Shown: positions 1-64,000, counted from the first letter of the stretch. The stretch is 64,000 nt of DNA from Gemmatimonadota bacterium (GCA_025361465.1 JANYAG010000025.1:1820-65819); one strand, 5' to 3'. The notes: generated by a model not told the origin, from the letters alone. Program-made: numbers and translations.

Positions 1-1
1 G

Positions 2-67
2 GCGATCGATGGCCTAGGCACGTCCCAGCAGCGGGCCGTCGCCTGGGAAGCACGGCCGGGAGCCTGA
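2..67 (+). CDS. 3-prime end of a gene running off the window (possibly a fumarylacetoacetate-hydrolase-family tail)
   Basis: Open frame from the window edge to TGA at 65-67 (AIDGLGTSQQRAVAWEARPGA*), 3 nt before the GTG of the next gene. The IDGLG tail resembles FAH-family C-termini, but the fragment is too short to be sure. Confidence 0.25.
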   Translation, partial: AIDGLGTSQQRAVAWEARPGA

Positions 68-70
68 ACG

Positions 71-1673
<1,603 letters not shown>

Positions 1674-1726
1674 ACCTTGCTGGTGCAGGTCCCGACATCC
1701 TCATCCCCCAGCCGTCCGGAGTCCCG

Positions 1727-2995
1727 ATGACCGATCGTGGTGCCCCGCTCACTGAACGCCGCTATGCGGTGCCATTCGTCCTGGTCACCTCGCTCTTCTT
1801 TCTCTGGGCCATTGGCGTCAACCTCAACGACATCCTGATTCCGCACCTGAAGAAGGCGCTCGACCTGAGCGACTTCCAGTCGTCCTTGATTCAGACGTCC
1901 TTCTTCGGCGGCTACTTCCTGATGGCCCTGCCGGCCGGCTGGATTATGCGGCGGATCGGCTACCGGCGCGGCATCTTGGTCGGTCTGGGCGTCTGCGCCT
2001 TCGGCGTGCTGCTCTTCCAGCCGGCCGCCGCCTCGCGCTGGTATCCCTTCTTCCTGCTCGCCCTCTTCGTGATGGCGTGTGGACAGTGCGTCCTCGAGGT
2101 CGCGGCCAATCCATACGTCACCGTACTCGGCCCCGTGCCGTCCGCCGCACGCCGGCTCAACACCGCGCAGACCTTCAATGCGCTTGGCGCGATGCTCACC
2201 CCGATCCTCGGCGCCCGGTTCATTCTCTCCGGTGTCGAACACTCCAAGGCCGATCTGAACACGATGACCCCCGCCGCCATCGAGACCTGGCGCGCCACCG
2301 AGGCCGGCGGGGTGCGGCTCCCCTACCTGATCATCGCGCTCTTCTTCCTGGTGGTTGGCGTGATGATCGCCCTGGCCAAGCTCCCCGAGGTGCATGAACC
2401 GGGAACTGGCACTGGGCGAGGGTTACGCGGCGCCTGGCAGCACGCCCATCTGCGCCGGGGTGTGCTGGCCCAGTTCTGCTACGTCGGTGCCCAGATCGGG
2501 GTGGCGTCCTTTGTGATTCGCTTCGCGCAGCACGCCATTCCCGGGGTCCATGAACGCAGCGCCGCCTATTATCTGCAGTGGCATCAGGCCGGCTTCCTGA
2601 TCGGCCGGGTGGTTGGTTCGATGATGATGAAGCAGGTCCCCGCCCCGAGGATGCTGGCCGGCACCGCCGTGCTCGGCGTGTTGGCCGCCGCCTTTGCCGC
2701 CACCGGGTCGGGCACCGCCGCAGTCTGGATGGTGGTGCTGCTTGGTGCATTCCACGCCATCCAGTTCCCCACCATCTTCGCGCTCGCCATCGATGGCCTT
2801 GGCGAGGATACCAAGCTCGGCTCGTCCCTGGTGGTCATGAGCATCGTCGGGGGTGCGATCATCCCCGCCCTGATGGGCGCCGTGTCCGACGCGAACGGCA
2901 TCCAGTCCGCGTTCTGGATCCCGGTGGCCTGCTACCTGGTGGTGTTGCACTTTGCCGTGCGTGGCCATCGCCACACCCTCGCGGTGACGTCATGA
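1727..2995 (+). CDS. fucP: L-fucose:H+ symporter permease (MFS)
   Basis: ATG at 1727 (MTDRGAPL...). FFLWAIGVNLNDILIPHLKKAL matches the FucP signature region. About 12 hydrophobic segments. Confidence 0.9.
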   Translation: MTDRGAPLTERRYAVPFVLVTSLFFLWAIGVNLNDILIPHLKKALDLSDFQSSLIQTSFFGGYFLMALPAGWIMRRIGYRRGILVGLGVCAFGVLLFQPAAASRWYPFFLLALFVMACGQCVLEVAANPYVTVLGPVPSAARRLNTAQTFNALGAMLTPILGARFILSGVEHSKADLNTMTPAAIETWRATEAGGVRLPYLIIALFFLVVGVMIALAKLPEVHEPGTGTGRGLRGAWQHAHLRRGVLAQFCYVGAQIGVASFVIRFAQHAIPGVHERSAAYYLQWHQAGFLIGRVVGSMMMKQVPAPRMLAGTAVLGVLAAAFAATGSGTAAVWMVVLLGAFHAIQFPTIFALAIDGLGEDTKLGSSLVVMSIVGGAIIPALMGAVSDANGIQSAFWIPVACYLVVLHFAVRGHRHTLAVTS

Positions 2996-3336
2996 CGAAT
3001 CGTTCCTGCCTCGCCCTCGACTTGAAGGACGACCCGGCCCTGATTGCCGAGTACTGTCACCTGCATGACCAGATCTGGCCTGAGATCGCCACAAGCATTC
3101 GCGCGGCGGGCATCGTCGCGATGGAGATCTGGCGCACCGGCAACCGGCTTTTCATGGTGATGGAGACCAACGAGCACTTCGACGGAGCCGCCAAGGCCAT
3201 CGCGGACGCCACCAATCCCATGGTGCAGGAATGGGAACAGTTGATGTGGCGCTTCCAGCAGCCGCTGCCGTGGGCCGACCGGGGACAGAAGTGGGTGCCG
3301 ATGGAGAAGATCTTCGACTTGACCCGCCAGCCCTGA
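2992..3336 (+). CDS. RhaM/DUF718-family sugar mutarotase (L-rhamnose/L-fucose mutarotase-like)
   Basis: ATG at 2992 overlaps the fucP stop (ATGA). The 114 aa product (MTNRSCLALDLKDDPALIAEY..IWPE..MEIWR.GNRLFMVME) is typical of the family. Confidence 0.8.
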   Translation: MTNRSCLALDLKDDPALIAEYCHLHDQIWPEIATSIRAAGIVAMEIWRTGNRLFMVMETNEHFDGAAKAIADATNPMVQEWEQLMWRFQQPLPWADRGQKWVPMEKIFDLTRQP

Positions 3337-3343
3337 CCACCTG

Positions 3344-4099
3344 ATGCGCGTGGCACTCGCGGTCCCCTGTTACGTCGACCAGCTCCGCCCAGAAGCGGCG
3401 CGGGCCACGCTCGTGCTGCTCGAGCGCCTCGGCTGCAAGGTAAGTCTGGCGTTCGATGCCCCATGCTGCGGCCAGCCGATGAACAACGCCGGGGCGGTAG
3501 CCGATGCCCGCGCCGCCGCGACCAACTGGGCGGCCAGTGCCGGGGTCTTCGACGTCGTCGTGATGCCGTCCGGAAGCTGCACCCACCACGTCAGGCACCA
3601 CCTGCCTGGCCTGGTCGACAACGACCGGGGAAACCACGCCGCACAAGTCACCTTCGAACTCTGCGAATTCATCACCGGCCCGCTCGGAATGGCGCACCTC
3701 CCGGGTCGCTTTCCCCACCGTGTCGCCATGCACCTTGGCTGTCACGCCCAACGCGGCCTCAGGCTTGGTGGTTCGAGTGAGCTGCACCAGCCAGTGAGCG
3801 GCCCGATGCATTCGCTCCTCTGCGGACTCGAGGGCCTTACCTTGGTTCCGCTCGACCGCGTCGATGAGTGTTGCGGTTTCGGTGGGTCGTTCGCGGTCGG
3901 TGAGCCCGAGCTGTCGGTGGCGATGGGACGTTCGCGGCTCGCCGATTACACCTCGCACCAGGCCGAGGTGTTGGTCAGCAGTGACCCCTCGTGCCTGCTT
4001 CACCTCGAGGGTGTCGCTCGATCCCCCCTCGTCCTGAGCGCAGCGAAGGACCTCCGCACCATGCACATCGCGGAGCTCCTTGAGGAGGCGACCCGATGA
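3344..4099 (+). CDS. lutA: Lactate utilization protein A (Fe-S oxidoreductase, CCG domains)
   Basis: 251 aa. MRVALAVPCYVDQLRPE..CCGQP and a second ..CCGFGG motif. Followed by lutB and lutC with ATGA overlaps. Confidence 0.85.
   Translation: MRVALAVPCYVDQLRPEAARATLVLLERLGCKVSLAFDAPCCGQPMNNAGAVADARAAATNWAASAGVFDVVVMPSGSCTHHVRHHLPGLVDNDRGNHAAQVTFELCEFITGPLGMAHLPGRFPHRVAMHLGCHAQRGLRLGGSSELHQPVSGPMHSLLCGLEGLTLVPLDRVDECCGFGGSFAVGEPELSVAMGRSRLADYTSHQAEVLVSSDPSCLLHLEGVARSPLVLSAAKDLRTMHIAELLEEATR
4027..4054. repeat. Half-copy of the REP-like palindromic element, in frame inside lutA
   Basis: 28 nt CCTCGTCCTGAGCGCAGCGAAGGACCTC, identical to the left arm at 6813-6840. Translated as PLVLSAAKDL in lutA. 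Confidence 0.8.
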
Positions 4100-5469
4100 G
4101 CGCCGGCCATCCCGAGGCCGCCGCCGCGTTCCTGAACGACAGCGAGCGTGCCGCCTGGCACGACCAGGCACTCTGGTTCGTGCGCCAGCGACGCGACCGC
4201 GCCACCGACCTTCCCGAGTGGGAGGCACTGCGCGATCGGGCCGCCGAGCTGAAAGCCTACGCGATGGCCAATCTGGCCGGATTATTGGAAGCTTTCGAGA
4301 CACGCGCCACGGCCTCGGGGGTCACGGTGCACTGGGCCCGCGACGCCAAGGAGCACAACCGGATTGTCTTCGACCTCCTGCGCCAGCGGTCGGCCACCCG
4401 CGTGGCCAAGAGCAAGTCGATGCTTACCGAGGAGTGCCAACTCAATCCGTATCTCGCCGCCCGTGGTATCGAGGTGGTCGACACGGACCTTGGTGAGCGC
4501 ATTGTGCAGCTCGCCGGGGAAGCGCCAAGTCACATCGTTCTCCCGGCCATACACTGGAAGAAGGAAGAGGTTGGCACGCTCTTCCACACCCACTTCGGCA
4601 CCCCCGCGGACGAGTCGTCTCCTGACGCGCTGGCCGCCGCCGCCCGCGAGCATCTTCGTGAGGTGCTGCTGCATGCCGACGCCGCGATCACCGGTGCCAA
4701 CGCGATGGTGGCCGGGACGGGCGGTGTGGTGATCTGCACCAACGAGGGCAACGCCGACCTCGGCATGCACTCCGCGCCGATCCACATTGTTTCGGTCGGT
4801 ATCGAGAAGATCGTTGCCACGCTCGACGATCTCGGCGTGCTGCTGCGAGTCCTCGCCAGGAGTGCCACCGGCCAGCCGATCACCGCGTACACCACCCACA
4901 TCACCGCGCCTCGGCCCGGGGCCGAGATGCACGTCGTGCTGGTGGACAACGGCCGCTCGGCCCGTCTCGCTGATCCCGAGTTCCGCAGCGCGTTGCATTG
5001 CATTCGTTGCGGCGCCTGCCTCAACACCTGCCCGGTCTATCGTCGCAGTGGCGGCCACAGCTATCAGTACTCCATCGCCGGACCCATTGGCGCCATCCTT
5101 GCGCCCGCGGTGGACCTGGACGCCCACCGCGCGTTGCCGTTCGCGTCAACGTTGTGCGGCTCGTGCAAGGATGTCTGTCCGGTGCGCATCGACATCCCGG
5201 TGCAGCTGCTGGCGTGGCGCGGGCGGATTGCCTCAGCCAACGCGCTCCCGAAGGGATACGCGGCCATCTTCGCTCGTCTGGGCGGCATCGTCGCTGATCG
5301 CACCCGTTTCGAGTCGGCTGGTCGTTGGGCGCGACGCGCACTCCGCTTCCTTCCCCCGGCCCTCCTGGCCGGTCGCTGGAACCCGTGGACACGCGCCGGC
5401 CGCGAGCTGCCGCTGGCGCCGGCTCAGTCGTTCCGCGAGTGGGCGCGCCGCGAGGGAAGGGTCGAATGA
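4096..5469 (+). CDS. lutB: Lactate utilization protein B (4Fe-4S binding)
   Basis: 457 aa. CIRCGACLNTCPVY and CGSCKDVCPV ferredoxin-type motifs. LutB/YkgF-like length and position. Confidence 0.9.
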   Translation: MSAGHPEAAAAFLNDSERAAWHDQALWFVRQRRDRATDLPEWEALRDRAAELKAYAMANLAGLLEAFETRATASGVTVHWARDAKEHNRIVFDLLRQRSATRVAKSKSMLTEECQLNPYLAARGIEVVDTDLGERIVQLAGEAPSHIVLPAIHWKKEEVGTLFHTHFGTPADESSPDALAAAAREHLREVLLHADAAITGANAMVAGTGGVVICTNEGNADLGMHSAPIHIVSVGIEKIVATLDDLGVLLRVLARSATGQPITAYTTHITAPRPGAEMHVVLVDNGRSARLADPEFRSALHCIRCGACLNTCPVYRRSGGHSYQYSIAGPIGAILAPAVDLDAHRALPFASTLCGSCKDVCPVRIDIPVQLLAWRGRIASANALPKGYAAIFARLGGIVADRTRFESAGRWARRALRFLPPALLAGRWNPWTRAGRELPLAPAQSFREWARREGRVE

Positions 5470-5966
5470 TCGCGCGCGCCGAGATTCTCGCCGCCATTCG
5501 TGCCGCCGAGGTGCCGCCGGCGCCTACCCCCGCACCAGTGCCTGATGCGGCCGACGCAGCCGACCTCCTCCAGCAGTTCCGGAGCACGCTTGAGAGCGTG
5601 GGTGGCGCGAGTGCCGTTTGCGAGCCGATGCAGGTGTTCGAAGAGGTGGTCTACACGCTGCTCGGTCCCGGTCGGCACGCGGTGGTCGTGTTGCCGGGTC
5701 GATTTGCGGTGGCCGAGAATGGTGCGGTGTATGTCGACGCAGACGACCTCACCAACCGCGCCGATGTGGTACTGGCTACCGAGTTGGTGCTGGTTGTACC
5801 GACCGGTGCGATTGTCGCCACAATGCACGAGGCGGTCCGACGGCTCCCGGCCGGATCTCGTTGTGGCTGGTTCTTGAGCGGGCCGTCAAAGACCGCCGAC
5901 ATAGAACAGGCGCTCGTGATCGGCGCCCAAGGCGCCAAGACACTTCTCGTCGTCTTCCGAGACTGA
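5466..5966 (+). CDS. lutC: Lactate utilization protein C
   Basis: ATG at 5466 overlaps the lutB stop (ATGA). The 166 aa product (MIARAEILAAIRAAE...) has LutC/YkgG-like size and context. Confidence 0.75.
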   Translation: MIARAEILAAIRAAEVPPAPTPAPVPDAADAADLLQQFRSTLESVGGASAVCEPMQVFEEVVYTLLGPGRHAVVVLPGRFAVAENGAVYVDADDLTNRADVVLATELVLVVPTGAIVATMHEAVRRLPAGSRCGWFLSGPSKTADIEQALVIGAQGAKTLLVVFRD

Positions 5967-5973
5967 ACACGCG

Positions 5974-6822
5974 GTGATCATCGACCTGGTTTCGCCGTGG
6001 GCGGCGGCCGTTGATGCTCCGCAAGCGCAGTCGGCCTGGTGTGCGCGCCATGCAGCCCTGCTCGAGGCCCTGCGTCGCCAGCGCGCACCTCACGCGAGCG
6101 CCTTTCCCCTCGCCACCGACCGCGCGGAACTCCACCGACTGGCCCTTCGCGCGAGTGATCCCGAACGGCAACAACTGCTGCGCGAGAATGTGAGTGAGTC
6201 CTACGGGTTGGGTGTTGACACCGCCGCGAGCGTGCTGCTGTTCGCTGGGGACGATGCCGGCGACGGCGTGGAGCCCCTTCCGGGAACAGCGGCGAAGGTG
6301 GTGCTCTTTCTCGAGCGCTGCCCCGACGACACCGACTTGGTGGTCGCGCTTGCGCGCGGCCTGGTCGCCGTCACCCGGTGGAGCAGCCGGGATTCCTTGA
6401 GCGCGATTCGTGCACCCAACGCCGGTGAATGGGATCGCTGGCAATCAGCCAGGGACATTCCCCTCAGCGAATGGCTCTACACCGAGGGGTTGGGCCTTCA
6501 CCTGGCGCAGCGACTGCTCCCCGACGTCCCAGCCCAACGACTTCTCGGCATCTCGACTGGCGCCGTGCACCGGCTCCGCGACCGCGAGCACACCCTGCGC
6601 GCCCTGCTCGACGCCGATATCGACCAGTCCGGAATCGGTCTGGTGCTGCGCTGGCTCACCCCCGACACCCCGGCTTCCACTCGAACAACGGGCACCACCG
6701 TCCTTCCGGCCGGAGCCGGGCACTATCTGGCGTGGCGCATGGTGGCGGAACGGGTCGAGCGGGTGGGGATCGGTGAAGCAGTGCGGATGGCGGCGGAGGA
6801 TCCGCGAACCTCCTCGTCCTGA
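5974..6822 (+). CDS. Hypothetical protein
   Basis: 282 aa ORF with high third-position GC, 8 nt after lutC. No family recognised. Its TGA stop lies inside the REP-like element. Confidence 0.5.
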   Translation: MIIDLVSPWAAAVDAPQAQSAWCARHAALLEALRRQRAPHASAFPLATDRAELHRLALRASDPERQQLLRENVSESYGLGVDTAASVLLFAGDDAGDGVEPLPGTAAKVVLFLERCPDDTDLVVALARGLVAVTRWSSRDSLSAIRAPNAGEWDRWQSARDIPLSEWLYTEGLGLHLAQRLLPDVPAQRLLGISTGAVHRLRDREHTLRALLDADIDQSGIGLVLRWLTPDTPASTRTTGTTVLPAGAGHYLAWRMVAERVERVGIGEAVRMAAEDPRTSSS

Positions 6823-6900
6823 GCGCAGCGAAGGACCTCGGCTTCGGCGCCGAGATCCTTCGACTTCGCAGCCCTGCGGGCTGCTCCGCGCAGGATGAGG
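6812..6900. repeat. REP-like imperfect palindromic element (full copy)
   Basis: Left arm CTCGTCCTGAGCGCAGCGAAGGACCTCGG, loop, right arm CCGAGATCCTTCGACTTCGCAGCCCTGCGGGCTGCTCCGCGCAGGATGAGG. The right arm carries an internal hairpin GCAGCCC-TGC-GGGCTGC. Confidence 0.8.
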
Positions 6901-6906
6901 CCAGCA

Positions 6907-7140
6907 TCACTCCGGCGGCGGATCTCCCTTGTGCGTCCCGTCGCACACCGGCCACTTGGCCGACTTGCCGCAACCACACAACGACACGCGCTTGGGGTTC
7001 TTCCGCTCAGGCAACGGGTAGGCGTTGCCGTTGGCGTCGCGCACAATCCACTCGCCTTCGACGACGTATGGTCCGCGCGCGGGATCGCTCACCTTGATGG
7101 TGACCGTGGTCAGTTGGGTCGGCACGGTTTCGTCGGTCAT
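6907..7140 (-). CDS. CDGSH-type iron-sulfur domain protein
   Basis: ATG at 7140 (MTDETVPTQ...), 77 aa. CGCGKSAKWPVCDGTH fits C-x-C-x2-S-x3-P-x-C-D-G-T-H. The start overlaps the yidC stop (ATGA). Confidence 0.8.
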   Translation of the reverse strand: MTDETVPTQLTTVTIKVSDPARGPYVVEGEWIVRDANGNAYPLPERKNPKRVSLCGCGKSAKWPVCDGTHKGDPPPE

Positions 7141-8861
7141 CGTGTTTTCTTCGTCCCCCCCACCACCCGCCCCGTCTTCGCGTCCATGATCCGCTTCCGC
7201 TCCTTCATGATCATCCACTGCTGCGGCAACGAGGCAATGTTCTGCACCGCGTAGTAGAGATTGAGTCCTGACGCGAAGCGCGCGAAGAGCACCAGCATCA
7301 TCACCGGCATCATGTACATCATCATCTTCGCCTGCGGATTGGGCGGCATCCCCATCTGCCCGATCTTCGACAGCACATACATCGAGCCGGCCATGACCAG
7401 CGGCACGATATAGAACGGATCGGGGCGCGACAGGTCGGTGAGCCACAGGAACGGCACCCCGCGCACCTCAATCGTGCTGGCCAGGACGAAATACACCGCC
7501 ACCAGCAACGGATACGGGATCAGCATCGGCCAGCAGCCGCTGAGCGGGTTGACCTTGTTCTCGCGGTAGATGACCAGCGTTTCCTGCTGCAGCCGCGCCG
7601 GATCGTCCTTGTAGCGCGTCTGCAGCGCCGTGATCTGCGGCTGGATCGCCTGCATCGAGGCCATCGAGCGGTACGCCTTGGAGTTGAGCGGCCACAGCAC
7701 CACCCGCATCAAGATGCCGAACAGCACAATGACCAGGCCGTAGCCGAGGCCGAGATGGTGCATCCAGACGAAGAGGGCGCGCAGCATGACCGCCAGGGGG
7801 CGGATCACCGGGCGGAGCCAGGCCCAGCCGTAGGGGTTCACATCGTCGAAATCGCGCCCTGCTGCCTTGAGCCGGTCGTACTCCATCGGCCCGACGTACA
7901 GGGCCCAGTGGAAGGTGCCGGCCGCCGGCACCGTCAACGAAGCCGCGGTTTCGGCCCGCACCGGGGTCTTGAAGGTGTCGGGCACCGTGGCCACGACACC
8001 GCCGATCCGGCCGGTGATGTTGTTGACCGACAGCGAGTCATAGGCGAAGAGACCGACCACGAAATACTTCGACTTGAGCGCGACCCATTCGAACGGACCT
8101 TCGATCGGAGTCGTCGACATCGGCTTCAGTTGGCTGAACCGCGTCAACCGCGACTTGTCGGACTTGGTGACGATGCCGCTCTCACGCAGGTTGTCGGCCG
8201 GATTCGCCTCGGTCATGCGGAGGCTGCCGCCCATCCCGATCAGTAGCGTGCCACCCGCAGTCCCGAGCCCTGAGACGCTCCCGTCTACGGTGATGCGATA
8301 GTCGTCAGGCATGAAGTGGTAGGCCAGCGACACCTCATGGCCGGCCGCATTGCCGCTCAGTGTAACGCTTGCCGGCGCATTCCCCACCGTGACCGAATCG
8401 GTGCTGGCGGTGAAGGCGACGCGATCAAGTCGCACGGTGTCGTTGCCCACCAGGAGGCGTGTGCCGAGCAGGGCATCCCCGCTGCGGATCAACTCCAGGG
8501 TGTCACGCTTGCCAGCGGGCGTGGTGTCGCCAGCCACCATCGAGGTGTACCGCAGGAATCGACTCGACACGATCCGCGCGCCATACGTCGAGATCGCGTA
8601 ACGGTACAACCCGCTGCGCACCACCACCGTCTTCTCGGGTGGCAGGGTGGTGTCGAATGAACCCGGAAATGCGCGCAGCGATGGCGGTGCCTGCACGCCG
8701 GTCGCACCCGAATCCTGGCCCGGCTGCTGCGGCTGCGCGGCGGTCACGGCGGCGGCGGCCGACGGTCCCGGCGCGGGCTTCTTCATCAGGATCCCGGGGA
8801 CGATCGCGATCAGCAGAATCAGCGCGACCGCGAACAATGGCCTGCGATCGTTCACGAGCAA
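7137..8861 (-). CDS. yidC: Membrane protein insertase YidC
   Basis: 574 aa. N-terminal TM, large periplasmic domain, C-terminal multi-TM core (..WPLNSKAYRSMASMQAIQPQ..). Canonical position after rnpA and yidD. Confidence 0.9.
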   Translation of the reverse strand: MLVNDRRPLFAVALILLIAIVPGILMKKPAPGPSAAAAVTAAQPQQPGQDSGATGVQAPPSLRAFPGSFDTTLPPEKTVVVRSGLYRYAISTYGARIVSSRFLRYTSMVAGDTTPAGKRDTLELIRSGDALLGTRLLVGNDTVRLDRVAFTASTDSVTVGNAPASVTLSGNAAGHEVSLAYHFMPDDYRITVDGSVSGLGTAGGTLLIGMGGSLRMTEANPADNLRESGIVTKSDKSRLTRFSQLKPMSTTPIEGPFEWVALKSKYFVVGLFAYDSLSVNNITGRIGGVVATVPDTFKTPVRAETAASLTVPAAGTFHWALYVGPMEYDRLKAAGRDFDDVNPYGWAWLRPVIRPLAVMLRALFVWMHHLGLGYGLVIVLFGILMRVVLWPLNSKAYRSMASMQAIQPQITALQTRYKDDPARLQQETLVIYRENKVNPLSGCWPMLIPYPLLVAVYFVLASTIEVRGVPFLWLTDLSRPDPFYIVPLVMAGSMYVLSKIGQMGMPPNPQAKMMMYMMPVMMLVLFARFASGLNLYYAVQNIASLPQQWMIMKERKRIMDAKTGRVVGGTKKTR

Positions 8862-8870
8862 CTCATCGGG

Positions 8871-9101
8871 TCAGGGGACAGGATCGTGGCCGCCAGGGTG
8901 CCAAGGGTGACACCGAGCCAACCGCCTGAGGCCAAGCCAGGTGCCCTTGAGGGCGCCGTGGCGCTGGATTGCTTCCAAAGTGTACTGCGAGCAGGTCGGG
9001 TAGAACCGGCACGCCGGGGGAAACGCCGGGGAAATGAAGCGCTGGTAGCCCCGAACCACGAGGGCCAGGGTACGGGCGACGGGAGAACGGCCAAGCTCCA
9101 C
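8871..9101 (-). CDS. yidD: Membrane protein insertion efficiency factor YidD
   Basis: [28 protein letters not shown]...RL.RCHPW motif. A GTG at 9101 lies 4 nt after the rnpA stop. The track start at 9170 would overlap rnpA by 65 nt. Confidence 0.8.
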
Positions 9102-9105
9102 TGGC

Positions 9106-9390
9106 TCATGCCCCGACGGCCTCGCACCAGGCGAGGAGGTCGCTCCGCAGGGTGTCAAACGATGCGCCATAGGCGTCGGGACGGGGCCGGATCACCACGT
9201 CCCAGGCAGGGACTCGTCCCTGAAACTCGCGCCGCCAAAGATCCCGGAGCTGACGCCGTAAACGATTGCGGGCCACCGCGTTATGCTGGAACCGGGGTAC
9301 GATCAGTCCCATGCGCAGGTGGCCCGTTTCGCCGGCTGTCCAAGAAATGTCGAGGTGCCCTCGGCGAGTGCGACGGCCGGTCGCGAGCAC
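9106..9390 (-). CDS. rnpA: Ribonuclease P protein component (minimal extent from first canonical start; probably extends to about 9453)
   Basis: [25 protein letters not shown] matches the RnpA RNR motif region. The conserved N-terminal FPRSCRL motif is encoded upstream of the GTG at 9390 (see finding). Confidence 0.85.
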
Positions 9391-9449
9391 TCGGCGTAAA
9401 TCAGTTCCGCGAACCAGCCGGCACGAGCGCGGAAAGCGCTCGTCGCCGG

Positions 9450-9611
9450 TCAGACGGTGGCGTGCTTCGTGCCGATGGAAACGGTCAGCCGCTTCCGCCC
9501 CTTCTTGCGGCGGCGCGACAGGACTGCCCGACCCCAGCGGTCGGCCATCCGGGCCCGGAATCCGTGTTTGGCGATACGGCGCTTGTTGCGCGGTCGATAC
9601 GTCGGCATCAT
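9450..9611 (-). CDS. rpmH: 50S ribosomal protein L34
   Basis: Internal ATG at 9611 gives [44 protein letters not shown], the L34 signature. The track's upstream extension is spurious. Confidence 0.9.
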
Positions 9612-9673
9612 GGCAAAACTCTCCCTGAAATCAAGCCGTCTAACGTACCGTCCCGGGGGGTTTGGGGCAAGGT

Positions 9674-9702
9674 TTGACTTTTCCACATCCAAGCCGTAAA
9701 CT
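9674..9702 (+). promoter_or_regulatory. Sigma70-like dnaA promoter candidate (TTGACT-17 nt-TAAACT)
   Basis: TTGACT at 9674-9679, a 17-nt spacer, TAAACT at 9697-9702, 50 nt upstream of the dnaA ATG. Confidence 0.5.
9679..9687 (+). promoter_or_regulatory. DnaA box (TTTTCCACA) inside the dnaA promoter spacer
   Basis: One mismatch from TTATCCACA; fits TTWTNCACA. Overlaps the -35/spacer of the candidate promoter. Confidence 0.55.
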
Positions 9703-9751
9703 CGGCGTCCCGATAGACACCGCCTCACCCGCAGCCTGTGACCGACGCCAA

Positions 9752-11140
9752 ATGACGCTGAACGCCAAAGACCTCTGGAAGCGTGTTCTCGAGGGGGCGA
9801 AGCGTGATATACCCGAAGCCATGATCCATACCTGGCTCCTGCCCACCGTACCCCTTTCCTTCGAGGGCGGGACCTTGGTCGTCAGCACCCCCGACGATTT
9901 TGCCAAGCGCTGGAACGAGGAGAAGTACGCCGTAGCGCTGACGGGTGTGGCCACCGAGGCCGCCGGTGAAAACGTCTCCGTGGTCTTTGAAGTCGCCGCC
10001 GAACGCCAGAAGCGGCCCCAGATGGACCTCTTCGTCCCCGCGGCAACGCCAGGCGTGCAACAGGCGCCGGCGGCACCAACCAATCCCAGCGCCCAGCCGC
10101 TCAATCCACGCTACGTCTTCGACACCTTTGTCATCGGCAAGTCCAACGAGCTCGCCGCCGCCGCGCACGCCGTGGCCACCGCGCCGGGCAAGCAGTACAA
10201 CCCGTTCTTCATCTACGGCCCGACCGGTTTGGGGAAGACCCACCTCATGCAGGCGATCGCGCACGAGGTCAGTGCCCGAAATCCCGGCACCCGGGTCCTC
10301 TACGTCGGGGCCGAGCAGTTCATCAACGAGGTGATCGAAGGGATCCACGGCCGCACCATGGCCGACCTGCGCAAGCGCTACCGGAACGATGTCGACCTCT
10401 TCCTGGTCGACGACGTCCATTTCCTCGAGGGGAAGGAAGCGACGCAGGAGGAGTTCTTTCACACTTTCAACGCCATCTACGAGGGCGGCAAGCAGATCGT
10501 CCTCACCTCCGACCGGCCGCCGAAGGAGATTCCTGGCCTGGAGGCCCGCCTTGTCTCCCGCTTCGAGTGGGGGATGGTCGCTGACGTCAAGCAGCCCGAT
10601 CTCGAGCACCGGATCGCCATCCTGCGGAAGAAGCAGGAGCAGGACCATCTTGAGACCACCATTCCCGACGACGTCCTCCGGTTTATCGCCGAGAGCGTCC
10701 GCTCCAATGTCCGGGAACTGGAAGGGTGCATCATCAAGCTCCTCCTGTACGCCTCATTGCGACACAAGGAGATCTCGATCGAGCTGGCCCGCGAGGCCCT
10801 GGCAGACAAGCTCCGCCCCGGCGATGATGCCGACGCCAAGCACCGGACCCTGCCGACCATCGAGAAGGTCCAGGAGGTCGTGGCGCGCCGCTGGGGGGTC
10901 ACGCCCGAGGGGCTCCGCTCCAAGGCCCGGATCAAGACGCTGACAGTGCCGCGACAGATCGCCATGTTCCTGGCGCGCGAGCTCCTGCAGATGCAACTGG
11001 TCGAGATCGGCCAGGCCTTCGGTGGCCGCGATCACTCGACCGTGATTCACAGTGTCGATAAAGTTCAGTCACAACTCGGCCGCGATCGCCAGTTTCGTGA
11101 GCGCGTAGATTCGGCACGGCAGGAGTTGTTGACAGTCTAG
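9752..11140 (+). CDS. dnaA: Chromosomal replication initiator protein DnaA
   Basis: ATG at 9752 ([14 protein letters not shown]...). Walker [14 protein letters not shown]+ core, C-terminal box-binding helix (..[12 protein letters not shown]..). Confidence 0.95.
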
Positions 11141-11380
11141 TAACACTGTGTATCAGTGCCACGTTGAAGACGTTGGCGAGTGCGGAAACCGGTGGGGAAC
11201 TCAGTTACTGCTCCCCATCACCCACAACCTCTCCACCGTCACCAAATACTGTAGCAGGATGTGGTGGTTACACTTGAGGAGTTGGTCCACACTCACCAAC
11301 CCTCTACTACTACGACTAGAGTCTTTTATTACTAATTACAGTAGTGCTTTTAGCAGCGACTTCGGCCCATCGGGGACTCC
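11141..11380. other. Probable oriC (dnaA-dnaN spacer)
   Basis: 240-bp non-coding spacer. Three 2-mismatch DnaA-box-like 9-mers (11147-55, 11218-26, 11283-91), a CTA-triplet run and a strongly AT-rich block. Confidence 0.6.
11283..11353. other. Candidate origin unwinding module: box-like 9-mer, DnaA-trio-like run, AT-rich DUE
   Basis: TGGTCCACA (11283-91). CTA CTA CTA CGA CTA (11304-18), whose complement reads 3-prime-GAT-5-prime four times. A 32-nt block at 11322-53 has 8 G/C by my count. Confidence 0.5.
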
Positions 11381-12493
11381 ATGAAGTTCACCATCACACG
11401 TGAGCAGCTGCAGGAGGGACTCGTCGCTGTTGCGGCGGCTGTTCCCACCAAGACCACGCTGCCTGTGCTGGCCAATATCCTTCTCGAAGCCACCAAGGAC
11501 GGATTGCGGCTCTCTGGCACCGACCTCGACATCGCCGTCGGTACCATCGTTCCGGCGGCCGTTGACCAGGAAGGGGCGATCACCCTTCCGGCCCGCAAGC
11601 TGCTCGAGCTGGTGCGTGAATTGCCCAGTGCTGGTATCCGCTTCACGACACAAGGCGAGCAGCGGGTGAACATCGAGTGCGGCCGATCGAAGTTCAAACT
11701 CCTCGGCCTTCCGCGCGAGGAATTCCCGGCATTCCCGCAGGTCACCTTCGATGGCGCCTCCAAGACCACCGCCCGCGACCTCCAGAAGCTCGTGGCACAC
11801 GTCGCGTTCGCTGCCAGCACCGAAGAGAGCCGCCCGATCCTCAACGGCGTCCTGTGGCAGCTGATGCCCGACCGGATGCGCATGGTTGCCACCAACGGTC
11901 ACCGCCTGGCGAAGATGGAAGTGCCGCTGCAGGCAGGAAATGGCCAGAGCGCCGAACTGATCGTGCCACCCAAGGCCCTCGAGCAAATCCGCAAGCTTTT
12001 CGGCCCGGACGATGAAATCGAAATCGGCCGCTCCGACAACCATCTCGGCTTCCGCTCGGCGACAACCCAGGTCTTTACCCGACTGATCGAAGGGCCATAT
12101 CCGAACTATGAGCAGGTGATTCCGCGCGAGAATGACAAGGTGGCCACCACCGACAAGGCGACCTTGATGGCCGCGCTTCGCCGGATGAGTATCGTGGCCA
12201 GCGAGCAGACCCACCGGATCCGGATGTCCTTCGGTGACGGCTCCTGCCGCCTCTCGGTCACCACACCGGACCTTGGCGAGGCCCAGGAAGAAATCACCGT
12301 CTCCTACGAGGGCGAGCCGCTCGATATCGGCTTCAACGCCAACTACCTGCTCGAAGTCCTGAAGTACATCCCCACCGACGAAGTGCGGATGACCCTCAAG
12401 GCGCCAGAGCGCGCCGCGACGGTCGAGCCGGTCGGCTGGGATGACCCGGCGGCCTACCTGACCCTGGTGATGCCGTTGCGACTGCTCGACTGA
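11381..12493 (+). CDS. dnaN: DNA polymerase III beta sliding clamp
   Basis: 370 aa. MKFTITREQLQEGL..., three-domain length, canonical position after dnaA. Confidence 0.95.
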   Translation: MKFTITREQLQEGLVAVAAAVPTKTTLPVLANILLEATKDGLRLSGTDLDIAVGTIVPAAVDQEGAITLPARKLLELVRELPSAGIRFTTQGEQRVNIECGRSKFKLLGLPREEFPAFPQVTFDGASKTTARDLQKLVAHVAFAASTEESRPILNGVLWQLMPDRMRMVATNGHRLAKMEVPLQAGNGQSAELIVPPKALEQIRKLFGPDDEIEIGRSDNHLGFRSATTQVFTRLIEGPYPNYEQVIPRENDKVATTDKATLMAALRRMSIVASEQTHRIRMSFGDGSCRLSVTTPDLGEAQEEITVSYEGEPLDIGFNANYLLEVLKYIPTDEVRMTLKAPERAATVEPVGWDDPAAYLTLVMPLRLLD

Positions 12494-12503
12494 CCCTGGT
12501 CAT

Positions 12504-12528
12504 GGGGCGGAGGGAGCTCCCTCCGCCC
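12504..12528 (+). terminator. GC-rich hairpin after dnaN (no U-tract)
   Basis: GGGGCGGAGGGAG/CTCCCTCCGCCC near-perfect palindrome starting 11 nt after the dnaN stop. Confidence 0.4.
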
Positions 12529-12594
12529 TCGCTACGCTCGGGGTCGGAACCAGGAAGCCAGAGATCCCTCATCCTGAGCGAAGCGAAGGACCTC
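12526..12594. repeat. REP-like palindromic element (copy 3, arms in swapped order)
   Basis: CCCTCGCTACGCTCGGGG ... CCCTCATCCTGAGCGAAGCGAAGGACCTC. The arms are mutually complementary (about 14/17). Confidence 0.7.
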
Positions 12595-12633
12595 TTCCCC
12601 GCAGAACAGCGAATTCCCGTCTGGAGCACCACC

Positions 12634-14559
12634 ATGATTCGCCCGACCCTCCTCGCGCTCTCGCTCTCACTCGCCGTTGTCGTTCCGCTCTCCGCCCAAC
12701 AGAAGAAGCCGGTCGCCAAGCCGGCCGCGGCGGCAGCGAAGACCGTCTGGCCCGACGAGGGCCCGCTCAAGTGGGCGCCACGACCGACCGAGACGGCGAT
12801 CACCGCCAATGACCTCCGGACGCGACTCTACCAGATCTCCGACGACTCGATGCAGGGTCGCCGGATCGGAGAACTTGGCAACTACAAGACCACCACCTAC
12901 ATCGCCGCCGAGTTCAAGCGGATGGGGCTCAAGCCAGCGGGCGACAGCGGCACCTGGTTCCAGAATCTTCCCTACGGCTTCACCAGCTTCGACGCAGCGG
13001 CCAGGTTGACGGTGGGCGGTGTCCCGCTCACGGCAAAGCGCGACTGGATTCCCACCGTGCCCACCGTGGCGAACGGCGCCGGAGCGAAGATCGAGCTCCC
13101 CAGTACGCCAACCGTGTTTGCTGGTCGGATGGGTGACACCGCCGTGGTGCTTGATCCTGCCCTCTTCCGCGGAAAAGTGGCGGTGTTCATCGCGCCGGCG
13201 AGTGCCGGTGGCGGAGCCGGTCGCGGTGCTGGCGGCGGGTCGGCTACGGTTTGTGCGCCGGACCAGGGGTGGCCGAACCAGCGCGGTGCGGCGTTCGCAC
13301 TCACACCAGTGGTTCCTGCTGCCGGCCGCGGCGCCGCCGCGCCGGCGGCCGGGGCAGGTGGGCGCGGGGCAGGTGGGCGCGCTGGCGGTGGCGGGCGGGG
13401 TGGTGCCGCCGCAGCGCGCGACCCGCGACCGGCGACCCTTGGCCTCGCCGGCCTGCTGCTCTCCCAGGAAACGATCAGCCCGGCAGCCGTCAGCGCGGCA
13501 TTCGGCCAGGGCCGCGGCAGCATGCGCCCCCTCACAGCGCTGAGCGCGACAGGCATCGCTGCAGCCACCATCACCACCGAGACGGCCGTCAGGCTCTTCG
13601 GCAAGCCACTGGATCAGCTCACGATCGGAACCCAGGGACAACCGGTGTCAGCCAGCTGGAACTTCGCCTGGCGAATGTCGCCGACGCCGGGACGCAACGT
13701 GATCGCCCTCTTGCCCGGCTCTGATCCGGCGCGTGCGACGGAGTACGTCCTGGTTGGCGCGCACAACGACCACAACGGCGTGAACGCCACCGCAGTGGAC
13801 CACGACTCGTTGCGGGCCTGGAACACCGTCATGCGTCCCGACGGCGCCAACGCCAGTGTGAATTGCCGGCCCAATGAAGTACAGCAACACCTGATTGATT
13901 CGTTGATTGCCCGCGCTCGCACTATTCGCCCGCCGCGCCGCGACTCGATCATGAACGGCGCCGACGACGACGGCTCTGGCACCGCAGTGCTCCTGGAGAT
14001 CGCCGAACAGTTCGCCAAGGAACATCCGGCGCGCTCGATCATCTTCATCTCGCACCAGGGCGAAGAGGCCGGCATGCTCGGCTCGGGATGGTTCACCGAG
14101 CATCCGACCGTTCCGCTCGATTCGGTGGTTGCAGCACACAACATGGACATGGTGGGCAAGGGCCGAGTGATCGACGTGGCAATGGGGGGACCGAATTCGG
14201 TGCAGACTCTCGGCGCCCGCCGCCTCGCGTCGCAGTTTGGCGACATCATCGATTCGGTCAACGCGATTGCCAAGGAGCCAATGGCCATTGATCGGACCTG
14301 GGACGTCTTCGCCAATCCGCTGAATCGATTCTGTCGCAGCGACCAGGTGAATTACGTCGCCCACAACGTCCCGGTCACCTACTTCTCGACCGGCTATTCC
14401 CGCGACTACCACCAAGCGACCGATGAACCGCAATACATCGACTACGATCACGCTGCACGCCTGGGGCGTTTCGTCCACAACGTCATGACGGCGGTTGCCG
14501 ACCGGAAGGACCGGCCGAAGATCGACGGGCCGGACTTGAGCTACCCGCAGTGCCGATAG
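12634..14559 (+). CDS. M28-family metallopeptidase (aminopeptidase-like), secreted
   Basis: ATG at 12634 gives the signal peptide MIRPTLLALSLSLAVVVPLSAQ. GADDDGSGTAVLLEIAE and HQGEEAGMLGSGW match M28 metal-ligand motifs. The track's upstream extension reads through a repeat. Confidence 0.8.
   Translation: MIRPTLLALSLSLAVVVPLSAQQKKPVAKPAAAAAKTVWPDEGPLKWAPRPTETAITANDLRTRLYQISDDSMQGRRIGELGNYKTTTYIAAEFKRMGLKPAGDSGTWFQNLPYGFTSFDAAARLTVGGVPLTAKRDWIPTVPTVANGAGAKIELPSTPTVFAGRMGDTAVVLDPALFRGKVAVFIAPASAGGGAGRGAGGGSATVCAPDQGWPNQRGAAFALTPVVPAAGRGAAAPAAGAGGRGAGGRAGGGGRGGAAAARDPRPATLGLAGLLLSQETISPAAVSAAFGQGRGSMRPLTALSATGIAAATITTETAVRLFGKPLDQLTIGTQGQPVSASWNFAWRMSPTPGRNVIALLPGSDPARATEYVLVGAHNDHNGVNATAVDHDSLRAWNTVMRPDGANASVNCRPNEVQQHLIDSLIARARTIRPPRRDSIMNGADDDGSGTAVLLEIAEQFAKEHPARSIIFISHQGEEAGMLGSGWFTEHPTVPLDSVVAAHNMDMVGKGRVIDVAMGGPNSVQTLGARRLASQFGDIIDSVNAIAKEPMAIDRTWDVFANPLNRFCRSDQVNYVAHNVPVTYFSTGYSRDYHQATDEPQYIDYDHAARLGRFVHNVMTAVADRKDRPKIDGPDLSYPQCR
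13351..13380 (+). repeat. Perfect 15-nt tandem duplication inside the M28 peptidase Gly/Ala/Arg-rich insert
   Basis: GGGGCAGGTGGGCGC occurs twice in tandem, encoding GAGGR-GAGGR within ...AAGAGGRGAGGRAGGGGRGGAAAARD... Confidence 0.85.
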
Positions 14560-14586
14560 GCGCACGGAGCTGAATACCGAACGACC

Positions 14587-14671
14587 GTCATTCTGAGCGC
14601 AGCGAAGAATTTGCGTGGCGGCCGTTCGCCGAAGTTCGACCACGCATACCCTTCGCTACGCTCAAGGAGAC
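14587..14671. repeat. REP-like palindromic element (copy 4)
   Basis: GTCATTCTGAGCGCAGCGAAGAATTTGCGTGG, a loop of about 21 nt, then CCACGCATACCCTTCGCTACGCTCAAGGAGAC. Lies between convergent genes. Confidence 0.8.
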
Positions 14672-14692
14672 CCGCCTTCCTGTCGCCTCGTC

Positions 14693-15520
14693 TCAACCAC
14701 CACCGCTCACGGAATCCACCCCCGCCACCACTCCGGTGTCGATGGGCACCACCACCGGGTGCCCCATGAGCCGCTGGAAGATCAGGTCCTTCCGCCAGTT
14801 CATTCTGCCTGGGCGGTAGTTCGGATTACTACTACGCGGAAATGGTAGTAATCCGGCAAGCGTCGCCGCGTGTTCCGCCGAAAGCTGCCTGGCCCCGGTC
14901 CCGAAATAGACCCGACTGGCCGCTTCCGCTCCCCAGACCTCACTCCCCATTTCCGCCGTGTTGAGATAGAGCTCGAGAATCCTCTCTTTCGGTAGCCAGA
15001 GCTCGAGCCGCCAGCCCGTGACCGCCTCTTTCACCTTTCGGAGCGGATTTCGCGATGGCGAGAGGTAGAGGTTCTTGGCCAGTTGCTGGGTGATGGTGCT
15101 GGCCCCGCGAGCCCTCTTCGTGCCGCCAACTGTTCGACGTGCTGCGCGCCAGAGTTCGCCGCGGTCCCGGGCACTGCCCCAGGAGAAGGAATCTCGCGGA
15201 AAGCCCATCGCGTGGCGCACTTCGACCCAGTCGAACACCCCGTGATCGTAGAAACGATTGTCCTCGCCGATCAGGATGGCCTTCTTGAGGACCGGTGCGA
15301 TCTGGGCGAGCGGAACGGGCTGGTATTTCCGCTTGGCCGCCGCCACCGGATCAGCGTGGCGCCGCATGGCCATGAACGCCGTCTCCCGCGGGAAATAGAA
15401 GCGATACCAGAGCGGAGGTGGCCAGACGGCGAAGAGCCACAGCACGAACAGCCCCGCAGCCAGGAGGACGCCGAGGAAAAGCGTCCGACCGAGGGAGCGC
15501 TTCCTAGGGGGCGATATCAC
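14693..15520 (-). CDS. mtgA: Monofunctional biosynthetic peptidoglycan transglycosylase (GT51)
   Basis: 275 aa. N-terminal TM, EDNRFYDH, ASTITQQLAKNLYLS and RKVKEA motifs of the GT51 glycosyltransferase domain. No transpeptidase domain. Confidence 0.85.
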   Translation of the reverse strand: MISPPRKRSLGRTLFLGVLLAAGLFVLWLFAVWPPPLWYRFYFPRETAFMAMRRHADPVAAAKRKYQPVPLAQIAPVLKKAILIGEDNRFYDHGVFDWVEVRHAMGFPRDSFSWGSARDRGELWRAARRTVGGTKRARGASTITQQLAKNLYLSPSRNPLRKVKEAVTGWRLELWLPKERILELYLNTAEMGSEVWGAEAASRVYFGTGARQLSAEHAATLAGLLPFPRSSNPNYRPGRMNWRKDLIFQRLMGHPVVVPIDTGVVAGVDSVSGGG

Positions 15521-15737
15521 GGAAACTGACTCGGCTTCGAATAAGGCGGACAGTTGGCACCAGTTGATGCGATGACGGAACGCTGATCAGGACGTTCATC
15601 GAGTCCGCCCTGGTGACCAGCCGAATTTGACCGTTCCTTGACAGGTAGTACATGTAACTACGACTACAATGCCCTGTCATGGTCATCGCCGCCCCTGCTC
15701 CAGCTCCCTTGCCAGACTGCTCCAGGTTGCCCGCAAC

Positions 15738-15765
15738 CCGCCGCCGGTCTGCAACCGACGGCGGG
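15738..15765 (-). terminator. Hairpin downstream of the 15790-16551 gene
   Basis: CCCGCCGCCGGT / ACCGACGGCGGG arms (one mismatch), 5-nt loop, about 25 nt after the stop. No clear U-tract. Confidence 0.35.
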
Positions 15766-15789
15766 ACAGGTCCGAATCATTCCGTGGCC

Positions 15790-16551
15790 CTAGTTGAGCA
15801 GTGTCAGCGTCAGGCTCGAGATCGCGGTGACAGGAATCGGCTCCGGAGCAGCGGCGACCGTCACCAGCAAGGCTTGCTGGGACGAGAGCGTCGCCCGGCG
15901 CGATGGACCACCGGCGGGAGAGGTGACGGTCAGCTTGCTCGTGCTGGTACCGGAGATCTGCTGCTCCCCACCCTCCATGCTCACCTTTCCGTTGCCGCTG
16001 CCTTCCACCGTGATGGCGTCACCCTCGGCCCCGGTCACCTTCCAGTCCGTCACGACCGTCGTGTTCTGGGTCGCGCCGGTCGCTGCCTTGTTGCTGGAAT
16101 TGGTGGTGTCCACCCAGCCGTTGCCTGCCTTCATCCCGCCGCGGGTGCCGGCGAACAGCAGTGACAGGGTCTGCCGTGCCAAACCGGTGGCCTGGGTCTC
16201 GATGGAGAGCTTGGCGTTGTCCTTGACCTTGCCATCGACGACGTAGGCGTGGATGGTCGCCCCCTTCGCTGAATCCGCCGCCGCCTGATTGAACGCCATC
16301 TGCATCTGGCCGGTGGCCTCGAACATCATCGAATCGATCACGACGTGGGCGAGCTTGCCGCCCGTGGTGTCCATCATCGTCAGGCTGATAAAGATCTTGG
16401 CCGTGAGTTCGGTAACCTGTGGTGGTTGACCGAAGGCGGTCAGGTCAACTTCCTGGCGCGACTTCGCGTCGATACGGTAGTGCAACGGCGCAGCCGGAAC
16501 GACCGGCTTGACTGGGCCGAGGCCCGCCAGCGCAATGAGAACTGCCAGCAT
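15790..16551 (-). CDS. Hypothetical secreted/periplasmic protein
   Basis: Internal ATG at 16551 gives the signal-like MLAVLIALAGLGPV. Thr/Gly/Ser-rich, beta-rich sequence. No family recognised. Confidence 0.5.
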   Translation of the reverse strand: MLAVLIALAGLGPVKPVVPAAPLHYRIDAKSRQEVDLTAFGQPPQVTELTAKIFISLTMMDTTGGKLAHVVIDSMMFEATGQMQMAFNQAAADSAKGATIHAYVVDGKVKDNAKLSIETQATGLARQTLSLLFAGTRGGMKAGNGWVDTTNSSNKAATGATQNTTVVTDWKVTGAEGDAITVEGSGNGKVSMEGGEQQISGTSTSKLTVTSPAGGPSRRATLSSQQALLVTVAAAPEPIPVTAISSLTLTLLN

Positions 16552-16710
16552 TCCTGGTCTCTCCGAGTGGACGCGCCCGCACGGACGCGTGGGATGATCA
16601 CGACGGCCCAGAGCCTTTCCGGGCCGCATACCGCCCTTCCTTTCCCTTCCGAAACTAGCCGCGGGGGCCGTACGGGGCATCTGGGGCGTTTGTGTCGGTG
16701 GGAAGCGCAC

Positions 16711-16744
16711 GGCGCCCCACGCCGTGTTCATGGCATGGGGCGCC
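16711..16744 (-). terminator. Hairpin immediately 3-prime of rnpB
   Basis: On the minus strand GGCGCCCCA-16 nt-TGGGGCGCC (9-bp perfect stem) directly follows the P1 3-prime strand. Confidence 0.5.
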
Positions 16745-17112
16745 CGGGTCAGACCGTAAGCCGAGTTCTGTTTCCCTCACGGGAGATGATCATCTGTCTG
16801 GGACAGTCGTCGCCGACTGCCTCGAGCAGCCTACCCGCGGCTCAAACGGTGCGGGCCGCACCTTGCCGCCTATTTGGCCTTGCTCCGACCGGGGGTTACC
16901 GTGCCCCCACGCTTACACGAGGGGCGGTGGGCTCTTACCCCACCGTTTCACCCTTACCTGTACCCTTTCGGGCCATCGGCGGTCTACTCTCTGTTGCCCT
17001 GTCCGTCACCTTGCGGTGCCCAGGCGTTACCTGGCGATCTGCCCTGTGGAGCTCGGACTTTCCTCGACCCCTCGTTGCCTCGGGGCCGCGATCATCGCGT
17101 CCAACCCGTCCC
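16741..17112 (-). ncRNA. rnpB: RNase P RNA, bacterial type A
   Basis: The minus strand reads GAGGAAAGTCCGAGCTCCACAGGGCAG..GCCAGGTAACGCCTGGG..ACAGAGAGTAGACCGCCGATGGCC..GGTAAGGGTGAAA..AGCAAGGCCAAATAGG..ACAGAACTCGGCTTAC. P1 pairs CGGGTTGGAC with GTCTGACCCG. Confidence 0.9.
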
Positions 17113-17240
17113 CGAACATAGCCCCGTTCCCCGCGGTGCGTCATGCGGTGCCGACGAGGCGACATCGGGAAGCCCTGGGGGTTGAGGAGCGGTTGAACCG
17201 TCGCTGCCATCGTCCCAGGACCCTTAACCGAGGTCCCCCG

Positions 17241-18080
17241 ATGTCGCATTCGACGACCCCTATCATTGCCGCCGTCCTCGAACCGACCGAGCGGAGCCGA
17301 GTCGAAGCGGCCGGGAGCGGGCGATTCTCCCTTGTTCACCGGGAATCGATTCGCGAGGCCATCCGGGTGGTGCGCGAACGGCCGGTTGACGCGATGCTGG
17401 TCTCGGTGCGCCGTTGTGCCGCCGACGCCCCTGCCCTGCTCGAGCAATTCGTCCGCGCCTTTCCGAGGGTGCCGACGGTGGCGCTGGTCACCTCGCGTGA
17501 GCCCGGCGACGCCGAAGCGCTCTTGCGACTCGGCGCCACCGGCGTGCGGCAGGTGGTCGATGCGACCGATGCCAACGGCTGGCGGCGACTGCGCGAAGTG
17601 CTAGGCGCCCCTCCCGTCGAACGCGCTCAGGCAATCCTCGGACCGGTGCTCGATACCATCGGCACGATGTCACCCGGCGCGCAGCGATTCTGGGAAGAAC
17701 TGGTGCGGACCGCACCCGAAACCACCACGATTCGCCAACTGGCGCAGCGACTCGCCACGACACCATCCACTTTCGTCTCGCGATTTGTCCGCGCCGGATT
17801 GCCGAGCCCGAAAGACCATCTCGTGGCCGTCCGGCTCTGTCATGCGGCCAAGCTCTTTGACGAGGGAGATTTCAACGTGGCCGACGTGGCCTATCGGTTG
17901 GAGTACGCCTCACCACAATCGTTTGGGCGGCACCTGCGCGTGGTGCTTGGGATCACGCCGAGCGAGTTCCGGGCGCGCTTTCCGTTCGCCATGGTTCTCG
18001 ATCGCTTTCTTGATCGTTTCGTACGGCCACATGTCGTGTTGTGGCGGACATTCCGTCCGCTGGCGCCGGGAAGGGGATGA
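17241..18080 (+). CDS. AraC-family transcriptional regulator with N-terminal receiver-like domain
   Basis: ATG at 17241 (MSHSTTPIIAAV...). C-terminal HTH pair (IRQLAQRLATTPSTFVSRF..; VADVAYRLEYASPQSFGRHLRVVLGITPSEFR). The upstream part of ORF 16692 overlaps rnpB. Confidence 0.75.
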   Translation: MSHSTTPIIAAVLEPTERSRVEAAGSGRFSLVHRESIREAIRVVRERPVDAMLVSVRRCAADAPALLEQFVRAFPRVPTVALVTSREPGDAEALLRLGATGVRQVVDATDANGWRRLREVLGAPPVERAQAILGPVLDTIGTMSPGAQRFWEELVRTAPETTTIRQLAQRLATTPSTFVSRFVRAGLPSPKDHLVAVRLCHAAKLFDEGDFNVADVAYRLEYASPQSFGRHLRVVLGITPSEFRARFPFAMVLDRFLDRFVRPHVVLWRTFRPLAPGRG

Positions 18081-18095
18081 GCAGCGAGAAGCGAA
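18069..18095 (+). repeat. Purine-rich GAAGGGGA...GCGAGAAGCGA element (copy 1)
   Basis: GGAAGGGGATGAGCAGCGAGAAGCGAAC spans the regulator's TGA stop. The 16-mer GAGCAGCGAGAAGCGA is identical to the reverse complement of 23896-23911. Confidence 0.75.
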
Positions 18096-18647
18096 CTACG
18101 ATCGCAGTGCTGAGGCCTTCACCAGTGTGACCACCGGTACTCCTGTCGCCTCGATCGCCGCCCGGCCACCGGCTTCGCGATCAACTACTGCCAGCACGCC
18201 GAGCACGGTGCCGCCCTCGGCGCGCACCGCAGCGATCGCCTGGAGCGCCGAACCCCCCGAGGTGATCACGTCCTCGATCACCACCACGGCGTCACCGGCG
18301 GCGAAGTTCCCTTCAATGCGCCGACCCGTCCCGTGCTGCTTGGCTTCCTTGCGCACCGAAAAGGCGTCGATGGGGTCCATGTGTTGCGTGGCACTGGCCG
18401 CGGCAATCGCATATGCCACGGGGTCGGCGCCCATCGTGAGTCCCCCGACGCTGCGCGGAACCCAGCGCGCCGCACGAATCGCCTCGAGGCCGAGGCGGCC
18501 GATCAGCAACTGACCCTGGGCGGACATGGTGGTGCGACGGCAGTCGATGTACCAGTCGGATGTGGCGCCGGAGGCCAGCGTGAAGTCGCCGAATTCGACC
18601 GAGCGCTGGCGCAGCAGCCCGACGAGCGCGTCATGCCCCGAGAGCAC
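18096..18647 (-). CDS. pyrE: Orotate phosphoribosyltransferase
   Basis: 183 aa. FTLASGATSDWYIDCR and the VVVIEDVITSGGSAL PRPP-binding motif. Confidence 0.9.
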   Translation of the reverse strand: MLSGHDALVGLLRQRSVEFGDFTLASGATSDWYIDCRRTTMSAQGQLLIGRLGLEAIRAARWVPRSVGGLTMGADPVAYAIAAASATQHMDPIDAFSVRKEAKQHGTGRRIEGNFAAGDAVVVIEDVITSGGSALQAIAAVRAEGGTVLGVLAVVDREAGGRAAIEATGVPVVTLVKASALRS

Positions 18648-18649
18648 GG

Positions 18650-19543
18650 CTAGCTACGCTTGAAGATCGAGGAGAAGAAGCCCGGCTTCTCCGGCTCGGC
18701 AGCGGTTGCTGCCTCGGAGAACGCAATCGTGAAGTCCTGCACCGTCTTCCAGCGCTTGCCAAGGTCGCGTGCCAGCCCCTTCATCACCACCTCTTCCAGC
18801 CGGGGCGAGAACTTGGTGCCTCGGTCCGCCTGATTGAGCATGATCGGGTCCTGAGTCAGCAACTGCTGAAACAGCTCGCGGGGATTCTTCCCCGGGAAGG
18901 GAGTGACCTCCGTGAGCAACTGGTAGGCGATCACGGCCAGCGAGTAGACGTCAGCCTGTTCACCGACCAGTTCGCCGGACAGCGCCTCAGGGGCGACATA
19001 CTGGAGCGTGCCGACAAAGAACCCTGCCCGCGTCAACCGCTCTTCGGCCGGCAGTTCGGCATCGCGGGCGATGCCGAAATCGAGCAGTCGCGCCGTCTGG
19101 GTTGTGGGGTCGTACATGATGTTGGCGGGCTTCAGGTCGCGATGGATGATGCCCTTGCTGTGTGCTTCCTGAAGGGCGGCACCGATCTGCTGGACGATGT
19201 TTGCCGCGACCGGCGGGGTGAGTTTCCCGGCCTTGGCGATGAAGGTCTCCAGCGGTTCACCGTCGGCCCACTCCAGCGCCAGGTACTGCACCCCGTCAGC
19301 CTCACCGAACTCGAAGGTGCGCACGACATTAGGGTGGATCACCCGGGCGCCGAATTCGGCTTCCCGGAGAAACCGCTTGATGGCCACCGGGTCGGTGGCG
19401 AGGCGTGGCCGGAGCACCTTCAGCGCGACCTTTCCGCGTCCTGAGTGCTCAGCGAGATACACTTGGGCGGTGCCACCTTCGCCCACCGCCCGCCGAATGA
19501 TGTAGCCGGCGACGGTCTGTCCAATCAGGGAATCTTGTGCCAT
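18650..19543 (-). CDS. Hanks-type Ser/Thr protein kinase (catalytic domain only)
   Basis: GEGGTAQVY..ALKVL, HRDLKPAN, DFG, APE motifs. Start chosen at the ATG at 19543 (MAQDSLIG...); 19555 and 19585 are alternatives. Confidence 0.85.
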   Translation of the reverse strand: MAQDSLIGQTVAGYIIRRAVGEGGTAQVYLAEHSGRGKVALKVLRPRLATDPVAIKRFLREAEFGARVIHPNVVRTFEFGEADGVQYLALEWADGEPLETFIAKAGKLTPPVAANIVQQIGAALQEAHSKGIIHRDLKPANIMYDPTTQTARLLDFGIARDAELPAEERLTRAGFFVGTLQYVAPEALSGELVGEQADVYSLAVIAYQLLTEVTPFPGKNPRELFQQLLTQDPIMLNQADRGTKFSPRLEEVVMKGLARDLGKRWKTVQDFTIAFSEAATAAEPEKPGFFSSIFKRS

Positions 19544-19654
19544 GGGGTATGGCATAAGGTATCCCACGTGACGGTGGGGCGGCAAGCGCAGCCGACCGTC
19601 GGGACCGGGGTCGGCATATCGAAGGGGCCTTGTTCGTCATATAGTTTAGAAACG

Positions 19655-21025
19655 ATGCGTCCACTCCTTCATCTCTCCCGCCGCACCCTGATGGTGTCGT
19701 CCGGCGTCCTCCTGATCCTGGCGGGATGTGGCAGCTGGCAGCGGGTAGGCACCTCCACCACGGTCACACCAGAAACCCAGCTGCTTGGGCTGCTCGACGC
19801 CGATGCCACCTATGGTCGGCTGGGGCACCTCGTTGCCACGGGACAACTCAGCTATGTCGGCAGTGTCGCCTTCGTTCCGGGGGCGGGTGATTCGACCCGG
19901 GCCCTGATCGGGCTTTCGTTGGCCAACCGTGAATTCGCCTTCCAGCGCGACGGTCAGGGTTTTGGCGCCCGGTATCGCGTCGACTACCAGTTCGACCAGC
20001 CGGGGTCGCCACCCAAGGTGGTGGGCCACGACCAGCCCATCAGGGTGGCCACCTTCCAGGAGACGCTTCGCAGCGACGAGAGCATCCTGCTCCAGGAACA
20101 GGTCACCCTCGCTCCCGGCGACTATACCGTCACGGTGAAGGTCCGGGACCTGTCGAATGGCCAGCTCGGCACCGCGACCCGGAAGTTCACGGTCCCGGCC
20201 TTCCGCGCCGGGAGCTTCACCGCTCCGGTGCTTGCCTACCAAGTCAGGGCGCGCGGAGCCCGCACCGATTCCCTCTCAATCGTCATGAACCCTCGGGGGA
20301 CCGTGGCCTACGGCGGTGACACCCTGTTGGTCTATTTCGAGGGGGTTGGCTACAAGGCACCTGCGACGATCCCGTTGCAGGTCCGGGATGACCGCGACAG
20401 TCTCGTCTTCCAAACCCAGGTGCACTTCTCCGGAACGCGCGAGGTGGAGAGCCAGTACATCCGGCTTGCCCCGGACTCGGTTCCTCTTGGCCAGCTCGAG
20501 TTCATCCTCGGCGACACGACGACCGGCACCCGGAGAACTTCCGCCCTGGTCTCGTTCTCCTCGGCGTGGGTGGTGACCAACTTCGACGACCTGATTTCCC
20601 TGCTGCGGTATTTCGGGGCGGACAACAAGTTGTCGCGGATCCAGAAGGCGAAGTCCACCGATCGGGGCGAGCTGTGGAAGCAGTTCTATCATGACACCGA
20701 CCCGATCCCGACCACGCCGAACAACGAGGCCCTCGAGCTGTATTTCGCCCGCGTGGCGATCGCCAACCAGCGCTACCGGACCGAAGGCGGACCCGGCTGG
20801 CGCACCGATCGCGGCGAGGTCTACATCGTCCTCGGTGATCCAGACGAAATCTACGACGCGTCACCGACGCTCCAGTACGCCGGACGGTACTATCAGTGGA
20901 ACTACACCGAATACCGGATTGTGCTCCTGTTCCAGGATCAGACCGGCTTTGGGAGATTCCGCCTGACCCCCGCCTCCCGCTCCGATTTCGAGCGAGTCAA
21001 GGCGCGTGTCCAGCCCGCGCGGTGA
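19655..21025 (+). CDS. GWxTD-domain lipoprotein
   Basis: ATG at 19655. Lipobox LILAGC. C-terminal ..GGPGWRTDRGEVYIVLGDPDEIYD.. is the GWxTD motif. Confidence 0.8.
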   Translation: MRPLLHLSRRTLMVSSGVLLILAGCGSWQRVGTSTTVTPETQLLGLLDADATYGRLGHLVATGQLSYVGSVAFVPGAGDSTRALIGLSLANREFAFQRDGQGFGARYRVDYQFDQPGSPPKVVGHDQPIRVATFQETLRSDESILLQEQVTLAPGDYTVTVKVRDLSNGQLGTATRKFTVPAFRAGSFTAPVLAYQVRARGARTDSLSIVMNPRGTVAYGGDTLLVYFEGVGYKAPATIPLQVRDDRDSLVFQTQVHFSGTREVESQYIRLAPDSVPLGQLEFILGDTTTGTRRTSALVSFSSAWVVTNFDDLISLLRYFGADNKLSRIQKAKSTDRGELWKQFYHDTDPIPTTPNNEALELYFARVAIANQRYRTEGGPGWRTDRGEVYIVLGDPDEIYDASPTLQYAGRYYQWNYTEYRIVLLFQDQTGFGRFRLTPASRSDFERVKARVQPAR

Positions 21026-21035
21026 CTGTCACCTG

Positions 21036-23879
21036 ATGCCAGAACACGATCCACCACAACTCTTCCTCGTTGACGGATACGCCCTGATCTACCGGGCGTT
21101 CTTCGCGCTCATCGCCCGGCCCCTGCGCACTGCCAAGGGCGAAAACACCTCGGCGGCGTGGGGTGTGGCGAATTTTCTCCTTCGTCTCTGCGAGAAGTAC
21201 CGCCCGGAATACCTGCTCTGGGTCAATGATGCCGGCGACTCCTTCCGCACCGAGACCTACGCCGAGTACAAGTCCACACGGGAAAAGCTCGACGCCGAAC
21301 TGCAGGCGGATTTCGACACCGCGGTCGAGCGGGTGCGCTCGCTGCTCGCCGCCTTCCGGATTCCACTGGTCGAAGTCGATGGCTACGAGGCCGATGATGT
21401 CATCGGGACGCTGGCGGCCCGCGCGGCGAATCACGGACTGGAAGCGGTAATCGTCTCGGGCGACAAGGATTTCTATCAGCTCATCCGTCCCGGGATCACC
21501 CTGCTCAACCCCGGCCGCGGCGGGCCGGCGGGGGTCGACGAGGCGTGGGTGACGGAGGCGAACGCTTCCGACCGGCTGGGGGTCCCGCCATCCCAGGTCA
21601 TCGACTACCTCGCCCTGGTCGGCGATTCGTCCGACAACGTGCCTGGCGTCAAGGGCATCGGCGAGAAGGGTGCCGTGCTCCTGTTGCAGGAGTTCGGTGG
21701 CCTCGAATCCATCCTGGCGCACGTTCCCGACATCAAGCAGAAGCGGGCCCGCGAGGCGTTGGAAGCCCAGGCCGACAAGGCACGCCTCTCGAGACAACTG
21801 GTGACCATCAAGCTCGACGTGCCGGTCGAACTCGATCTCGCCGCCGCCGTAATGGAGCCCCCGGACCGTCAGGCCCTGGCCCGGCTCTGTGCGGAGCTCG
21901 AGTTCAACTCGCTGATGGCGAGGATCGACCGGCTCCCGGGTTTCGCGCCCGGCGAAGCCGCCCGCCCGACGGTCGATCCAGCAGCGCTACCCGGTCCACC
22001 ACCACCGGCGATCCCCACGCTCGACGTGCTGGTGGTCGCCGATCCGTCGGAGCTTGCGGCCCTGGCCGCCCGGTTGCGACAGGCGCCACTGGTCGCGCTC
22101 GACACGGAGACCTCGTCACTCGAACCCCACGACGCCGACCTGATCGGTCTCTCGCTCGCAGCGAGCCCCAGCGAGGTCTGGTACCTGCCGTACGGGCACC
22201 GCACACCGATGCAGGGTCTCTTCCCAGAGGAGCATCACGAGCACGGCGTGGCGCCGAAGGTGAAGAACCTCCCGCCGATCACCGACCCGCGCTGCGCGCC
22301 GATCGCCGATCTCCTTCGCGACGCCTCGGTGCCCAAGGCAGGGCACAACCTCAAGTACGACGTGCAGGTGCTCCGCCGCGCCGGCATCGAAGTGGCGGGC
22401 ATCGCGTGCGACACGATGCTGTCGGCCTTTGTGCTCGACCCCTCGCGCCGCTCCTTCGGCATCGACGCGCTGGCGCTCGAATTTCTCGGGACGTCGATGA
22501 CCCAGTACTCCGACCTCACCGGCAAGGGGAAGCAGCAGATCCCCTTCGCCGAAGTGCTGGTGGAGAAGGCCGCGATGTACTGCGGCGCCGACAGCGCGAC
22601 GGTCCTCGCCCTCAACGAGATCTTCTCGCCCGACGTTGACCACCACGCACTGCGCTCACTGCTCGAGCAGATCGAACTGCCGCTTCTTCCCGTCCTGGTC
22701 GACATGGAATGGGCCGGGATTGCCATCGACGGCGAGCAGTTCGCGAGACTCGGCCGCGAGCTCGGGCACGACCTCCAGGTGCTGGAACAGGACATCCAGC
22801 GCCTCGCGGGCGACAAGCCGCTCAACATCAACTCACCGAAGCAGCTCGCCCAGATCCTCTTCGTCGACCAGGGCCTTCCGGTCATCAAGAAGACCAAGAC
22901 GGGGCCGTCGACCGATGCGGACGTCCTCGAACAGCTCGCCGACATGGGGCACGAATTGCCGCGCCGGATTCTCGGCTACCGCGAGCTGCAGAAGCTCAAG
23001 AGCACCTACGTCGACGTGCTGCCCATGAAGGTCAACCGCGAGACAGGGCGGATCCACACCTCGTTCAACCAGGTCGGCGCCCAGACCGGGCGACTTTCCT
23101 CCACCGACCCGAACCTCCAGAACATCCCGATCCGCTCGCCGCGCGGCGAGGCGATTCGGCGCGGCTTCATTCCCCGTCGTGGCTGGAAGTTCGTGGTCGC
23201 GGACTACTCCCAGATCGAACTGCGCCTCATGGCGCACCTCTCGGGAGACCCGGCGTTCAGTGAAGCGTTCCGGCGCGGCGAGGATATCCACCGGCAAACC
23301 GCGGCGATCATCTTCGGCGTGCCGCTGCCCGAGGTGACCAGCGAGATGCGCTCCCGGGCCAAGACCATCAATTTCGGCACCATCTATGGACAGGGCCCGT
23401 TCGCGCTCTCGAAACAGCTCGGCATCTCGCAGGACGAGGCCAAGCGCTTCATCGCAGACTACTTCACCCGGTTTGCGGGGGTCCGCGCCTTCCTCGATGC
23501 CCAGGTCGCGATCGCGCGCGAGAAAGGGTACGTCGAAACCCTGTTCGGTCGGCGTCGCTATATCGCCGAGATCAACGACCGCAACTTCAACATCCGCTCG
23601 TTTGGTGAGCGCACGGCGCAGAACACCCCGCTGCAGGGATCGGCGGCCGACCTGATCAAGCTCGCGATGATCACGATCCACCGCGCCCTTCCCGCGGCGG
23701 GACTGCAATCGCACCTGCTGCTGCAGGTGCACGACGAACTCGTCGTCGAGGCGCCCGAAGCGGAAGCCGCGGCAACGGCCGAACTGGTCAAGCAGCACAT
23801 GGAAGGCGCGGCTGTATTGAATGTGCCGCTGGTGGTGACGGTGGGAATCGGCGACAACTGGAAGGATGCGAAGAGCTGA
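21036..23879 (+). CDS. polA: DNA polymerase I
   Basis: 5-prime nuclease N-terminus (LFLVDGYALIYRAFFA), 3-5 exo domain, polymerase motifs (DYSQIELR, QVHDELV). Confidence 0.95.
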   Translation: MPEHDPPQLFLVDGYALIYRAFFALIARPLRTAKGENTSAAWGVANFLLRLCEKYRPEYLLWVNDAGDSFRTETYAEYKSTREKLDAELQADFDTAVERVRSLLAAFRIPLVEVDGYEADDVIGTLAARAANHGLEAVIVSGDKDFYQLIRPGITLLNPGRGGPAGVDEAWVTEANASDRLGVPPSQVIDYLALVGDSSDNVPGVKGIGEKGAVLLLQEFGGLESILAHVPDIKQKRAREALEAQADKARLSRQLVTIKLDVPVELDLAAAVMEPPDRQALARLCAELEFNSLMARIDRLPGFAPGEAARPTVDPAALPGPPPPAIPTLDVLVVADPSELAALAARLRQAPLVALDTETSSLEPHDADLIGLSLAASPSEVWYLPYGHRTPMQGLFPEEHHEHGVAPKVKNLPPITDPRCAPIADLLRDASVPKAGHNLKYDVQVLRRAGIEVAGIACDTMLSAFVLDPSRRSFGIDALALEFLGTSMTQYSDLTGKGKQQIPFAEVLVEKAAMYCGADSATVLALNEIFSPDVDHHALRSLLEQIELPLLPVLVDMEWAGIAIDGEQFARLGRELGHDLQVLEQDIQRLAGDKPLNINSPKQLAQILFVDQGLPVIKKTKTGPSTDADVLEQLADMGHELPRRILGYRELQKLKSTYVDVLPMKVNRETGRIHTSFNQVGAQTGRLSSTDPNLQNIPIRSPRGEAIRRGFIPRRGWKFVVADYSQIELRLMAHLSGDPAFSEAFRRGEDIHRQTAAIIFGVPLPEVTSEMRSRAKTINFGTIYGQGPFALSKQLGISQDEAKRFIADYFTRFAGVRAFLDAQVAIAREKGYVETLFGRRRYIAEINDRNFNIRSFGERTAQNTPLQGSAADLIKLAMITIHRALPAAGLQSHLLLQVHDELVVEAPEAEAAATAELVKQHMEGAAVLNVPLVVTVGIGDNWKDAKS

Positions 23880-26168
23880 TTATTCGACTCGCTCCTCGCT
23901 TCTCGCTGCTCCCTTCTCCATTCTCCCTTCCCTCACCCCCGGCCACCAGTTCCACTTGCCCGCGATCTGCATCAGGCTGGGGACCAGCACCATCCGGATC
24001 ACCGTGGCGTCGAGCAGTACGGCGACCGCCAGCCCGAATCCCACGAACTGCATGATCAGGGTGCGCGCAAAGGCGAACATGCCGAACACTGCAATCATGA
24101 TCAGCGCCGCGGAGGTGATCACGGACGCCGTGGCCGACAATCCTTCCCGCGTGGCGAGCGTGTTCTGGCCGGTGCGGTCATAGGCCTCCTTGATCCGCGA
24201 CAGCAGGAACACCTCGTAATCCATCGACAACCCGAACACCACCGCGAACACCACCACCGGCACGATCACGTAGATCGCCGAGGTCGGGCCGTCCAGACCG
24301 AAGAGAGCGCCGCCGATGCCGTGCTGGAACACCAGGACAATCAACCCGAACGTCGCGGCCACCGAGAGGGAGTTCATCACCACGGCCTTGATCGGCACTA
24401 GCACCGACTTGAAGACCAGCGCGAGCATCAGGGCGGTCACCCCCAGGATCATTGCCACGAGCAGCGGGAATCGCGCCAGCAGCAACTCCTGGAAGTCATA
24501 CGAGGTTGCCACGTAGCCACCGACCCGGACCGTCGCCCCGCGGAGCTGGCGAACGCTGCCGGAGCCGACGATCGTGCGGATGTCGCGCACCACCTTCATC
24601 GCGGTCGTCAGCGAGGTGGTGTCCGCGAGGATCACGTCGATCAGCGTGGTGCGGCCATCGCGCGCGAGATAGGCATCGAGGAAGTCGGGGTACTTGATCC
24701 GCACCGAGTCGGGTTCGCTGTAGAGCAGCGAGTACTCGAGGATCCCTGTACCCGGTGTCAGGTCAACCAGCGACTTGACGTCGCCGACACGCGGATCGGC
24801 CCGGAGAGTGTCGGAGAGATGCTTGAGCGCGCGGAGCCCGATGGCGCTGGTGGCCTCGACGCCCTCGGGAAACTCGATCACCAGGCGGACCGGCATGATG
24901 TAGCCAGACACTCCCATCCGCTCGAGCGTTGCCACCCCTGCCCCGGCCTCGGTTTCCGTTGGCCACCAGTTGCGGCTCGGCAGTCCGATGTGCAGGAAGA
25001 ACACCGGCACCGTCAGGACACCGATCGTGGCGCTGGCGATGCCAAGGGCGCGGTACGGATGACGTGAAAGGGTCCGGGCCCACTTCTCCCAGATCTTCGG
25101 CCGGTGATACCACGCCAGCCGTTGCGCCAGCCAGCGCGGCCGATCGATGGAGCGGCCGAGCAGCGAGAGGAGGGCCGGCAGCAATGTGGTCGACAGCAGA
25201 ACCGCGACCGCGACCACGGCGAGTCCTGCCAGTCCCACACTGCGCGTCTCGGAGAGCGGCGTGAAGACGAGGGCGGCAAATCCCACCACCACCGTCATGC
25301 CAGAGGTCATCACCGCCTGCCCCGCCGTCGCGAACGTCCGCACCGCGGCTTCGGATGGGCGCAGTCCCTGGCTGAGTTCCTCGCGGAAGCGGGTCACCAC
25401 CAGGAGGGAGTAATCGATGCCAACGCCCAGGCCGATCATCGACACGATGTTCAGGGAGAAGACCGACATCGAGGTGTAGAGTGCCATGACGCCCACCAGC
25501 GCCAGGGCGATCGTGATCGCCATGACGCCCACCACGATCGGGAGCAACGCCGCCACCAGCGCTCCGAAGGCGAGCACCAGCACGACGAGGGTGATCGGGA
25601 CCAGCTTTCGCTCGTTGCGGTGGGCATCCTCCGCGCTCACCCCGCGGATGTCGAGGTCCAACGGTGCCCGACCGGTCACCAGCACACTGTAGGCTTCCCG
25701 GTCAGGGAAACGGCGCAGGACCCCGGCAAAAGCCTGCCGCATCGGGACCACCACGGTCCCGACGGAGTCGTGCTGCACATTCAGTGCGACAAGGAAGAAG
25801 GTGGTGCGGCCGTCGCGCGCGAGGAAGGTAGAATCATGGGTGCTGCGATACGACACGACACTTCGGACCCAGGGCTTGGCTTTCGCGACCGCGATCAGGG
25901 AATCGAGCAGTTTGCCCGGAACCCCCTCGGTCACCCGTTCGGGCGCCTGCAACGTGACGGCAAAGAACTCCGAGACCGGTCCCTGGAATCGGTTCGTCAG
26001 CAGCGAGTCTGCGAGGCGGGCCTCGGTCATCACGTCGGCGGCACCGCGTATCTCAAGCCGTCCGACCGTCTTCTCGGCATAACTTGCCGCAAAGAGGCCG
26101 ATCACGGCCCATGCCGCGATGATGACCCATCGCCATCGGACGAGTGTCCGCCCCAGGGAATCCAGCAC
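23880..26168 (-). CDS. MMPL/RND-superfamily membrane transporter
   Basis: Two 6-TM bundles with large loops, MMPL-like repeats. GTG start at 26168 (VLDSLGRTLVRWRW...). The last ~18 codons are encoded by a heptad repeat. Confidence 0.85.
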   Translation of the reverse strand: MLDSLGRTLVRWRWVIIAAWAVIGLFAASYAEKTVGRLEIRGAADVMTEARLADSLLTNRFQGPVSEFFAVTLQAPERVTEGVPGKLLDSLIAVAKAKPWVRSVVSYRSTHDSTFLARDGRTTFFLVALNVQHDSVGTVVVPMRQAFAGVLRRFPDREAYSVLVTGRAPLDLDIRGVSAEDAHRNERKLVPITLVVLVLAFGALVAALLPIVVGVMAITIALALVGVMALYTSMSVFSLNIVSMIGLGVGIDYSLLVVTRFREELSQGLRPSEAAVRTFATAGQAVMTSGMTVVVGFAALVFTPLSETRSVGLAGLAVVAVAVLLSTTLLPALLSLLGRSIDRPRWLAQRLAWYHRPKIWEKWARTLSRHPYRALGIASATIGVLTVPVFFLHIGLPSRNWWPTETEAGAGVATLERMGVSGYIMPVRLVIEFPEGVEATSAIGLRALKHLSDTLRADPRVGDVKSLVDLTPGTGILEYSLLYSEPDSVRIKYPDFLDAYLARDGRTTLIDVILADTTSLTTAMKVVRDIRTIVGSGSVRQLRGATVRVGGYVATSYDFQELLLARFPLLVAMILGVTALMLALVFKSVLVPIKAVVMNSLSVAATFGLIVLVFQHGIGGALFGLDGPTSAIYVIVPVVVFAVVFGLSMDYEVFLLSRIKEAYDRTGQNTLATREGLSATASVITSAALIMIAVFGMFAFARTLIMQFVGFGLAVAVLLDATVIRMVLVPSLMQIAGKWNWWPGVREGRMEKGAARSEERVE
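23886..23934 (-). repeat. Heptad array of the GCGAGAA family (copy 2, seven units)
   Basis: The + strand reads GACTCGC TCCTCGC TTCTCGC TGCTCCC TTCTCCA TTCTCCC TTCCCTC. The minus strand reads GAGGGAA GGGAGAA TGGAGAA GGGAGCA GCGAGAA GCGAGGA GCGAGTC. Confidence 0.8.
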
Positions 26169-26248
26169 GGCACAATGGTAGGGAGCGACCCCCTCGGGCG
26201 CTAGCGCAGGGCCACAGTTCCTGCCATGTTGGACCGATAGTGGAACAC

Positions 26249-27058
26249 ATGCACAGCCGCCTGCTCTTCCTCCTCGTCGCATTCCTGGCGACCATCATCG
26301 CACTCGACGCCGTCCGCCGGCACCAGGGTGCGCTGGCGCCTCGGCCAGCCCCGACCGTCTTCGACTCCAAGACTGCCTCTCCTGCCCCTCCCCCAACACT
26401 CGAAACCAGACTGGGACCCTCACCCGCGATCAATCAGGTGACGGCGGGCACCCCGACACTGGACCTGATGGCACGCCTGGCCGTTCGCCGGCGGCTCGAA
26501 CGCGAGGGCGCCCTGGTGTACCTCGATTCCCTGTTTGCCAAGACGGATTCGGTCGTCGTGCGCTGGCCCGATCCGGGCGATTCCCCGCTCACGATTGCCT
26601 TTGTCCCGGACACGACCATCCCGGGCTGGAGCGACGCGGTGTTCGATGATCTCCGCGCCGGGATCGCGGCCTGGGGCGGCAACAGCGCTGGCCTGCGTTT
26701 CCGCGAGGTGGCCGCCTCGGATTCGGCGGACATCAAGGTCCGCTGGACCCTGGCGTTCCCCGACAGTACCCGGCTGGGCCTGACCGTGCTCAACTGGAGC
26801 CCAGACGGCACGGTGCATGGTGCCGACATCACCCTGGCGTATCTGGAAGGCGGCGCGAAACGAGTCCCGCTCTCCGTCTCGGATCGGCGCAGGGTGGCTG
26901 CCCATGAGCTGGGACACGCCATCGGTCTGCCGCACTCGGCCGAACGAGACGATCTCATGTTCCCCAACGCGACCACGTCAGCGCCCTCTCGACGCGACCA
27001 GGCAACCCTGCAGCTCCTCTACGCTGTTCCCCCGGGATCGATTCGGGTGTCCCAATAA
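26249..27058 (+). CDS. Matrixin-like zinc metalloprotease (M10)
   Basis: ATG at 26249 with an N-terminal TM/signal. HELGHAIGLPHS zinc-binding motif. Confidence 0.75.
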   Translation: MHSRLLFLLVAFLATIIALDAVRRHQGALAPRPAPTVFDSKTASPAPPPTLETRLGPSPAINQVTAGTPTLDLMARLAVRRRLEREGALVYLDSLFAKTDSVVVRWPDPGDSPLTIAFVPDTTIPGWSDAVFDDLRAGIAAWGGNSAGLRFREVAASDSADIKVRWTLAFPDSTRLGLTVLNWSPDGTVHGADITLAYLEGGAKRVPLSVSDRRRVAAHELGHAIGLPHSAERDDLMFPNATTSAPSRRDQATLQLLYAVPPGSIRVSQ

Positions 27059-27115
27059 GACGCGCCGCTCGCCCGCTTCAGGTTGTGGACTTGAACTTGC
27101 GACCGTGTTGGTAGC

Positions 27116-28258
27116 ATGACGCCCCGCCCTGTCATCCTGGCACTCACCGCCGCGTTCCTTTCACAGTGCCTCCCCGCGCAGTCCTTCGCAGCCATCGATG
27201 CGGCGGTGCAGCAAGGGATCGCCAGTGGGATCTTTCCGGGCGCGGTGGTGGTCGTCGGGCGCGCCGACACGATTCTCTACGCCAGGGGATACGGCCGCTT
27301 CACCTGGAATCGCCGCTCGAATGTCCCAGACCCGATGACATCCCTGTGGGATCTTGCGTCGATCACCAAGGTGGTCGGTACCACGACGTCCGCCGCGGTC
27401 CTGGTCGACGAAGGGCGACTCGACCTTGACGCCCTGGTCTCGTCGTACGTCCCCGAGTTCAATGGGGCCGGCAAGGATCATGTGACGGTGCGGATGTTGT
27501 TCGACCACACCAGCGGGCTACCGCCGTATGCCCCGCTCTGGCGTGAGGCGTCCAGTGCGCCCGAAGCCTTGCGCCGACTCTTCTCCGTCCCGCTGGAGCG
27601 GCCACCCGGGCTGAGTCCGCATTACAGCGACCTGAACGCGATGCTCGCCGGCCTCGTGGTCGAAAAGGCCGCCGGGGAACGCCTCGACGCGTTCGCGGAT
27701 TCCGCCGTGTTCAGGCCGCTTGGCATGCGCGCGACTACCTATCAACCGTCAGCCCGTGATCGGACCCGTGTGGTGCCGACCTCGACCTTCCGGGGCCAGC
27801 CGGTCGCAGGCGTCGTCAATGACCAGAATGCTCGCGTACTTGGTGGTGTCGCCGGCCACGCCGGGCTCTTCTCCACCGGCATCGACTTGGCACGCTTTGC
27901 TCAAGGATGGTTGCGCGACTCCACGAGCGCTTCCGCGCCCTGGCTTGCCCCCGCGACATTGTCGCGCTTCTTCGAGCGCACCGCCACGAGCGGATCTCGC
28001 GCCCTGGGGTGGGATACTCCAGAGAATACGGACACGAGCATCTCGATGTTCGGTCGCTGCGCGACGGCCACCACCATCGGGCACACCGGATGGACTGGCA
28101 CGGCACTCTGGCTCGACCGGTCGCAAGACCTGTTCGTGGTGTTTCTCACCAATCGCAGCTACGCGCCGCGGAAGCCGAAGCTGTCATTCGCACAATTGAA
28201 GTTGGTGCGCGCCAAGGTCTCCGATGCGGCGCGGTCGGCGGTGGGTACCTGTCAGTGA
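27116..28258 (+). CDS. Serine hydrolase, beta-lactamase/transpeptidase-like family
   Basis: 380 aa. Signal peptide, SITKVVGTT (SxxK) active-site motif. Confidence 0.8.
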   Translation: MTPRPVILALTAAFLSQCLPAQSFAAIDAAVQQGIASGIFPGAVVVVGRADTILYARGYGRFTWNRRSNVPDPMTSLWDLASITKVVGTTTSAAVLVDEGRLDLDALVSSYVPEFNGAGKDHVTVRMLFDHTSGLPPYAPLWREASSAPEALRRLFSVPLERPPGLSPHYSDLNAMLAGLVVEKAAGERLDAFADSAVFRPLGMRATTYQPSARDRTRVVPTSTFRGQPVAGVVNDQNARVLGGVAGHAGLFSTGIDLARFAQGWLRDSTSASAPWLAPATLSRFFERTATSGSRALGWDTPENTDTSISMFGRCATATTIGHTGWTGTALWLDRSQDLFVVFLTNRSYAPRKPKLSFAQLKLVRAKVSDAARSAVGTCQ

Positions 28259-28259
28259 A

Positions 28260-28565
28260 TTAGTGTCCGAGGAAGGCCCGTACTCGCGGATCCATCTTGT
28301 CCGGGGTCCAGTAGGGTTCCCATACCAGCTCGAGATCGACCGAAGTCACCCCCTCCAAGTCGGCAAGGGTCTGGCGGACGTCTGCCATGATCTCTCCACC
28401 GACGGGACATCCCGGCGACGTCAGCGTCATGGTGACATGCACGACGCCTGCCTCATCGATCGCGAGGTCGTAGATCAACCCGATATCGATGATGTTCAAC
28501 CCCAACTCGGGGTCCTTCACTGCCCTGAGCGCCTTGCGCGCCAGTTCTGCAGAAATCACAACCAC
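28260..28565 (-). CDS. DUF59/MIP18-family Fe-S cluster assembly protein (SufT-like)
   Basis: 101 aa. AVKDPELGLNIIDIGLIYD..V.VTMTLTSPGCP motif. Confidence 0.8.
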   Translation of the reverse strand: MVVISAELARKALRAVKDPELGLNIIDIGLIYDLAIDEAGVVHVTMTLTSPGCPVGGEIMADVRQTLADLEGVTSVDLELVWEPYWTPDKMDPRVRAFLGH

Positions 28566-28640
28566 CCTCCCCCGCGTGCCCAGCCTGAAGGGAATGATAG
28601 AGAGTTTGTCCCCATTCCGTGAACCTCGGCCTGGTACCGA

Positions 28641-29786
28641 TCACGCAGGGGTCACCAGGTCGCCGAGCGCCGCCAGCACCTCAGTGCCAATGGCACCAAC
28701 CTGCCATCGACGAACCCCCGGTACCCGGGCAAGTTCTTCAGGGGAACGCGGTCCTGCCTTGGCGACGGCCTCCAGGGTGCCATTGGGGCAGAGCACTCCT
28801 GGGGCGAGTTTGAGTCTGGCGGCGGCGGCGTTCCGTGCGGCCTTGAGGCGTTCCACCCGAGCCATCAGCTCGAGGTCGATGGAGCGGCGGGGAGCGCGTT
28901 CGATCCTGGGGAGCTCGGCCTCTGGGATCACCAGGCCCCGGGCGATAGCCGCGAGGATCTCCCTGCCCCACCGGGATACCGCCTCACGCCCGACCCCTCG
29001 CACTTTGGCGAGCTCAGCCTCAACGGTCACCGGCCTGGCGGCGAGGAGGAGGAGCGTTTCGTTGCCCATCACACGGAAGGAAGCCCGGTCCAGTAGCCCG
29101 GCCGTGGTTTCGCGCCAGAAGTAGATCTCCCGTAACACCGCGAGCGCCCGACGCTCAAGCGCCTTGGCACCCTTGAGCGCAAGGAAACTGGTCTGCTCGT
29201 CGAGCGCGCCGGCAGTCCACCGCGTGTTCTCCAGCAACTCAAACTCCTCAGCAACCCAGCTATCTCTTCCAATGGCAATGAGTTGATTAAGTAGTATGGT
29301 GCGCAACTCACAAAGATATCTGGTGTCGTCTGAGGCATATTTGAGCATGTCGGCCGAAAGGGGTCGCGCCGACCAGTCCGCCCGCTGGAAGCGCTTATCG
29401 GCCGTGACCCCGAAGTACTTCTCGAGCAAGGCGCCCAGGCCGATACCGGGCTCATCGAGGAACTGGGCTGCGATCCGGGTGTCGAACAAGTGCTTCGCCC
29501 GGAAGCCGTGCTGTTTGTCCAGCAGGCGGAGATCGTAGTCGGCATCGTGGAAGATCTTCTCGACCTTCGGGTCAGCCAGCACCAGCCCGAGGGCCCTGAG
29601 GTCACCGACCGCCAAGGGGTCAATCACCGCCGTGACGGTGGCTGAGCTCAACTGAACCAGGTAGACTCGGTCGTGATAGCGATGAAACGACGCCGCTTCG
29701 GTGTCGAGCGCGAGGATCGCGTCATTGGCAACGCGTGCCAGCAGGTTGCGGAAGCTCTCGGGTTCGTCAATGAGAAGAACTTCCAC
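28641..29786 (-). CDS. rnd: Ribonuclease D (DEDD 3-5 exonuclease + HRDC)
   Basis: 381 aa. [28 protein letters not shown] exo motifs I-III. Confidence 0.85.
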
Positions 29787-29975
29787 CTAGTCGCGCCGCT
29801 TGCTGGCTTGATCGAGTCCGTCGGCGATGTCCTCGAGCGCTTTGGCGAGGGTCTTGTAGAACTCGGGGTCCGGCGCAGCCGGTGTGCCCATCGAGGCGTC
29901 AAGGTAGAGCTTTCGGGACAACTTGGCGGCGTAGCGGATATAGTCGGTCGAGGTGCCCATCGTTGCTCCGGTCAC
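29787..29975 (-). CDS. Hypothetical small protein (62 aa)
   Basis: High GC3 ORF whose stop abuts the rnd start codon. Predicted helical. No family recognised. Confidence 0.4.
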
Positions 29976-30011
29976 TGGGGTCGAGCACGTAGCCGGCGCG
30001 TTTCGCGCCGG

Positions 30012-30275
30012 TCACTTCTTCGGACGACCCGGCGGTGTGTCGGAGTCGAAGATTTCCCGGTTGATGGCGATGAAGGAACGCATGCCTTCCGGGACGTCTT
30101 CCTCGGGGAAGATCGCATTCACCGGGCATTCCGGCTCGCACGCGCCGCAATCGATGCACTCATCGGGGTGGATGTACAGCTGCGTTTCCCCCTCGTAGAT
30201 GCAATCGACGGGACACACATCGACGCAGCCGCGGTCCTTCGTGCCAATACACGCCTCGGTGATCACGTACGGCAT
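30012..30275 (-). CDS. 7Fe-type ferredoxin (3Fe-4S + 4Fe-4S)
   Basis: ATG at 30275. [29 protein letters not shown]...[20 protein letters not shown] matches Azotobacter-type FdxA. Confidence 0.85.
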
Positions 30276-30521
30276 CTGATACTCCTTGCGGTGAAGTCGT
30301 CGCGAGGCCCGGAGGGACAACACGATTCAATCGAGCAGCATGGAGCCGGGCGGGGGCACCTGGCAAGGGGAGAGAGTAGGAACCTTCCCCCGGTGTGCGC
30401 AAGCCCCGCCCTGGCGCTCGACCGGTGTGACCGTCCGGAGCAGGGCAGGGGTACGCCGATCAGCTGCGCACGTGATCCGCTGACCGCCGGACCAGACCAC
30501 GAGGTCGTTACGTTAGACACC

Positions 30522-32675
30522 ATGCCTCGCCGGGTCCCGCTGGTACTGCTCGCCGCCGTTGTGATGTGTTCTGCCGGATCCCATCGCCTCTCGGGTCAAG
30601 CAGGAGCCCCAGCCTGTCGCCCGGCACCAACCGCTCTCGTGCTGAGTGGCGGTGGTACCAAGGGGATGGCACATGTTGGCGTCATCCAGATGCTCGATTC
30701 CGCGGGAGTTCGCCCCGACCTCATCGTCGGGACATCGATCGGGGCAATTGTCGGTGCGCTCTATGCCTCCGGCCTCGACGGGTCGACCATCGATTCGCTC
30801 ATGCGGGCGTTCACGATTGCCCAGGGAACCACTGCCGGCAGGGTTCGTGGTCCGGTGGCATGGGGCGTCCGTTTTCCGCTCGTGACCTGGGAGGAAGGGG
30901 CGGGTGGGTTCTCAGTCGAGAGCTCGGCGTTGCGACAGACCGACGCCAACGGCCCGCTCAACGTGGCCCTCCTGCGCGCCAATCTCCTGGCCCGCGGTGA
31001 TTTCAATCGATTGCCGATTCCGCTGCGGGTGGTGGCCACCGATCTGCGTGATCGGAACGTGGTCGTGCTCGATCACGGCGACTTGGCGCAGGCGGTGCGG
31101 GCGAGTATCGCCATTCCACTGGTCTTCGCTCCCGAGCGCATCGGCGACCAGGTACTCATCGACGGTGGACTCTCAGCCAATATCCCCGTCGGCGTCGCTC
31201 GCCATGCTGGTGCCACTCGCGTCATCGTGAGCGATGTCACGACACGCCTGGTCGACACGCTCAACCTCGAGTCCTCGCTGGCCGTTGCCGACCGGGTCCT
31301 GAGCTGGCTCTTCCAGCAGCCAGCCGATGTCGTTGGCCGCGAAGACCTCTTCATTCGCGTGCCCGTGGACGGCTTCGGCTCGCTCGACTTTGCTCCGGCG
31401 ACCATCGATTCACTGCTGCGGCTCGGCCGCGCGGCCGGACGAAGGATGCTGGCGCAATGGCCATGTCGTTCGGTCGCCCAGCAGACGGGGCCCCTCTCGT
31501 CGGCACCGAAGACCCCGTCGGTCATCGCAGAAATTCGGGGCGAAGCAGGGGATAGCGATGGCACCAGGCTGCTGGTGCAGGCGCTTCGCCTCGAGCCAGG
31601 TCAGCCCTTCGACCTTCACCTGCTTGAACAACGACTGTCTTCGTTCGCGCGCCGCGACCTCTTCCGGGAAATCTGGCTTCGCCCCACGGGCACGGGGGAT
31701 TCTGTCACGTTCTACCCCTTGCTGCGCCGGCTGCCACAGCGAATCGCCGGCATCGGCCTGGCGTACGATCAGGAATTGGGGGGACGCGCCTGGGTGGGGA
31801 TGCTCGATCGACGCGCGCCGATCATCAAGGCCGAAGCGTCCGGCATCCTGACACTCGGCCGCTTCAACAGCTCCATCGACATCGGTGTCCGGCGGCAGTC
31901 CCTGCTGGGACATCCGACACTCTCGCCGGCCTTTCACCTCACGCTGGCCGGTGAGCGGCTTCGGCAATTTGACACCACCGGGACGGAACTCGACTCCGAT
32001 GTCTTTCGCGAACTCGCGGCGAGAGCGGTACTGGAGCGCGATCTGGCGCCCTCGCTGCACTTGATGGTTGGTGGCGAGGCGCGCACCTGGCACGAGCTCA
32101 CCCTCGATGGCCGAGTTCCGCGCAATCGGCAGGCAATCGGGCCAACGCTCCTGCTGGAACAGTCGGCCGCTGCGAAAGACCACTTCGCCCGGCTGGAACT
32201 TGCGTGGACCACTGCCTACTGGCGGGCGTTCCTGACAACGCGCTGGAGTGCGTCCATTGGAAGCTTCCTGCTCGAACATCGGCTGCGGATCGGCGCCGGG
32301 GCAACCCTGCCGACCGGGCAGACGTTTGTGCTCGGAGGGGAAGAGGGGTTTCCCGGATTTCACCTTGGTGAACACCGCGGTGATCGCGAAGCATCCACCT
32401 CGCTGGCCTTGTCACGACCCGTGCTGGGTCAGGTACGCTTCAAGCTGACCGGGGCGGCTGGTCGGGCGATCTTTGCCGGAAGTCCGCTCGACAGCGCGCT
32501 CGCCATCACGCGAGGAATCCAGGTGGGCCGCGGTCTGCTTGAGCGTGGCGCGTGGCAGGTGGGCCTGTGGGCCGGACTCGAGAGTCCGACACCGCTCGGT
32601 CCCGTGCGGGTTGAGTATGGCTGGAACCGCGCTGGTCGCGGGGCGCTGCTGTTCCGCATCGGTACCTGGTTCTGA
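30522..32675 (+). CDS. Patatin-like phospholipase fused to an Omp85-like beta-barrel (PlpD / type Vd autotransporter-like)
   Basis: ATG at 30522 plus signal peptide. GGGTKG oxyanion, GTSIGA (GxSxG), [10 protein letters not shown] (catalytic Asp). A C-terminal region of about 350 aa is beta-rich and ends in ...FRIGTWF. Confidence 0.7.
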
Positions 32676-32684
32676 GCGCCGCGA

Positions 32685-33092
32685 CTACTTCTTGATCGGC
32701 CGGAAGAGCCAGCTCGCCAGGGACTTGCCGCGATCCTCACACGAATCTGTTTGCACCTCGAGCCAGTACCCGCCGCGCTCACCGCGCACCACGTAGGTTC
32801 CCTCGCGCTGGACGTTGTTCTCGTCAAGGCAACCCTGGTCGGAATACGTCAGGAGGCCATCCTTCGATCGCATCCTGCCACTGAAGGTCCCCTCGGCCAT
32901 CGTGATCACGAAGATGGTGCTGTTCTTCAGTTCGAAAGGGATCGGCGGGAATGTCTTGGCGGTGTCGCGTGCCTCGATGGTGTACTTCCCCGGCCGGAAC
33001 GCCGGCGGGGTTCCGCCGCTGCCACCAGCTTGGGCCGCGAGAGGCCATGCGACGAGGGTGGCGGTGGCGAGGACGAGCCAGCGAGGGTTCAT
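32685..33092 (-). CDS. Hypothetical secreted protein (135 aa)
   Basis: ATG at 33092 gives the signal MNPRWLVLATATLVAWPLAAQA. No family recognised. Confidence 0.5.
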   Translation of the reverse strand: MNPRWLVLATATLVAWPLAAQAGGSGGTPPAFRPGKYTIEARDTAKTFPPIPFELKNSTIFVITMAEGTFSGRMRSKDGLLTYSDQGCLDENNVQREGTYVVRGERGGYWLEVQTDSCEDRGKSLASWLFRPIKK

Positions 33093-33192
33093 CGGTCGAT
33101 CCCGGACTGAGGTTGGCGGCGTTGTTCGGATGAAGGTACGCGCAACCCGGTGGGAAGGTGGGCTGGACTTAAATCCAAATTCATAGCACAAA

Positions 33193-33221
33193 TTGACAAA
33201 ACACCAGCCGGCCGGTAGCAT
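33193..33221 (+). promoter_or_regulatory. Candidate suf operon promoter (TTGACA-17 nt-TAGCAT), near-leaderless
   Basis: Consensus -35 at 33193-98. The -10-like TAGCAT at 33216-21 ends only 9 nt before the sufR ATG (33231). No SD sequence seen. Confidence 0.4.
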
Positions 33222-33230
33222 TCGCCCCCA

Positions 33231-33910
33231 ATGACGTCCTCGCCGCCCTTCCGCTCCGATGAATCTGCGACCCCAGCTGGGCACCGGGGGCCGCGGGGTG
33301 ACCTCCTGTTGCATTTGAAGCGGGAAGGGAAGGCTACCGTGCGGGAGCTGGCGGCAGCTCTGGGCTATTCCATCACAGCTATCCGCCATCATATCAAGGA
33401 GTTAGAGGTCGAGGGTGTGGTGACGTTCGACCGGACCCATCATGGGGTCGGGGCTCCGTCACACGCCTACCGGCTTTCACCGGAAGGGCAGGCGCTCTTT
33501 CCTGACCGGTATGAGCGGACCGTTGCCGACCTCCTCGACCATGTGGTGGCCAGCCAGGGCCGCGCCACGGCGGTCTCGCTCCTGGAGACACACTACGTCG
33601 CCCTGCAGCAGCGCATCGTGGCCGAAACCGCCCACCTCGCGCCCGATCGCCGTGGCGAAGCCGTCGCCCGCATCCTCGCCGCGGAAGGGTACATGGCCAC
33701 CTGGAGCGGGGCAGAAAGCGGCGGGATGCTCACCGAGCACAACTGCCCGCACCAGCTGGTGGCTCAACGGTTTCCCGAGATCTGCGTGGCCGAAGAGACC
33801 TTCCTCACGCAGGTGTTCCGTGGCCCGGTCGCGCGACAGTCGCGCATTGCCGATGGCTGTGGCACCTGCAGTTATCACGTTCCGACCGCGCCGGGGGCTG
33901 GGGAGAACCA

Positions 33911-33914
<4 letters not shown>
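33231..33914 (+). CDS. Winged-helix (ArsR/DeoR-like) regulator with C-terminal Cys cluster, SufR-like
   Basis: 227 aa. HTH ([30 protein letters not shown]). C-terminal CPHQ...C..(..)CGTC cysteines. ATGA-coupled to sufB. Confidence 0.65.
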
Positions 33915-35344
<1,430 letters not shown>

Positions 35345-35350
35345 ACCAGG

Positions 35351-35439
35351 AGTGACTGGTGAGTGGTGACCGGTGAACGAGGTGTTCACCAGGGCCAGTT
35401 CACCGTTCACCGTTCACCGTTCACCGTTCACAACTCACT
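35351..35439 (+). repeat. Inverted heptanucleotide arrays (GGTGANN)x4 / (GTTCACC)x6 in the sufB-sufC spacer
   Basis: AGTGACT GGTGAGT GGTGACC GGTGAAC gaggt GTTCACC agggcca GTTCACC x4 (perfect, 35398-35425) GTTCACA ACTCACT. Confidence 0.9.
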
Positions 35440-35455
35440 TTTTGGACCGGATTGA

Positions 35456-36219
<764 letters not shown>

Positions 36220-36223
<4 letters not shown>

Positions 36224-37551
36224 CCACTGCCACGCGGCCGGCGCGCAGCCCGAACGAGCCCCTGGTTCCCTTCGCGGAACTCGTCGCTGAAGGTGCCCGC
36301 GCCGGCGCCCCCGCATGGCTGGCCACCTTTCGTCGTGGCAGTGCCGAACGGTTTACTGCTGTCGGTCTGCCGACGTCGAAGGATGAGGACTGGCGCTTCA
36401 CCCCAGTGCAGGGACTCGCGCGGGAGAACCTCGGCGTCGTACGGCGCCCCGCCCCCGTTGCCCCCGAGGCGCTGAAGCCGTTCCTGCTCGGCAGCGAACG
36501 CGGGGCCCTCGTGGTGGTAATCGATGGTCGCTTCGAGGCGTCCTTGTCTCATCTCCCGGTGCTCCCCACCGGAGCCCGGATCATGTCGCTCGCGGCGGCG
36601 ATCACGGAAGGAATTCCCGAGGTCGAGGCGCACCTCGGGCGGTATGCGACGCCTGACGTGACCCCATTTGCGGCCCTGAACGGCGCCGTCTTCGCTGATG
36701 GACTCTTCCTGCACCTCGCCGCAGGCATCGCGATCGAACTGCCGATCCAGGTCCTCCATGTCAGCACCGGCGCGGTCCCGGTCGTCGCGCCGAGGAGCCT
36801 GCTCCTGGTTGGTCGCGGCGCGAGCGTGACGGTGGTTGAGAGCTTCGCCAGTGTCGGCGGGACGACGGGCTTCACCAACGGCGTCACCGAAATCGTCCTC
36901 GGCCGGAACGCCCGGTGCGAACATCTGCGGGTGCAGCGCGAAGGTGCCGAGGCGTGGCATATCGGCTTGACCGAGGTGTCGCAGGAGCGCGACTCGCATT
37001 ACCGCTCGTTTACCCTTGCCCTCGGTGCCAAGCTCTCTCGACACGATCTTCGGGCCCGGCTCGGGGCCGAGAACGTCGAGACGCTGCTCTACGGACTCTA
37101 CCTGGGCCGCAACGAGCAGTTGCACGACAACCATACCGCGATCTTCCACGACCAACCGCACTGCAATTCGTGGGAGGTCTACAAGGGTGTGCTGACTGAT
37201 CGGTCGCACGCCGTATTCAACGGCAAGGTGATCGTCCAGCCCGTCGCACAGAAGACCGACGCCAAGCAGACCAACCGCAACCTGCTGCTCTCCGAGACGG
37301 CCAGGGTCGACACCAAGCCGCAGCTCGAGATCTTTGCCGACGACGTCAAGTGCACCCACGGTGCCACGGTCGGCAAGATGGATGAGCAGCAGCGCTACTA
37401 CCTGAAGACGCGCGGCATCGCCGGCCGGGTGGCAGAAGGGGTGCTGATCTGGGCATTCACGGCCGAGGTCCTTGCGGAAGTGACGGATCCGGGGATCCGC
37501 GAGACGCTGGAGAAGCTGGTGCGGGCCGAACTCGAGACGATGATCGGGTGA
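36220..37551 (+). CDS. sufD: Fe-S cluster assembly protein SufD
   Basis: ATG at 36220 overlaps the sufC stop (ATGA). C-terminal SufBD beta-helix region (..NRNLLLSETARVDTKPQLEIFADDVKCTHGAT..). Confidence 0.9.
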
Positions 37552-37555
37552 GAAG

Positions 37556-38764
37556 ATGACCGCACTGGCATCGTCACTGCGAGGCACGTTTCCGGTACTC
37601 GGCACCCTGTCGCGCGGCCATCCGATGATCTATCTCGACAGTGCGGCAACCGCCCAGAAGCCACAGGCGGTGATCGACGCCATGACCCGGTTCTACACCC
37701 AGGACTACGGCACCATCCATCGCGGAGTCTACCAGGTCAGCGAGCGCGCAACCCTGGCATGGGATGCCGCGCGGGAACGAGTGGCTCATTTCCTGACGGC
37801 GGCGACGGCCGACGAAGTGGTCTTTGTCCGCGGCACCACCGAAGCCATCAACCTGGTCGCCGAGTCGTTCCTCAAGCCGCGGATCAAGCCTGGCGCGACC
37901 GTCCTTGTGACGGAGATGGAGCACCACGCCAACATCGTTCCCTGGCAACTGGCCGGGGCAAAGACCGTCCCGATCCCCATTTCCGACACTGGCGAACTGG
38001 ACCTGGTTGCCGCGGAGCGACTGCTCGCGGCCGGATGCGAGATGCTGGCGGTCTGCCACGTCTCCAACGCCCTCGGCACCATCAACCCCGTTGTCGAGCT
38101 CTGCCGAATGGCGAAGCGACACGGTGTGCCGGTGCTCATTGACGGTGCGCAGGCCGCGCCGCACCTGTGCATTGATGTGCAGGCCATCGGCTGCGATTTC
38201 TACTGTTTCTCGGGCCACAAGGTGTACGGCCCGACCGGTATCGGCGCGCTCTGGGCAAAGCGGGAACACCTCGCGAAGATGCCGCCCTATCAGGGCGGCG
38301 GGGACATGATCGACCTGGTCACCTTCGAGGGCACCACCTACGCCCCGGCCCCCCGGAAGTTCGAGGCCGGCACGCCGCACATTGCCGGCGCGATTGGACT
38401 CGAGGCCGCGCTGCGGTGGCTCGACGCGCTGGACCGCGTCGCGCTCCGTCGCGAAGAAGAGGAGTTGCTCGCGTTTGGCACCGGGCTGCTCGCCGAGGTT
38501 CCTGGGCTGCGGCTGATTGGTTCCGCGCGGGAGAAGGCTGGCATTCTCACGTTCGTGATCGAGGGCGTCCACCCGCACGACATCGCGTCGATCCTCGACC
38601 ACGACGGCGTCTGCATCCGGGCCGGCCATCACTGCACCCAACCGCTGCACCGCCGGCTCGGCGTCCAATCCACCGCCCGTGCTTCCCTTGCCCTCTACAG
38701 CACGCGCGACGACCTCGAGAAGCTCGCGCACGGCCTCGTCAAGATCCAGCGGATGTTCAACTGA
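37556..38764 (+). CDS. sufS: Cysteine desulfurase SufS (class II)
   Basis: 402 aa. PLP-lysine region FSGHKVYGPTGIG. Active-site loop RAGHHCTQPL. Confidence 0.9.
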   Translation: MTALASSLRGTFPVLGTLSRGHPMIYLDSAATAQKPQAVIDAMTRFYTQDYGTIHRGVYQVSERATLAWDAARERVAHFLTAATADEVVFVRGTTEAINLVAESFLKPRIKPGATVLVTEMEHHANIVPWQLAGAKTVPIPISDTGELDLVAAERLLAAGCEMLAVCHVSNALGTINPVVELCRMAKRHGVPVLIDGAQAAPHLCIDVQAIGCDFYCFSGHKVYGPTGIGALWAKREHLAKMPPYQGGGDMIDLVTFEGTTYAPAPRKFEAGTPHIAGAIGLEAALRWLDALDRVALRREEEELLAFGTGLLAEVPGLRLIGSAREKAGILTFVIEGVHPHDIASILDHDGVCIRAGHHCTQPLHRRLGVQSTARASLALYSTRDDLEKLAHGLVKIQRMFN

Positions 38765-39219
38765 TGGCGACCTCCGACGAGATGTACCAGGCCGTGATCA
38801 TCGAGCACGCACGCTCGCCGCGGAACTACAAGCCGCTCGTCACACCAACGCATCACTGCGACGGCCGAAATCCACTCTGCGGCGATGAGGTTTCCCTTGA
38901 CCTCACGGTGGATGCCGAGGGGCGCATCACGGATATCGGATTCCAGGGGCAGGGCTGTGCCATTTCGAAGGCATCCGCCTCGATGATGACTGCGGCGATC
39001 AAGGGAAAGACCGTACCTGAAGCACGGGAGCTTTTCGAACGCTTTCATGCGTTGGTCACGGGTGAGCCGACCGACGAGAAGGCCCTTGGTAAGCTGGTGG
39101 CCTTCAAGGGGGTTGCTGCGTACCCGATGCGGGTCAAGTGCGCCACCATGGGGTGGCATGTGATGATGGAAGCACTGGATGAGAACCGAGAGAAACGACC
39201 TAATGGAAGTGAACAGTGA
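38764..39219 (+). CDS. sufU: SufU/IscU-like sulfur acceptor scaffold
   Basis: ATG at 38764 overlaps the sufS stop (TGATG). NPLCGD, GQGCAIS, VKCATMGW motifs. Confidence 0.85.
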   Translation: MATSDEMYQAVIIEHARSPRNYKPLVTPTHHCDGRNPLCGDEVSLDLTVDAEGRITDIGFQGQGCAISKASASMMTAAIKGKTVPEARELFERFHALVTGEPTDEKALGKLVAFKGVAAYPMRVKCATMGWHVMMEALDENREKRPNGSEQ

Positions 39220-39274
39220 ACGGTGACTCGTGGTCATCCTCACCAATCACCAATCACCAATCACCGTTCACTAC
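39208..39274 (+). repeat. Inverted heptanucleotide arrays (NGTGANN)x4 / (TCACCAA)x3-TCACCGT after sufU
   Basis: AGTGAAC AGTGAAC GGTGACT CGTGGTC atcc TCACCAA TCACCAA TCACCAA TCACCGT TCACTAC. The sufU stop (39217-19) lies inside the left array. Confidence 0.9.
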
Positions 39275-39303
39275 TTCTTCCCGACCCCCTGGAGATTGCT
39301 GCG

Positions 39304-39723
39304 ATGCCTTACCCTGAGATGATGATCCAGCCGATGCGCGACGAAGTCACCCGCCTCGGTGTCCAGGAGCTTCGCACGGTCGCCGAGGTGGATGCGGCGC
39401 TGGGCGACATCAGCGAATCAACGATGGTGTTCGTCAACTCCGTCTGCGGCTGTGCAGCGGGGGGTGCCCGTCCGGCCCTGACGATGGCGCTTGGCCATTC
39501 CAGGTTGCCGGCGCGGACGTACAGTGTCTTCGCTGGTCAGGATCTTGACGCCACTGCCCGGGCTCGGTCGTACTTCGGAGAATACCAGCCGTCTTCACCC
39601 TCAGTGGCCCTGCTCAAGGGCGGTGAGGTGGTGGCGTTCGTGCATCGCCACCAGATCGAGGGACGGTCCCCCGACCAGATCGCGGCGGACCTGGTCAGTG
39701 CCTTCGACAGCTACTGCGGATGA
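39304..39723 (+). CDS. Bacilliredoxin (BrxA/BrxB, DUF1094 family)
   Basis: ATG at 39304. VFVNSVCGCAAGGARP (CGC redox motif). 139 aa, typical family size. Confidence 0.8.
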   Translation: MPYPEMMIQPMRDEVTRLGVQELRTVAEVDAALGDISESTMVFVNSVCGCAAGGARPALTMALGHSRLPARTYSVFAGQDLDATARARSYFGEYQPSSPSVALLKGGEVVAFVHRHQIEGRSPDQIAADLVSAFDSYCG

Positions 39724-39995
39724 GTGGGCACGTCTTCCACCCCGGGCACGACGCGCTCCATGGCGTGACCGTGGTCGTCGACGCGACCGATGGCAGGACC
39801 CTGGTGGGCCGGTGGCACGAGCAGACCCATCGCGGGGTCCTGCTCCACGATGTCGCAGTCCATGACCCCGCGGCGTCGGCCACTCCCAAAGAGGAGTGGT
39901 TGGTCAAACTACGCAAATTTGGCATCGCGGTTGACCTGAAGCACGCGATCATCCCTGCCAGTCAGCTCCTGGGCATCCGCCGGCTGGTGGAATAG
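39720..39995 (+). CDS. Hypothetical small protein (91 aa), last gene of the suf transcription unit
   Basis: ATGA overlap with the bacilliredoxin stop. High GC3. No family recognised. Confidence 0.55.
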   Translation: MSGHVFHPGHDALHGVTVVVDATDGRTLVGRWHEQTHRGVLLHDVAVHDPAASATPKEEWLVKLRKFGIAVDLKHAIIPASQLLGIRRLVE

Positions 39996-40115
39996 CCCCT
40001 GATCCGGGACGTCTCCCGCACGTTCCGGTCTCCTGCGATACATTCGATCCGCTGAAACCGGCCGGGCCACCTTGGAGTATGTGGCTGCGGCCATTTCCCA
40101 CGGAGCGATCCTGCC

Positions 40116-41066
40116 ATGAATCCAGCTGCTGTCCGCGTGGACCAGGTCACCAAGCGCTTTGCCGGCCATACCGCGGTGAAGTCGCTCTCCTTCGAGGTTC
40201 CCGCCGGGGGGATCTTCGGGCTGCTCGGCCCCAACGGGGCGGGAAAGTCGACGACGATCCGGATGATGATGGACATCATCGAACCGGACGAGGGCAAGGT
40301 GGTGCTGTTCGGGCTGGAGAAGTCGCCGCGCGACATCTCCGAACGACTTGGCTATCTCCCCGAGGAGCGAGGTCTCTACAAGAAGATGAAGGTGCTCGAG
40401 CACCTCGCCTTTCTTGGCGAGGTGAAGGGCCTCGGTGTCGCCGACGCCAAGCGACGCGCCGGGCAGTGGCTCGAGCGACTCGGGCTGCAGGACTGGGCGC
40501 AGAAGAAGGTCGAAGATCTCTCGAAGGGGATGCAGCAGAAGGTCCAGTTTGCCGGAACCCTGCTTCATGATCCTGACCTGGTGATTCTCGACGAACCGTT
40601 TTCTGGTCTCGACCCGGTGAATGCCCAGATGATGAAGGACATCGTCGTGGAGATCGCCAAGAGCGGGCGAACCGTTCTCTTCTCGACCCACATCATGGAG
40701 CAGGCCGAGAAGATGTGTGATCGCATTGTCATCATCGCGCGTGGCGAGAAGGTGGTGGACGGATCGGTTTCGCAAGTGAAGGCTGAGTTTGGCGGCAACC
40801 ACATCGCGCTCGGGTTCACGCACGACAAGGAGAACGCGGCGAGGATTCTCGCTGATCGGCGGCTGGTGGCCACCCTTGATGATTACGGCGCGAGCGCCGA
40901 GCTGGAGCTTGCTGCGGGCGCCTCGCCTGATGCGCTGCTCGGCGCCCTGGTACGGGAAGGGGTGGGATTGAATCGTTTCGAAGTGGTGGAGCCGTCGCTC
41001 CAGTCGATCTTCATTGCCAAGGTTGGCAACGCCGCCGTCGTGCCGGCGATCACGGAGGCCGCGTGA
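40116..41066 (+). CDS. ABC transporter ATP-binding protein (ABC-2/NatA type)
   Basis: 316 aa. Walker A GPNGAGKST, LSKGMQQK signature, Walker B LVILDEPFSGLD. Confidence 0.9.
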   Translation: MNPAAVRVDQVTKRFAGHTAVKSLSFEVPAGGIFGLLGPNGAGKSTTIRMMMDIIEPDEGKVVLFGLEKSPRDISERLGYLPEERGLYKKMKVLEHLAFLGEVKGLGVADAKRRAGQWLERLGLQDWAQKKVEDLSKGMQQKVQFAGTLLHDPDLVILDEPFSGLDPVNAQMMKDIVVEIAKSGRTVLFSTHIMEQAEKMCDRIVIIARGEKVVDGSVSQVKAEFGGNHIALGFTHDKENAARILADRRLVATLDDYGASAELELAAGASPDALLGALVREGVGLNRFEVVEPSLQSIFIAKVGNAAVVPAITEAA

Positions 41067-42379
41067 ACAAGACTCTAGCCGTGATCCGTCGCGAACTGGT
41101 GGCACGTGTTCGCACCCGGGCCTTCCTGATCTCGACCTTGATTCTCCCGATCCTCATGGTGTTCGTGGCCGTGGTACCGGCCCTGATGATGCGCGGCGGC
41201 AGCAGGACGATGCAGATCGCCATGGTCGATGGCACCGGTGATAGCCTTGGAAGCCGCATAGAATCAGCTCTCGCCGGCGAGAAGCTCTCGCGCGACCCTG
41301 GCGCACCGACGCGATATGCCCTGCACCGGTTCGTGGCTGCCGGCCGCGTGGCGGTGCTTCGTGATTCCCTGGTTGCACTCACCGGCGTCAGCCGTGAGCA
41401 GCACCCGCAGTCATTTGACGGCGTGCTCGTGGTGACCGATTCCACCATCGCGACGGGCAAGGTGGACTACCTTGGCACCAACACCAGCTCGTTTGAATCG
41501 ATGGGTCAACTGGAAGGCACCATCTCGAAGGTGCTTGTCCAGATGCGCCTCGCACATTCTGGCCTCGACCCCGCGATCGTGGCGAGCGCGATCAGGCCGA
41601 TCAATCTCAACGCCACCAAGGTCAGCGATGGAAAGGCGACCGGGCAGAGCGGCGTCCAGTCGTTTGCGATTGCCTACTTCATGGCCTTCCTTCTGTATCT
41701 CAGCGTGGTGCTGTACGGCCAGCAGACGATGACGTCGGTGATCGAGGAGAAGACTTCGCGCATCATGGAAGTGCTTGCCTCCTCGATGCGGCCCTTTCAG
41801 ATGCTGCTCGGCAAAGTGCTCGGTGTCGGACTCACCGGCTTGCTGCAAATGACGATCTGGGGCGGAACGTACTACCTGGTCACGAGTCAGCGTGGACGCC
41901 TGGCGGGGTTGTTCGGGCTGAGTGCTGACGCGATGCAATCGCTTCCGATTCCCGCCATGCCGACCGACCTGCTGGTGGTGTTCCTCGTCTACTTCATGCT
42001 CGGCTTCCTGTTGTTCGGCGCCCTGTATGCTGCGATCGGATCCATCTGCAACACCATCCAGGAGACGCAACAGTACGCCGTAGCGGTCACGATGGTGTTG
42101 ATGCTGGGCTTCTTCAGTGTGTTCGCGGTGATGAAGGATCCCACCGGCGGACTCGGAGTCACGCTTTCCTTTGTGCCGTTCTTCTCGCAACTCGTGATGC
42201 CGGTTCGCTGGTCGCTCGCGGCCGTGTCCCCCATCGAGCTGGCTGGATCACTTGCCATTGGCATCGCGACACTGCTTGGCACGACGTGGCTGGCCGGACG
42301 GATCTATCGGACCGGCATCCTGATGTACGGCAAGAAGCCGACGTTTGGGGAAGTGTTCCGGTGGATCAGGCAAGGATAA
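41063..42379 (+). CDS. ABC-2 family transporter permease (NatB-like)
   Basis: GTGA overlap with the ATPase gene. 438 aa. N-terminal TM, large extracytoplasmic loop, then about 5 C-terminal TMs. Confidence 0.8.
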   Translation: MNKTLAVIRRELVARVRTRAFLISTLILPILMVFVAVVPALMMRGGSRTMQIAMVDGTGDSLGSRIESALAGEKLSRDPGAPTRYALHRFVAAGRVAVLRDSLVALTGVSREQHPQSFDGVLVVTDSTIATGKVDYLGTNTSSFESMGQLEGTISKVLVQMRLAHSGLDPAIVASAIRPINLNATKVSDGKATGQSGVQSFAIAYFMAFLLYLSVVLYGQQTMTSVIEEKTSRIMEVLASSMRPFQMLLGKVLGVGLTGLLQMTIWGGTYYLVTSQRGRLAGLFGLSADAMQSLPIPAMPTDLLVVFLVYFMLGFLLFGALYAAIGSICNTIQETQQYAVAVTMVLMLGFFSVFAVMKDPTGGLGVTLSFVPFFSQLVMPVRWSLAAVSPIELAGSLAIGIATLLGTTWLAGRIYRTGILMYGKKPTFGEVFRWIRQG

Positions 42380-42382
42380 GAG

Positions 42383-42437
42383 AAGGGGAAGCGAGAGGCG
42401 AGAAGCGAGGGGCGCTGCGGAAGGCGCCCCTTCGCTT
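42383..42437 (+). repeat. Purine-rich GAAGGGGA + GARGCGA heptads (copy 3) ending in a terminator-like hairpin
   Basis: GAAGGGGA then GAAGCGA GAGGCGA GAAGCGA GGGGCGC. AAGCGAGGGGCGC (42403-15) pairs with GCGCCCCTTCGCTT (42424-37) with a 1-nt bulge. Starts 3 nt after the TAA stop. Confidence 0.75.
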
Positions 42438-42619
42438 GAATGAGTGAAGCACAGCAGCCTGCCCCTAACGTGTTGCTAGCCCAGCCGACCACCGCTACAC
42501 TAATTACCGCTGACAGTATGACGATATAAGTCGTTTATTTAAAACAAATTACACACCAACGATGCTGTCATGTTTCCAGGGTGGACCGTGTAGCGTAGAT
42601 TGGCCATCGCTTCTCGTGC

Positions 42620-42635
42620 TGTTTCACGTGAAACC
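42620..42635. promoter_or_regulatory. parS centromere-like site
   Basis: TGTTTCACGTGAAACC matches 15/16 of the consensus TGTTNCACGTGAAACA, 92 nt upstream of parA. Confidence 0.85.
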
Positions 42636-42726
42636 ACCCAAACCACCACTGTTGCAGCTATCGCCCAGTCCGCGTTCGGTCTATCATTGAGCAGGAGTCC
42701 TTTCTCTCCCTCAATTTCGACATACT

Positions 42727-43530
42727 ATGGCCCGCACCATCGCGATTGCCAACCAGAAAGGCGGGGTGGGGAAGACCACCACCGCCGTCAACCTTGCCGC
42801 GTCGCTGGCCATCGCCGAGCGGCGGACCCTGCTGATCGATGCCGACCCCCAAGGGAACGCCACCTCCGGGGTGGGGATCGAGAAGGGTGCGGTTGATCGC
42901 TCGCTCTACGATGTGATCATCAACGCCACGCCGATGCGGGAAGTGATCCGCCCAGACCCACAGCTTCCCTTCCTGCATGTGATTCCCGCCACCCAGGATC
43001 TGATCGGGGCGGAAATCGAGCTGGTGGCGATCGGGGAGCGCGAGACGATCCTGCGGCGCGCGCTGTCCGAGATCCAGAATGACTACGACTACATCCTGAT
43101 CGACTGCCCGCCGTCGCTCGGCCTCGTCACCCTGAACGTCCTGACTGCGGCCGATGGCGTCCTGATTCCGATCCAGTGCGAGTACTATGCGTTGGAAGGT
43201 ATCTCTCAGCTAATCAACACGATACGCATTGTCCAACAGAATTTCAACCCCGAATTTCAGATCGACGGCGTGCTGCTCACGATGTACGACGCCCGCCTGA
43301 ATCTCTCCAAGCAGGTCGTCAGCGAGGCGCGCGAGTACTTCGGCGCCACCGTCTTCCGGACCGTCATTCCGCGAAACGTCCGGCTGGCGGAGGCTCCCTC
43401 GTTTGGCAAGCCGATTCTCCTCTATGACGTCCAGTCGGTTGGGGCGAAGAGTTATCTGGCGGTGGCCCAGGAACTGATCAAGCGGTCCGAGGCGCTCGGC
43501 GAACACAAGGGCGGGGGGAACGTCCCATGA
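42727..43530 (+). CDS. parA: Chromosome partitioning ATPase ParA/Soj
   Basis: 267 aa. Deviant Walker A NQKGGVGKTT. Confidence 0.95.
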   Translation: MARTIAIANQKGGVGKTTTAVNLAASLAIAERRTLLIDADPQGNATSGVGIEKGAVDRSLYDVIINATPMREVIRPDPQLPFLHVIPATQDLIGAEIELVAIGERETILRRALSEIQNDYDYILIDCPPSLGLVTLNVLTAADGVLIPIQCEYYALEGISQLINTIRIVQQNFNPEFQIDGVLLTMYDARLNLSKQVVSEAREYFGATVFRTVIPRNVRLAEAPSFGKPILLYDVQSVGAKSYLAVAQELIKRSEALGEHKGGGNVP

Positions 43531-44414
43531 CCGAAACTCGACGGCTCGGACGCGGTCTCGAAGCCCTGATGGGCCCCATCTCGCGTGAACAGGCCGAAGC
43601 CAGCGGCTCGCTGCGCGAGCTGCCCATTACCGCCATATCACCAAATCCGTTCCAGCCACGCCGCAGCTTCGACGATGCGGGCCTCGCCGAACTGGCGGCC
43701 TCGATCGCCGCCTCCGGCCTGCTGCAACCAGTGATTGTCCGGTCGGTCGGCTCCCGATTCGAGCTGATCGCCGGTGAACGGCGCTGGCGGGCCGCGCAGC
43801 GGTTGGGATGGTCGAAGATCTCGGCGGTCGTTCGTGACTACGACGACCGGACCGTCCTGACACTTGCCCTGATCGAGAACCTGCAACGTGACGATCTCTC
43901 GGCGATCGATGCCGCCCACGGTTACCAACGCCTGGTCACCGAATTCAACGTCAATGCGACCGAAGTCGCTCGGCTCGTTGGCAAGGACCGCTCAACCATC
44001 GCCAACACGCTGCGGCTGTTGAAGTTGCCATCCGTTGTACAGGAACTGTTGCAGCAGAAGAAGATTTCCGAAGGGCACGCCCGGGCGCTGCTGGCGCTCG
44101 AGCGACCGTCCGAGATTTCGCAGATGGCGCAGGACATCGTAACTCATGGCCGCTCGGTGCGAGAGGTCGAAGCCATGGTTCGCGGGGAGACCCTCGAAAA
44201 GCCCCGCGGCAAGATGATGAAGAAGCCGGCCGTGGCACGCCCGGCGAGTGCCGATGCGCGTCGGGTGGAAGAGGCGCTCCGTCAGCGGCTTGGCACCGAT
44301 GCCCGGCTCACCGCGAAACGACGCGGACGAGGCCTGCTGACCATCTCGTACTACTCCAATGACGACCTGGCGCGCTTGCTCGAGATCATTCTCGGTGCGC
44401 CATTCGAAGGATGA
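43527..44414 (+). CDS. parB: Chromosome partitioning protein ParB/Spo0J
   Basis: ATGA overlap with parA. LIAGERRWRAA (GERRxRA box). HTH region. Confidence 0.95.
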   Translation: MTETRRLGRGLEALMGPISREQAEASGSLRELPITAISPNPFQPRRSFDDAGLAELAASIAASGLLQPVIVRSVGSRFELIAGERRWRAAQRLGWSKISAVVRDYDDRTVLTLALIENLQRDDLSAIDAAHGYQRLVTEFNVNATEVARLVGKDRSTIANTLRLLKLPSVVQELLQQKKISEGHARALLALERPSEISQMAQDIVTHGRSVREVEAMVRGETLEKPRGKMMKKPAVARPASADARRVEEALRQRLGTDARLTAKRRGRGLLTISYYSNDDLARLLEIILGAPFEG

Positions 44415-44421
44415 CGTGCGC

Positions 44422-45189
44422 ATGAGATCGGTCGCGCTGCACGCCATTGCCGAGTATCTCGATGGTTTCCTCAAGACGGCAACGACCCCCGAGTACGACG
44501 GCGCCCTCAACGGACTGCAGGTCAGCAACCGCGGCGACGTGACCGGCTTCGTGACGGCAGTTGATGCGTCGCAGCAGACCATCGACCGTGTTGCCAGCGA
44601 ATGTGATCCTGGCACACTGCTGCTGGTGCACCATGGTCTCTTCTGGGACGGCAACCAGCCGATGACTGGCCGGCGCTACCGGCGCATCAAGGCGTTGATG
44701 GACCACGACATTGCCGTCTACTCCTCACATCTCCCGCTTGATGTGCACCCTGAGGTTGGCAACAACGCGGTGCTTGCCCGGATGCTTGGTATCGTCGATG
44801 CCGTGCCGTTCGACACGTACCAGGGAATGCCCCTTGGCGCCGCCGGGCCACTCATCATGCCGCGCAACGTTCTGGTTGATCGTCTGGCCGAACTGCTCAA
44901 CACCCGAGTGCATCTCATTCCCGGCGGACCCGAAACCACCACGCGGGTTGGCATCATCACGGGTGGCGCCGGTAGCCGCGTGTCGGAAGCCTCGGCCGCT
45001 GGGCTCGACACCTTCATCACCGGAGAAGGCGCTCATCACACCGCGTTCGATGCACTCGAGTCCGGCATCAACCTGATCTATGCCGGCCATTACGCCACCG
45101 AGACCGTCGGCATCAAGGCGCTCGGCGAGCTTCTCGCGGAGCAATTCGGGCTGCGGTGTGTGTTTCATGATCATCCGACGGGGATGTGA
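44422..45189 (+). CDS. Nif3-like dinuclear metal centre protein (YbgI/GTP cyclohydrolase 1 type 2 homolog)
   Basis: ATG at 44422. ..LLLVHHGLFW.. and ..YSSHLPLDVHPEVGNN.. motifs. Confidence 0.85.
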   Translation: MRSVALHAIAEYLDGFLKTATTPEYDGALNGLQVSNRGDVTGFVTAVDASQQTIDRVASECDPGTLLLVHHGLFWDGNQPMTGRRYRRIKALMDHDIAVYSSHLPLDVHPEVGNNAVLARMLGIVDAVPFDTYQGMPLGAAGPLIMPRNVLVDRLAELLNTRVHLIPGGPETTTRVGIITGGAGSRVSEASAAGLDTFITGEGAHHTAFDALESGINLIYAGHYATETVGIKALGELLAEQFGLRCVFHDHPTGM

Positions 45190-45225
45190 ACCGTGGTCGA
45201 TGGTGGATGATTGATGAGTGACGCG
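45184..45225 (+). repeat. Short heptad array related to the GGTGA family
   Basis: ATGTGAA CCGTGGT CGATGGT GGATGAT TGATGAG TGACGCG, with R-T-G at fixed positions 3-5 (ACG in the last unit). Spans the Nif3 stop and the next gene's start. Confidence 0.55.
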
Positions 45226-46353
45226 CGAACGTGGCAACGGCTCCTGATTGGCGGGGTGGTGCTGGGGGTGTGTGTTGTGCTCGGCTGCGGCGCGGGAGAC
45301 CGCCGACTGGCCCCCATCCAGCTCGACTCCGTGCTCACGATCGGAGCGACGCAGGGCGAAGGGGTCATGATGTCCTGGCCCCGCGTCAGTCCTCGCCTGC
45401 CGAACGGGACCCGCATCCTGGTGCCCCAGCCCGGTGGTGTCAGCGCCATGCCCGCGGTCTTTGGTGACGACGGCAGGTTCCTCGGAACCATCGGGGCTGA
45501 GGGCGATGAGGCCGGTGAGTTTCGCGGGGCGCTGTTCGCCCGGGTCGGGCCCGGGGATTCGGTCTACATCTTCGCGGAGAATCCGCGCGCCGTGGTGTTC
45601 GGTGCCGATCGTGGCTATGGGCGCACGATCCCATTGCCGATGGGTATCTGGGATGCGCTCGTGCTCCCCGATCAGCGCATCGTCCTGACGTCGCCGATGA
45701 ACGAGCGGCCACTGCCATTCCTGCTGCTCGATCCGCAGGGCAACCTGCTCCGGGAACTGGGCGGTTCCGACAGTGCGTCCCTGGCGGTGAAGAGTCCACG
45801 CTGGCTCGCCCGGGGCCATGACGGCAGCTACTGGACCATGCCGATGCAGTTTCGCTGGCGCCTGGAGCACTGGGACAGCACCGGTGCGCTGATCAGGGCG
45901 ATCGATCGGAATCCAGCCTGGTTTCCGCACTACCAGCAGATGCTGGCGCTCACCCACACCCAACCCCCGCAACCGACGGTCCAGGCGTTCTGGGTCGACA
46001 GCGCCGGACGGCTTTGGGTGCTCGGTCGGACCGCCGATCCGGCGTGGGCACGGGGACTGGGTCCCGTGCGCGCCGGTGTGACCGGCGCCGTCGCGCCCAT
46101 TCTCGATCCCGACAAGGTCTATGACACCGTGATTGAACTGCGCGACGCGACGACAGGGGAGCTGATCTCCCAGACACGGTTCGACGTGTCCTATCCTTTC
46201 ATGGTCGAACCCGGCGTGGTGATGCGGGTCCTGGATACGCCGGAAGGCTGGAAGCGCGCCGAACTGATGCGGGTCGTGGCCGCGCCCCCGCCGCGCCCCC
46301 GCCTGATTTCCCGATCTTCCACCGAGCCAGCCTGGTTCCTCCTGGAGCACTGA
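45214..46353 (+). CDS. Hypothetical lipoprotein, beta-propeller-like
   Basis: Lipobox VVLGCGA. GAEGDEAGEFRG motif shared with the next gene. Family call is tentative. Confidence 0.45.
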   Translation: MSDARTWQRLLIGGVVLGVCVVLGCGAGDRRLAPIQLDSVLTIGATQGEGVMMSWPRVSPRLPNGTRILVPQPGGVSAMPAVFGDDGRFLGTIGAEGDEAGEFRGALFARVGPGDSVYIFAENPRAVVFGADRGYGRTIPLPMGIWDALVLPDQRIVLTSPMNERPLPFLLLDPQGNLLRELGGSDSASLAVKSPRWLARGHDGSYWTMPMQFRWRLEHWDSTGALIRAIDRNPAWFPHYQQMLALTHTQPPQPTVQAFWVDSAGRLWVLGRTADPAWARGLGPVRAGVTGAVAPILDPDKVYDTVIELRDATTGELISQTRFDVSYPFMVEPGVVMRVLDTPEGWKRAELMRVVAAPPPRPRLISRSSTEPAWFLLEH

Positions 46354-46357
46354 TCGC

Positions 46358-47638
46358 ATGTCAAGTCTTGGGATACGTCCATCAGCCTGCCTGCTCGCCG
46401 CCACGCTCGTTGCCTGCGGCAGCGGTGAGGCAGACACCCGCATCATGTCCCGCGACTCCGCGGGTGTGGCCCTGCTCTCTTATCCTGCAAACGCCTGGGA
46501 CTCGACCCCCACATGGGCACTTTCCGACAAGCCGATCGTGATCCTCGGCGGAGATTCGGTCGATGCCACGATGGACCTGTCCACGGCGTCCGCGGCGACG
46601 CTGTTGGGAAGCGGCCGATCGGTGGTGTCGACTGCGAATCCGGCGGAGCTCCTGCTCTTCGATGCTGACGGGAAGCGTGAGGCTCGCCTTGGTGCTCCAG
46701 GGGATGGGCCGGGTGAGTTCCACGCCGTCTCGCAGTTGCTTCATTTCGGAGGCGACACCCTCTTTGCCTTCGACCCGTCGCAGCAGAAAGGGCTCTTTTT
46801 CGCGGCGAATGGCATGCCGCTAGGTGAGCGAATCCTGCCGTCGACCAACGCACCGGTCCCACCCTCGCTTCGCGGCCGGCTGGAGAACGGCGTGTTCGTC
46901 TTCTCCCTCGACATGGTGACCGATCCGCCGCCGGCCGGTGTCCCGAAGGCGTTCCGCAACCGCCTCGTGGTTCTCGGCCTGAACGCGCGCACGGATCACT
47001 ACGACACGCTTGCCATCAGCCGCGGTGCGGAATTGGTGCCGTCGACCATGATGGTTGGTGGCCAGGCCGCGGTGATTCCCAAGCCCTTGATCTTCGGCGC
47101 CACGACCCAGGTGGTGGTCGGGCGCGATCGCTGGTACCTGACCACAGCCGACCGGTTCGAGATTGAAACCCACGACACCAGCGGAAAACTCCTGCGGGTC
47201 GTGCGGCTCGACGTGCCGATCCGTCCAGTGGGTCCCGGCGATCAGGAGAAGTACAAGGCGACGGTACGCGAAGCCTACGACCGACTGAAAGGCGTGGTCT
47301 CGCCAGAGGCACTTGCAGGGGAACTCAAGAAGCTCGATGCCACAGAGTTCGCCAATCACTTTCCCGCCATCGCACAGATCATGACCGACGGGGATGGGAA
47401 TCTCTGGGTCAACCGGGGTTTTTCGCTGATTGACAAGGTGCGATCCTGGCTCGTGTTCAACCCGGATGGGCGGCTGATCGGTCGCGTGGATACCCCGCTC
47501 GGGTCGGTGCTGGCGATCTCCGGCGACCGCGTCGTCGTCAACCGCAAGAACCCCATGTCCGGAAGGGTCCGCCTGGAGATCTATGGGCTGACCAGGACGA
47601 CGGCCGTCCTCGCCAAGCCGGATTCCGGCAAGCCCTGA
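46358..47638 (+). CDS. Hypothetical lipoprotein, beta-propeller-like (paralog of the preceding gene)
   Basis: Lipobox LVACGSG. GAPGDGPGEFHA motif. Similar overall layout to 45214-46353. Confidence 0.45.
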   Translation: MSSLGIRPSACLLAATLVACGSGEADTRIMSRDSAGVALLSYPANAWDSTPTWALSDKPIVILGGDSVDATMDLSTASAATLLGSGRSVVSTANPAELLLFDADGKREARLGAPGDGPGEFHAVSQLLHFGGDTLFAFDPSQQKGLFFAANGMPLGERILPSTNAPVPPSLRGRLENGVFVFSLDMVTDPPPAGVPKAFRNRLVVLGLNARTDHYDTLAISRGAELVPSTMMVGGQAAVIPKPLIFGATTQVVVGRDRWYLTTADRFEIETHDTSGKLLRVVRLDVPIRPVGPGDQEKYKATVREAYDRLKGVVSPEALAGELKKLDATEFANHFPAIAQIMTDGDGNLWVNRGFSLIDKVRSWLVFNPDGRLIGRVDTPLGSVLAISGDRVVVNRKNPMSGRVRLEIYGLTRTTAVLAKPDSGKP

Positions 47639-47746
47639 GTGCGTTCGAGAAACACGGCGGTACGACCCGCCGTAGGGCGGTGCGGGGATCCTGAACGGAC
47701 TCCTCGACGGCGTCGAGCGAGGCGCCGGACCTGACCGGGAGGATGT

Positions 47747-47983
47747 ATGCATCTGCTCTATGTCATCATCATCGGGTTCCTCGTTGGCGTGATTGCCAAG
47801 GCGATCATGCCAGGAAAGGACCCCGGTGGATTCATCATGACCACCGTGCTTGGCATTGGCGGAGCGTGGGTCGGGGGCCTTCTCTTCAACATGCTGGGAA
47901 TGAACCCGAACGTCGGGTTGATCGGCTCGGTCATCGGTGCGCTGGTGATCCTGTGGGCCTATCGGGCGCTCAAGAAGACCTGA
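47747..47983 (+). CDS. GlsB/YeaQ/YmgE-family small membrane protein
   Basis: 78 aa. IIIGFLVGVIAKAIMPGKDPGGFIMTTVLGIGGAWVGG matches the family. Confidence 0.85.
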   Translation: MHLLYVIIIGFLVGVIAKAIMPGKDPGGFIMTTVLGIGGAWVGGLLFNMLGMNPNVGLIGSVIGALVILWAYRALKKT

Positions 47984-48013
47984 GTGCTCTGAGCCATCCA
48001 ACCGGCAAGACGA

Positions 48014-48038
48014 CCGTGCTGGTGCCCTGCCAGCACGG
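48014..48038 (+). terminator. Hairpin after the GlsB-family gene
   Basis: CCGTGCTGG-7 nt-CCAGCACGG (9-bp stem), 31 nt after the stop. No U-tract. Confidence 0.4.
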
Positions 48039-48080
48039 ACGCGACCAGACTGTCGCCACGCTGCGCTGAGGCTGCGATCC

Positions 48081-48425
48081 ATGTACGAGCATCACTCCGC
48101 TCCGATCCTCTCCCGTCGTCGATTCGCCCATCGACTCCTGCAACACTTTCTCCTTGCCATGGCCCTGATCACGGGATCCCTGGGGATCGGCATCCTGGGG
48201 TATCGCGTCTTTGCCGGGTTCACCTGGATCGATTCGCTCCTCAACGCCGCCATGTTACTCGGCGGCATGGGGCCGGTGGGCGATATTCCGACCACCGCCG
48301 GGAAGCTGTTCGCGTCGTTCTATGCGCTCTACGCCGGCCTGGTGCTGATTGCCGCGTCGGGCATCCTGCTGGCGCCGGCACTGCACCGCGTGCTCCATGG
48401 GCTTCATCTCGAAGGGAACCGCTGA
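48081..48425 (+). CDS. Small 2-TM pore-loop (ion-channel-like) membrane protein with non-canonical filter
   Basis: 114 aa. TM1, pore-helix-like FTWIDSLLNAAMLLGGMGPVGDIP, TM2 GKLFASFYALYAGLVLIAA. Layout resembles KcsA-type pores, but GGMGPVGD replaces T-V-G-Y-G-D. Confidence 0.55.
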   Translation: MYEHHSAPILSRRRFAHRLLQHFLLAMALITGSLGIGILGYRVFAGFTWIDSLLNAAMLLGGMGPVGDIPTTAGKLFASFYALYAGLVLIAASGILLAPALHRVLHGLHLEGNR

Positions 48426-48468
48426 CCCTGTTTGGCGGACGCGCCACCACACACCACGGAGAAGTTCC

Positions 48469-48807
48469 ATGGAACCCGGCTTGTTCTTCTTCCTCACGAC
48501 CTGTCTCTTTGCCGTCACCACGGTGGTGTTCGTTGTCGCATGGTCTCAGGCACGACGGGAGCGAGAGAAGATGCAGAACCGGCTCTGGGGGATCGCGACG
48601 GCGCAGGGGCTGCCGTACTCCGCGTTGACCGACGAGGTCCCACTGCCACCACAAGTCGGGCATTCGCGTGTCGAGCAGCTGGAAGCCCAGATCGAGTCCA
48701 TGACCCAGCAGATCGATCGGCTCGCCGAGTCGCAGGAGTTCCTTTCCCGAGTCCTCACCGAGCGGATCGACCAGATCCCCGATCCGAGGCTGCGGACACC
48801 ACACTAG
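48469..48807 (+). CDS. Hypothetical membrane-anchored coiled-coil protein
   Basis: ATG at 48469. N-terminal TM (FFFLTTCLFAVTTVVFVVAW), then a helical segment (VEQLEAQIESMTQQIDRLAESQEFLSRVL). Confidence 0.5.
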   Translation: MEPGLFFFLTTCLFAVTTVVFVVAWSQARREREKMQNRLWGIATAQGLPYSALTDEVPLPPQVGHSRVEQLEAQIESMTQQIDRLAESQEFLSRVLTERIDQIPDPRLRTPH

Positions 48808-48937
48808 GCGAGGATGCGGCCTGCGTTGCCCTCTGGTCAGGAGGGCGGCAGATTCCATTGCGTCCTGGAAGTGCCCGACCGAACATCCCCTTGTCGTGGC
48901 CAACGCCTTGCCCATCCAGTTCCCGAAGGAGTCGTCC

Positions 48938-49786
48938 ATGGACCGCCGAACGTTCGTTGGTGCCCTGGGTGCCGCCGGGGCCGCGTCCCTGCTTCCACTC
49001 GGCAACGACCTCTTCGCGCTGGAGAAGATCGAGCGCATCGGCGTGCAACTCTATACCGTCCGCGATCGCCTGAAGGCGAGTGTCGAGAAGACCCTTGCCG
49101 AGGTGGCGGGCCTCGGATTCAAGGAGGTCGAGTTCTACGGCGGCACCGGCGGCTACTTCAACCGACCTCCCCGAGCGATCCGCCAACTGCTCGACCGCAA
49201 CGGACTGGCCTCGCCCGCGGCCCATCTGGGGATGAAGGAAATCCGCGGTTCGTGGAACCGGACCCTCAACGAGGCCGCCGAAATCGGCCAGAAGTGGCTC
49301 GTGATCGCCTCCCTGGACGATGCCGATCGAAGTTCGATCGACGCCATCAAACGTACGGCCGACATCATCCACAAGGCGGCGGAGGACGCCAAGATCTACA
49401 AGATCAAGGTGGCCTACCACAATCACGAGACCGAATTCCGGCAAGTCGAAGGGCGCCGGGTCTTTGACGTCCTGCTTGAGGCGACCTCGCCCGAGACCCT
49501 CCAGGTCGAAATGGACATCTACTGGATCACCAAGGGTGGTGGGGACCCATTGGAGTACTTCAAGAAGTGGCCGGGGCGCTTCCCGATGGTCCATGTCAAG
49601 GACGCCGGCCCGCCGCCAGGCTACGAGATGCGCGATGTCGGCAAGGGCACCATCAAATGGGCGGAGCTTTTCGCCAAGCACAAAGAGGCTGGGATCAAGC
49701 ACTATTTCGTCGAACACGACGACCCACCCGATCCGATCGCGAGCATCAAGGCGAGCTACGAGTACTTGAGGAAGCTGAGATTCTAG
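48938..49786 (+). CDS. Xylose-isomerase-like TIM-barrel protein (sugar phosphate isomerase/epimerase family) with Tat signal
   Basis: ATG at 48938. MDRRTFVGALGAAGAASLLPLG twin-arginine signal. ...YHNHETEF... metal-site motif. Confidence 0.8.
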   Translation: MDRRTFVGALGAAGAASLLPLGNDLFALEKIERIGVQLYTVRDRLKASVEKTLAEVAGLGFKEVEFYGGTGGYFNRPPRAIRQLLDRNGLASPAAHLGMKEIRGSWNRTLNEAAEIGQKWLVIASLDDADRSSIDAIKRTADIIHKAAEDAKIYKIKVAYHNHETEFRQVEGRRVFDVLLEATSPETLQVEMDIYWITKGGGDPLEYFKKWPGRFPMVHVKDAGPPPGYEMRDVGKGTIKWAELFAKHKEAGIKHYFVEHDDPPDPIASIKASYEYLRKLRF

Positions 49787-49794
49787 CAGGGACA

Positions 49795-49815
49795 GGTTGA
49801 TGGTGATTGGTAACG
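49795..49815 (+). repeat. Three-unit heptad array (GGTNANN)
   Basis: GGTTGAT GGTGATT GGTAACG starts 9 nt after the stop at 49784-86. Confidence 0.45.
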
Positions 49816-49919
49816 AGAAGTAGATCTGGAGCTTGACCGTAACAAGTTGGCTGAAAAAGACTTATTTGTCATAGTACTTATTGCAACTACTAACCATTCC
49901 CAGCCAAGGATCCGAGCCC

Positions 49920-51620
49920 ATGAGTTCCCCTGAGCGGGTCAAGCGGGACGTCTTCGATGTCTGCATCGTGGGTTCTGGAGCCGGTGGCGGGATGGCGGCA
50001 CACGAACTGACCAAGGCCGGCGCCCGGGTGATCCTGCTTGAGGCCGGTGGGAAGTGGGACAACGCGACCGATTCGCACATGCTCAAATGGCCCTACGAGA
50101 CCGCCCGGCGGGGCGGCAGTTCACCGGAGCGGCCCTTTGGCGAGCACGACGCCTGCATCGGCGGATGGAACCTCCCAGGTGAGCCATTCACGACCGCCGC
50201 AGGGAGCAAGTTCCAGTGGTGGCGGGCCCGGATGCTCGGCGGTCGCACCAATCACTGGGGTCGCATCTCGCTGCGGTTCGGCCCCGACGACTTCAAGCAC
50301 AAGTCGGTGGATGGCCTGGGCGACGATTGGCCGATCTCCTACAAGGACCTGGCGCCGTACTACGACGATGTGGATCGGCTGGTGGGGATCTTCGGCAGCA
50401 AGGAGGGGATGCGGAACCATCCGGACGGCATCTTCCTGCCGCCGCCAACGCCGCGGTGCTGGGAGCACCTCGTCAAGAAGGCCGCCGACAAGCAGAAGGT
50501 CACCTGCATTCCATCGCGTCTCTCGATCCTGACGCGCCCGCTCAACAACCGGGCGCCGTGTCACTATTGCGGGCAGTGCAACCGCGGCTGCACCATGAAT
50601 GCGAACTTCTCGTCGACGAACGTGCTGGTGCTGCCGGCGCTGCTCACCGGCAAGCTCACGCTGCGGACCAACGCCATGGTGCGCGAGGTGACGTTGAATG
50701 ATCGCGGACTTGCCGATGGCGTGGTCTACATCGACAGCATGACCGGGAAGGAGAAGCGGGTCGATGCGAAGGTCGTGGTGCTGGCCGCCAGTGCCTGCGA
50801 GACGGCCCGGATTCTCCTCAACTCGACGTCGGCGAAGTTCCCGCAGGGGCTGGCCAACTCGAGCGGACTGGTGGGCAAGTACCTCACCGACACGACTGGC
50901 ACCGATGTTGGCGGTTTCGTGCCCGCGCTGATGGACATGCCGCGCCACAACTGCGACGGGGTCGGCGGCGCTCACCTCTACATGCCGTGGTGGCTGGACA
51001 ACAAGAAGCTCGATTTCCCGCGTGGCTATCACATCGAGATCTGGGGCGGGCTCGACATGCCGAGCGCCGGCTTCATGGGCGGGATCCAGAATCTCCCCGG
51101 TGGCGGAGGGTATGGGGCCTCGCTGAAGGCCGACTACCGCAAGTACTACGGCACCAACGTCGGTTTCTCGGGACGGGGCGAGATGATTCCCAACGAGAAG
51201 TCCTTCTGCGAACTCGACCCCGAGGCGAAGGACAAGTACGGCATTCCCGTGCTGCGCTTCCACTGGGAATGGAGCGATCACGAGTACCTGCAGGTCAAGC
51301 ACATGCAGGAGACGTTCCGGGCGCTGCTCCAGGAGATGGGCGCCGAGGTCCATTCCCCGATGCCGACCAGGGAACGTGGCTACGGCATCGCCACAGGCGG
51401 ATCGATCATCCACGAGCTCGGTTGCGTGCGCATGGGCGACAATTCCAATACCAGCGTGCTCAACCAGCATTGCCAGGCGTGGGACTGCAAGAATCTCTTT
51501 GTCGCCGATGGGGGACCGTTCGTCTCCCAGGCGGACAAGAACCCGACCTGGACCATCCTTGCGCTTTCGATGCGCACGTCCCGCTTCATTGCACAGCAGC
51601 GGAAAGGAGGCCAGCTGTGA
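49920..51620 (+). CDS. GMC-family FAD oxidoreductase (large subunit)
   Basis: ATG at 49920. DVCIVGSGAGGGMAAHELTKAG (GxGxxG). C-terminal GMC active-site region (..HELGCVRMG..). No signal peptide of its own. Confidence 0.85.
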   Translation: MSSPERVKRDVFDVCIVGSGAGGGMAAHELTKAGARVILLEAGGKWDNATDSHMLKWPYETARRGGSSPERPFGEHDACIGGWNLPGEPFTTAAGSKFQWWRARMLGGRTNHWGRISLRFGPDDFKHKSVDGLGDDWPISYKDLAPYYDDVDRLVGIFGSKEGMRNHPDGIFLPPPTPRCWEHLVKKAADKQKVTCIPSRLSILTRPLNNRAPCHYCGQCNRGCTMNANFSSTNVLVLPALLTGKLTLRTNAMVREVTLNDRGLADGVVYIDSMTGKEKRVDAKVVVLAASACETARILLNSTSAKFPQGLANSSGLVGKYLTDTTGTDVGGFVPALMDMPRHNCDGVGGAHLYMPWWLDNKKLDFPRGYHIEIWGGLDMPSAGFMGGIQNLPGGGGYGASLKADYRKYYGTNVGFSGRGEMIPNEKSFCELDPEAKDKYGIPVLRFHWEWSDHEYLQVKHMQETFRALLQEMGAEVHSPMPTRERGYGIATGGSIIHELGCVRMGDNSNTSVLNQHCQAWDCKNLFVADGGPFVSQADKNPTWTILALSMRTSRFIAQQRKGGQL

Positions 51621-52243
51621 GTGACGACGTCCTGGACGCCGCTGCCGGCCATGAGCTGAGCCGGCGCGACATGCTCTCGACGATGGGCAGCATCGCCGCG
51701 GGCACCTTCATCATGTCGCCGCACATGCAGCAGGCGATGGAACACGCCATGGCCGCGGTGGCGGCGGCGAAGACCGGGGTTGCCTATCAGCCGAAGAACT
51801 TCCTGCCGCAGGAATGGGAGACGGTCCGGATGCTGGTGGACTACATCATCCCGCGCGACGGTCACAGCGGGAGTGCCACGGAAGCCGGCGTGCCGGAGTT
51901 CATGGACGTCATGCTGGGGCTCGAGACCAGCCTGATTGCGCGGCACCGGGCCGGCCTGACCTGGCTCGACACCGAGTGCATCAATCGCTACGGCAAGTTC
52001 TTCACCTACTGCACCGATCCACAGCGCCGACAGGTGCTCGACGACATTGCCTGGCCGACGAAGGCCCGCCGCGAAATGATGCCCGGGGTGACCTGGTTCA
52101 ATTCGTTCCGTGACTTCACCGCCAGCGGTTTCTATACCTCGAAGATCGGCATCAAGGACATCGGTTATCTCGGAAACACCGGAATGGCAGCATGGACCGG
52201 GTGTCCACCGGCCGCGGTGCGACGGGCGGTGCGCGGCCAATGA
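51617..52243 (+). CDS. Gluconate 2-dehydrogenase subunit-3-family small subunit with Tat signal
   Basis: GTG at 51617 overlaps the GMC stop (GTGA). SRRDMLSTMGSIAAGTF twin-arginine motif. ..ATEAGVPEFMD.. is typical of the family. Confidence 0.75.
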   Translation: MSDDVLDAAAGHELSRRDMLSTMGSIAAGTFIMSPHMQQAMEHAMAAVAAAKTGVAYQPKNFLPQEWETVRMLVDYIIPRDGHSGSATEAGVPEFMDVMLGLETSLIARHRAGLTWLDTECINRYGKFFTYCTDPQRRQVLDDIAWPTKARREMMPGVTWFNSFRDFTASGFYTSKIGIKDIGYLGNTGMAAWTGCPPAAVRRAVRGQ

Positions 52244-53481
52244 AACCGACCAGACTCGGGGTGGGCTTTGTCGGCGCTGGCTTCAATGCCCGCTTTCACA
52301 TCACCGGCTGGACCGGGGTGCGCGACGGCGACGTTCGAGGCATCTGGAGTCCCGACCAGAAGGGCGCGGCGTCGGCCGCGAGCCTGGCCCGCGGCCTTGG
52401 CGTGGGTGCCGCGAAGGCCTATCGCTCGATCGCCGAGATGGTGGCCGATCCGGCGATCGATGCCATCTGGCTCTGTGGGCCAAACCATGCGCGGATCGAA
52501 AACGTCGAGGAGATCTGCGAGGCGGTGGTTCGCGGCAAGGGCACGCTGCGCGGCATCGCCTGCGAGAAGCCGCTGGCGCGCAATGTTGCCGACGCGAAGG
52601 AGGTGCTCCGCCTGATGACCAAGGCGGGGATTGCGCACGGATATCTCGAGAATCAGCTGTTCTCGCCGGGGCTGGTCCGCGGCCGCGACCTGATCTGGGC
52701 CCGCGGAGCGAAAACCACTGGCCGGCCGTATCTCGCCCGGGCCGCCGAGGAACATTCGGGGCCACACAACGCCTGGTTCTGGCAGGGTGAGCAACAGGGT
52801 GGCGGAGTGCTCAATGACATGATGTGCCACTCGGCCGAGGTGGTGCGCTTCCTGCTCACCGAACCGGGGAAGCCCCGCACCTCCCTCAAGCCGGTTGCCA
52901 TCAACGGCCGGATCGCCTCACTCAAGTGGAGTCGGCCGGAGTATGTCAAGCAGTTGAAGGCGCGGTACGGGAAAGGTGTCGACTACAGCAAGCGGCCGTC
53001 GGAGGATTTCGCGTCGGTGACCATCACCTATCAGGACGCCAAGGGGAATACGGTGATTGGCGAGGCAACCACGTCGTGGAGTTTCGTCGGACCCGGACTG
53101 CGGCTCTCCGGTGAGCTGCTTGGGCCGGAGTACTCGATGAACTGGAACACGCTCAACTCCGAGCTGTCATGCTTCTTCTCGCGCGAGGTGCAGGGCGCCG
53201 CGGGTGAAGACCTGGTCGAGAAGCAGAACGCCGAAATGGGATTGATGCCGGTGGTGCCGGATGAGGCCGCGACATATGGGTATGTCGCCGAAGACCGGCA
53301 CTTCGTCCGCGCCTTCCTTGGGCTTGAGAAGCCGCTGCTCACCTTCCAGGATGGGGTCGAAGTGATGCAGGTCCTGATGACGGCGTACATGAGCGCTGAA
53401 CAGGGCAAGACACTCGCGTTTCCGCCGCGCGGGCTCGATCAGTTCATCCCGGCGGTAGCGAAGGGCACATGGCGACCCTGA
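52240..53481 (+). CDS. Gfo/Idh/MocA-family NAD(P)-dependent oxidoreductase
   Basis: ATG at 52240 overlaps the previous stop (ATGA). GVGFVGAGFNARFH Rossmann N-terminus. 413 aa. Confidence 0.85.
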   Translation: MKPTRLGVGFVGAGFNARFHITGWTGVRDGDVRGIWSPDQKGAASAASLARGLGVGAAKAYRSIAEMVADPAIDAIWLCGPNHARIENVEEICEAVVRGKGTLRGIACEKPLARNVADAKEVLRLMTKAGIAHGYLENQLFSPGLVRGRDLIWARGAKTTGRPYLARAAEEHSGPHNAWFWQGEQQGGGVLNDMMCHSAEVVRFLLTEPGKPRTSLKPVAINGRIASLKWSRPEYVKQLKARYGKGVDYSKRPSEDFASVTITYQDAKGNTVIGEATTSWSFVGPGLRLSGELLGPEYSMNWNTLNSELSCFFSREVQGAAGEDLVEKQNAEMGLMPVVPDEAATYGYVAEDRHFVRAFLGLEKPLLTFQDGVEVMQVLMTAYMSAEQGKTLAFPPRGLDQFIPAVAKGTWRP

Positions 53482-53513
53482 CACGACGCGGCGCGGCACC
53501 GATCCCGCATGAG

Positions 53514-53849
53514 ATGACCAGCACGACTTTTGACGTTCCGGGGTACTACGTGACGCAGTCGCTGGGGCTGGTGCGCGGCATCGTGGTGCGGTCGCGCTCG
53601 ATCTTCGGCAACATCGGCGCCGGGGTCCAGATGATCTTCGGCGGGAACATCACCATCTTCACCTCGATGTGCGAACTCGCTCGCGAGAACGCCTACGATA
53701 TCATGTTGGGGCAGGCCCAGCATGTCGGCGCCAACGCCGTGATCGGCGTGCGGTACGATGCCACCGAGATCATGCGGGGTGTTACCGAAGTGCTCTGCTA
53801 TGGCACGGCGGTGGTGGTGGAGGAGGCGGCGCCTCCCGATCATGCCTGA
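53514..53849 (+). CDS. YbjQ/UPF0145-family protein
   Basis: ATG at 53514 gives 111 aa (MTSTTFDVPGYYVTQSLGLVRGIVVRS..ANAVIGVRYD..), the typical family size. The track start at 53469 overlaps the previous gene. Confidence 0.8.
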   Translation: MTSTTFDVPGYYVTQSLGLVRGIVVRSRSIFGNIGAGVQMIFGGNITIFTSMCELARENAYDIMLGQAQHVGANAVIGVRYDATEIMRGVTEVLCYGTAVVVEEAAPPDHA

Positions 53850-54312
53850 GGCGGTGGCGGGCCGGCTGCTCGCACTCTGGCGGCGACTCGAGCCACTTCC
53901 CGGCGGGAAGTGGCTCTTTGCGCGGCTGCTCGGTCGGTCTGTTCCCTACACCGGATCGATCGGGGCACGAATCGAAACCCTCGAGCCCGGGCGTGCGCGG
54001 GTGTCGCTGCGCGACCATCGCGCCATACGCAATCATCTCAACAGCATTCATGCCATTGCGCTCGCCAATCTCGGTGAGGTCGCCACCGGTCTCGCGATGC
54101 TGACGGCGGCGACCAGCGCCCGGGGCATCCTGGTGGGTATGCAGATCGAGTACCGCAAGAAGGCGCGCGGAACGCTGATCGCCGAATGCACCGCCACGCC
54201 GCCCGAGGTCACTGAGCCCGTCGATATCCAGGTGTCGGCGCCGATCGTTGACACGGCTGGCGACACCGTGGCTGTGGTCACGGCGACCTGGCGGCTGGCG
54301 CCTCCCGTCTGA
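53842..54312 (+). CDS. Hotdog-fold thioesterase-like protein (DUF4442/PaaI-like)
   Basis: ATG at 53842. ..RNHLNSIHAIALANLGEVATG.. is typical of PaaI-type hotdog proteins. Confidence 0.65.
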   Translation: MPEAVAGRLLALWRRLEPLPGGKWLFARLLGRSVPYTGSIGARIETLEPGRARVSLRDHRAIRNHLNSIHAIALANLGEVATGLAMLTAATSARGILVGMQIEYRKKARGTLIAECTATPPEVTEPVDIQVSAPIVDTAGDTVAVVTATWRLAPPV

Positions 54313-55322
54313 TGGACACTCCCCTGACGCGTGATGCCAGTATCCGGGTTCCGTTGATCTGCGGTGCGATGTACCCCTGCTCCAATCCCGAACTGGTTGC
54401 CGCGGCCTCCGAGGCGGGCGGCATCGGCATCGTGCAGCCGATCGCGCTCACCTACGTGCACGGCCACGAGTATCGGGCCGGCCTCCAACTGATCAAGTCG
54501 CTGACGTCGAAGCCCTTCGGCATGAACGCATTGATCGAAGACTCCTCGAGCAGCTACCGGAAGCGGATGGAGCAGTGGGTCGCGATCGCATTGGAGGAAG
54601 GAGTGCGGTTCTTCGTGACGTCGCTCGGGAATCCGAAGTGGGTGGTACGGATGGTCGAGCCGTTCGGAGGGATCGTCTACCACGACGTGACCGAGCGGAA
54701 GTGGGCCGAGAAAAGCGCGGCCAACGGTGCGAAGGGACTCATCGCGGTCAATCGCCGGGCTGGTGGACACGCGGGTGGAAAGGGTGCCGACGAGCTGCTT
54801 GACGAATTGAGCGCGCTCGGATTGCCGGTTGTCGCTGCTGGAGGAGTCGGGACGGCGGCGGAATTCCGCGCCATGCTCGACCTGGGATACGCCGGGGTCC
54901 AGTGTGGCACCCGCTTCATCGCCACCGTCGAGTGCCTGGCCAGCCAGCCGTACAAACAGGCAATCTTGGCGGCAACGGAAACCGACATCGTGCTCTCGGA
55001 GCGGATTTCCGGTGTACCGGTGGCGGTCATCCGGACACCGCGGATCGACCGGATGGGACTGCGCGCGGGGCCGTTCGCCCGGTGGATGCTGCGCGGCCAC
55101 CGTCGCAAGCGCTGGATGCGGATCTGGTTCGCGCTGCGCTCGATCCGTCAGCTCAAGCTCGCGTCCCTCGATCCCAAGGGAGGGGACGAGTACTGGCAGG
55201 CAGGGAAGAGTGTCGCCGGGATCACCACGGTCGAACCCGCGGGGGAAATCGTCAGGTGCTTTGAGGGAGAATTGGGGTCACCTAAGTCGGAAATAGCGCC
55301 GACCGATACTAGGCGAGCCTGA
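54312..55322 (+). CDS. Nitronate monooxygenase / NAD(P)H-dependent flavin oxidoreductase family
   Basis: 336 aa. IRVPLICGAMYPCSNPELVAAASEAGGIGIV N-terminus. TGATG overlap with the upstream gene. Confidence 0.8.
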   Translation: MDTPLTRDASIRVPLICGAMYPCSNPELVAAASEAGGIGIVQPIALTYVHGHEYRAGLQLIKSLTSKPFGMNALIEDSSSSYRKRMEQWVAIALEEGVRFFVTSLGNPKWVVRMVEPFGGIVYHDVTERKWAEKSAANGAKGLIAVNRRAGGHAGGKGADELLDELSALGLPVVAAGGVGTAAEFRAMLDLGYAGVQCGTRFIATVECLASQPYKQAILAATETDIVLSERISGVPVAVIRTPRIDRMGLRAGPFARWMLRGHRRKRWMRIWFALRSIRQLKLASLDPKGGDEYWQAGKSVAGITTVEPAGEIVRCFEGELGSPKSEIAPTDTRRA

Positions 55323-55381
55323 ACTCCGTTCCCGGCAAGGGGTCAAGTGGAGATGAGGGCGACCTGCCAGGGGAGTGCCCA

Positions 55382-55645
55382 ATGTCTCACACCTTCCGCC
55401 AACGCATCCGGCAGGCCGCCGGCATCGGCGAACTTGGAGCCGGCATCACCCTCGCTGCCCAGTATTTCATCGGCATGCCGCTGGGGCACCAACCCGAGTG
55501 GCTCGGCGCGGTGGCGTCCACCGCGATCCTCCCAGCACAGTACGTTCTCTTTCCCTTCGCCGGCCCGCTGCAGCGACTCCTGGGCCAGGGCGTGGCGGAG
55601 CTCTGCTTCACACCCAAGCGGGCGCGGTGGCCGATTCCTGATTGA
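55382..55645 (+). CDS. Hypothetical small protein (87 aa)
   Basis: High GC3 ORF with hydrophobic segments. No family recognised. Confidence 0.4.
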   Translation: MSHTFRQRIRQAAGIGELGAGITLAAQYFIGMPLGHQPEWLGAVASTAILPAQYVLFPFAGPLQRLLGQGVAELCFTPKRARWPIPD

Positions 55646-55663
55646 TTGACGACCGATGGTCGA

Positions 55664-56401
55664 TCAATCGATCATCGTCTTCCGGATGGCAAGCAGTCGT
55701 TCCGGGTCGGTCACCGACCGCTCGGTCTCGTCGGTTGGAAGCGGTCGGCGGAACGGCACTGGGTGGTCATGGAAGACCATCCTTTCGCTGACGCGCGAAG
55801 TTCCCCTGACATGGATTTCCCCTACGCCGGTCTCGCGGACGAGATCCACGGCGTTGCGCTCGTCAATGTCGCCGCCTGCCATGATCACGATGCGATCACC
55901 GGCCTGTTGTACCAGCTCGGCGATCAGGGTGCGGCCCTCCCATGCGGTGGCGCGCTGGCCCGAAGTGAGAACGCGGTGCACGCCAAGCCGGATCAGGGTC
56001 TCCAAGGCCTCGTGCGGATCGCGGCAGACATCGAACGCGCGGTGGAAGGTCAGGACGCAATCCTCGGCGACTGCCTGCAGGAGTCCAACGACCTGCTCAT
56101 CGATCTCCCCTGATTTTGTCAATGCGCCGATGACCAGGCCCGGCGCGCCGAGCTCGGCGGCGTGGACGACCTCCCGCTCCATCACGGTGATTTCATCCTC
56201 CGAATAGCAGAAGCTGCCGCCTCGCGGCCGGATGATCGGAAAGACCGGGATCGTCAGTCGCTCGAGTGACAACGCCAGTGCGCCATGACTTGGCGTCGTG
56301 CCACCGTCGGCCAGGTTGTCGCAGAGCTCCACGCGATCGGCACCGCCGACCTGGGCGCAGAGGGCGGACGAATAGGAGTCGACGCAGGCTTCGATGAACA
56401 T
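55664..56401 (-). CDS. cutC: CutC-family (copper homeostasis) TIM-barrel protein
   Basis: 245 aa. MFIEACVDSYSSALCAQVGGADRVELC..L..GGTTPS matches CutC. Confidence 0.85.
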   Translation of the reverse strand: MFIEACVDSYSSALCAQVGGADRVELCDNLADGGTTPSHGALALSLERLTIPVFPIIRPRGGSFCYSEDEITVMEREVVHAAELGAPGLVIGALTKSGEIDEQVVGLLQAVAEDCVLTFHRAFDVCRDPHEALETLIRLGVHRVLTSGQRATAWEGRTLIAELVQQAGDRIVIMAGGDIDERNAVDLVRETGVGEIHVRGTSRVSERMVFHDHPVPFRRPLPTDETERSVTDPERLLAIRKTMID

Positions 56402-56402
56402 G

Positions 56403-57587
56403 TTACGCGGTCGTTGGCTTCGGCCTGAACATCAGCGCAAACAGCGCAAAGATCACCAGTGCGCCGATCGCGGGAACCTGCCAGATCGCGGCCCAGTCAT
56501 GGCCCGTCGCCGTCTTATGTGCGTCAACAATCAATCCGGAGACCCACGATCCGACAAAGTTGCCGACGCCGAGGGTGACCAGGGCAATGAAGCCCTGGGC
56601 CGCGCCGCGGATCCTGGGTCCTGCCTGCTGGTCCACGTAGATCTGCCCGCTCACGAAGAAGAAGTCGTAGCAGACGCCATGCAGCAACAGGCCGATATAG
56701 AGCATCCAGACTCCGTTGCCTGCGTCACCCATGCCGAACAGGAAGTAGCGCGCCGCCCAGGCGAGCATCGCCACCAGCATGATGATCCGGATGCCGAACT
56801 TCCGCAGCAGCACACCGATGGCCAGCATGAAGACGACTTCCGACATCTGTCCCATCGTCATCTTGCCGGCGGCGTTGGCCACACCCACTTCGTTCAGGAA
56901 GAGATTGGCGAACGCGTAGTAGAACTGGAGCGGGATGCAGAGCAGGAACGACCCGATCACGAAGATCAGGAAGGAACGGTCCTTCAGGAGCGCGAGGGCG
57001 TCGAGCCCGAAGGCGTCGCGTGACGAGAATGGCCGGCCGCGTGCCGGCGGTGGTGTGTGCGGCAGCAGGAAGGAGAACAACCCCAGGGCGAGCGAGGCTC
57101 CGGCCGCGATGCGCAGCGGCGTGGCGGTGGCGTCGACACCCAGCTTGCCGAGCAGCAGGCCGACCGCGATCCAGCCAAGGGTGCCGAGGACGCGGATCGA
57201 GCCGAATTCCGCTGCCGCGTCCTTCAGGTGGCTCATGGAAAGCGAGTTGGTGAGGGCGAGTGTCGGCATGTAACAGAGCGCGTAGAGCAGCATGCCGAGG
57301 TACATCGCCTGAAAGCTCGTCTGGGTCGAGACATACCAGAGCAGCGCCGCGCCGATGAGATGAAGGGTCGCCAGCATCTTCTCGGTCGGCAGGAAGCGGT
57401 CGGCGACGGTCCCCATGAAGAACGGCGAGACGATCGCCGCAATGGCAGTGGTGCCGTACATCAACCCGATCTGGGCGCCCTCGAACTTCAGCGTACTGCC
57501 GAGGTAGGTGCCGAGGGTGACCGCCCAGGAGCCCCAGATGAAGTACTGGAGGAACATCATGACCTGCAGCCTGATACGGGCGCTCAT
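56403..57587 (-). CDS. MFS transporter, nucleoside:H+ symporter (NHS) family-like
   Basis: ATG at 57587 ([29 protein letters not shown]...). 12 TM. The start overlaps the upstream stop (ATGA). The track's 147-aa N-terminal extension is spurious. Confidence 0.8.
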
Positions 57588-58345
57588 CGGGGGTACTCCC
57601 TCTCCCTGGACTCCTTCAGCTTGATGTTGCGGAACCAGACGGTGCCGTTGTGGTCCTGCAGGGCGAGATGGCCGCGGCGTGCCAACCCGAAGGTCTCCCA
57701 CTGCTTGAATTTGCTGGCTGCGATCTTCGCCTTCATCTCCTTGGAGTCGAAATTGACGTCCACAATCTTCACGCCGTTGAGCCAATGCTGCACCTTCGAC
57801 CCATGGGTGACGATGATCGACGTGTTCCACTCGCCGACGGGCTTGACGAGGTTCTGCGGTGCCGGATACAGGCCATAGAGCGCACCGGCCGAGGTGAGCG
57901 GCGACTTGCCATCGTCGTGGCCGACATTGTCGAGGAGCTGCATCTCGGGTGCGTTCATGTAGATCGCGTCGGTTCCCTCGTTGCCCCAGTAGAAGACGCC
58001 GCTGTTGCCGCCCGGCGAAATTTTCCATTCGAGCTCGAGCTCAAAGGTGTCATACTGCAGGTCGCTGACGAGGTCTCCCGAGGGCCCGGTGCGGACGATG
58101 GCACCGTCCTTCGCGGCCCATCCCGACGTGATACCGGGGGACTGCTTGTAGGTATGCCAGCCGTTCAGGGTGGTGCCGTCGAAGAGCAGCACCCATCCCG
58201 CGCGTTGTTCGGCTGGCGTCAGCGTGTTCGGGCCCGTGGGCACCGGAATGGCTGGCTGGGCGGGAGGAGGCGGGGCATGGCCGGCACAGGCGGCCGTCAG
58301 GAGGACGGCGAGCAACGCAGCGCGAGCGAGCGCTCGACGGGACAT
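57584..58345 (-). CDS. DUF1080 (3-keto-disaccharide hydrolase domain) lipoprotein/secreted protein
   Basis: ATG at 58345. Signal plus lipobox-like LLTAAC. ..NSGVFYW.. and ..[21 protein letters not shown] are typical DUF1080 motifs. Confidence 0.85.
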
Positions 58346-58437
58346 GGTCTTGCCTCGGAGAGTAAAGGAGAAGAAAGGTCGCCAAAGGTTACGGCGTTCC
58401 CGGGGCCATGAAAAGGGTCCAGCCCCGGGGGTGCCCA

Positions 58438-60456
58438 CTATTTCGGGACGGCGTTCACCAGGGCACGAACCGCCTCGGCGCCGATGGGCCGCAACTGACC
58501 GAAGGTCTTCCCCTCGATGGCCTTGAGGGTGGAATCGGCGGTGGTTCGCCAGACCGGTGCCGGTGTCGCGTTCCGGGTGACGTACTCAAGTGCCTGCATA
58601 CCGATCCGGGACAGGTCGAGCAATGCCCCAGCCACTGGCATGCCATCGTTCGCCATGGGGATCCGATCGCGCACTCCTTCCAGGCCGGCGCGGAACTGGG
58701 CCATCCTGGCGAAGTCTTCACGTAACCCCCGCACGGCAGCCGTATCGCCGCCCGCGGCCCGCCTGGCGCGGTCGTTCATCCGCCAGCCATTCCACGGATC
58801 GGTGCGCGCGGCGTGCATCAATCGTGTCAACGGCGTGAACTGGGTGGCGTTGGCGCCGGGGCCCAGGCCAAAGCCGCGCGGCCGGGCGTATTCGAGCAAT
58901 CCACTGAACAGGGCTGCGTCGTCACCGGCGGCAAAGCGGCGGATCATCGCGTCGGTCTGGCTCTCGTGCGTCAGGCCGAATTCGGTGAGTCGACGCGAGG
59001 TCACCTCGAGCCGACGGTACATGTCGTTGACGTCGTTCACCTCGCGCGGTGACCAGAATCGTTCCGCCACCGCGCCGAGCCGGGGCCAGATGCGCGACTC
59101 AATGATCTCCGGGGTCACGTACTCACTCCACATGCACGCTTCACCGCCGAGAATGAGCGCCTGCTGCGCCGGGGTCAGGTCGGTGTTGGCTGGCAGTGGA
59201 TCCGCGAGGTAGTGCTCGCTCGCCAGCTTGATATGATCGAGGTAGTACGGTGCCGACAGAATGGCCCGGCGTCCCTGCTTGGCGGCTTCGGTGAGATAGT
59301 TGACGCCGCGCCACGATTGGATCACCGCCGCTTTGGGCAGGTCGGGCTGCAGGATCTCATCCCAGCCGACCGGCTCCTTGCCATGGGCCTTGAGGATGCC
59401 GAAGAGCCGGCGATTGAAGGCCACCTGCATCGCGTCTTCGTTCTTGATCCCGTGCGCCTTCATGTATACCTGGATGGTGGGACTGGCTTTCCATTGTTGC
59501 GGGTTGACCTCGTCGCCGCCGATGTGCCAGTACCGATCGGGGAAGAGCAGCGCCATCTCCGCGATGAAACCATCGAGGAAACGGTAGGTGGACTCCTTGA
59601 TCGGGTTCATCACGTCGGGGAGGACACCCCACGTGCGCGAGATGGAGAAGGGCCCCGGGACGCTGGCGAGTTCGGGATAGCCGACCAGCCAGGCGGTCGA
59701 GTGACCCGGCACGTCGAATTCCGGCACCACGCGGATGCCGCGATCCGTGGCGTAGCTCACGATGTCACGAATCTGGGCCTGGGTGTAGTAGAGCCCGTCG
59801 GAGCCCATCTCATGGAGCCTGGGGTACCGCCTGCTCTCGACGCGGAAACCCTGATCTTCGCTCAGGTGCCAGTGGAAGACGTTGAGCTTGACCATCGCCA
59901 TCCCGTCGAGCGTCCGCTTGATCTGCTCAACCGGCTCGAAGTGCCGGCCGACGTCCTCGAGCAGGCCGCGCCACTTGAAGCGCGGCGCATCCTTGATTCG
60001 GGTACCCTGCAGGAAATAGCCGCGCCCATCAGCGGCCTGGAGCTGCAACAGGGTCTCCAGGCCACGGATGGCACCAACCACCGTCGGAGCCGTCAACGCG
60101 GCCTGTTCGCCCGACACGTCGAGGGTGTACGACTCGTCCTCGTCGACGTCGGGAATGGGATAGCCCGCCCGGGCGACGTTGATGACCAGACGCGCGGCGC
60201 GATCCGCCGAATACGTCCGGGTCAGCGGAACGGTGATCCGGCCTTCGAGCCGAGTCAGTGCCCGTCCGACAGCGCGTTCGAGCCGCCCGTCACGGAAACC
60301 CGTGATTGCGACGGTCAACCCGGCGTCGAGCGGGAATCGAGCCCCGTTCATCGCCACGGAGGCGGGGACCGGCAGCAGGGTGTGGATCGCCGGGGCTTGG
60401 GCCGTGAGGGCAGGGGCCAGGGCGGCCAGGGTCGCAAACAACAGGGTTGGGCGCAT
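58438..60456 (-). CDS. Beta-N-acetylhexosaminidase (GH20), secreted
   Basis: ATG at 60456 with a signal peptide. ..FHWHLSEDQGFR.. and ..HIGGDEV.. catalytic motifs. Confidence 0.9.
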   Translation of the reverse strand: MRPTLLFATLAALAPALTAQAPAIHTLLPVPASVAMNGARFPLDAGLTVAITGFRDGRLERAVGRALTRLEGRITVPLTRTYSADRAARLVINVARAGYPIPDVDEDESYTLDVSGEQAALTAPTVVGAIRGLETLLQLQAADGRGYFLQGTRIKDAPRFKWRGLLEDVGRHFEPVEQIKRTLDGMAMVKLNVFHWHLSEDQGFRVESRRYPRLHEMGSDGLYYTQAQIRDIVSYATDRGIRVVPEFDVPGHSTAWLVGYPELASVPGPFSISRTWGVLPDVMNPIKESTYRFLDGFIAEMALLFPDRYWHIGGDEVNPQQWKASPTIQVYMKAHGIKNEDAMQVAFNRRLFGILKAHGKEPVGWDEILQPDLPKAAVIQSWRGVNYLTEAAKQGRRAILSAPYYLDHIKLASEHYLADPLPANTDLTPAQQALILGGEACMWSEYVTPEIIESRIWPRLGAVAERFWSPREVNDVNDMYRRLEVTSRRLTEFGLTHESQTDAMIRRFAAGDDAALFSGLLEYARPRGFGLGPGANATQFTPLTRLMHAARTDPWNGWRMNDRARRAAGGDTAAVRGLREDFARMAQFRAGLEGVRDRIPMANDGMPVAGALLDLSRIGMQALEYVTRNATPAPVWRTTADSTLKAIEGKTFGQLRPIGAEAVRALVNAVPK

Positions 60457-60560
60457 GGGTGTCGGGATTGAGGTGTCCGACAAAGATGGGGTCGTCGGCG
60501 CTTGGGTGCCATGCGGGATCGACGATCGAGGGGTGTGCGGCGAAGTCGTATATTCCCTGC

Positions 60561-61361
60561 ATGCATGTCACCTCGCTGCACCGCTACCCCATCAAGGGCT
60601 GCCGCGGTCATGCGGTCGATGCACTCGCGATCGACCGTCTTGGTCCGGTCGGCGATCGTCGCTTGATGCTCGTGGACGCCCGGGGTCGCTTCATGTCACA
60701 GCGAGGGCACCCAAGGCTGGCGACCATCGCCCCGACCCTCCAGGGCGACCAGCTGTCCGCGACAGCCCCGGCAGTGCAACCGCTGCACCAGGAGCTGGTG
60801 GCGGATGGAGCGATCCGCGCGGTCACGATCTGGGGAGATGACGGGCTGCAAGTCATTGATCAGGGCGATGCGGCGGCCGATTGGTTCTCGTCGGTGATCG
60901 GCGATTCATGCCGGCTGGTCCGTTACGGCGCCATGACACACCGTCCAATCGATCCCACTTATTCGCCGCGACCGGAAGCGGAAACGACGTTCACTGACGG
61001 CTATCCCGTGCTGGCGGTGACGGAGGCCTCACTTGAAGCGCTCAACAGCCACCTGGTCACTCCCGTGCCCATGGGGCGTTTCCGGCCCACGATCGTGGTG
61101 GGAGCCGCCGTCGCCTGGGACGAGGACACCTGGCACACGGTCGCCGCGGGTGAAGTGATCCTGGACGCGGTCAAGCCGTGCGTCCGCTGCGTGGTGACCA
61201 CGACCGACCAGGAAACCGGCGATCGCGACGCCGACCAGGAACCATTGCGCACCCTGGTCCGGATCCACACGCTGCCACGCTTCGGGGTGAGCTTCGGCCA
61301 GAATCTGGTGCCCCGCAGTACCGGAGTGGTGCGCGTCGGCGACCCAGTGCGGTTGGCATGA
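60561..61361 (+). CDS. MOSC domain-containing protein (YcbX-like)
   Basis: ATG at 60561. MHVTSLHRYPIKGCRG... N-terminal beta-barrel. ..KPCVRCVVTTTDQETG.. MOSC cysteine motif. Confidence 0.85.
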   Translation: MHVTSLHRYPIKGCRGHAVDALAIDRLGPVGDRRLMLVDARGRFMSQRGHPRLATIAPTLQGDQLSATAPAVQPLHQELVADGAIRAVTIWGDDGLQVIDQGDAAADWFSSVIGDSCRLVRYGAMTHRPIDPTYSPRPEAETTFTDGYPVLAVTEASLEALNSHLVTPVPMGRFRPTIVVGAAVAWDEDTWHTVAAGEVILDAVKPCVRCVVTTTDQETGDRDADQEPLRTLVRIHTLPRFGVSFGQNLVPRSTGVVRVGDPVRLA

Positions 61362-62524
61362 CCGAGCGGCTCTACTACCACGATGCCGCCGTGTGCAGCT
61401 TCGACGGCGCGATCGTCGCGCACGGCGTCGATGTGCAGCACGCGATTCTTGATCGCAGTGCGTTCTACCCCACCTCGGGCGGCCAGCCGCACGACACCGG
61501 TACCCTCAACGGCGTCCCGGTGATTGACGTGATCGACGAGGACGATCGTGTCGTGCACGTGCTCGATGCCCCGCTGCCACTTGGACCGGTCCACGGCGAA
61601 GTCGATCCGGTCCGTCGTCGTGATCACATGCAACAGCACACCGCCCAGCATCTACTCTCTGCCATTGCGGCGAGCCGGTTCGGCTGGGAAACGATCAGCG
61701 TGCACTTCGGCGCCGGCCACTCCAGCATCGAGTTCGATGCCGCCGCGGGTGACGCCGAGCTGCATGACCTCGAAGTGACCGCGAACGGCGCAGTGTCTGC
61801 CGCTCGCCCCGTCACGGTCAGCTTCGAGGAGTCCGCTGGCGCCCTCGCGCGTGGCCTCAGGAAGGCTCCGACGCGATCAGGCGCGATCCGGATCGTCACG
61901 ATCGAGGGGCTCGACCGCAGCGCCTGTGGCGGGACGCATGTCTCGTCAACGTCGGCGATCGGCGCGATCATGGTCCACGGTGTGGAGCGGGTCCGCGGCC
62001 ATTCACGGGTTGGTTTCCTCGCCGGTGACCGGGTGCTCAGGCACCTCCACGAGCGCGAGGAATTGTTGGCACGGACCGCCGAGGCCTCGTCCTGCGCGAT
62101 CGACGAGTTGCCCGAGATCGCTGCCAAGCGGCAGACCGAGCTCAGGGTGCAACGCGAACGGATCGAAACGCTGGAGCGCGAGGTGGCGACCGCGCGATTG
62201 CACGCACTGGTCGCCGCGACCGCCCCGGACAGCGACGGCCTGCGACGAGTGGTGTACCGGAGCGAACGCGATTCGCCGACCCTGCTCCGCACCATGGCTC
62301 AGGATGTCACCACCCTTGACCGAGTGGTGTTTGTCGCGACGCTCTCCTCGCCGCCGACCGTCTTCTTCGCCACATCGCCGGGCACCGGCATCGATGCCGG
62401 AGCACTCCTCAAGGCGGCACTCGGCACGGTGGGGGGTCGTGGTGGCGGGTCGCCGAAAGCCGCCCAGGGGACCGTGACTCGTCCTGAACTGCTGTCCGGG
62501 GTCGTGGACCGACTCGTGGGGTAG
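61358..62524 (+). CDS. Alanyl-tRNA editing protein (AlaX-L-like)
   Basis: ATG at 61358 overlaps the MOSC stop (ATGA). HTAQHLLSA (HxxxH) and CGGTHV zinc motifs. Confidence 0.8.
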   Translation: MTERLYYHDAAVCSFDGAIVAHGVDVQHAILDRSAFYPTSGGQPHDTGTLNGVPVIDVIDEDDRVVHVLDAPLPLGPVHGEVDPVRRRDHMQQHTAQHLLSAIAASRFGWETISVHFGAGHSSIEFDAAAGDAELHDLEVTANGAVSAARPVTVSFEESAGALARGLRKAPTRSGAIRIVTIEGLDRSACGGTHVSSTSAIGAIMVHGVERVRGHSRVGFLAGDRVLRHLHEREELLARTAEASSCAIDELPEIAAKRQTELRVQRERIETLEREVATARLHALVAATAPDSDGLRRVVYRSERDSPTLLRTMAQDVTTLDRVVFVATLSSPPTVFFATSPGTGIDAGALLKAALGTVGGRGGGSPKAAQGTVTRPELLSGVVDRLVG

Positions 62525-62659
62525 ACCGGAAACGAATCACTTCCGCGGCAAACTAACTCACCCGGAACCGCGGGCGGGGCACGTTGGCACACGAGGAGTT
62601 ACTTTCGAAGGGTGCCTCAAGGTGTCTCGCGGGGCGCCCGCCCAGACGGAGCCCTCAAC

Positions 62660-63391
62660 ATGTTGCTGGCAGCAGCGTTACCGCTCTTCCTCACCCTGCT
62701 TGGCGCCGACACCGCCAAGACGGCACCCCCGAAGCCGTCCCCGATCAAGTTCACCGGCGACGTGGGCTATGTGGCGACATCCGGGAACACCTCGGTCCAG
62801 ACCCTGAACATCGGCGACAAGATTTCGGCAAAGTTCGGCGGCACTACGCTCAGCCAGCAGTTCGCGGTGGTCAATGGCCGCAGCAAGGGGCAGACTGTTG
62901 TCTCGATCTGGCGGGCCTCCTTCCGGGTCGATGCGGCGGTGGCCAAGCGGCTGGCGATCTACACCTCCTTGACCTACGAACGAAACACCTTCGCGGGCCT
63001 GGCGTCGCGGACGTCCGCCGTGACCGGGCTGTCGTCGGAGGTCGTCAAGACAGCCAATGACCGGTTGGTGTTCGAAGGCGGCCTCTCGCTCACCGCGCAG
63101 CGTGCCGTCGTCAATAAAGGCAACAGCCTCGACTTTCTTGGCGGCCGGGCGGCCAGTGTCTATCAGCGGAAGATCGGCCCGCGGGCCCTGCTCACCCAGA
63201 CCGTCGAGTTCCTCCCGAATTTCCGGCAGAGCGAGGATCTTCGCATCAACACCGAGACTTCGCTGCTCGCTCCGCTGACGCGCCAGGTAGCCATGAAGAT
63301 CGCATACGCCATCCGCTACGATGGTTTGCCCAACCCTGGCTATCAGGACACGGATCGCCTCTTCACGTCAGGTATTCAGATTTCCCTGTGA
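62660..63391 (+). CDS. DUF481 (YdiY-like) outer-membrane beta-barrel protein
   Basis: ATG at 62660 with a signal. Alternating beta pattern. C-terminal ..IRYDGLPNPGYQDTDRLFTSGIQISL. Confidence 0.75.
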   Translation: MLLAAALPLFLTLLGADTAKTAPPKPSPIKFTGDVGYVATSGNTSVQTLNIGDKISAKFGGTTLSQQFAVVNGRSKGQTVVSIWRASFRVDAAVAKRLAIYTSLTYERNTFAGLASRTSAVTGLSSEVVKTANDRLVFEGGLSLTAQRAVVNKGNSLDFLGGRAASVYQRKIGPRALLTQTVEFLPNFRQSEDLRINTETSLLAPLTRQVAMKIAYAIRYDGLPNPGYQDTDRLFTSGIQISL

Positions 63392-63518
63392 TTCCTTGCC
63401 GCGGCGTCCCGGCGGCCATCATCGCTGGAGCGCGTGCCGCGTGACCCCCGCGGGCGAGCCCATGGCGCCGGCCTTTCACCTGATCCGGAATCCCGCACTC
63501 CCGCCTGACATCGCCCGC

Positions 63519-64000
63519 ATGTCATTGCTGGCCGACGCGGCATGGCGCTGTCACCACGCACTTCCCGAGTATCGCCCCACGCCGTTGCACACCCTCGCCA
63601 CACTGGCGCAGGAGCTTGGCCTTGCTTCGCTCCACCTCAAGGATGAATCGGCGCGCTTCGGCTTGAACGCGTTCAAGGGACTTGGAGCATCGTTCGCGAT
63701 CCACCACTGGCTGGCGCGCCACCCGGAGGCTGGTCCGGTGACCTTCACGACCGCCACCGACGGCAACCACGGCCGGGCGGTTGCGTGGAGTGCCCGGTGC
63801 ACCGGCGCCCGCGCCGTCGTCTTCGTCCCATCACACACCGTCCCGGCGCGGATCGAGGCAATCGCCCGCGAAGGGGCCGAGGTCGTATTGGTGGATGGCG
63901 GATACGATCTTGCCGTCGCGAGAGCGCATGAAGCCGCCGAACGCTCGGGCTGGATCCTGATCCAGGATGCCGCGTGCCCCGGGTACGAAGAGATCCCGGA
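63519..64000 (+). CDS. Diaminopropionate ammonia-lyase-like PLP enzyme (5-prime partial, runs off the window)
   Basis: Own translation of frame 3: ..EYRPTPLHTLATLAQELGLASLHLKDESARFGLNAFKGLGASFAI..TATDGNHGRAVAW. Not in the ORF track because it lacks a stop. Start at ATG 63519 or TTG 63480. Confidence 0.75.
   Translation, partial: MSLLADAAWRCHHALPEYRPTPLHTLATLAQELGLASLHLKDESARFGLNAFKGLGASFAIHHWLARHPEAGPVTFTTATDGNHGRAVAWSARCTGARAVVFVPSHTVPARIEAIAREGAEVVLVDGGYDLAVARAHEAAERSGWILIQDAACPGYEEIP

Follow-up and report, generated by a model that had tools for sequence, protein, structure and literature searches.

The spacer between sufB and sufC in an uncultured Gemmatimonadales genome is filled by two opposed arrays of heptanucleotide repeats, and with a probability of about 0.85 we regard this element as one copy of a palindrome family, built of heptanucleotide repeats, that is dispersed in the genome and specific to it, STRR-like in kind and resembling the GGGAATC pairs of Xanthomonas. 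The fuller account, in which the member of such a family also acts as a REP-like transcribed stem-loop, stands in our judgement at even odds. The evidence comes from the window, i.e. the whole 64-kb stretch of DNA analysed, from the orthologous spacers of close relatives, from the same junction in other phyla and from metagenome matches to the repeat unit.

The suf operon and its spacer element

The host is a metagenome-assembled genome placed among the Gemmatimonadales by its SufB homologs; its SufB is 100% identical to the protein P0001 and 85-98% identical to Gemmatimonadales SufB, and a SufC protein identical to its own is also encoded on a JGI contig. Pfam assignments give the gene order sufR-B-[hairpin]-C-D-S-U-[hairpin]-PF06491, with SufD, SufS and the PF06491 protein confirmed in the operon. 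The sufR-like gene and the start of sufB overlap by 4 nt. A promoter-like sequence lies upstream of sufR and is the sole site of this kind found on the + strand in a scan of 33000-43000, so both heptad elements of the operon are probably contained in one transcript. The features of the region are as follows.

33193-33221, + strand: promoter-like TTGACA-17-TAGCAT upstream of sufR
33231-33914, + strand: sufR-like winged-helix regulator, operon gene 1 (Pfam HTH_24/HTH_5)
33911-35344, + strand: sufB (Pfam SUFBD_core, 1.7e-74), stop TAG at 35342-35344
35351-35378, + strand: left G-rich arm of four RGTGAnn units, AGTGACT GGTGAGT GGTGACC GGTGAAC
35379-35397, + strand: centre or loop, made of GAGGT, an orphan GTTCACC (35384-35390) and AGGGCCA
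35398-35439, + strand: right C-rich arm, four perfect GTTCACC (35398-35425), then GTTCACA and ACTCACT
35440-35455, + strand: 16-nt tail TTTTGGACCGGATTGA, with a U-run and the presumed ribosome-binding region, up to the sufC ATG
35456-36223, + strand: sufC (Pfam ABC_tran), ATG at 35456
38764-39219, + strand: sufU (Pfam NifU_N), translation ending ...RPNGSEQ*
39208-39228, + strand: left arm of a second element, AGTGAAC AGTGAAC GGTGACT
39240-39274, + strand: right arm of the second element, a CCTCACC-type start, three AATCACC and GTTCACT (TRF, 100% matches)

The spacer reads exactly as the initial annotation had described it, with opposed heptad arrays facing each other across a short centre. The left arm begins 7 nt past the sufB stop (six bases lie between) and its units keep the core RGTGA fixed while positions 6-7 vary; the right arm consists of six nnTCACy units, four of them perfect, and TRF describes 35398-35431 as a period-7 repeat of 4.9 copies with 100% matches. 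Positions 2-5 are identical in 21/21 units of the sufB-sufC and sufU elements taken together, and the T of GGTGA in the window is matched by A in every right-arm unit. The last heptad is followed by TTTTTGGACCGGATTGA, which includes TTTTT, and then by the sufC ATG; the 16-nt tail is homologous to that of the relative L001.

An inverted-repeat search returned three alternative pairings of the arms, offset by 7 nt, each 27-29 nt long and 81-83% complementary, and RNAfold gave the spacer RNA an energy of -45 to -47 kcal/mol (z -2.6 to -2.9). Since no more than 1.4% of the ensemble adopts the minimum free energy structure and the centroid has hardly any pairs, the sufB-sufC hairpin is register-degenerate, in agreement with the multi-register folding that had been proposed from the sequence. 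The predicted stem-loop extends from 1-7 nt after the sufB stop to about 16 nt before the sufC start.

The heptad periodicity and further arrays in the window

The assertion that such an array is not a chance event held when set against randomized sequence. Five period-7 arrays are present in the window versus 0.42 +/- 0.70 expected from 40 dinucleotide shuffles, and the longest perfect period-7 run is 27 versus at most 11 in the shuffles, which excludes a chance origin at period 7; periods 5, 6, 8 and 9 showed no excess over dinucleotide shuffles in the window. Matches to GGTGAnnGGTGA with at most one mismatch number 20 versus 5.8 expected. Over 481 kb of Gemmatimonadota loci we counted 37 period-7 arrays versus 12, 13 and 4 for periods 6, 8 and 9, respectively; many Gemmatimonadales loci are devoid of arrays, and the heptad trait is thus clade-limited.

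The second element of the suf operon (39208-39274) had been described as a copy lying after sufU. The copy itself is real, with a fold z of -4.3 and outermost units that are exact complements (AGTGAAC/GTTCACT), but it does not lie wholly after the gene: the sufU TGA stop (39217-39219) falls within its second heptad, and the array therefore encodes the final four codons of sufU together with its stop. The remaining candidates in the window are listed below.

42380-42437, + strand: second family GCGAGnn, G-rich (GAGAAGG GGAAGCG AGAGGCG AGAAGCG AGGGGCG), the array proper at 42380-42414
23883-23930, - strand: single-armed GCGAGnn/GGGAGnn array wedged between the convergent polA and MMPL stops
45194-45217, + strand: weak TGA-rich heptads TGGTCGA TGGTGGA TGATTGA TGA in a 21-nt spacer, a doubtful member
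49795-49815, + strand: GGTTGAT GGTGATT GGTAACG, 9 nt after a stop, degenerate and a doubtful member

The array at 42380-42414 begins 1 nt past the stop of an ABC-2 permease gene, and the final GCGAGnn units form a 14-bp hairpin (42403-42437, z -3.2). The array at 23883-23930 encodes about 13 additional C-terminal residues of the MMPL transporter relative to L004. Both GCGAGnn arrays had been overlooked in the initial annotation, which had instead extended the recurrence after genes to 45184-45225 and 49795-49815; recurrence stands for 39208-39274 and falls for these two stretches, which are weak, single-armed and devoid of statistical support. The heptads at 45194-45217 run into the next start codon and are absent from the TRF output.

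Replacement of the unit at orthologous spacers

Seven close relatives (L001, L002, L003, L086, L087, L088 and L209), with sufB at 89-92% nucleotide identity, were compared at the same junction, the closest of them having been recovered through exact-protein look-ups. Absence of arrays from the relatives' spacers would have spoken against the initial annotation; heptad hairpins were found there, built from different units. Period-7 runs occupy the sufB-sufC spacer in all seven, and a strong hairpin is present in each of the six spacers that were fully read, L001 ending inside its right arm; fold z-scores at the orthologous junctions range from -2 to -8.5. The GTGA core is common to the window and L001, L003 carries GGAGAAC / GTTCTCC, L087 carries GGAGAAC and CGAGAAC, L002 and L209 have GAGAGAC-type units, L086 has GCGAGnA / CTCGCTC, and L088 shows a single ATCGATn run whose unit is itself palindromic. 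The distal flank CTCGAATCTCAAC... is common to L002, L087 and L209, which indicates that the spacer is orthologous and that the arrays have changed in place. Between genomes about 10% apart in nucleotide sequence the repeat unit itself has been replaced, with period, polarity and self-complementarity kept at the orthologous site. One further contig stops at the sufB stop codon.

Pairing in the helix shared by six aligned orthologs accounts for 84.8% of cells versus 74.8% after shuffling, controls with slid partners giving 44-58%, and changes on both sides were seen in 11/22 pairs versus 5.8 expected; 0/500 shuffles matched the observed pairing and compensation values. These figures are to be read as coming from six sequences, in which the units of one array are not independent and the structure was derived from the same alignment. 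The U5 run that follows the hairpin in the window was absent in L002, L003, L086, L087, L088 and L209. In the more distant Gemmatimonadales L004, L007, L009 and L011 sufB and sufC overlap and there is no spacer, which identifies the element as an insertion into a once-coupled junction.

The junction was also surveyed beyond this order, with 82 loci listed from many phyla: the spacer measures up to 20 nt in 19, 21-59 nt in 16, 60-200 nt in 38 and more than 200 nt in nine. Spacers of 60-200 nt contain a hairpin with z <= -3 in 17/38 cases among the matches listed. These hairpins, which in other phyla differ widely in sequence, are made of heptad arrays, hexad arrays or long REP-like palindromes, and the helix typically starts no more than a few nt from the stop and ends about 0-35 nt (mostly 16-27) before the start codon. 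These data fit a junction that is a permissive landing site tolerating only self-folding inserts, and a recurrent use of stem-loops at this position fits them equally.

Reuse at gene ends, strand bias and polarity

Within each genome a unit of its own recurs after several genes: the 64-kb window has two GTGA and two GCGAG loci, GGAGAAC is found between genes at five sites over 21 kb of L003, and GGCTGAT/GGCTAAT at three sites over 21 kb of L004. Two or three unit families stand side by side in one genome. L086 carries both families of the window at swapped positions; one of its copies, a GGTGAnn hairpin of 80 nt, precedes the suf promoter at a site unoccupied in the window, and this upstream copy lies in a divergent promoter region and not after a gene. 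Presence and absence differ among close relatives upstream of sufR, at the beta-lactamase/FeS-assembly junction and at sufB-sufC, and heptad elements also follow ABC permease, MMPL, NIF3 and beta-lactamase genes. The heptad core is all that 35351-35439, 39208-39274 and L086 1108-1175 have in common; they are unrelated in loop and flank, so transposition of the whole element is unlikely.

Adjacency to stop codons, which the initial annotation had suspected, was borne out. The G-rich runs start from -5 to +21 nt relative to the stop codon, gene calls in the relatives' loci being based on a crude GC3 heuristic, and at two sites (sufU and MMPL) the G-rich array has been absorbed into the ORF. In metagenomes four tandem TCACCnn were retrieved in at least 120 stretches on contigs of 33-73% GC, which rules out the GGTGAnn arrays as a lineage-specific feature; among the matches listed these stretches are mostly single-armed, and a two-arm architecture matching that of the window exactly is seen in a few, L149, L121, L091, L096 and L143. 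Among the 52 listed metagenome loci with enough flank, a long ORF terminates no more than 40 nt ahead of the array in 14 cases when the GGTGA strand is read, compared with two for the TCACC strand (p = 0.004). Single-armed arrays thus exist in the window (23883-23930), in L003 (4121-4174) and in most of the metagenome matches listed, so the hairpin is not obligatory for the heptad family.

Where arrays are paired, the G-rich arm comes first and the C-rich arm second in all of the approximately 13 inverted pairs (~13/~13), an arrangement that gives the same reading on both strands. The sense strand folds better than the antisense in 6/14 cases; the two strands thus fold equally well and nothing favours RNA over DNA, and selection at the RNA level through G-U asymmetry was discarded for the same lack of a sense-strand advantage. 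No G-first polarity was seen in the non-heptad palindromes that other phyla have between sufB and sufC, and the period-6 hairpins at this junction in two Verrucomicrobia have the pyrimidine arm first, which weakens avoidance of Rho as the reason for the G-first order. Rho avoidance, stop codons on the G strand and likeness to Shine-Dalgarno sequences each fit only part of the polarity data.

Relation to known repeats

To the initial annotation the family appeared undescribed. Heptameric repeats between genes are in fact on record for Xanthomonas, Calothrix/Nostoc, the Beggiatoaceae and Chloroflexus, and the first reports date from around 1990; in 2007 heptamers were reported to be in excess among the long simple sequence repeats of many bacteria, which was tentatively attributed to the length of DNA in contact with the polymerase (as cited in PMC4692102). 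In Xanthomonas about 185 (GGGANTN)n arrays are known, some 90% of them intergenic, with a mean distance of 28 nt from the ORF upstream; 70-75 loci are convergent array pairs able to form stem-loops, and the arrays lie between the same gene pairs in sister species while varying in length and sequence (PMC4692102). Tests of these heptamers found no function (Rehm et al. 2015, PMC4692102). The elements described here share with GGGAATC a tandem array of 7-nt units in which a core is conserved and other positions vary, the vicinity of an upstream stop and the convergent pairs, but they differ in that RGTGAnn and GCGAGnn contain no G3 tracts, belong to another phylum and are replaced between genomes. 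Given the absence of G3 tracts, the G-quadruplex idea put forward for Xanthomonas does not transfer to these units.

Heptamers of Calothrix and the GGGGAYT of Nostoc, including a Nostoc array inside the pecE-pecF operon, are described in the same source (PMC4692102); TAACTGA heptamers of the Beggiatoaceae sit just upstream of start codons (PMC4679880), and GATAGRA is another heptamer repeat in Chloroflexus (PMC6749651). Period 7, dispersal, intergenic location and several unit families per genome are common to cyanobacterial STRRs, TAACTGA, GATAGRA and our arrays, whereas the former are mostly direct arrays in a single orientation with unit sequences unrelated to those of the window. The host being a member of the Gemmatimonadales and its units unrelated to cyanobacterial heptamers, the element is not an STRR proper. 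The literature consulted contained no report tying Gemmatimonadota to such heptamer repeats.

REP/BIME elements, associated with RAYTs, are genome-specific extragenic palindromes found after stops and within operons (PMC2817692), and in E. coli REP325 has a dual role, attenuation of the gene downstream and stabilisation of the mRNA upstream (bioRxiv 10.64898/2026.03.23.713779). The likeness to our element lies in an imperfect extragenic palindrome that forms a stem-loop, follows genes or lies in operons, and turns over at orthologous sites. A REP, however, is a single palindrome of 20-40 nt with a conserved head that is copied whole, whereas the present copies have in common no more than a 5-nt core repeated at period 7, with tandem arrays as arms and loops that bear no relation to one another. 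ToxR, for its part, binds TTTTGAT heptads as DNA at the ctxAB promoter, where copy number matters (bioRxiv 10.1101/2021.05.14.444153); those repeats are located in a promoter, single in orientation, AT-rich and confined to one locus, unlike the dispersed family described here. CspB binds heptamer repeats with one protein per heptamer (reviewed in PMC4679880).

Several further identities were considered and set aside. HutP had been proposed as a precedent for reading RNA at 7-nt spacing. The antitermination proteins HutP and TRAP recognise UAG or GAG triplets that recur at regular intervals in a single-stranded RNA leader ahead of a terminator; the likeness is limited to short RNA motifs repeated at a set distance (period 7 for HutP), since the heptads studied here lie after genes, are base-paired and have another motif. 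The analogy finds no support in the units themselves, RGUGAnn containing no UAG or GAG triplet and being buried in duplex. A search of Rfam matched neither element and retrieved only RNase P in the window, the best score at the element being a chance hit to a miRNA model (E = 0.45, 22.8 bits versus a gathering score of 67). An intrinsic terminator does not agree with a negative scan at both elements, a U-run that is not conserved and stems of 25-35 bp. A MITE or other mobile hairpin was rejected on the differing interiors and on the lack of a target-site duplication between filled and empty sites. Integron attC cores are RYYYAAC/GTTRRRY, which GGTGAAC/GTTCACC do not fit, nor are the suf genes arranged as an array of cassettes. 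Neither RGTGAnn, GGAGAAC, GCGAGnn, GGCTnAT nor ATCGATn contains GGG, which disposes of a G-quadruplex. An all-frame safety net of stop codons could be read into GGTGAnn, GGCTGAT and ATCGATG, which contain TGA or TAA, but GGAGAAC, GCGAGnn and GAGAGAC have no stops and the safety net is therefore not general. Mimicry of the Shine-Dalgarno sequence suits only part of the units: GGTGA, GGAG and GAGG would fit, and GGCTGAT, GCTATCA and ATCGATG do not.

Origin and possible function of the arrays

How a family of this kind may arise and persist can be outlined as follows. Runs would grow and shrink through slipped-strand mispairing, a new unit variant may then sweep through a run, and the complementarity of the arms would be kept either by selection or by intrastrand template switching. 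The core would stay frozen while the linkers drift, presumably because pairing has to work in any 7-nt register. That the right arm has four perfect copies while the left arm has diverged further points to a recent expansion on the right side only. Once co-transcribed with the operon, the spacer would fold into a long register-degenerate stem-loop that loops some 90 inserted nt out of the way. Such a stem-loop could form a barrier to 3'-exonucleases and shield the sufR-sufB segment, and could also partly restrain the transcription or translation that runs on into sufCDSU. The role as mRNA stabiliser or processing site that the initial annotation had suggested is plausible in kind; an actual effect of the hairpin on suf expression, argued from the analogy with REP elements, we put forward tentatively and at less than even odds. 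Some observations sit uneasily with this account. The covariation would also be expected if, at the DNA level, one arm served as the template for the other; a simple need for a hairpin does not account for the strict G-then-C polarity, and local slippage alone does not explain how the same core is reused at loci with unrelated loops.

Alternatively, the arrays might be near-neutral or selfish repeat DNA, generated by slippage and spread, in which selection merely filters out harmful forms; the survivors within tight operons would then be inserts that fold on themselves at the stop codon and leave the next ribosome-binding site free. Variation in presence between close relatives at several sites, the fast turnover of unit and copy number, the spilling of arrays into ORF ends, a fold energy without strand bias and the palindromes of any kind found at this junction in other phyla all speak in its favour, as do the Xanthomonas heptamers, which were tested without a function being found (PMC4692102). 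Against it, the hairpin is kept with compensatory change in 6/6 orthologs, the core is invariant in 21/21 units while the linkers vary, and polarity is strict and accompanied by a sense-strand bias; these facts point to constraint, though a filter could yield some of them, and we consider neutrality a serious but rather unlikely reading. The fixed core with free linkers, the genome-specific units at unlinked loci with unrelated loops and the orientation bias relative to genes could also be accommodated by a periodic binding platform, i.e. a trans-acting reader of the 5-nt core at 7-nt spacing whose specificity co-evolves with the arrays, be it an OB-fold/Csp-like, HutP/TRAP-like or RAYT-like protein or an RNA. 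CspB, binding each heptamer (PMC4679880), and ToxR on TTTTGAT (bioRxiv 10.1101/2021.05.14.444153) lend it precedents. It is nonetheless improbable, as a genome has two to three unit families, the cores are buried in duplex when paired, hosts of GGTGAnn spanning 33-73% GC are hard to tie to one reader, and register-degenerate pairing also yields the pattern of core versus linker.

A purely DNA-level element, extruded as a cruciform or single-stranded hairpin and involved in replication pausing, recombination or binding of nucleoid proteins, or serving as substrate of a hairpin-specific HUH enzyme as REPs do for RAYTs, would profit from the equal folding of both strands, the strand-symmetric G-then-C polarity and the L086 copy in a divergent promoter region. 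Imperfect arms with loops of 5-11 nt extrude poorly as cruciforms, which is the condition of the present arms and their loops as short as 5-11 nt, and the bias of single-armed arrays to the sense strand after stops is not predicted by a purely DNA role; we thus give this explanation very little credit. The same small weight falls to a control specific to suf, by which an internal terminator or attenuator, or an RNA responsive to Fe-S or iron, would set the SufB:SufC ratio. UUUUU directly after the last heptad of the window and the occurrence of a hairpin at exactly this junction in many phyla are in line with it. On the other hand, the same type of element follows unrelated genes (ABC permease, MMPL, NIF3 and beta-lactamase), the orthologs have no U-run, the terminator scan was negative, Rfam gave no match, and relatives with overlapping sufB/sufC manage without the element. 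In addition, the Suf complex has the stoichiometry SufBC2D, which argues against lowering SufC. The suf-specific reading is therefore largely refuted by the distribution of the arrays.

Returning to the dispersed palindrome family as the preferred reading, what is new here is that the unit turns over at an orthologous site while the hairpin persists, that the polarity is strict and that the units lack G-tracts. The Gemmatimonadales clade offers a natural comparative series in which the same junction is either empty or filled with heptads. Conserved in it are period 7, self-complementarity and the position of the G-rich arm at the stop; sequence and G-quadruplex potential are not, and the series argues against G-quadruplexes as a general explanation of heptamer repeats. 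It is tempting to speculate, as a long shot, that the arrays are the visible half of a hitherto unrecognised two-part system whose other half is a trans-acting reader or writer with a programmable 5-nt specificity, either a protein, an RNA guide or an enzyme that writes templated 7-nt repeats at cistron ends. If so, a drift in its specificity (e.g. from GGAGA to GGTGA) would drag along all arrays of a genome, and one explanation would cover the genome-wide sharing of a core by elements unlike in their loops, its invariance beside freely varying linkers and the strict G-first polarity at stop codons. Such a system would also extend to the heptamers of cyanobacteria, Xanthomonas and many uncultured bacteria. 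At a more practical level, the arrays bear on annotation, as they supply stop codons, lengthen ORFs slightly, break assemblies and inflate the spacers of operons.

Heptad repeats within coding ends

Tandem heptads extend into coding sequence at two genes of the window, MMPL and sufU; the array at the first is:

23880-23930, minus strand: GCGAGnn/GGGAGnn heptad array, wedged between two convergent stops, those of polA (23877-79) and MMPL (23880-82)

The MMPL transporter ORF of the window terminates in ...GVREGRMEKGAARSEERVE before its stop codon, whereas its ortholog in the more distant Gemmatimonadales locus L004 terminates in ...GVRDRR. The ~13 additional residues are encoded by the heptad array itself, so that a repeat has been turned into coding sequence here. 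Similarly, the final four codons of sufU and its TGA stop come from heptads 1-2 of the second element (39208-39219), and in the close relative L003 GGAGAAC units also run over the end of sufU.

The sufB-sufC junction and the region upstream of sufR

In two Verrucomicrobia (L036 11429-11528 and L041 11429-11524) the sufB-sufC junction carries period-6 inverted arrays of CGTCCT/GAGGAC with the pyrimidine arm first, and in several further phyla the spacer contains long non-periodic palindromes with z of -3 to -10 (loci L043, L055, L056, L067, L070, L071 and L084). The junction thus gives the impression of a hotspot at which hairpin inserts occur across phyla. Among the matches listed, SufB of several MAGs labelled as other phyla (L016, L029, L031 and L036, among others) is 77-80% identical to the Gemmatimonadales protein; very high conservation of SufB, lateral transfer or mis-binning could each account for such values. 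In one of these MAGs, L016, assigned to Thermoanaerobaculia, sufB is moreover followed by GCGAGAT heptad hairpins.

Upstream of sufR, a promoter-like TTGACA-17-TAGCAT lies within the conserved TAGCACAAATTGACAAAAC (region 33140-33221 of the window), which may be the suf promoter or operator. Immediately upstream of this conserved sequence the close relative L086 (region 1095-1250) bears an inserted 80-nt GGTGAnn hairpin, the corresponding site of the window being empty.

Other repeats and features

In L003 (18441-18790), a GGAGAAC x6 run at the stop of an ABC-2 permease gene and TCCGCCC/TCTGTTC runs 220 nt downstream of it flank a lower-GC stretch immediately upstream of parA; the orthologous region of the window (42380-42727) has a GCGAGnn array and an AT-richer segment.

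In many unrelated metagenome contigs among the matches listed (L094, L103, L104, L110, L119, L137, L155 and L163), the TCACCnn run comes directly after a run of another unit, 7 or 8 nt long and not complementary to it, e.g. GAATCGG, GGGAAAT, TAATTGG, GAAGGCG or GGGAGATC, and such mixed-unit repeat blocks seem to be common among uncultured bacteria.

Two further features were recorded in the window, the second in a small ORF that lies beyond the 3' end of the PF06491 gene:

16741-17108, minus strand: bacterial RNase P RNA class A, full length (288 bits)
39749-39805: 30-nt unit, 1.9 copies, 77% matches, within the small ORF 39720-39995
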